IMG/VR virus record: IMGVR_UViG_3300020030_000008
Span: 1 to 6,173 of that record
From: a virus
Strand: one strand, 5' to 3'
Length of the DNA stretch: 6,173 bases
Part shown: in pieces, positions 1 through 6,173 of the stretch
Numbering within the stretch: position 1 is the stretch's first letter
Layout of the letters: every line of letters begins with the position of its first letter
Program-made: the position numbers and the translations under genes
The notes under the pieces: generated by a model
Database searches by the model: none
The model's input: the letters and a program-made list of their open reading frames with translations, nothing else
Told to the model about the DNA's origin: nothing

Positions 1-121
1 CTTATAACCTTGCGAAATATCGGCCAAATAGGCCTCGATAGACATAATTTGAGCTTGCGCCTCATGCAATCTAGCAACTTCACCTGCATCCTTAACATTG
101 TGTTGGGCAATCTGCAATTCA
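1..121. repeat. Terminal direct repeat, copy 1 (identical to 6053-6173); circular-contig overlap
   Basis: Base-by-base comparison: cttataaccttgcgaaatatcggcc...gggcaatctgcaattca occurs at both window ends with no mismatch. The repeat stops exactly at the window boundaries. Confidence 0.95.
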
Positions 122-693
122 AAATTATCCATCTGCTCTCGCCATTCTCGCGTATGAGTATTACCTCGAAGGTTAGCAGCTTCTGCTTCATCTCGATCAG
201 CGGCAGCGGCATTGCGATCAACCGTAGAACGCGCAAGCATATTCTGCGCAATAGCAGTAGGGTCAGCAGCGGCAAAACCACCGGGGGCAACGGGTGCACC
301 ACCAGAAGGACCAGAGGCAGAGGGCATAGATGCGGAACCGCCTGACATAGTAGCATTTACGCCAACACCAGAAGAACCAAGGACAGCGGCTGGTGTTACA
401 CCTGCCTTCAAATAGCGATCGAAAACCTTCGTAGGATCATTATATGCATTCTCGTAATCAAACTGTTTTTGCCAATTAGCATAGGAAAGTTCAGACTGCT
501 TTTGCATCTGCTCAAGGGCATACTTCTGTTGAAGCTTCATTTGTTTTTGTTGAAACTTCCACTGGCGACGAGCGTTCATGCCGCCAAAAAGCTGGCCGAG
601 AGCGCCAGTAATCAGACCGGTAGTACCGGTAGAGGCAGCCGACTGACCAAGAGCCTGGCCAAAAGATGCGGCGGCAGCAACAGGAATAGGCAT
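1..693 (-). CDS. VP2: Minor capsid / DNA pilot protein (VP2/H-like), N-terminal part; the ORF runs off the window start and continues at 6052 down to 5486 (419 aa in total)
   Basis: ATG at 693-691. My translation of the complement: MPIPVAAAASFGQALGQSAASTGTTGLITGALGQLFGGMNARRQWKFQQKQMKLQQKYALEQMQKQSELSYANWQKQFDYENAYNDPTKVFDRYLKAGVTPAAVLG...REQMDNFELQIAQHNVKDAGEV. This reads in frame into the 5486..6169 track ORF. The leading M of that track ORF is really a TTG Leu codon. It is absent from the ORF track because no stop falls inside the window. It has a Gly/Ala-rich N-terminus, then a Q/K-rich helical stretch, then a Y..R.LKAG(V/L)(T/N)P-type motif that I recall as typical of microvirus VP2 proteins. 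Confidence 0.8.
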   Translation of the reverse strand, partial: MPIPVAAAASFGQALGQSAASTGTTGLITGALGQLFGGMNARRQWKFQQKQMKLQQKYALEQMQKQSELSYANWQKQFDYENAYNDPTKVFDRYLKAGVTPAAVLGSSGVGVNATMSGGSASMPSASGPSGGAPVAPGGFAAADPTAIAQNMLARSTVDRNAAAADRDEAEAANLRGNTHTREWREQMDNFELQIAQHNVKDAGEVARLHEAQAQIMSIEAYLADISQGYK

Positions 694-694
694 A

Positions 695-886
695 CTATAT
701 GTGAGTTAAATTGTTAGAACGAATAATGTAATCAACGCGAACAGTGTCGATATGAACGCCACTACGCTGCATCCTAGCCTGAGCCGAACAAGAAGTAAGA
801 AAAAAAGTAGCCAATGCAGCAATAATAGATGAAACGAGCGTCCAAAAAGCCTTTGATTTATAGAACGGTTGTTTGACGTCAGACAT
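695..886 (-). CDS. Small predicted lipoprotein / membrane protein (63 aa), function unknown
   Basis: ATG at 886-884, TAG at 697-695. The pilot gene ATG follows 1 nt later (TAGtATG). The N-terminus MSDVKQPFYKSKAFWTLVSSIIAALATFFLTSC has a Lys-containing n-region, a hydrophobic core of about 17 aa, and L-T-S-C (Cys33, codon 790-788) fitting the lipobox pattern [LVI][ASTVI][GAS]C. Confidence 0.65.
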   Translation of the reverse strand: MSDVKQPFYKSKAFWTLVSSIIAALATFFLTSCSAQARMQRSGVHIDTVRVDYIIRSNNLTHI

Positions 887-939
887 GATATTAGAAATTT
901 AGGGGGAAGCTACGGTGCCGCACCCTCACTTCGTTCGGG

Positions 940-956
940 GCGCTTCTCCGAAGCGC
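940..956 (-). promoter_or_regulatory. Perfect 7-bp GC-rich hairpin with a 3-nt loop in the spacer upstream of the lipoprotein gene
   Basis: gcgcttc (940-946), tcc, gaagcgc (950-956) are exactly complementary. The stem-base sequence recurs at 4524-4552. No U/T tract follows on either strand, so it is not a classic intrinsic terminator. Confidence 0.6.
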
Positions 957-964
957 GAAATGCG

Positions 965-1102
965 TCACCTCGCCACAATGGTGTAAACAATTGAATAAAT
1001 AAATAAAGAACGATAGAAAAATGCGCGACCTCTCCCGCAGTCGTTACCAATAACCTTCAGCAATTCACGAACTCTTGCAGAAGGGGTTCGCGCACGTAGC
1101 AT
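965..1102 (-). CDS. Possible 45-aa mini-ORF with an Arg-rich N-terminal half and an aromatic/hydrophobic C-terminal half (speculatively a J-like DNA-binding protein)
   Basis: Hand translation from ATG 1102-1100 to TGA 967-965: MLRARTPSARVRELLKVIGNDCGRGRAFFYRSLFIYSIVYTIVAR. It is not listed in the supplied ORF track, whose shortest entry is 63 aa. It starts 22 nt after the stop of the 98-aa gene. The C-terminal half comes from an AT-rich stretch that could equally be non-coding. Confidence 0.25.
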   Translation of the reverse strand: MLRARTPSARVRELLKVIGNDCGRGRAFFYRSLFIYSIVYTIVAR

Positions 1103-1124
1103 ATATCGTCAAGTAAAGAGGGTA

Positions 1125-1421
1125 CTATTTTTCTTCAGTTTTAGAAGGTTTCGCAGCAGACTTCGACCTCTCTATCTCTGAATCAATGAGTTCCTGGCCA
1201 ACCTCGAGACCATCGAACTTGTCCATGCGGGAAAAGGAGTTAGGATCGAAATCAATCTCGGGATTGAACTTTTCGCCCTTATCAAAGTCAGAGGCCTCAA
1301 CCACCACGTCCGGACGGCCAGGCAAAACATCTACGGAGCCAGAACCGTCAAGGACGGACATAATTCGCTGGCCGCGGGAAACATAAGCGGGAGCATCCTC
1401 AATAAGCCAATCAAGTGCCAT
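1125..1421 (-). CDS. Acidic 98-aa protein, possible internal scaffolding protein (VP3-like) by position and charge
   Basis: ATG 1421-1419 lies 12 nt after the capsid gene stop; TAG at 1127-1125. By my count it has about 22 Asp/Glu and about 12 Lys/Arg. No motif I can name, so the functional call rests on context only. Confidence 0.55.
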   Translation of the reverse strand: MALDWLIEDAPAYVSRGQRIMSVLDGSGSVDVLPGRPDVVVEASDFDKGEKFNPEIDFDPNSFSRMDKFDGLEVGQELIDSEIERSKSAAKPSKTEEK

Positions 1422-1433
1422 AAAATCAATGTG

Positions 1434-3230
1434 TTAACGATTAGACAAACGGGTCGCGAATGTTTTATTCACCAAATTCTTCTTCTGAACCGAATAAGAC
1501 ATATTCACAAAGAAATTATCTTCCACGGTCGAGACAAAAGGCGAATTCACCTGCGACAAATCAACAAAAAGCAACGGATAATAATAGGACTCAGGCAAAG
1601 AGCCGGTACCACTGGAAGTTAAAACGGCGCGCTGCTGAACCCAGTAAGAGTAAAGTGGAACGCCGGAGCCACCCTCGGCAGGATCCATATGATAAGCTTG
1701 AAGCTGGCCAAGTACCTCATCATAAGACGAACGAAACTCATTAAAACACGGCTCAGACGCAGAACTGGCACCGGGATTACCGTTAAACGCTATACGGAAA
1801 GCCGGAACGTCCTGATAACCAATATCGTTGTAAATAGGATTGAAATAGTCCGAACCAGTGTAGTTGAGATAATCAGGCTTAATAAAGCTCCAATAATAAA
1901 CGGGCCTAATACTCAGCATATCAATCAAATAACCTGGTTCACGAAAATAATAAGACTGTCGACGACCCAAACGATCGTTGAATGCGATAGAACCACCCTG
2001 CTGGCCAAGGGGCTGGCCGCCGGAGAAATTATTGTTTCCTGCCTGATTCATCACAAGCTGAACGTTGATCGTTTGAGAAGCGCTAAAGAGAAGCTTAGGC
2101 CGGTCAACATGTTCAATCTTAGAGGCAAAAAACGTCTCCAACCAATCACTATAACGGCTGCCACCAGCGCCCAAAAGATCCTTATATTCCTGAAGACGCG
2201 AAGCGATAGCCAACTGCGGGATAGTAGTTACGCCCGTCATAGAAACAGCAGACGAGGAGCCTACAGGAATAAGACGGCTAAAACGATCGGGATTTGAAGG
2301 CACAACGGCCATAGGGTGAGTGATTAAGAAATAAGCTAAACCCGGAGAGGCTTCAGAGCCAGTACTCGTGAGGGTCTGCGAAATAAGACCTTTGGTACCA
2401 TACAAAGATGTACTCGGGTAAGACGAGACAACGGGATAACCATCACCAGAAGCAGAACCACTACTCAAGTCCGACCTAATGATCTGGAGAAAGAGGTTGC
2501 CGCGATTGAACGTATTATTAGTAGACGTTAAGGACGACGGATAAAATTGACTCTCGTAAAAAGCATCCAAGAACTCAAGATTCCCATAACACTGTGTGAA
2601 AAACCTGGAATCACCAGAATTCTCAGGATCAAGAGCGTACCCACCGGATGAAAAAATAAGCTTATTCGCCATAGGCCACGCAAAAGAATAAAGTCCCCAC
2701 TGCGAATAGCCATAATAGTTTCGAACAATATCCCAATAAGCTAAATACGTATCAGCATTGGACCACTGAGACATATTGGCGGAGGACGGAAGAGAAACAG
2801 ATGCAAGAGGGGTACCACCAACATTGTACTTATTGCCAACGCGAAGCCAAGAAAAAAGCGAATTTGTATACGATGCGCCGAAAAAACCGGAATTCAAAGA
2901 ACCAGCGGAGGGAACCGTAGAACAAATCCAATTCAAACTCAACCCGTTCATGTCAAACTTGCTGCTATTTGTCCTCAACTCAGGATGGTACAGCTGCAAA
3001 GGCACCCAGAAACGGTGAAGTCTAATGGTATAGGGGTTAAACGTCGGAACAGCAAGCGGGTTGCTGCGAACGTCAACTCCTTGTTCAATGGATACACGAT
3101 CACGAGCGTTAACAAAATCAATACGCACAGGATACAAAATACCCGGTGTACACGTAAAAGCCTTACTCTCGGGAACGTCGTATCGAGAATAGCCATTTAC
3201 GGAATGTGAAATAAAAGGTTGTTTTCCCAT
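1434..3230 (-). CDS. VP1: Major capsid protein (Microviridae F / VP1 family), 598 aa
   Basis: It is the longest ORF. ATG 3230-3228 lies 3 nt after the Rep stop. The N-terminal region ...YDVPESKAFTCTPGILYPVRIDFVNARDRVSIEQGVDVRSNPLAVPTFNPYTIRLHRFWVPLQLY follows the pattern seen in phiX174 F (...LAGQIGRLITISTTPVIAGDSFEMDAVGALRLSPLRRGLAIDSTVDIFTFYVPHRHVY) and in gokushovirus VP1. Size and position fit microvirus capsid genes. Confidence 0.93.
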   Translation of the reverse strand: MGKQPFISHSVNGYSRYDVPESKAFTCTPGILYPVRIDFVNARDRVSIEQGVDVRSNPLAVPTFNPYTIRLHRFWVPLQLYHPELRTNSSKFDMNGLSLNWICSTVPSAGSLNSGFFGASYTNSLFSWLRVGNKYNVGGTPLASVSLPSSANMSQWSNADTYLAYWDIVRNYYGYSQWGLYSFAWPMANKLIFSSGGYALDPENSGDSRFFTQCYGNLEFLDAFYESQFYPSSLTSTNNTFNRGNLFLQIIRSDLSSGSASGDGYPVVSSYPSTSLYGTKGLISQTLTSTGSEASPGLAYFLITHPMAVVPSNPDRFSRLIPVGSSSAVSMTGVTTIPQLAIASRLQEYKDLLGAGGSRYSDWLETFFASKIEHVDRPKLLFSASQTINVQLVMNQAGNNNFSGGQPLGQQGGSIAFNDRLGRRQSYYFREPGYLIDMLSIRPVYYWSFIKPDYLNYTGSDYFNPIYNDIGYQDVPAFRIAFNGNPGASSASEPCFNEFRSSYDEVLGQLQAYHMDPAEGGSGVPLYSYWVQQRAVLTSSGTGSLPESYYYPLLFVDLSQVNSPFVSTVEDNFFVNMSYSVQKKNLVNKTFATRLSNR

Positions 3231-3233
3231 AAA

Positions 3234-4304
3234 TTAAATAATTAGTTGTAGTTTATAGTGATCTCTCCAAAACTGAAGAATATCCAGATCTAGCCAAGTA
3301 GGGGGGTCAAAATCTGGCATCTTGCAAGAAGACGCGGCGAAGCGCATTATTTGCTTTTGCTCCCACGTATACGACGCTCTACGGGATACGGCGGAATCGA
3401 GGCCGAACCGCTCAACGCACAGAGACACAATACGCTTAACCAGAGAAGACTTGCTAAAACGTGCATAAGAGTCAGCAGCGGTAATCGAGCGACAAACCTC
3501 GTCTTCCGGTTTGAGATATTTAAGATAGTATCGAGGAATCGAGTAATTGTAATTGATACGCTTCTGAAAATCATAATAAGACCACGACGAAGTACGAACA
3601 GAAGGGCGAGGCATATAACCAAGAAAATCACCAACGCCAGCAGAGACGAATTTTCGCGTATAACGGCGATGTTGGAGGAGGCAAGATAAAGGTGTAGGGT
3701 TTCCATCTATGGTAACATATTTGTCCGAAATTTCTTCGGGATTAAATTGAATCTGTTTAGTAACATACTTAACGCAGTAACGAGCACGCTTATGGGTAGC
3801 CTTCGCCAACCACACAAAACCTAGATCTCGAACGGCGGCGCGAATGGTATTGTAGAGAACGTTTGTGCCAAACAAAAAGCCATGAAAATGCAATCGAGGT
3901 TCATTTCCTGTTTCGGGATGAATGCCAAACTCCTGAAAAAAGGCGTGTTTAAACGAATGGCCTAACTTATGGCGCAGACGCTCGTTGAATCGGCGGATAA
4001 ACCAGGACGGATCAAGCAAAGCTTTGTCATAATACTTCGGAGCGATCGTTATTGTGATAAAAATAGCCTGCTGACTATTAGCTTTACAATGGGCAAGCTC
4101 GCGTTCGAGACGCACGAACCAATCATTACGCTGACGACGCAAACAATCTTCACACTTTCCGCAGGGAACCATAAGCCACTGACGGGCTATGTCCCAGGGG
4201 CGGAGAGCCAAAGCAGACTTTGCGACGTCGGAGCCGTCACGACAGGGATTCTTCTTGTCGAAATAGCGACGATTACGTATCCATATGGGCGACGAACAGG
4301 GCAT
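3234..4304 (-). CDS. VP4: Replication initiation protein, HUH rolling-circle endonuclease (Microviridae A / VP4 family), 356 aa
   Basis: Motif I-like FITITI (aa 82-87). HUH motif RLHFHGFLF (His139/His141, codon 3890-3888). Twin-tyrosine motif YCVKYVTK (Tyr176 codon 3779-3777, Tyr180), matching my recollection of the phiX174 A catalytic YxxKYxxK arrangement. N-terminal Cys cluster PCGKCEDC, as I recall it in microvirus VP4 proteins. Confidence 0.92.
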   Translation of the reverse strand: MPCSSPIWIRNRRYFDKKNPCRDGSDVAKSALALRPWDIARQWLMVPCGKCEDCLRRQRNDWFVRLERELAHCKANSQQAIFITITIAPKYYDKALLDPSWFIRRFNERLRHKLGHSFKHAFFQEFGIHPETGNEPRLHFHGFLFGTNVLYNTIRAAVRDLGFVWLAKATHKRARYCVKYVTKQIQFNPEEISDKYVTIDGNPTPLSCLLQHRRYTRKFVSAGVGDFLGYMPRPSVRTSSWSYYDFQKRINYNYSIPRYYLKYLKPEDEVCRSITAADSYARFSKSSLVKRIVSLCVERFGLDSAVSRRASYTWEQKQIMRFAASSCKMPDFDPPTWLDLDILQFWRDHYKLQLII

Positions 4305-4504
4305 TACAGAAGACTTTGAAGGCAGTCAAACTTAATGGCAGGATGATCGAAACGACAGCGAATGAGGTAATCGTTGGCAGACTCTTCGTCGGAAAACCAG
4401 GCGATAACAACTCGCTTTTTACCGCGATATGCTGCAACAGAAAAACGGTAGGGAATACTGTCGATAACGGGAGAAAAACGGGGACGAAAATCAAACTTAT
4501 CCAT
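4304..4504 (-). CDS. Hypothetical 66-aa protein overlapping the start of the Rep gene
   Basis: ATG at 4504-4502 (MDKFDFRPRF...). The track ORF begins 2 codons earlier at a GTG (4510). Its stop TAA (4306-4304) overlaps the Rep ATG (4304-4302) as TAATG. I recognise no family. Confidence 0.6.
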   Translation of the reverse strand: MDKFDFRPRFSPVIDSIPYRFSVAAYRGKKRVVIAWFSDEESANDYLIRCRFDHPAIKFDCLQSLL

Positions 4505-4748
4505 AATCACAGAAAAATACTTTGCGCTTCGAAAGGCGGTACTTTCGAGCGCGAGAACTACTTCGTTACGCCGGCCGACCGCCTAACGGCGGGGACGCTT
4601 CGCGTCTTCGGCCTCCATGGCTCCACTCCGTGGACTATATACCGGATAAATCCGGTGAGTTTGCGGACAAAAGCTCCCAAGGAGAGAAAACCTCTCCCGG
4701 GAGCATCGCAATTAAAGAACTCTTCCACCAAGAGGACGGGTGACGACC
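4505..4748 (-). promoter_or_regulatory. ORF-free, hairpin-dense intergenic region; candidate complementary-strand origin, structured RNA, or terminator/promoter hub
   Basis: On the coding strand the ATG-initiated frames I traced here are 23 and 11 codons long. Hand-checked helices: 4524-4552 (4+7 bp with one bulged t). Three-way junction ggccg 4573-4577 / cggcc 4609-4613 enclosing ccgcc-taac-ggcgg (4579-4592) and gacgc-ttc-gcgtc (4594-4606). tccac-tcc-gtgga (4622-4634). accgga-taaa-tccggt (4641-4656). Nested gctccc/ggagag-aaaac-ctctcc/gggagc (4673-4704), closed by ttgcg 4661-4665 / cgcaa 4707-4711. ctctt-ccacc-aagag (4720-4734). Confidence 0.6.
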
Positions 4749-5072
4749 TTAGTTCCTCTTCCTTTCTTTTTCCGACGGGCCTTCATCGCAATCGAGATTA
4801 AAATCAAACATGAGAACAAGAGTATTATCAAAAAAATCAACTCGGAAATGAGGGAGACTACCACAGGTAGTGACAAGTTCAAAAATTTCCGAATGATCGA
4901 CGTAAAGCGAATCGCTAATGAAAGAACTATTCAGAAAACGCGCGAAAGGAGTATCCATAAGAGCGCTGAGCGGAAGGGATACGAATTGACCATCCTTGAT
5001 GTAGCCTACCTGGGCGAGGTCAATTTTGAGAGCCGGGTTGACGCGACGAATAACAACGTGAATCTGTGTCAT
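4749..5072 (-). CDS. Hypothetical 107-aa protein (accessory, unrecognised)
   Basis: ATG at 5072-5070 (MTQIHVVIRRVNPALKIDL...) lies 11 nt after the stop of the upstream 106-aa gene; TAA at 4751-4749. The track ORF 4749..5144 starts at a TTG and would overlap the upstream gene by 61 nt, so the ATG start is preferred. The protein is net acidic with a charged C-terminal tail, DCDEGPSEKERKRN. Confidence 0.6.
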   Translation of the reverse strand: MTQIHVVIRRVNPALKIDLAQVGYIKDGQFVSLPLSALMDTPFARFLNSSFISDSLYVDHSEIFELVTTCGSLPHFRVDFFDNTLVLMFDFNLDCDEGPSEKERKRN

Positions 5073-5083
5073 AACAATGTAAT

Positions 5084-5404
5084 TTAAAGTTTCGATTGAA
5101 ATCTGAGATAAAAACGCCTCCAGGCATCGGAATATTTTCTCCAAAAATCATAACCCTCAGGCGTCGAATCAAACAAGAAAGCGGTAGAAATGAGATAGGT
5201 AGGGCCTAAGTTCGGGTCACAAAGAGAACGCCGAATATGGGCGCGCAAACGGTCGCGAAAACCACCGTAGGGCGAAACGACGACATCGTAGTTCGTCTTA
5301 AAAGAGACGAATATTCCTTGACGAACGAGCCACTCGGTAAAAGCATAATCGAGAACGTCAACAATCAAATCGCCAGGCTTGAAATTTTTACTTCCTTTTT
5401 TCAT
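5084..5404 (-). CDS. Hypothetical 106-aa protein (accessory, unrecognised), net basic
   Basis: ATG at 5404-5402, TAA at 5086-5084. It follows an 81-nt T-rich spacer after the pilot gene. Sequence MKKGSKNFKPGDLIVDVLDY...FDSTPEGYDFWRKYSDAWRRFYLRFQSKL. I recognise no family. Confidence 0.65.
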   Translation of the reverse strand: MKKGSKNFKPGDLIVDVLDYAFTEWLVRQGIFVSFKTNYDVVVSPYGGFRDRLRAHIRRSLCDPNLGPTYLISTAFLFDSTPEGYDFWRKYSDAWRRFYLRFQSKL

Positions 5405-5430
5405 AATATTGAGGTTATTGGTTTACAGCA

Positions 5431-5462
5431 CAAAAATACAACAAAAAAGAACAAACGGCAAA
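5431..5462 (-). promoter_or_regulatory. Candidate Bacteroidota-type promoter (TTTG ... TAnnTTTG) upstream of the 106-aa gene
   Basis: Coding-strand TATTTTTG (complement of 5431-5438) matches TAnnTTTG. A TTTG (complement of 5459-5462) lies 20 nt upstream. The box ends 26 nt before the ATG at 5404. This is a motif match in a T-rich spacer only. Confidence 0.3.
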
Positions 5463-5485
5463 GTTCAAAAGGTTGGAAGAATTGT

Positions 5486-6173
5486 TCAGTTTCTCCTAAA
5501 ATAACTGCGGCGAGTGTACGTGGCGCCGATTTGATCCCCAGAGGGGCCATAAACATCACGCATCTCCTCATAACCTTCGGGTCCCGCAGGACCTGCGGCC
5601 TTGCGGCCAACGTACGAGGCGCCTGCAATGCCGGCAGCGGCGGCGAAAGAACGAACGACATCATGAGCGAGACGAAGTCGAGAGTTACGCAAATCCCAAC
5701 GAGCGTTGCCTGTTTCGAGCTGAGCAGTTTCGGCAGCGGCAGTCTTCAGAATAGCCAGAGTTTCGGCCACCTTCATCGTCTTCGTCTCAACGACTTCACC
5801 CTTCTCATTGCGTATTTGGACAGGGACTTCTTTTTCCCAATTCAGTTCGAACCACTTTTGCAAATCCTTGAGCTCCTGAGCGTTGAGAGCCGTACGGGAC
5901 TCAGACTCAGCGGCGGAGGCCACATTAGCAACCGCGGAACTCCAGGCAACTGCGAGGGCAGCACCTGCTTGCGGGGCAAACCAATCATTAGACTGGCGGA
6001 GGTAGTTGTATTTTTCCTCTAGAATTCCTGTCATAGCCATAATAGAGGAAAGCTTATAACCTTGCGAAATATCGGCCAAATAGGCCTCGATAGACATAAT
6101 TTGAGCTTGCGCCTCATGCAATCTAGCAACTTCACCTGCATCCTTAACATTGTGTTGGGCAATCTGCAATTCA
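5486..6173 (-). CDS. VP2: Minor capsid / DNA pilot protein (VP2/H-like), C-terminal part; its upstream portion lies at 693-1 after circularisation
   Basis: Open frame from the window end down to TGA at 5488-5486. It is the same frame as the 693..1 segment: 693 to 118 is 576 nt, i.e. 192 codons, then 227 codons plus the stop. Predicted helical/coiled region, Ala/Gly-rich patch FAAAAGIAGASYVGRKAAGPAGPEG, and basic tail RRSYFRRN. Confidence 0.8.
   Translation of the reverse strand, partial: ELQIAQHNVKDAGEVARLHEAQAQIMSIEAYLADISQGYKLSSIMAMTGILEEKYNYLRQSNDWFAPQAGAALAVAWSSAVANVASAAESESRTALNAQELKDLQKWFELNWEKEVPVQIRNEKGEVVETKTMKVAETLAILKTAAAETAQLETGNARWDLRNSRLRLAHDVVRSFAAAAGIAGASYVGRKAAGPAGPEGYEEMRDVYGPSGDQIGATYTRRSYFRRN
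6053..6173. repeat. Terminal direct repeat, copy 2 (identical to 1-121); circular-contig overlap
   Basis: Same comparison as copy 1; the offset between copies is exactly 6052 nt. Confidence 0.95.

What the first reader, a model, noticed from the sequence alone, without database searches (positions are those of the whole stretch)
695..886. 63-aa predicted lipoprotein placed 1 nt upstream of the pilot gene: candidate lysis or superinfection-exclusion factor
The product has a textbook signal-peptidase-II architecture. There is a Lys-bearing n-region, the hydrophobic core AFWTLVSSIIAALATFF, and the lipobox LTSC with Cys33. Cleavage would leave a mature peptide of only 31 aa (CSAQARMQRSGVHIDTVRVDYIIRSNNLTHI). 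Its stop lies 1 nt before the VP2 ATG (TAGtATG), implying co-expression with a virion protein. I know of no lipoproteins among characterised microviruses. phiX174 lyses its host through the membrane protein E, and lysis in gokushovirus-like phages is poorly understood. In tailed phages, small lipoproteins act as o-spanins (Rz1-type) or receptor-blocking exclusion proteins (T5 Llp, Cor), so either role is conceivable here.
Basis: partly seen in the sequence, partly recalled or inferred. Interest (0 to 1): 0.65.

Follow-up and report, generated by a model that had tools for sequence, protein, structure and literature searches.

The report
Conserved small lipoprotein gene in microviruses
A tiny single-stranded-DNA phage genome carries a real, strongly conserved gene for a 63-residue protein with every sequence hallmark of a bacterial lipoprotein; such a protein has never been studied in this virus family, and it is one of two candidates for how these phages open or modify the host cell envelope.

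Summary
Window 886..695 (minus strand) encodes the 63-aa protein as described: lipobox LTSC, Cys33, and a stop codon 1 nt before the pilot (VP2) ATG. The window is a complete circular microvirus genome of 6052 nt.

- **Real gene.** pN/pS is 0.15 in this frame and above 2 in the other two. Every complete relative examined carries it.
- **Family.** It belongs to an uncharacterised family: 377 clusters at 90% identity and 64 at 50%. The family spans at least five capsid lineages sharing only about 20% VP1 identity.
- **Lipoprotein signature.** In 142 unique N-terminal modules the Cys is invariant and position -1 is always Ser, Gly or Ala. Three members carry the same mature peptide behind unrelated signal peptides that still end in lipobox-Cys.
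- **Oddities.** The hydrophobic signal region is the most conserved part. The roughly 30-aa mature peptide comes in several classes that have been swapped among close relatives.
- **No known family.** Pfam, PHROGs, NCBIfam and PDB gave no hit. One nr record already carries an automatic "lipoprotein" label.

Function is untested. I favour a lysis or envelope role (about 0.4) over superinfection exclusion (about 0.3). A second conserved membrane-protein gene, overprinted inside Rep, is a serious rival lysis candidate.

The parts
695..886 (-). Complete coding sequence of the 63-aa prolipoprotein (ATG 886..884, TAG 697..695)
   Evidence: ORF listing and translation. pN/pS is 0.15 in this frame against 2.1-2.2 in the other two, over 73 gap-free orthologues. 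There are 377 homologous clusters. The exact protein occurs on three other ~6.06-kb contigs from independent samples.
851..886 (-). n-region of the signal peptide (aa 1-12, MSDVKQPFYKSK; K5, K10, K12)
   Evidence: Read directly from the sequence. The Lys at position -21 relative to Cys is invariant in 142 of 142 unique modules.
800..850 (-). Hydrophobic h-region (aa 13-29, AFWTLVSSIIAALATFF)
   Evidence: Kyte-Doolittle peak of 2.4. This is the most constrained part of the gene, with pN/pS 0.09. F, W, T, L, AAL and FF are nearly invariant, and the spacing to the Cys is fixed at 19 residues across the family. It is the only segment AlphaFold2 models confidently as a helix (pLDDT 87-91).
788..799 (-). 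Lipobox L30-T31-S32-C33; the Cys33 codon is at 790..788
   Evidence: PS51257 and G+LPPv2 matches. Cys is present in 142 of 142 modules. Position -1 is S in 112, G in 23 and A in 7. Positions -2 and -3 are the most variable in the module, yet stay within lipobox-compatible residues.
698..790 (-). Predicted mature lipopeptide (aa 33-63, CSAQARMQRSGVHIDTVRVDYIIRSNNLTHI), class 1 with the GVHxDTV motif
   Evidence: G43, H45, D47, T48, V49, D52, R56 and S57 are invariant in 73 orthologues despite saturated synonymous sites. The same peptide is found behind three unrelated lipobox-bearing signal peptides (P0147, P0156, P0163). D/E occurs at +2..+6 in only 5 of 274 members.
691..697 (-). Junction TAG-t-ATG between the lipoprotein stop and the VP2 (pilot) start
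   Evidence: The gap to the next long ORF is 1 nt in 70 genomes and 2 nt in 28.
1..693 (-). 5' part of the VP2/pilot gene, immediately downstream. It continues across the circular junction to 6052..5486, for 419 aa in total.
   Evidence: Reconstructed on the circularised genome. It matches PHROG pilot-protein families phrog_8689 and phrog_31272.
887..1124 (-). Non-coding region upstream of the gene. It holds a conserved element with a terminator-like hairpin (1043..1017) and a window-specific GC-rich insert of about 110 nt (about 887..1000).
   Evidence: Terminator-like site found. In relatives without the insert, gene callers read the conserved element as a false 37-aa N-terminal extension (MLRARTP...FFYRSL). 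Its frame relative to the ATG varies between genomes, and the 4 residues before the Met are not conserved. No Shine-Dalgarno motif lies upstream of this or any other gene.

Best explanation
**What is shown.** The ORF is a genuine microvirus gene. It is translated together with the pilot gene VP2. Its product has a signal peptide ending in a lipobox.

**What is inferred from the established Sec / Lgt / LspA pathway.**
- The precursor inserts into the inner membrane.
- Cys33 is diacylglycerylated.
- Signal peptidase II cuts before Cys33, leaving a 31-residue lipopeptide.
- The mature N-terminus has no Asp at +2 and no acidic export signal of the Bacteroides type. It should therefore end up on the periplasmic face of the outer membrane.

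**Proposed role (hypothesis).** It is an envelope-acting late protein that contributes to host lysis.
- One route is through its conserved polar peptide (H45, D47, T48, R50, D52, Y53, R56) engaging a host periplasmic or outer-membrane target.
- Another is through its unusually conserved, possibly stable, signal helix. This is the way colicin-release lipoproteins work.
- It may act together with the holin-like membrane protein overprinted in Rep.

My confidence that it is a lipoprotein is about 0.85. My confidence that its role is lysis-related is about 0.4.
For: **Real gene.**
- pN/pS is 0.15 in this frame and above 2 in the other frames, with saturated synonymous sites at almost every codon.
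- It is present in all complete relatives.
- The exact protein occurs in three further samples.

**Lipoprotein.**
- It matches the PS51257 and G+LPPv2 patterns, and 94-95% of 237 family members also pass.
- Cys is invariant, and position -1 is S, G or A in 142 of 142 modules.
- The Cys marks the exact boundary between two independently conserved modules. The conserved signal peptide is joined to at least three classes of mature peptide. The class-1 mature peptide is joined to three unrelated signal peptides that still end in lipobox-Cys.

**Sorting.**
- D/E occurs at +2..+6 in 5 of 274 members.
- The Bacteroides surface-export signal is CS(D/E)2 (PMC6222051).

**Coupling to VP2.** The stop-to-ATG gap is 1-2 nt in 98 genomes.

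**Lysis reading.**
- No muralytic enzyme or other exported protein is recognisable in this genome.
- The M15 endolysin is absent from all of about 147 collected loci except phiHBP1.
- The five M15-bearing microviruses examined lack the lipoprotein.
- The lysis mechanism of non-phiX microviruses is an acknowledged gap (PMC3394797; PMC7062461).
- The gene is retained across capsid lineages sharing only about 20% VP1 identity, while the lipoprotein stays 55-65% identical.
- The h-region is the most constrained part. From my own knowledge, this recalls the functional, stable signal peptides of bacteriocin release proteins.
Against: - There is no experimental evidence of lipidation or of any phenotype.
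- SignalP and LipoP could not be run. A 19-residue invariant-length hydrophobic segment could also serve as an uncleaved membrane anchor.
- Some class-2 members have Glu at position -2 (LESC), which is atypical for a lipobox.
- A second conserved candidate exists: a 119-aa protein with three hydrophobic segments, overprinted in Rep. It resembles phiX174 E/K or a holin more than the lipoprotein does.
- The mature peptide has highly specific conserved polar residues, and its classes were swapped at least four times within the VP1 tree. That pattern fits a receptor- or host-specific binder (exclusion) at least as well as a lysis factor.
- The M15-versus-lipoprotein exclusivity involves different deep lineages, so it is phylogenetically confounded.
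- The host is unknown. No prophage was found in 185,579 species genomes. A Bacteroidota host is inferred only from the absence of SD motifs.
Confidence: 0.4

Rival explanations
1. Superinfection exclusion or receptor masking, in the manner of T5 Llp or Cor. The outer-membrane-anchored lipopeptide would bind the periplasmic side of the phage's receptor, or the incoming pilot (VP2) conduit. That would block DNA entry by later phages. It would also prevent progeny from being wasted on debris and outer-membrane vesicles.
For: - The predicted location is the same as for Llp and Cor: a periplasm-facing outer-membrane lipoprotein with no export signal.
- The mature peptide has many invariant polar and charged residues, as expected of a specific protein binder.
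- The mature-peptide classes are exchanged among closely related genomes at least four times while the signal peptide stays constant. This is typical of host-specificity modules.
- In the main clade the gene sits between the capsid/scaffold genes and the pilot gene and is translationally coupled to the pilot.
- Carriage of a gokushovirus genome is known to confer superinfection immunity by an unknown mechanism (PMC7062461).
Against: - There is no sequence similarity to Llp, Cor or any PHROG, Pfam or PADLOC-type family (PADLOC not searched).
- At 30 aa, the mature peptide is about half the size of Llp or Cor (sizes from my own knowledge).
- Retention is universal under strong purifying selection in 6-kb genomes across at least five deep lineages. 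That would be unusual for an accessory immunity gene, although T5-like phages also keep llp.
- In other lineages the gene is not next to VP2 but lies between VP2 and Rep.
Confidence: 0.3
2. It is not a lipoprotein. The N-terminal segment would be an uncleaved transmembrane anchor whose sequence-specific helix binds a host membrane protein, in the manner of the phiX174 E transmembrane domain and MraY. The short C-terminal peptide would be a replaceable periplasmic appendage.
For: - The hydrophobic helix is the most conserved part (pN/pS 0.09). It has an invariant length and near-invariant F, W, T, L, AAL and FF residues, whereas typical signal peptides evolve fast.
- The C-terminal part is exchangeable between classes.
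- AlphaFold2 models only this helix with confidence.
Against: - Position -1 is S, G or A in 142 of 142 modules, and the Cys is invariant exactly at the module boundary.
- Three members replace the whole helix with unrelated hydrophobic segments yet keep lipobox-Cys and the class-1 peptide. So the helix is dispensable for that peptide while the lipobox is not.
- The two readings are not exclusive. A cleaved but stable signal peptide could be the active helix.
Confidence: 0.12
3. It is the outer-membrane half of a spanin-like or two-component system. The lipoprotein would cooperate with a phage inner-membrane protein, either the Rep-embedded holin-like ORF or VP2 with its N-terminal hydrophobic and coiled-coil regions, to breach the envelope.
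For: - It is a small outer-membrane lipoprotein gene abutting a gene whose product class is described as having an N-terminal transmembrane domain and coiled coils (VP2; PMC3394797; junction).
- A conserved polytopic membrane protein is present in the same genomes.
- In sister lineages the lipoprotein frame continues for about 190 aa.
Against: - No endolysin is present, and spanins act after peptidoglycan degradation (my own knowledge).
- The mature peptide is not Pro-rich and is too short to span the periplasm.
- There is no hit to Rz or Rz1 families.
- The hydrophobic stretch in the long forms is explained as the alternative-frame shadow of another gene's conserved motif. In the window's clade that frame contains stop codons.
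Confidence: 0.1

Closest known systems
Colicin lysis proteins / bacteriocin release proteins (Pfam PF02402 Lysis_col)
   Same: Both are very small prolipoproteins. The precursor is about 45-63 aa and the mature lipopeptide about 28-33 aa. Both are made from a tiny replicon and act on the Gram-negative envelope. In the release proteins the signal peptide itself is functional; that point, and the sizes, are from my own knowledge. It parallels the extreme conservation of the h-region here.
   Different: There is no sequence match to PF02402 or any other Pfam family. The gene is viral, not plasmid-borne in a colicin operon. The probable host (Bacteroidota) is not known to have the OmpLA-dependent release pathway. 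No lysis phenotype has been shown.
Rz1-type o-spanins of tailed phages
   Same: Both are small phage-encoded lipoproteins predicted to sit in the inner leaflet of the outer membrane. In both, the gene is tightly juxtaposed to a gene for a membrane-associated protein.
   Different: There is no Rz-like partner, no endolysin or canonical holin cassette, no proline-rich mature region, and no PHROG spanin hit above noise. The neighbouring gene is the DNA pilot.
T5 Llp and phi80/N15 Cor superinfection-exclusion lipoproteins
   Same: The predicted compartment is the same. The logic is also the same: a small lipoprotein encoded near the genes that determine entry. The mature domain is variable and exchangeable.
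   Different: There is no sequence similarity. The mature peptide is about half the size. No receptor is known. The gene is not always next to the entry genes.
phiX174 protein E (single-gene lysis, MraY inhibitor)
   Same: Both are small microvirus proteins whose conserved N-terminal hydrophobic helix is the most constrained part.
   Different: E is overprinted inside gene D and has no lipobox. This gene is free-standing and has an invariant lipobox Cys. The Rep-embedded ORF at 3706..3347 is the closer architectural analogue of E or K.
nr record 'MAG TPA: lipoprotein [Microviridae sp.]' (P0014)
   Same: It is 95% identical over the 63 aa and belongs to the same family.
   Different: It is an automatic label on a 100-aa gene call that includes a false N-terminal extension. 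No study of the protein was found in the searchable literature.

Membership tests
Bacterial lipoproteins (SPase II substrates; PROSITE PS51257) | Positively charged n-region followed by an uncharged hydrophobic h-region | tested here: met
   K5, K10 and K12 precede the A13-F29 core. The Lys at position -21 is invariant in the family.
Bacterial lipoproteins (SPase II substrates; PROSITE PS51257) | Lipobox [LVI][ASTVI][GAS]C with the Cys within the first 35 residues | tested here: met
   LTSC with Cys33. PS51257 and G+LPPv2 patterns match. Of 237 family members, 224 and 222 respectively pass.
Bacterial lipoproteins (SPase II substrates; PROSITE PS51257) | Cys and a small residue at -1 conserved in homologues | tested here: met
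   Cys is present in 142 of 142 modules. Position -1 is S in 112, G in 23 and A in 7. Both Cys codons (TGT and TGC) are used.
Bacterial lipoproteins (SPase II substrates; PROSITE PS51257) | Actual lipidation and globomycin-sensitive cleavage | not testable with these tools
   This needs labelling or mass spectrometry in a host. SignalP and LipoP were also unavailable.
Rz1-type o-spanin | Cognate i-spanin (N-terminal TMD plus periplasmic coiled coil) encoded overlapping or adjacent, within a holin-endolysin cassette | tested here: not met
   The adjacent gene is the pilot VP2. No endolysin or spanin family is found in any ORF. No M15 is present.
Rz1-type o-spanin | Sequence or profile match to spanin families | tested here: not met
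   The only PHROG hit is noise (Rz-like spanin, E=0.3, for one relative).
Colicin lysis protein (PF02402) | Pfam Lysis_col profile match | tested here: not met
   No Pfam hit below E=0.09, and none to PF02402.
Colicin lysis protein (PF02402) | Small prolipoprotein with a mature lipopeptide of about 30 aa | tested here: met
   The predicted mature peptide is 31 aa. This is a resemblance of form only.
T5 Llp / Cor exclusion lipoproteins | Sequence or profile similarity | tested here: not met
   No PHROG, Pfam, NCBIfam or PDB hit.
T5 Llp / Cor exclusion lipoproteins | Blocks the phage's own receptor | not testable with these tools
   The receptor and the host are unknown.
phiX174 E-type single-gene lysis protein | Small membrane protein gene overprinted within another gene, with the N-terminal TMD as the active part | tested here: not met
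   The gene is free-standing between a non-coding region and VP2. The TMD-conservation aspect is met, but the helix is replaceable in three members.

The most novel reading that the evidence does not exclude
This lipoprotein family is the missing lysis system, or an indispensable half of it, for a large group of gut microviruses that lack both an E-like inhibitor and an endolysin. It would be a virus-encoded release lipoprotein of about 30 residues. Its lipidated peptide, its stable signal helix, or both would trigger envelope failure, possibly together with the holin-like protein overprinted in Rep. That would be a new class of single-gene or two-gene lysis in ssDNA phages.
Probability: 0.3. 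Interest if true: 0.8.

Novelty: new variant of a known kind. Interest (0 to 1): 0.6.

Why it matters
How microviruses other than phiX174 get out of their hosts is an acknowledged gap (PMC3394797, PMC7062461). These phages are among the most abundant in animal guts.

This work defines a short, highly conserved, easily synthesised candidate that can be tested directly: the 63-aa lipoprotein, together with a 119-aa overprinted membrane protein.

- **If it is a lysis factor,** it would add a lipoprotein-based mechanism to the short list of 'protein antibiotics' of small phages. It would also point to a vulnerable envelope target, probably in Bacteroidota.
- **If it is an exclusion factor,** it would be the first such system in Microviridae. 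It would explain carrier-state immunity, and its exchangeable mature peptide would be a marker of receptor specificity.
- **Either way,** many database gene calls for this family are wrong (100-aa forms with a false N-terminal extension) or missing.

Tried and rejected
1. **Profile searches.** I searched Pfam, PHROGs, NCBIfam and PDB sequences with the protein, its mature peptide, a class-2 member and a long form. Nothing rose above noise.
2. **AlphaFold2 on a 22-sequence alignment.** Only the transmembrane helix is confident and the mature part has pLDDT 55-65. I did not run a fold search.
3. **The 100-aa gene calls in databases.** I rejected these as the true product. The extension is a conserved non-coding element with a terminator-like hairpin. 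Its frame relative to the ATG varies, and in the window it is separated by a ~110-nt insert.
4. **The 56-aa hydrophobic ORF at 4882..4712 as another membrane protein.** Rejected. Only its last 24 codons are conserved (a J-like mini-gene with an invariant Met), and the upstream part has stop codons in relatives.
5. **Host assignment through prophages.** Two scans of 185,579 species genomes with VP1 patterns found nothing. The isolated Bacteroides microvirus phiHBP1 is only about 20% identical in VP1 and lacks the gene.
6. **Mutual exclusivity with the M15 endolysin.** The data are consistent with it: 0 of about 147 lipoprotein-context loci have M15, and the five M15 microviruses examined lack the lipoprotein. 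However, these are different deep lineages, so I count it as weak evidence only.
7. **u-spanin-like reading of the 180-223-aa long forms.** Not supported. The 'C-terminal TM' is the alternative-frame image of another gene's motif, and the basic tail is the J-like protein.
8. **Rfam scan of the window.** No match.
Full report
**1. What the window is**

The first 121 bases are repeated at the end, so the window is a circular genome of 6052 nt. All genes lie on the minus strand. In the direction of transcription the order is:

| Gene | Coordinates | Size | Evidence |
|---|---|---|---|
| Pilot VP2 | 693..1 plus 6052..5486 | 419 aa | PHROG pilot families |
| Unknown ORF | 5404..5084 | 106 aa | |
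| Unknown ORF | 5072..4749 | 107 aa | (listed from an upstream TTG as 5144..4749, 131 aa) |
| J-like mini-gene | 4786..4712 | 24 aa | |
| Small ORF | 4504..4304 | 66 aa | (listed from an upstream GTG as 4510..4304, 68 aa) |
| Rep/VP4 | 4304..3234 | 356 aa | Pfam REP_ORF2-G2P |
| Major capsid VP1 | 3230..1434 | 598 aa | Pfam Phage_F |
| Acidic ORF | 1421..1125 | 98 aa | |
| Non-coding stretch | 1124..887 | — | |
| Target ORF | 886..695 | 63 aa | |

The closest deposited genomes are uncultured faecal microviruses from pig, musk deer, rodents, tortoise and lemur, at 70-76% DNA identity. No gene has a Shine-Dalgarno motif upstream, and GC content is 46.6%. From general knowledge this fits a Bacteroidota host, but it does not prove one.

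**2. The observation**

- The 63-aa sequence, the Lys-bearing n-region, the core AFWTLVSSIIAALATFF and the LTSC lipobox with Cys33 are all there.
- The predicted mature peptide is 31 aa.
- The junction to VP2 is TAG-t-ATG.
- The PROSITE PS51257 core pattern and the G+LPPv2 lipoprotein pattern both match. This ORF is the only one of 70 Met-initiated frames of at least 40 aa in the genome that matches the latter.

**3. It is a real gene**

A search of 5.8 billion proteins returned 377 clusters at 90% identity. The top 120 are at least 83% identical to the query. The exact protein occurs on three other ~6.06-kb contigs from independent runs, with the same gene order.

I collected 80 related genomes from IMG/VR through VP1 (67-92% identity), plus genomes from GenBank.
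- The gene is found in 91 of 96 loci by tblastn.
- Two of the five misses carry a divergent class-2 version at the same place.
- Two misses are truncated contigs.
- The last miss is the distant phiHBP1.

Over 73 gap-free orthologues, selection acts on the protein rather than on a DNA or RNA element:

| Frame | pS | pN | pN/pS |
|---|---|---|---|
| This frame | 0.63 | 0.094 | 0.15 |
| Frame +1 | 0.117 | 0.246 | 2.1 |
| Frame +2 | 0.109 | 0.242 | 2.2 |

Almost every codon shows several synonymous variants.

**4. The true start**

Forty-six of the 120 best hits are 100 aa long because gene callers began at an upstream ATG (MLRARTP...FFYRSL). Three observations argue against that start.
- The extension is read in different frames in different genomes.
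- The four residues just before the Met are not conserved.
- In the window it is a separate 45-aa ORF, split off by an insert of about 110 nt.

The extension covers a conserved element containing a terminator-like hairpin at 1043..1017. The 63-aa form is therefore the product, which a signal peptide requires in any case.

**5. Is it a lipoprotein?**

I pooled all family members found into 142 unique N-terminal modules.
- The Cys is invariant.
- Position -1 is Ser (112), Gly (23) or Ala (7).
- Positions -2 and -3 are the most variable in the module, yet stay within lipobox-compatible residues. The exception is a few LESC variants.
- The distance from the FW motif to the Cys is fixed at 19 residues.
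- 94-95% of 237 members pass the two published lipoprotein patterns.

The strongest argument is modularity, because the Cys sits exactly at the junction of two independently conserved modules.
- The conserved signal peptide (K-K-F-W-T-L-V-A-A-I-V-A-A-L-x-A-F-F) is joined to at least three or four different mature peptides. These are class 1 (GVHIDTVRVDY), class 2 (HYVVQSASSxKSGDTTRTTITYEQ and variants), and others.
- Conversely, the class-1 mature peptide occurs behind three unrelated hydrophobic leaders (P0147, P0156, P0163), each still ending in a lipobox and the Cys.

A plain membrane anchor would not need a small residue and a Cys at that junction in all of these combinations.

Acidic residues at +2..+6 occur in only 5 of 274 members. 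In Bacteroides, CS(D/E)2 is the signal for surface exposure (PMC6222051). The mature peptide should therefore stay on the periplasmic side of the outer membrane. By E. coli rules (my own knowledge), the absence of Asp at +2 gives the same destination.

Lipidation itself cannot be tested here, and SignalP and LipoP were not available.

**6. Two unusual features**

First, the hydrophobic region is the most constrained part of the gene. Its pN/pS is 0.09, against 0.19 for the mature part. It is nearly invariant across the whole family. Signal peptides normally evolve fast. This suggests that the helix has a job beyond targeting, as in bacteriocin release proteins (my own knowledge). Since three members replace the helix entirely, that job cannot be indispensable for the class-1 peptide.

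Second, mature-peptide classes are polyphyletic on a VP1 tree of 109 genomes. Class 2 appears in at least four separate places among class-1 genomes. The 3' half of the gene has therefore been exchanged repeatedly.

The family also spans capsid lineages sharing only 19-25% VP1 identity (L005, L006/L010, L009, L012 and the window's clade). Across these the lipoprotein stays 55-65% identical. In those other lineages the gene lies between VP2 and Rep rather than upstream of VP2. In the main clade the gap from its stop to the VP2 ATG is 1 nt in 70 genomes and 2 nt in 28. This implies translational coupling.

**7. What it is not**

Nothing rose above noise in Pfam, PHROGs, NCBIfam or PDB sequences. 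I searched the whole protein, the mature peptide, a class-2 member and a long form. It is therefore not a member of the Rz1, colicin-lysis, Llp/Cor or entericidin-type families by sequence. AlphaFold2 is confident only about the transmembrane helix.

The searchable literature holds no paper on a microvirus lipoprotein or lipobox. One nr record carries the automatic name 'MAG TPA: lipoprotein [Microviridae sp.]'.

**8. Function**

The literature states that phiX174 is the only microvirus whose lysis mechanism is known. It also states that gokushovirus-like genomes lack an E-like gene, although some acquired M15 peptidases (PMC3394797; PMC7062461).

*Evidence bearing on a lysis role.*
- None of the ORFs in this genome matches a muralytic enzyme.
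- Among about 147 loci collected here, only phiHBP1 has an M15 peptidase, and it has no lipoprotein.
- M15 occurs in well over 100 microvirus records.
- The four further M15-bearing genomes I examined lack the lipoprotein. They belong to other deep lineages, so this is weak evidence.

*A rival candidate.* The lipoprotein is not the only candidate. Inside Rep, in the +1 frame (window 3706..3347), lies a 119-aa ORF with three hydrophobic segments and a charged C-terminus.
- It is open at the same place, with a conserved Met, in the great majority of 74 relatives, down to 45% Rep identity.
- The diversity of Rep's fourfold-degenerate sites drops from 0.54 to 0.12 exactly over codons 200-318 (Mann-Whitney p = 8e-21).

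It is a genuine overprinted gene. Architecturally it is closer to phiX174 E/K or to a holin than the lipoprotein is.

*Weighing the readings.* Against a pure lysis reading of the lipoprotein stand its many invariant polar residues and its class switching. Both suit a specific binder of a variable host structure, as in Llp- or Cor-type exclusion.

| Reading | Probability |
|---|---|
| Lysis or envelope disruption, alone or with the embedded ORF | about 0.4 |
| Superinfection exclusion or receptor masking | about 0.3 |
| Uncleaved anchor | 0.12 |
| Spanin-like pairing | 0.1 |

These last two are minor alternatives.

**9. An unexplained relative: the long forms**

About 30 of the 64 clusters at 50% identity are 180-223 aa long.
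- The lipoprotein frame has no stop of its own.
- It runs through the +1 frame of another gene (ORF-X).
- It ends in the conserved basic tail ...RRGGRRGRPRPKxKTIPLGGSHL.

That tail corresponds to the J-like DNA-binding mini-protein. In 117 of 120 other cases this protein is a separate 23-32-codon gene with its own Met. In the window it is MKARRKKKGRGTKVVTRPLGGRVL. Compare phiMH2K ...NPRAMRGGIRL.

Codon shuffles show that the +1 frame of ORF-X stays open by chance in 7-39% of trials per genome. Chance read-through is therefore possible. However, the lengths are bimodal with no intermediates, which hints at selection. Possible ATG, GTG or TTG starts for an independent J exist in most long-form genomes. 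I could not settle whether the fusion is translated.

**10. Verdict**

The finding is real and well described. The lipoprotein call is robust at the sequence and evolutionary level. The function is open. The family has not been studied and is absent from curated libraries. It is also mis-called or missed in many database records.

It is best filed as a new variant of a known kind: a small phage-encoded envelope lipoprotein, in a virus family where none has been characterised. It is a directly testable lead on the open question of microvirus lysis and immunity.

Noticed in passing
window 3347..3706 (minus strand), inside Rep/VP4 (3234..4304): This is an overprinted 119-aa ORF in the +1 frame of Rep: METLHLYLASSNIAVIRENSSLLALVIFLVICLALLFVLRRGL...PPYPVERRIRGSKSK. 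It has three hydrophobic segments and a charged C-terminus, so it looks holin-like or like phiX174 E/K. It is open at the same position with a conserved Met in the great majority of 74 relatives, down to 45% Rep identity. Diversity at Rep's fourfold-degenerate sites falls from 0.54 to 0.12 exactly over codons 200-318 (p = 8e-21). It has no Pfam or NCBIfam hit. It is a rival candidate for the lysis gene.
   Followed up: partly
window 4712..4786 (minus strand): This is a 24-codon mini-gene, MKARRKKKGRGTKVVTRPLGGRVL. It overlaps the 3' end of the 107-aa ORF in another frame. The Met is invariant and the peptide is nearly invariant in 58 relatives. It resembles the J-like DNA-binding protein of phiMH2K (...NPRAMRGGIRL). 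The 56-aa ORF listed at 4712..4882 is a chance upstream extension, because relatives have stop codons there.
   Followed up: yes
L006 4688..5320, L010 4097..4672, L100-L103, L105, L106, L120; proteins P0125-P0168: In a sister lineage the lipoprotein frame has no stop. It runs about 110 codons through the +1 frame of another gene and ends in the J-like basic tail, giving proteins of 180-223 aa. Lengths are bimodal with no intermediates. Codon shuffles give a 7-39% chance per genome of the frame being open by accident. Whether the fusion is translated is unresolved.
   Followed up: partly
window 887..1124 and 4511..4711: These two intergenic regions have several features.
- The first holds a conserved element with a terminator-like hairpin at 1043..1017 (CGACTGCGGGAGAGGTCG followed by a T-run). 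Gene callers mistranslate it as MLRARTP...FFYRSL.
- The first also holds a window-specific GC-rich insert of about 110 nt with hairpins.
- Both regions share a 20-nt motif at 1060..1079 and 4708..4727 (85% identical).
- There is no Rfam match, and the fold z-score is not significant.
   Followed up: partly
window 1..121 and 6053..6173: There is an exact 121-nt terminal direct repeat. The window is a circularly permuted, complete 6052-nt genome, and VP2 spans the junction.
   Followed up: yes
L011, L064, L086, L098, L099, L132 (class-2 homologues upstream of VP2): Some class-2 members have Glu at lipobox position -2 (LESC). This falls outside the PROSITE and G+LPP patterns. It may reflect a more permissive lipobox in the unknown host, or a processing difference.
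   Followed up: no
L010 4934..5245; L120 977..1117 and 1127..1309 (inside Rep): Other capsid lineages that carry the lipoprotein also have hydrophobic ORFs overprinted in their different Rep genes, with a shared SRIW...VFVSI motif. Rep-embedded membrane proteins may be widespread in these microviruses.
   Followed up: no

Follow-up and report, generated by a model that had tools for sequence, protein, structure and literature searches.

Few gut phages are more abundant than microviruses, and to our knowledge almost nothing is known about microvirus non-coding DNA beyond phiX174 and G4; we likewise know of no non-coding RNA gene described to date in Microviridae and of no report to date of transcription from the complementary strand. 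Among the systems closest to the locus studied here, mini-hairpin motifs have been reported at the primase origins of G4, St-1 and alpha3 and at ssiA of RSF1010 (PMC13037366). In the uncultured reekeekee- and roodoodoo-microviruses, single clade-bound hairpins with compensatory substitutions are conserved in intergenic regions beside the Rep gene, and their connection with minus-strand initiation is unproven (PMC9865509). The ssoA, ssoU, ssoT and ssoW cassettes of rolling-circle plasmids are structured, strand-specific and non-coding, are exchangeable across unrelated Reps and function only in a fixed orientation with respect to the displaced strand. Finally, phage accessory small RNAs are optional, compact and structured, lie between transcription units and occur as alternative "alleles" at one locus.

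The locus described here carries a cluster of stable hairpins, as the G4, St-1 and alpha3 origins and RSF1010 ssiA do, with GCGNAGC, CCGNAGG and the C-GTTA-G loop of GCGTTAGC, and it shares with the three phage origins the location in a microvirus intergenic region. However, those origins consist of three separate hairpins, whereas our cassette is a rod with GNA/GNA loops plus a three-way junction, and it is dispensable, replaceable and, in one lineage, found on the non-packaged strand. It resembles the sso cassettes in being an exchangeable, strand-specific structured element but occurs in both orientations, and a CS-6-like TAGCGT, as in ssoA, arises only when a free loop base happens to be T and is not conserved. 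The hairpins of reekeekee- and roodoodoo-microviruses are the likeness nearest in position, yet our element is multi-module, exchanged between viruses, present in either orientation and strict in its loops. It matches phage accessory small RNAs in all the features listed above; unlike them, it has no identified promoter, terminator, target or Rfam family.

The window, i.e. the whole stretch of 6,173 nt that was analysed, is a whole circular microvirus genome (6052 nt) whose minus strand carries all genes. An earlier note had pointed to 4505-4748 as an ORF-free region dense in GC-rich helices. Because a 24-aa basic ORF bounds the region on the right side and the start of a 66-aa ORF on the left side, the true non-coding gap is narrowed to 4505-4711 (207 nt); the region is ORF-free up to that point, but its remaining 37 nt (4712-4748) are the end of the conserved basic ORF. 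This ORF (MKARRKKKGRGTKVVTRPLGGRVL; 4712-4786, minus strand; 9 K/R) is kept in about 80 relatives, with mostly synonymous, third-base differences. Its product resembles a J/VP8-type DNA-binding protein, a putative name given from composition and position alone, and a PHROGs search with it found no match. The 66-aa ORF (4304-4504, minus strand) lies directly downstream of the gap, with its start codon at 4504-4502 and a stop codon overlapping the VP4 (Rep) start at 4304. It is conserved at 45-91% identity by tblastn in all relatives but two, and neither Pfam nor PHROGs gave a family match. Direct reading of the sequence finds a TATTTTTC box (4510-4517, minus strand) 5 nt upstream of its ATG, which agrees at 7/8 positions with the Bacteroidota -7 promoter box TAnnTTTG (PMC7366714) and is a putative promoter box for the 66-aa/VP4/VP1 genes; in the gap variants looked at, an equivalent TAnnTTTN box was seen by eye 3-7 nt ahead of the ATG. 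Frame and substitution pattern in 4505-4711 revealed no conserved protein coding on either strand, and 1-nt loop indels and variable lengths (the gap ranges from 61 to 228 nt among relatives) also speak against coding. The ORFs at 4522-4743(+) and 4558-4731(-) gave no Pfam match.

The dense set of GC-rich helices is confirmed: on either strand, 4505-4748 folds better than its dinucleotide shuffles, with RNA parameters (z = -4.15 on the minus strand and -6.77 on the plus strand) as well as DNA parameters (z = -5.53 and -6.43), and 0/200 shuffles were as good. A second gap of the genome, at 887-1124, folds no better than shuffles (z = -0.85). For the two modules called C and D below, the energy z taken alone is weak (-1.7 sense, -2.5 antisense), and the evidence for their structure is covariation, not folding energy. 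In the helices of modules B, C and D, 98.6% of cells are paired among relatives vs 24-42% in slid controls, and 11 pairs and 104 cells are changed on both sides, which 0/500 shuffles reached; these figures count cells, not independent events, in cassette families that are young and little diverged. Taken together, covariation in the three modules is strong.

What had been a hairpin-rich gap can now be resolved into defined parts, namely a terminator and an optional structured cassette that moves between distant microviruses. The reading that we prefer, and hold tentatively, is that the gap comprises a terminator (module T) and an accessory cassette (module B, a GTATATA box, and modules C and D), the latter likely an RNA and not a replication signal on virion DNA. 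Module B (4641-4656, minus strand) is a 6-bp hairpin, ACCGGA-TTTA-TCCGGT, predicted earlier and recovered here with compensatory changes: its pair 64/71 is GC (n = 33) or AU (n = 15), its pair 62/73 is CG or UA, and a further compensated change is seen in L226 (CACTGG...CCAGT). Other lineages have a CC-GNA-GG mini-hairpin in its place. The GTATATA box (GTATATAG; 4635-4642, minus strand) is found in three lineages and both orientations, in many relatives as the palindromic GTATATAC, and always lies 4-10 nt upstream, in the sense of the cassette, of the base at which pairing begins in module C or E, so that in every context the cassette reads away from it. The box may be a promoter -10-like element or serve some other role.

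Module C (4560-4631, minus strand) is a 72-nt rod plus three-way junction, and the minimum-energy fold of its sense strand reproduces the structure deduced from 94 unique sequences. The rod is built of P1 (2 bp), a GNA/GNA 3x3 loop, P1b (2 bp), a second GNA/GNA loop and P2 (GCC/GGC, 4621/4570), which is followed by an AYGGA bulge and by P3 (6 bp, 4613/4573). P3 closes the junction, whose two inner hairpins are P4 (4606 to 4594, GAC-GCG-N-AGC-GTC, with a GNA triloop) and P5 (4592 to 4579, with loop GTTA). The junction closure and both hairpins had been predicted earlier; they were recovered, with compensatory changes in relatives. Double compensation is seen in P1, P1b, P3, P4 and P5, and the 94 sequences hold 2157 Watson-Crick cells, 3 G·U, 0 A·C and 2 other. 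P4 is GCG-N-AGC in 93/94, and the P5 loop is C-GTTA-G or C-GTTAA-G. Among the five G-N-A triplets, the ten G/A positions are invariant across the 94 sequences, with N free. L040 and L064 have lost the middle N from both strands of the P2-proximal loop, and the GNA/GNA loops are most simply read as sheared G·A pairs. Folding had also suggested a plus-strand hairpin at about 4617-4635, to which relatives give no support; covariation instead backs the rod (helices P1, P1b and P2) that closes the junction domain. A micro-peptide in module C (MEAEDAKRPRR) was considered and rejected, as its ATG reads ACG in 14/94 and the compensatory changes run beyond its stop codon.

Module D (4524-4552, minus strand) is the hairpin GCGC-TCGAAAG-[TACCGC]-CTTTCGA-A-GCGC. 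It is found together with C or E in three lineages and is near-invariant in all of them. This hairpin was recovered as predicted, the only one of the recovered helices not backed by compensatory changes; the variants at its base are sense-strand G·U only (13 cells). It is missing from the 173-nt gap variants. The 5-bp clamp that had been proposed at 4661-4665/4707-4711, on the other hand, did not survive the comparison, being absent in 22/48 and paired in 60.8% of cases where both sides exist.

Because the G and A of the five G-N-A triplets of module C never vary, it is one specific strand that folds. Judged from the aligned relatives, this strand of the cassette takes up a precisely conserved shape, i.e. 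a rod with two GNA/GNA internal loops, a three-way junction with a GNA triloop and a GTTA loop, and then an invariant hairpin. Module E, which is unrelated to C and replaces it at the same gap, points to strand specificity as well: its cells comprise 103 G·U vs 3 A·C, and two of its G·U pairs hardly vary.

The cassette is common to three divergent microvirus lineages and is nearly unchanged among them. Nevertheless, 20 of 80 complete close relatives (25%) have neither C nor E; the terminator stands alone in 11 of the 80 and module F is present in 9, E1 is found instead in 8 and B+E2+D in 1. Relatives lacking the cassette carry no copy of C, D or E elsewhere in the genome, and no genome has more than one copy. 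C is also found with no D beside it, and E with neither B nor D. Near-identical B+E2+D is found in a dif-flanked prophage (L226) with distant VP4 and VP1 and also in MG945515-type viruses, and chimeric genomes are seen (e.g., L313). An nhmmer profile search over 2.07 Mb of loci found no divergent copies of C or E. These distributions show that the cassette is optional, swappable for E, and exchanged between distantly related gut microviruses in either orientation. Lineage 1 includes the window genome, lineage 2 L195 and L226, and lineage 3 MG945515 and L196. The cassette runs in the direction of the genes in lineages 1 and 2 but is inverted in lineage 3, in all contigs with a readable VP4/VP1 strand (about 12 distinct, with C or E2); there the DNA upstream of the cassette is the VP4 start region. 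These two natural orientations offer a ready-made experiment for discriminating between an RNA and a DNA reading.

Microviridae package the coding strand. Since the cassette of lineage 3 is inverted, its folding strand is never the virion ssDNA, yet the inverted copies keep the sense-strand G·U pattern (33 G·U vs 2 A·C). We therefore favour, with moderate confidence at most, an accessory structured RNA over a complementary-strand origin on virion DNA as the nature of the C/D cassette. A structured non-coding RNA had been among the alternatives listed in the earlier note, and it is the best-supported reading for the gap other than its terminator. The cassette lies between module T and the promoter-like box ahead of the 66-aa/VP4/VP1 genes. 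Its folding molecule would most likely be an RNA some 110-170 nt long, with transcription leading away from the GTATATA box in the sense of the cassette itself. Such an RNA might act in trans or as a stand-alone molecule, e.g., with its conserved purine loops binding a host or phage protein, and the cassette would be neither a leader acting in cis on the Rep mRNA nor a replication signal read on virion DNA. We think it most likely that its role is accessory or lies in interaction with the host. Going further, it is conceivable, though we are doubtful, that C/E plus D constitute an undescribed exchangeable family of small ncRNAs of gut Bacteroidota-type microviruses, antisense to genes in one lineage, whose GNA/GNA loops form a protein-binding or decoy surface in phage-host conflict; if so, this would be, as far as we know, the first ncRNA gene and the first complementary-strand transcription in Microviridae. 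More generally, an RNA nature of the cassette would mean that minimal ssDNA phages possess accessory ncRNA genes and are able to transcribe the complementary strand.

Several observations count against an RNA. A sigma-70 scan found no promoter within the gap, the GTATATA box, by eye, fits convincingly neither the Bacteroidota -7/-33 consensus nor TTGACA-N17-TATAAT, and nothing upstream of the box is conserved across lineages. No U-tract follows module D, which leaves the proposed RNA with no clear terminator. Only 0.14% of module C cells are G·U, fewer than an RNA usually has and in keeping with DNA hairpins, and its loops, C-GNA-G and C-GTTA-G, are the classic extra-stable DNA mini-hairpin motifs of ssDNA priming sites (PMC13037366; PMC3201870). 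Hairpins extruded from the supercoiled replicative form would be strand-specific and orientation-independent too. Moreover, the inverted copies may not have been long tested by selection, because the cassette families are young, little diverged and mobile between lineages.

The DNA reading put forward in the earlier note was that of an ssDNA origin for the complementary strand. In the form considered here, modelled on G4, St-1, phiX174 and the sso cassettes, the C and D hairpins on viral ssDNA would stay free of SSB and be recognised by host primase, RNA polymerase or PriA. Part of it stands: in the window genome the folding strand is the packaged strand, the region folds well with DNA parameters (z = -5.5), and the covariation of module C is almost purely Watson-Crick. 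P4 (in 93/94) is exactly d(GCGNAGC) and P5 has the C-GTTA-G loop of the St-1/alpha3 mini-hairpin GCGTTAGC, GCGNAGC and GCGNNAGC being SSB-excluding mini-hairpins (PMC13037366), and the B-type variants are CCGNAGG, as in RSF1010 ssiA (PMC13037366). Exchange between viruses with different Rep proteins would suit a signal for host machinery, and hairpins with compensatory changes have been proposed as candidate minus-strand origins in other microviruses (PMC9865509). The comparison of relatives argues against it. A quarter of the complete close relatives have no cassette, although an unrelated origin elsewhere is possible in these genomes; in other relatives the unrelated module E, which conserves G·U pairs, is interchangeable with C; and in lineage 3 the cassette is on the non-packaged strand, where its G·U pairs are A·C mismatches on the viral strand. 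Nor was a conserved priming-start motif noticed in passing. We thus regard an origin as unlikely; should the cassette prove to be a DNA signal, it would reveal the way in which second-strand synthesis begins in microviruses that infect Bacteroidota. A different DNA reading places the hairpins on the double-stranded replicative form, extruded from supercoiled DNA just upstream of the Rep-operon promoter, where a host or phage protein would bind them, either in a regulatory capacity or because they form a hairpin promoter like those of N4. It would agree with the constant position of the cassette, in either orientation, in the gap upstream of the Rep block and beside the putative promoter, with the about equal folding of module C on both strands, and with the one-strand GNA-triloop DNA hairpins of N4 virion RNA polymerase promoters (PMC13037366). 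But extrusion is costly with 3x3 internal loops and conserved G·U pairs, neither of which a cruciform requires, and no candidate for a binding protein accompanies the cassette in all three lineages. We consider this reading quite improbable.

The mobility of the cassette raises a further explanation, that of a selfish or hitch-hiking hairpin module, GC-rich palindromic DNA recombined next to GTATATA(C) through, e.g., a Rep nick site or a hairpin-recognising transposase and having no function for the phage. The presence/absence polymorphism at a single site, the sharing of the gap by several unrelated modules (C, E1/E2/E3, F and others), the palindromic GTATATAC adjoining both orientations, the chimeric genomes such as L313 and the slight divergence of the families are all compatible with it. 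Against it, the cassette never exceeds one copy per genome, D does not recur as a repeat across 185,579 representative genomes of bacteria and archaea and has no plasmid match, and a transposase is absent. Its unpaired positions (the ten G/A, the AYGGA bulge and the D loop) are under very strong purifying selection and therefore point to a specific recognised shape, though the recogniser could be a mobility enzyme. A selfish module is accordingly improbable in our estimation, if slightly less so than extruded hairpins. Least probable of all is that the cassette acts in cis on the 66-aa/VP4/VP1 mRNA as its leader or stabiliser, whether as a structured 5' UTR or as a riboswitch-like control of Rep expression. 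In lineages 1 and 2 the cassette does lie directly upstream of the Rep block and in the same direction, and its three-way junction with a hairpin behind it looks like an aptamer with its expression platform, but the inversion in lineage 3 bars sense-orientation membership of the Rep-block mRNA, the -7-like promoter box is downstream of D and 3-7 nt before the ATG, C without D and E without B or D occur, and riboswitch models give no match.

Searches against known elements agree with the earlier failure to match the region to any known ribozyme or riboswitch. Rfam scans of the window, of the region and of the module E region of L226 gave nothing near threshold; the best match in the region, DUF3800-XI, scored 14.9 bits vs a threshold of 37.8, on the antisense strand. 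ARAGORN found no tRNA or tmRNA. For the junction and the bulge, a hammerhead or a k-turn was discarded, as the core nucleotides misfit by eye and Rfam concurs. Mimicry of a host repeat, REP, PATE, MITE or CRISPR repeat was rejected likewise, with only chance or coding matches and no arrays: exact matches to a 20-nt D-core pattern numbered 13 in the 185,579 genomes, none with cassette context and all chance or coding in appearance. The L226 prophage is flanked by the dif-like AATTTAACATAATGA, but a dif/XerCD attachment site was rejected as well, since about 500 nt separate this repeat from the cassette and, at up to 3 mismatches, the window contains no match to AATTTAACATAATGA.

The first hairpin of the gap, module T (4673-4704, minus strand), differs from the cassette in its constancy and in its class. 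It is a bipartite GC-rich stem that had been predicted earlier, and it was recovered with compensatory changes in relatives (94% paired, 3 doubly compensated pairs, about 19% G·U cells). It begins 7 nt past the stop codon of the basic ORF, and every relative has a hairpin at this position, whatever the gap length. As read directly from the sequence, TTTT and then GT (4669-4672, minus strand) follow immediately 3' of the stem; a terminator consensus scan flags 4686 to 4674 with the tail CTTTTGTCCG, and relatives have 5-9 T within the 9 nt 3' of a stem of typically -17 to -25 kcal/mol. The combination of stem and T-run is found on the coding strand only. By its stem and T-run, its place after a stop codon and its conserved structure, module T is to all appearances a genuine intrinsic (Rho-independent) terminator, with a transcript predicted to end with the basic ORF, in line with the terminator part of the hub that the earlier note had offered as an alternative. 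It would thereby end, or attenuate, the transcript of the upstream structural genes. In Rho-independent terminators, such as those after genes in phiX174, a stop codon is likewise followed on the coding strand by a stem-loop and its T-run. In this gap only module T fits the description, modules B, C and D being without a U-tract. In gap variants of about 100 nt, two additional GAA-triloop hairpins lie inside the terminator loop.

The region 4505-4748, described in the earlier note as unusually structured and free of ORFs, folds far better than its dinucleotide shuffles on both strands and with both RNA and DNA parameters (z = -4.2 to -6.8). The lack of ORFs holds for 4505-4711, but the right edge codes for a conserved protein. 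This unannotated, very basic 24-aa protein (MKARRKKKGRGTKVVTRPLGGRVL; 4786 to 4712, minus strand) is read in a different frame from the 131-aa ORF, whose end it overlaps, and its ORF is extremely conserved in MG945455 and 80 IMG/VR relatives, with mostly synonymous differences; it is probably a J/VP8-like DNA-packaging protein. A conserved 66-aa ORF starts directly downstream (ATG at 4504-4502, minus strand), which leaves 207 nt (4505-4711) as the actual gap. Within these 207 nt no conserved reading frame was found: the gap ranges from 61 to 228 nt in relatives, carries 1-nt indels, and its internal ATG is not conserved.

Read on the coding strand in 80 close relatives (87-95% VP4 identity), the gap is modular, its content after the terminator hairpin T differing between genomes. 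T stands alone in 11 genomes (gaps of 61-82 nt), holds module F within its loop in 9 (about 100-131 nt), and is followed by module E1 in 8 (176-181 nt), by B+C in 5 and one truncated variant (173-184 nt), by B+C+D in about 45 including the window (188-209 nt), and by B+E2+D in one (228 nt). In genomes without C, D or E, a copy elsewhere in the same genome was not found. The minus strand of the window carries T at 4704 to 4673 with a T-run at 4672-4669, the small hairpin B at 4656 to 4641, the GTATATAG box at 4642 to 4635, C at 4631 to 4560 and the hairpin D at 4552 to 4524. Module F is a pair of C-GAA-G triloop hairpins, CARCC-GAA-GGYTG plus CCGC-GAA-GCGG, that interrupts the terminator loop and forms a three-way junction different from that of C (loci L001-L003, L020, L029, L039, L046 and L061); at locus L068 the same two hairpins sit inside a different closing stem. 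At locus L069 the basic and 66-aa ORFs are 593 nt apart, with an additional insert of ~390 nt after T+B+C+D in which a ~140-nt stretch is directly repeated (TTTCTCTCGTCTTATGAAGTGGTTAGATTTG...).

All 80 close relatives carry T, a GC-rich hairpin that begins a few nucleotides past the stop codon and has a T-run; 94% of its cells are paired, about 19% as G·U, unlike C in kind. Given this pairing, the T-run and the position, T is very probably an ordinary intrinsic terminator of the standard type, which bears out one of the alternatives named in the earlier note. Conservation of the 5-bp clamp proposed there was not found across relatives.

RNAalifold predicted 41 pairs from 48 gap sequences, 12 of them with double compensation. 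After refinement of the B+C+D structure, pairing holds in 98.6% of 1841 cells, compared with 24-42% when partners were slid, and both sides have changed in 11 pairs (104 cells); none of 500 shuffles reached these values. The energy z-score of C+D alone is weak. C is a rod in which the helices P1 (AC/GT, GT/AC or GC/GC), P1b and P2 are separated by two 3x3 loops; a 5-nt bulge (AYGGA) lies between P2 and P3, and beyond P3 a three-way junction with P4 and P5 closes the far end. The earlier note had proposed this junction; covariation in relatives supports it, and the minimum-energy fold of the sense strand gives the same C structure exactly. Both internal loops are G-N-A facing G-N-A, and the P4 loop is also G-N-A. 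Viromes and metagenomes supplied 94 unique C sequences. Their four internal-loop triplets never vary in G or A, N can be any base, and 93 of the 94 sequences keep the G of the P4 loop; the internal loops are read as sheared G·A pairs. Loci L040 and L064 lack the middle N on both strands of the P2-proximal loop. The C cells of these 94 sequences comprise 2157 Watson-Crick, 3 G·U, 0 A·C and 2 others, where some columns are fixed by the search patterns and are also invariant in the VP4-retrieved set, which is unbiased for the cassette.

The cassette (B, the GTATATA box, C or E, and D) has a defined sense strand, which in the window is the coding and packaged strand, because the invariant G/A pattern of C would read T-N-C on the complement and has no counterpart there, D tolerates G·U solely in the sense-strand form (13 cells), and E, a rod of about 100 nt and 34 pairs, shows 103 G·U versus 3 A·C cells, two G·U pairs being nearly invariant.

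Pattern scans for D retrieved 90 viral and 43 metagenome contigs, many from human gut, and the cassette is carried by three lineages. It is co-directional with the genes in the window-like lineage 1 and in the temperate lineage 2 (L226/L195-like; VP4 of 320 aa and VP1 of 572 aa, both distant from those of the window), and inverted relative to the genes in lineage 3 (MG945515/L196-like; VP1 of about 662 aa). Because B+E2+D is nearly identical in the three lineages despite their distant proteins, and chimeras exist (contig L313), the cassette is, judging from these comparisons, exchanged horizontally. The inversion is found in every lineage-3 contig with a readable gene strand (about a dozen distinct, with C or E2), where the cassette lies between the VP2 stop and the VP4 start. 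Inverted copies show compensated changes (AACGGCC/GGCCGTT to AATGGCC/GGCCATT; GCC/GGC to GUC/GAC) and still show G·U rather than A·C on the sense strand (33 versus 2 cells). In all contexts a GTATATA(C) box is present 4-10 nt upstream, and the cassette reads away from it. Microviridae package the coding strand, so virion ssDNA in lineage 3 never includes the folding strand.

Contig L226 holds a microvirus prophage of about 5.8 kb between perfect 15-nt direct repeats (AATTTAACATAATGA, 1985-1999 and 7800-7814) that resemble the XerD arm of dif (TTATGTTAAAT). Judged from translations alone, one flank encodes a putative ZnuA-like binding protein and FocA-like transporter, and the other a putative HTH and a HIT-family protein. 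L195 is a free circular form of this prophage type, and in L226 a peptide similar to the 24-aa protein forms the C-terminus of a 197-aa ORF. A dif site in the window was unsupported by a site search. The 8343-nt metagenome contig L300 bears two identical E2+D copies (at about 491 and 3145, 2654 nt apart) with the same upstream and different downstream sequence, an arrangement that could come from misassembly or from a prophage that is tandem or rearranged. Further GC-rich hairpin modules occur in the same pre-VP4 gap of the lineage-3-like viruses L318 and L319-L321, and this position ahead of Rep looks like a general hotspot for them. Upstream of VP4, L318 carries GGTATATAA and, after it, a hairpin of GGAGCGGG and CCCGCTCC, and L320 and L321 have a cUUCGg hairpin.

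We tentatively favour a composite reading, in which the terminator T is joined by an accessory structured RNA cassette. The cassette would be a strand-specific, self-contained accessory element working in either orientation, most economically a small structured RNA transcribed in its own sense; the accessory element is preferred because it fits all observations. No promoter or terminator for the proposed RNA was identified. Also against an RNA, C is nearly without G·U pairs and the loop types are DNA-like, and it is possible that the hairpins are instead extruded from the supercoiled replicative form. A complementary-strand origin on the virion ssDNA, the proposal of the earlier note, is favoured by the presence of GCGNAGC, a C-GTTA-G loop and CCGNAGG, DNA mini-hairpin motifs known from the priming sites of G4, St-1 and alpha3 and from RSF1010 ssiA (PMC13037366; for the closing-pair rule, PMC3201870), by the almost purely Watson-Crick changes in C, and by an exchangeability like that of rolling-circle plasmid sso cassettes. 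Such an origin is expected on the packaged strand and to be indispensable, whereas the lineage-3 cassette is inverted and some close relatives lack it; we consider this origin unlikely.

The reading as a cis-acting Rep mRNA leader fails, both because of the inversion in lineage 3 and because of a -7-like box downstream of D. This TAnnTTTN box (4510-4517, minus strand), which in the gap variants inspected by eye precedes the ATG of the 66-aa ORF by 3-7 nt, resembles the Bacteroidota -7 promoter element (consensus from PMC7366714), and its position suggests that the Rep-operon mRNA has little or no leader. Genome, plasmid and profile searches gave no support for a host repeat or a transposable hairpin element.

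In line with the earlier note, which could match the region to no ribozyme or riboswitch core, C, D and E fit no Rfam family, and literature searches turned up no published description of them. The nearest report concerns conserved hairpins adjoining Rep in very small microviruses, proposed there as candidate minus-strand origins (PMC9865509). Structured non-coding elements in phage intergenic regions are a known kind, of which the cassette is one variant; what appears to be new is that one element combines modularity, horizontal transfer among distant microviruses, occurrence in either orientation and a rod built of G-N-A/G-N-A loops. An antisense ncRNA in Microviridae, if confirmed, would raise the interest.

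Window positions 1-121 are identical to 6053-6173, so the window represents a complete circular genome (6052 nt); many related IMG/VR contigs share this 121-nt assembly overlap. Every recognisable gene is on the minus strand, among them VP4/Rep (4304 to 3234; Pfam REP_ORF2-G2P, PHROG 942) and the major capsid protein VP1 (3230 to 1434; Phage_F, PHROG 514), and the closest GenBank records (73-82% identity across VP1/VP4) are unverified Microviridae entries from the faeces of pigs, musk deer and rodents. We infer a Bacteroidales host, because no Shine-Dalgarno-like purine run was seen upstream of the gene starts inspected, a related prophage has dif-like repeats on its flanks and chromosomal neighbours that look Bacteroidota-like, and these features agree with known Bacteroidetes microviruses (PMC3091885).

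The second gap (887-1124) as a whole folds no better than shuffles (z = -0.85); it contains a C-GNA-G triloop hairpin (GCGCTTC-GGA-GAAGCGC, 940-956, read on the minus strand). Inside and beside it, the unannotated stretch 1005-1142 shows about 88% identity to the distant microviruses bajarodmic virus 1104, bajarodmic virus 678 and MG945453, which have no other nucleotide similarity to the window, and may be a second horizontally exchanged module. This stretch includes the end of a 98-aa ORF, a possible 45-aa ORF (1102 to 965) and a terminator-like hairpin (1043 to 1026). Positions 1060-1079 resemble 4708-4727 (85% identity), where the end of the basic ORF joins the gap, which hints at a degenerate duplicate of that junction region in the second gap.
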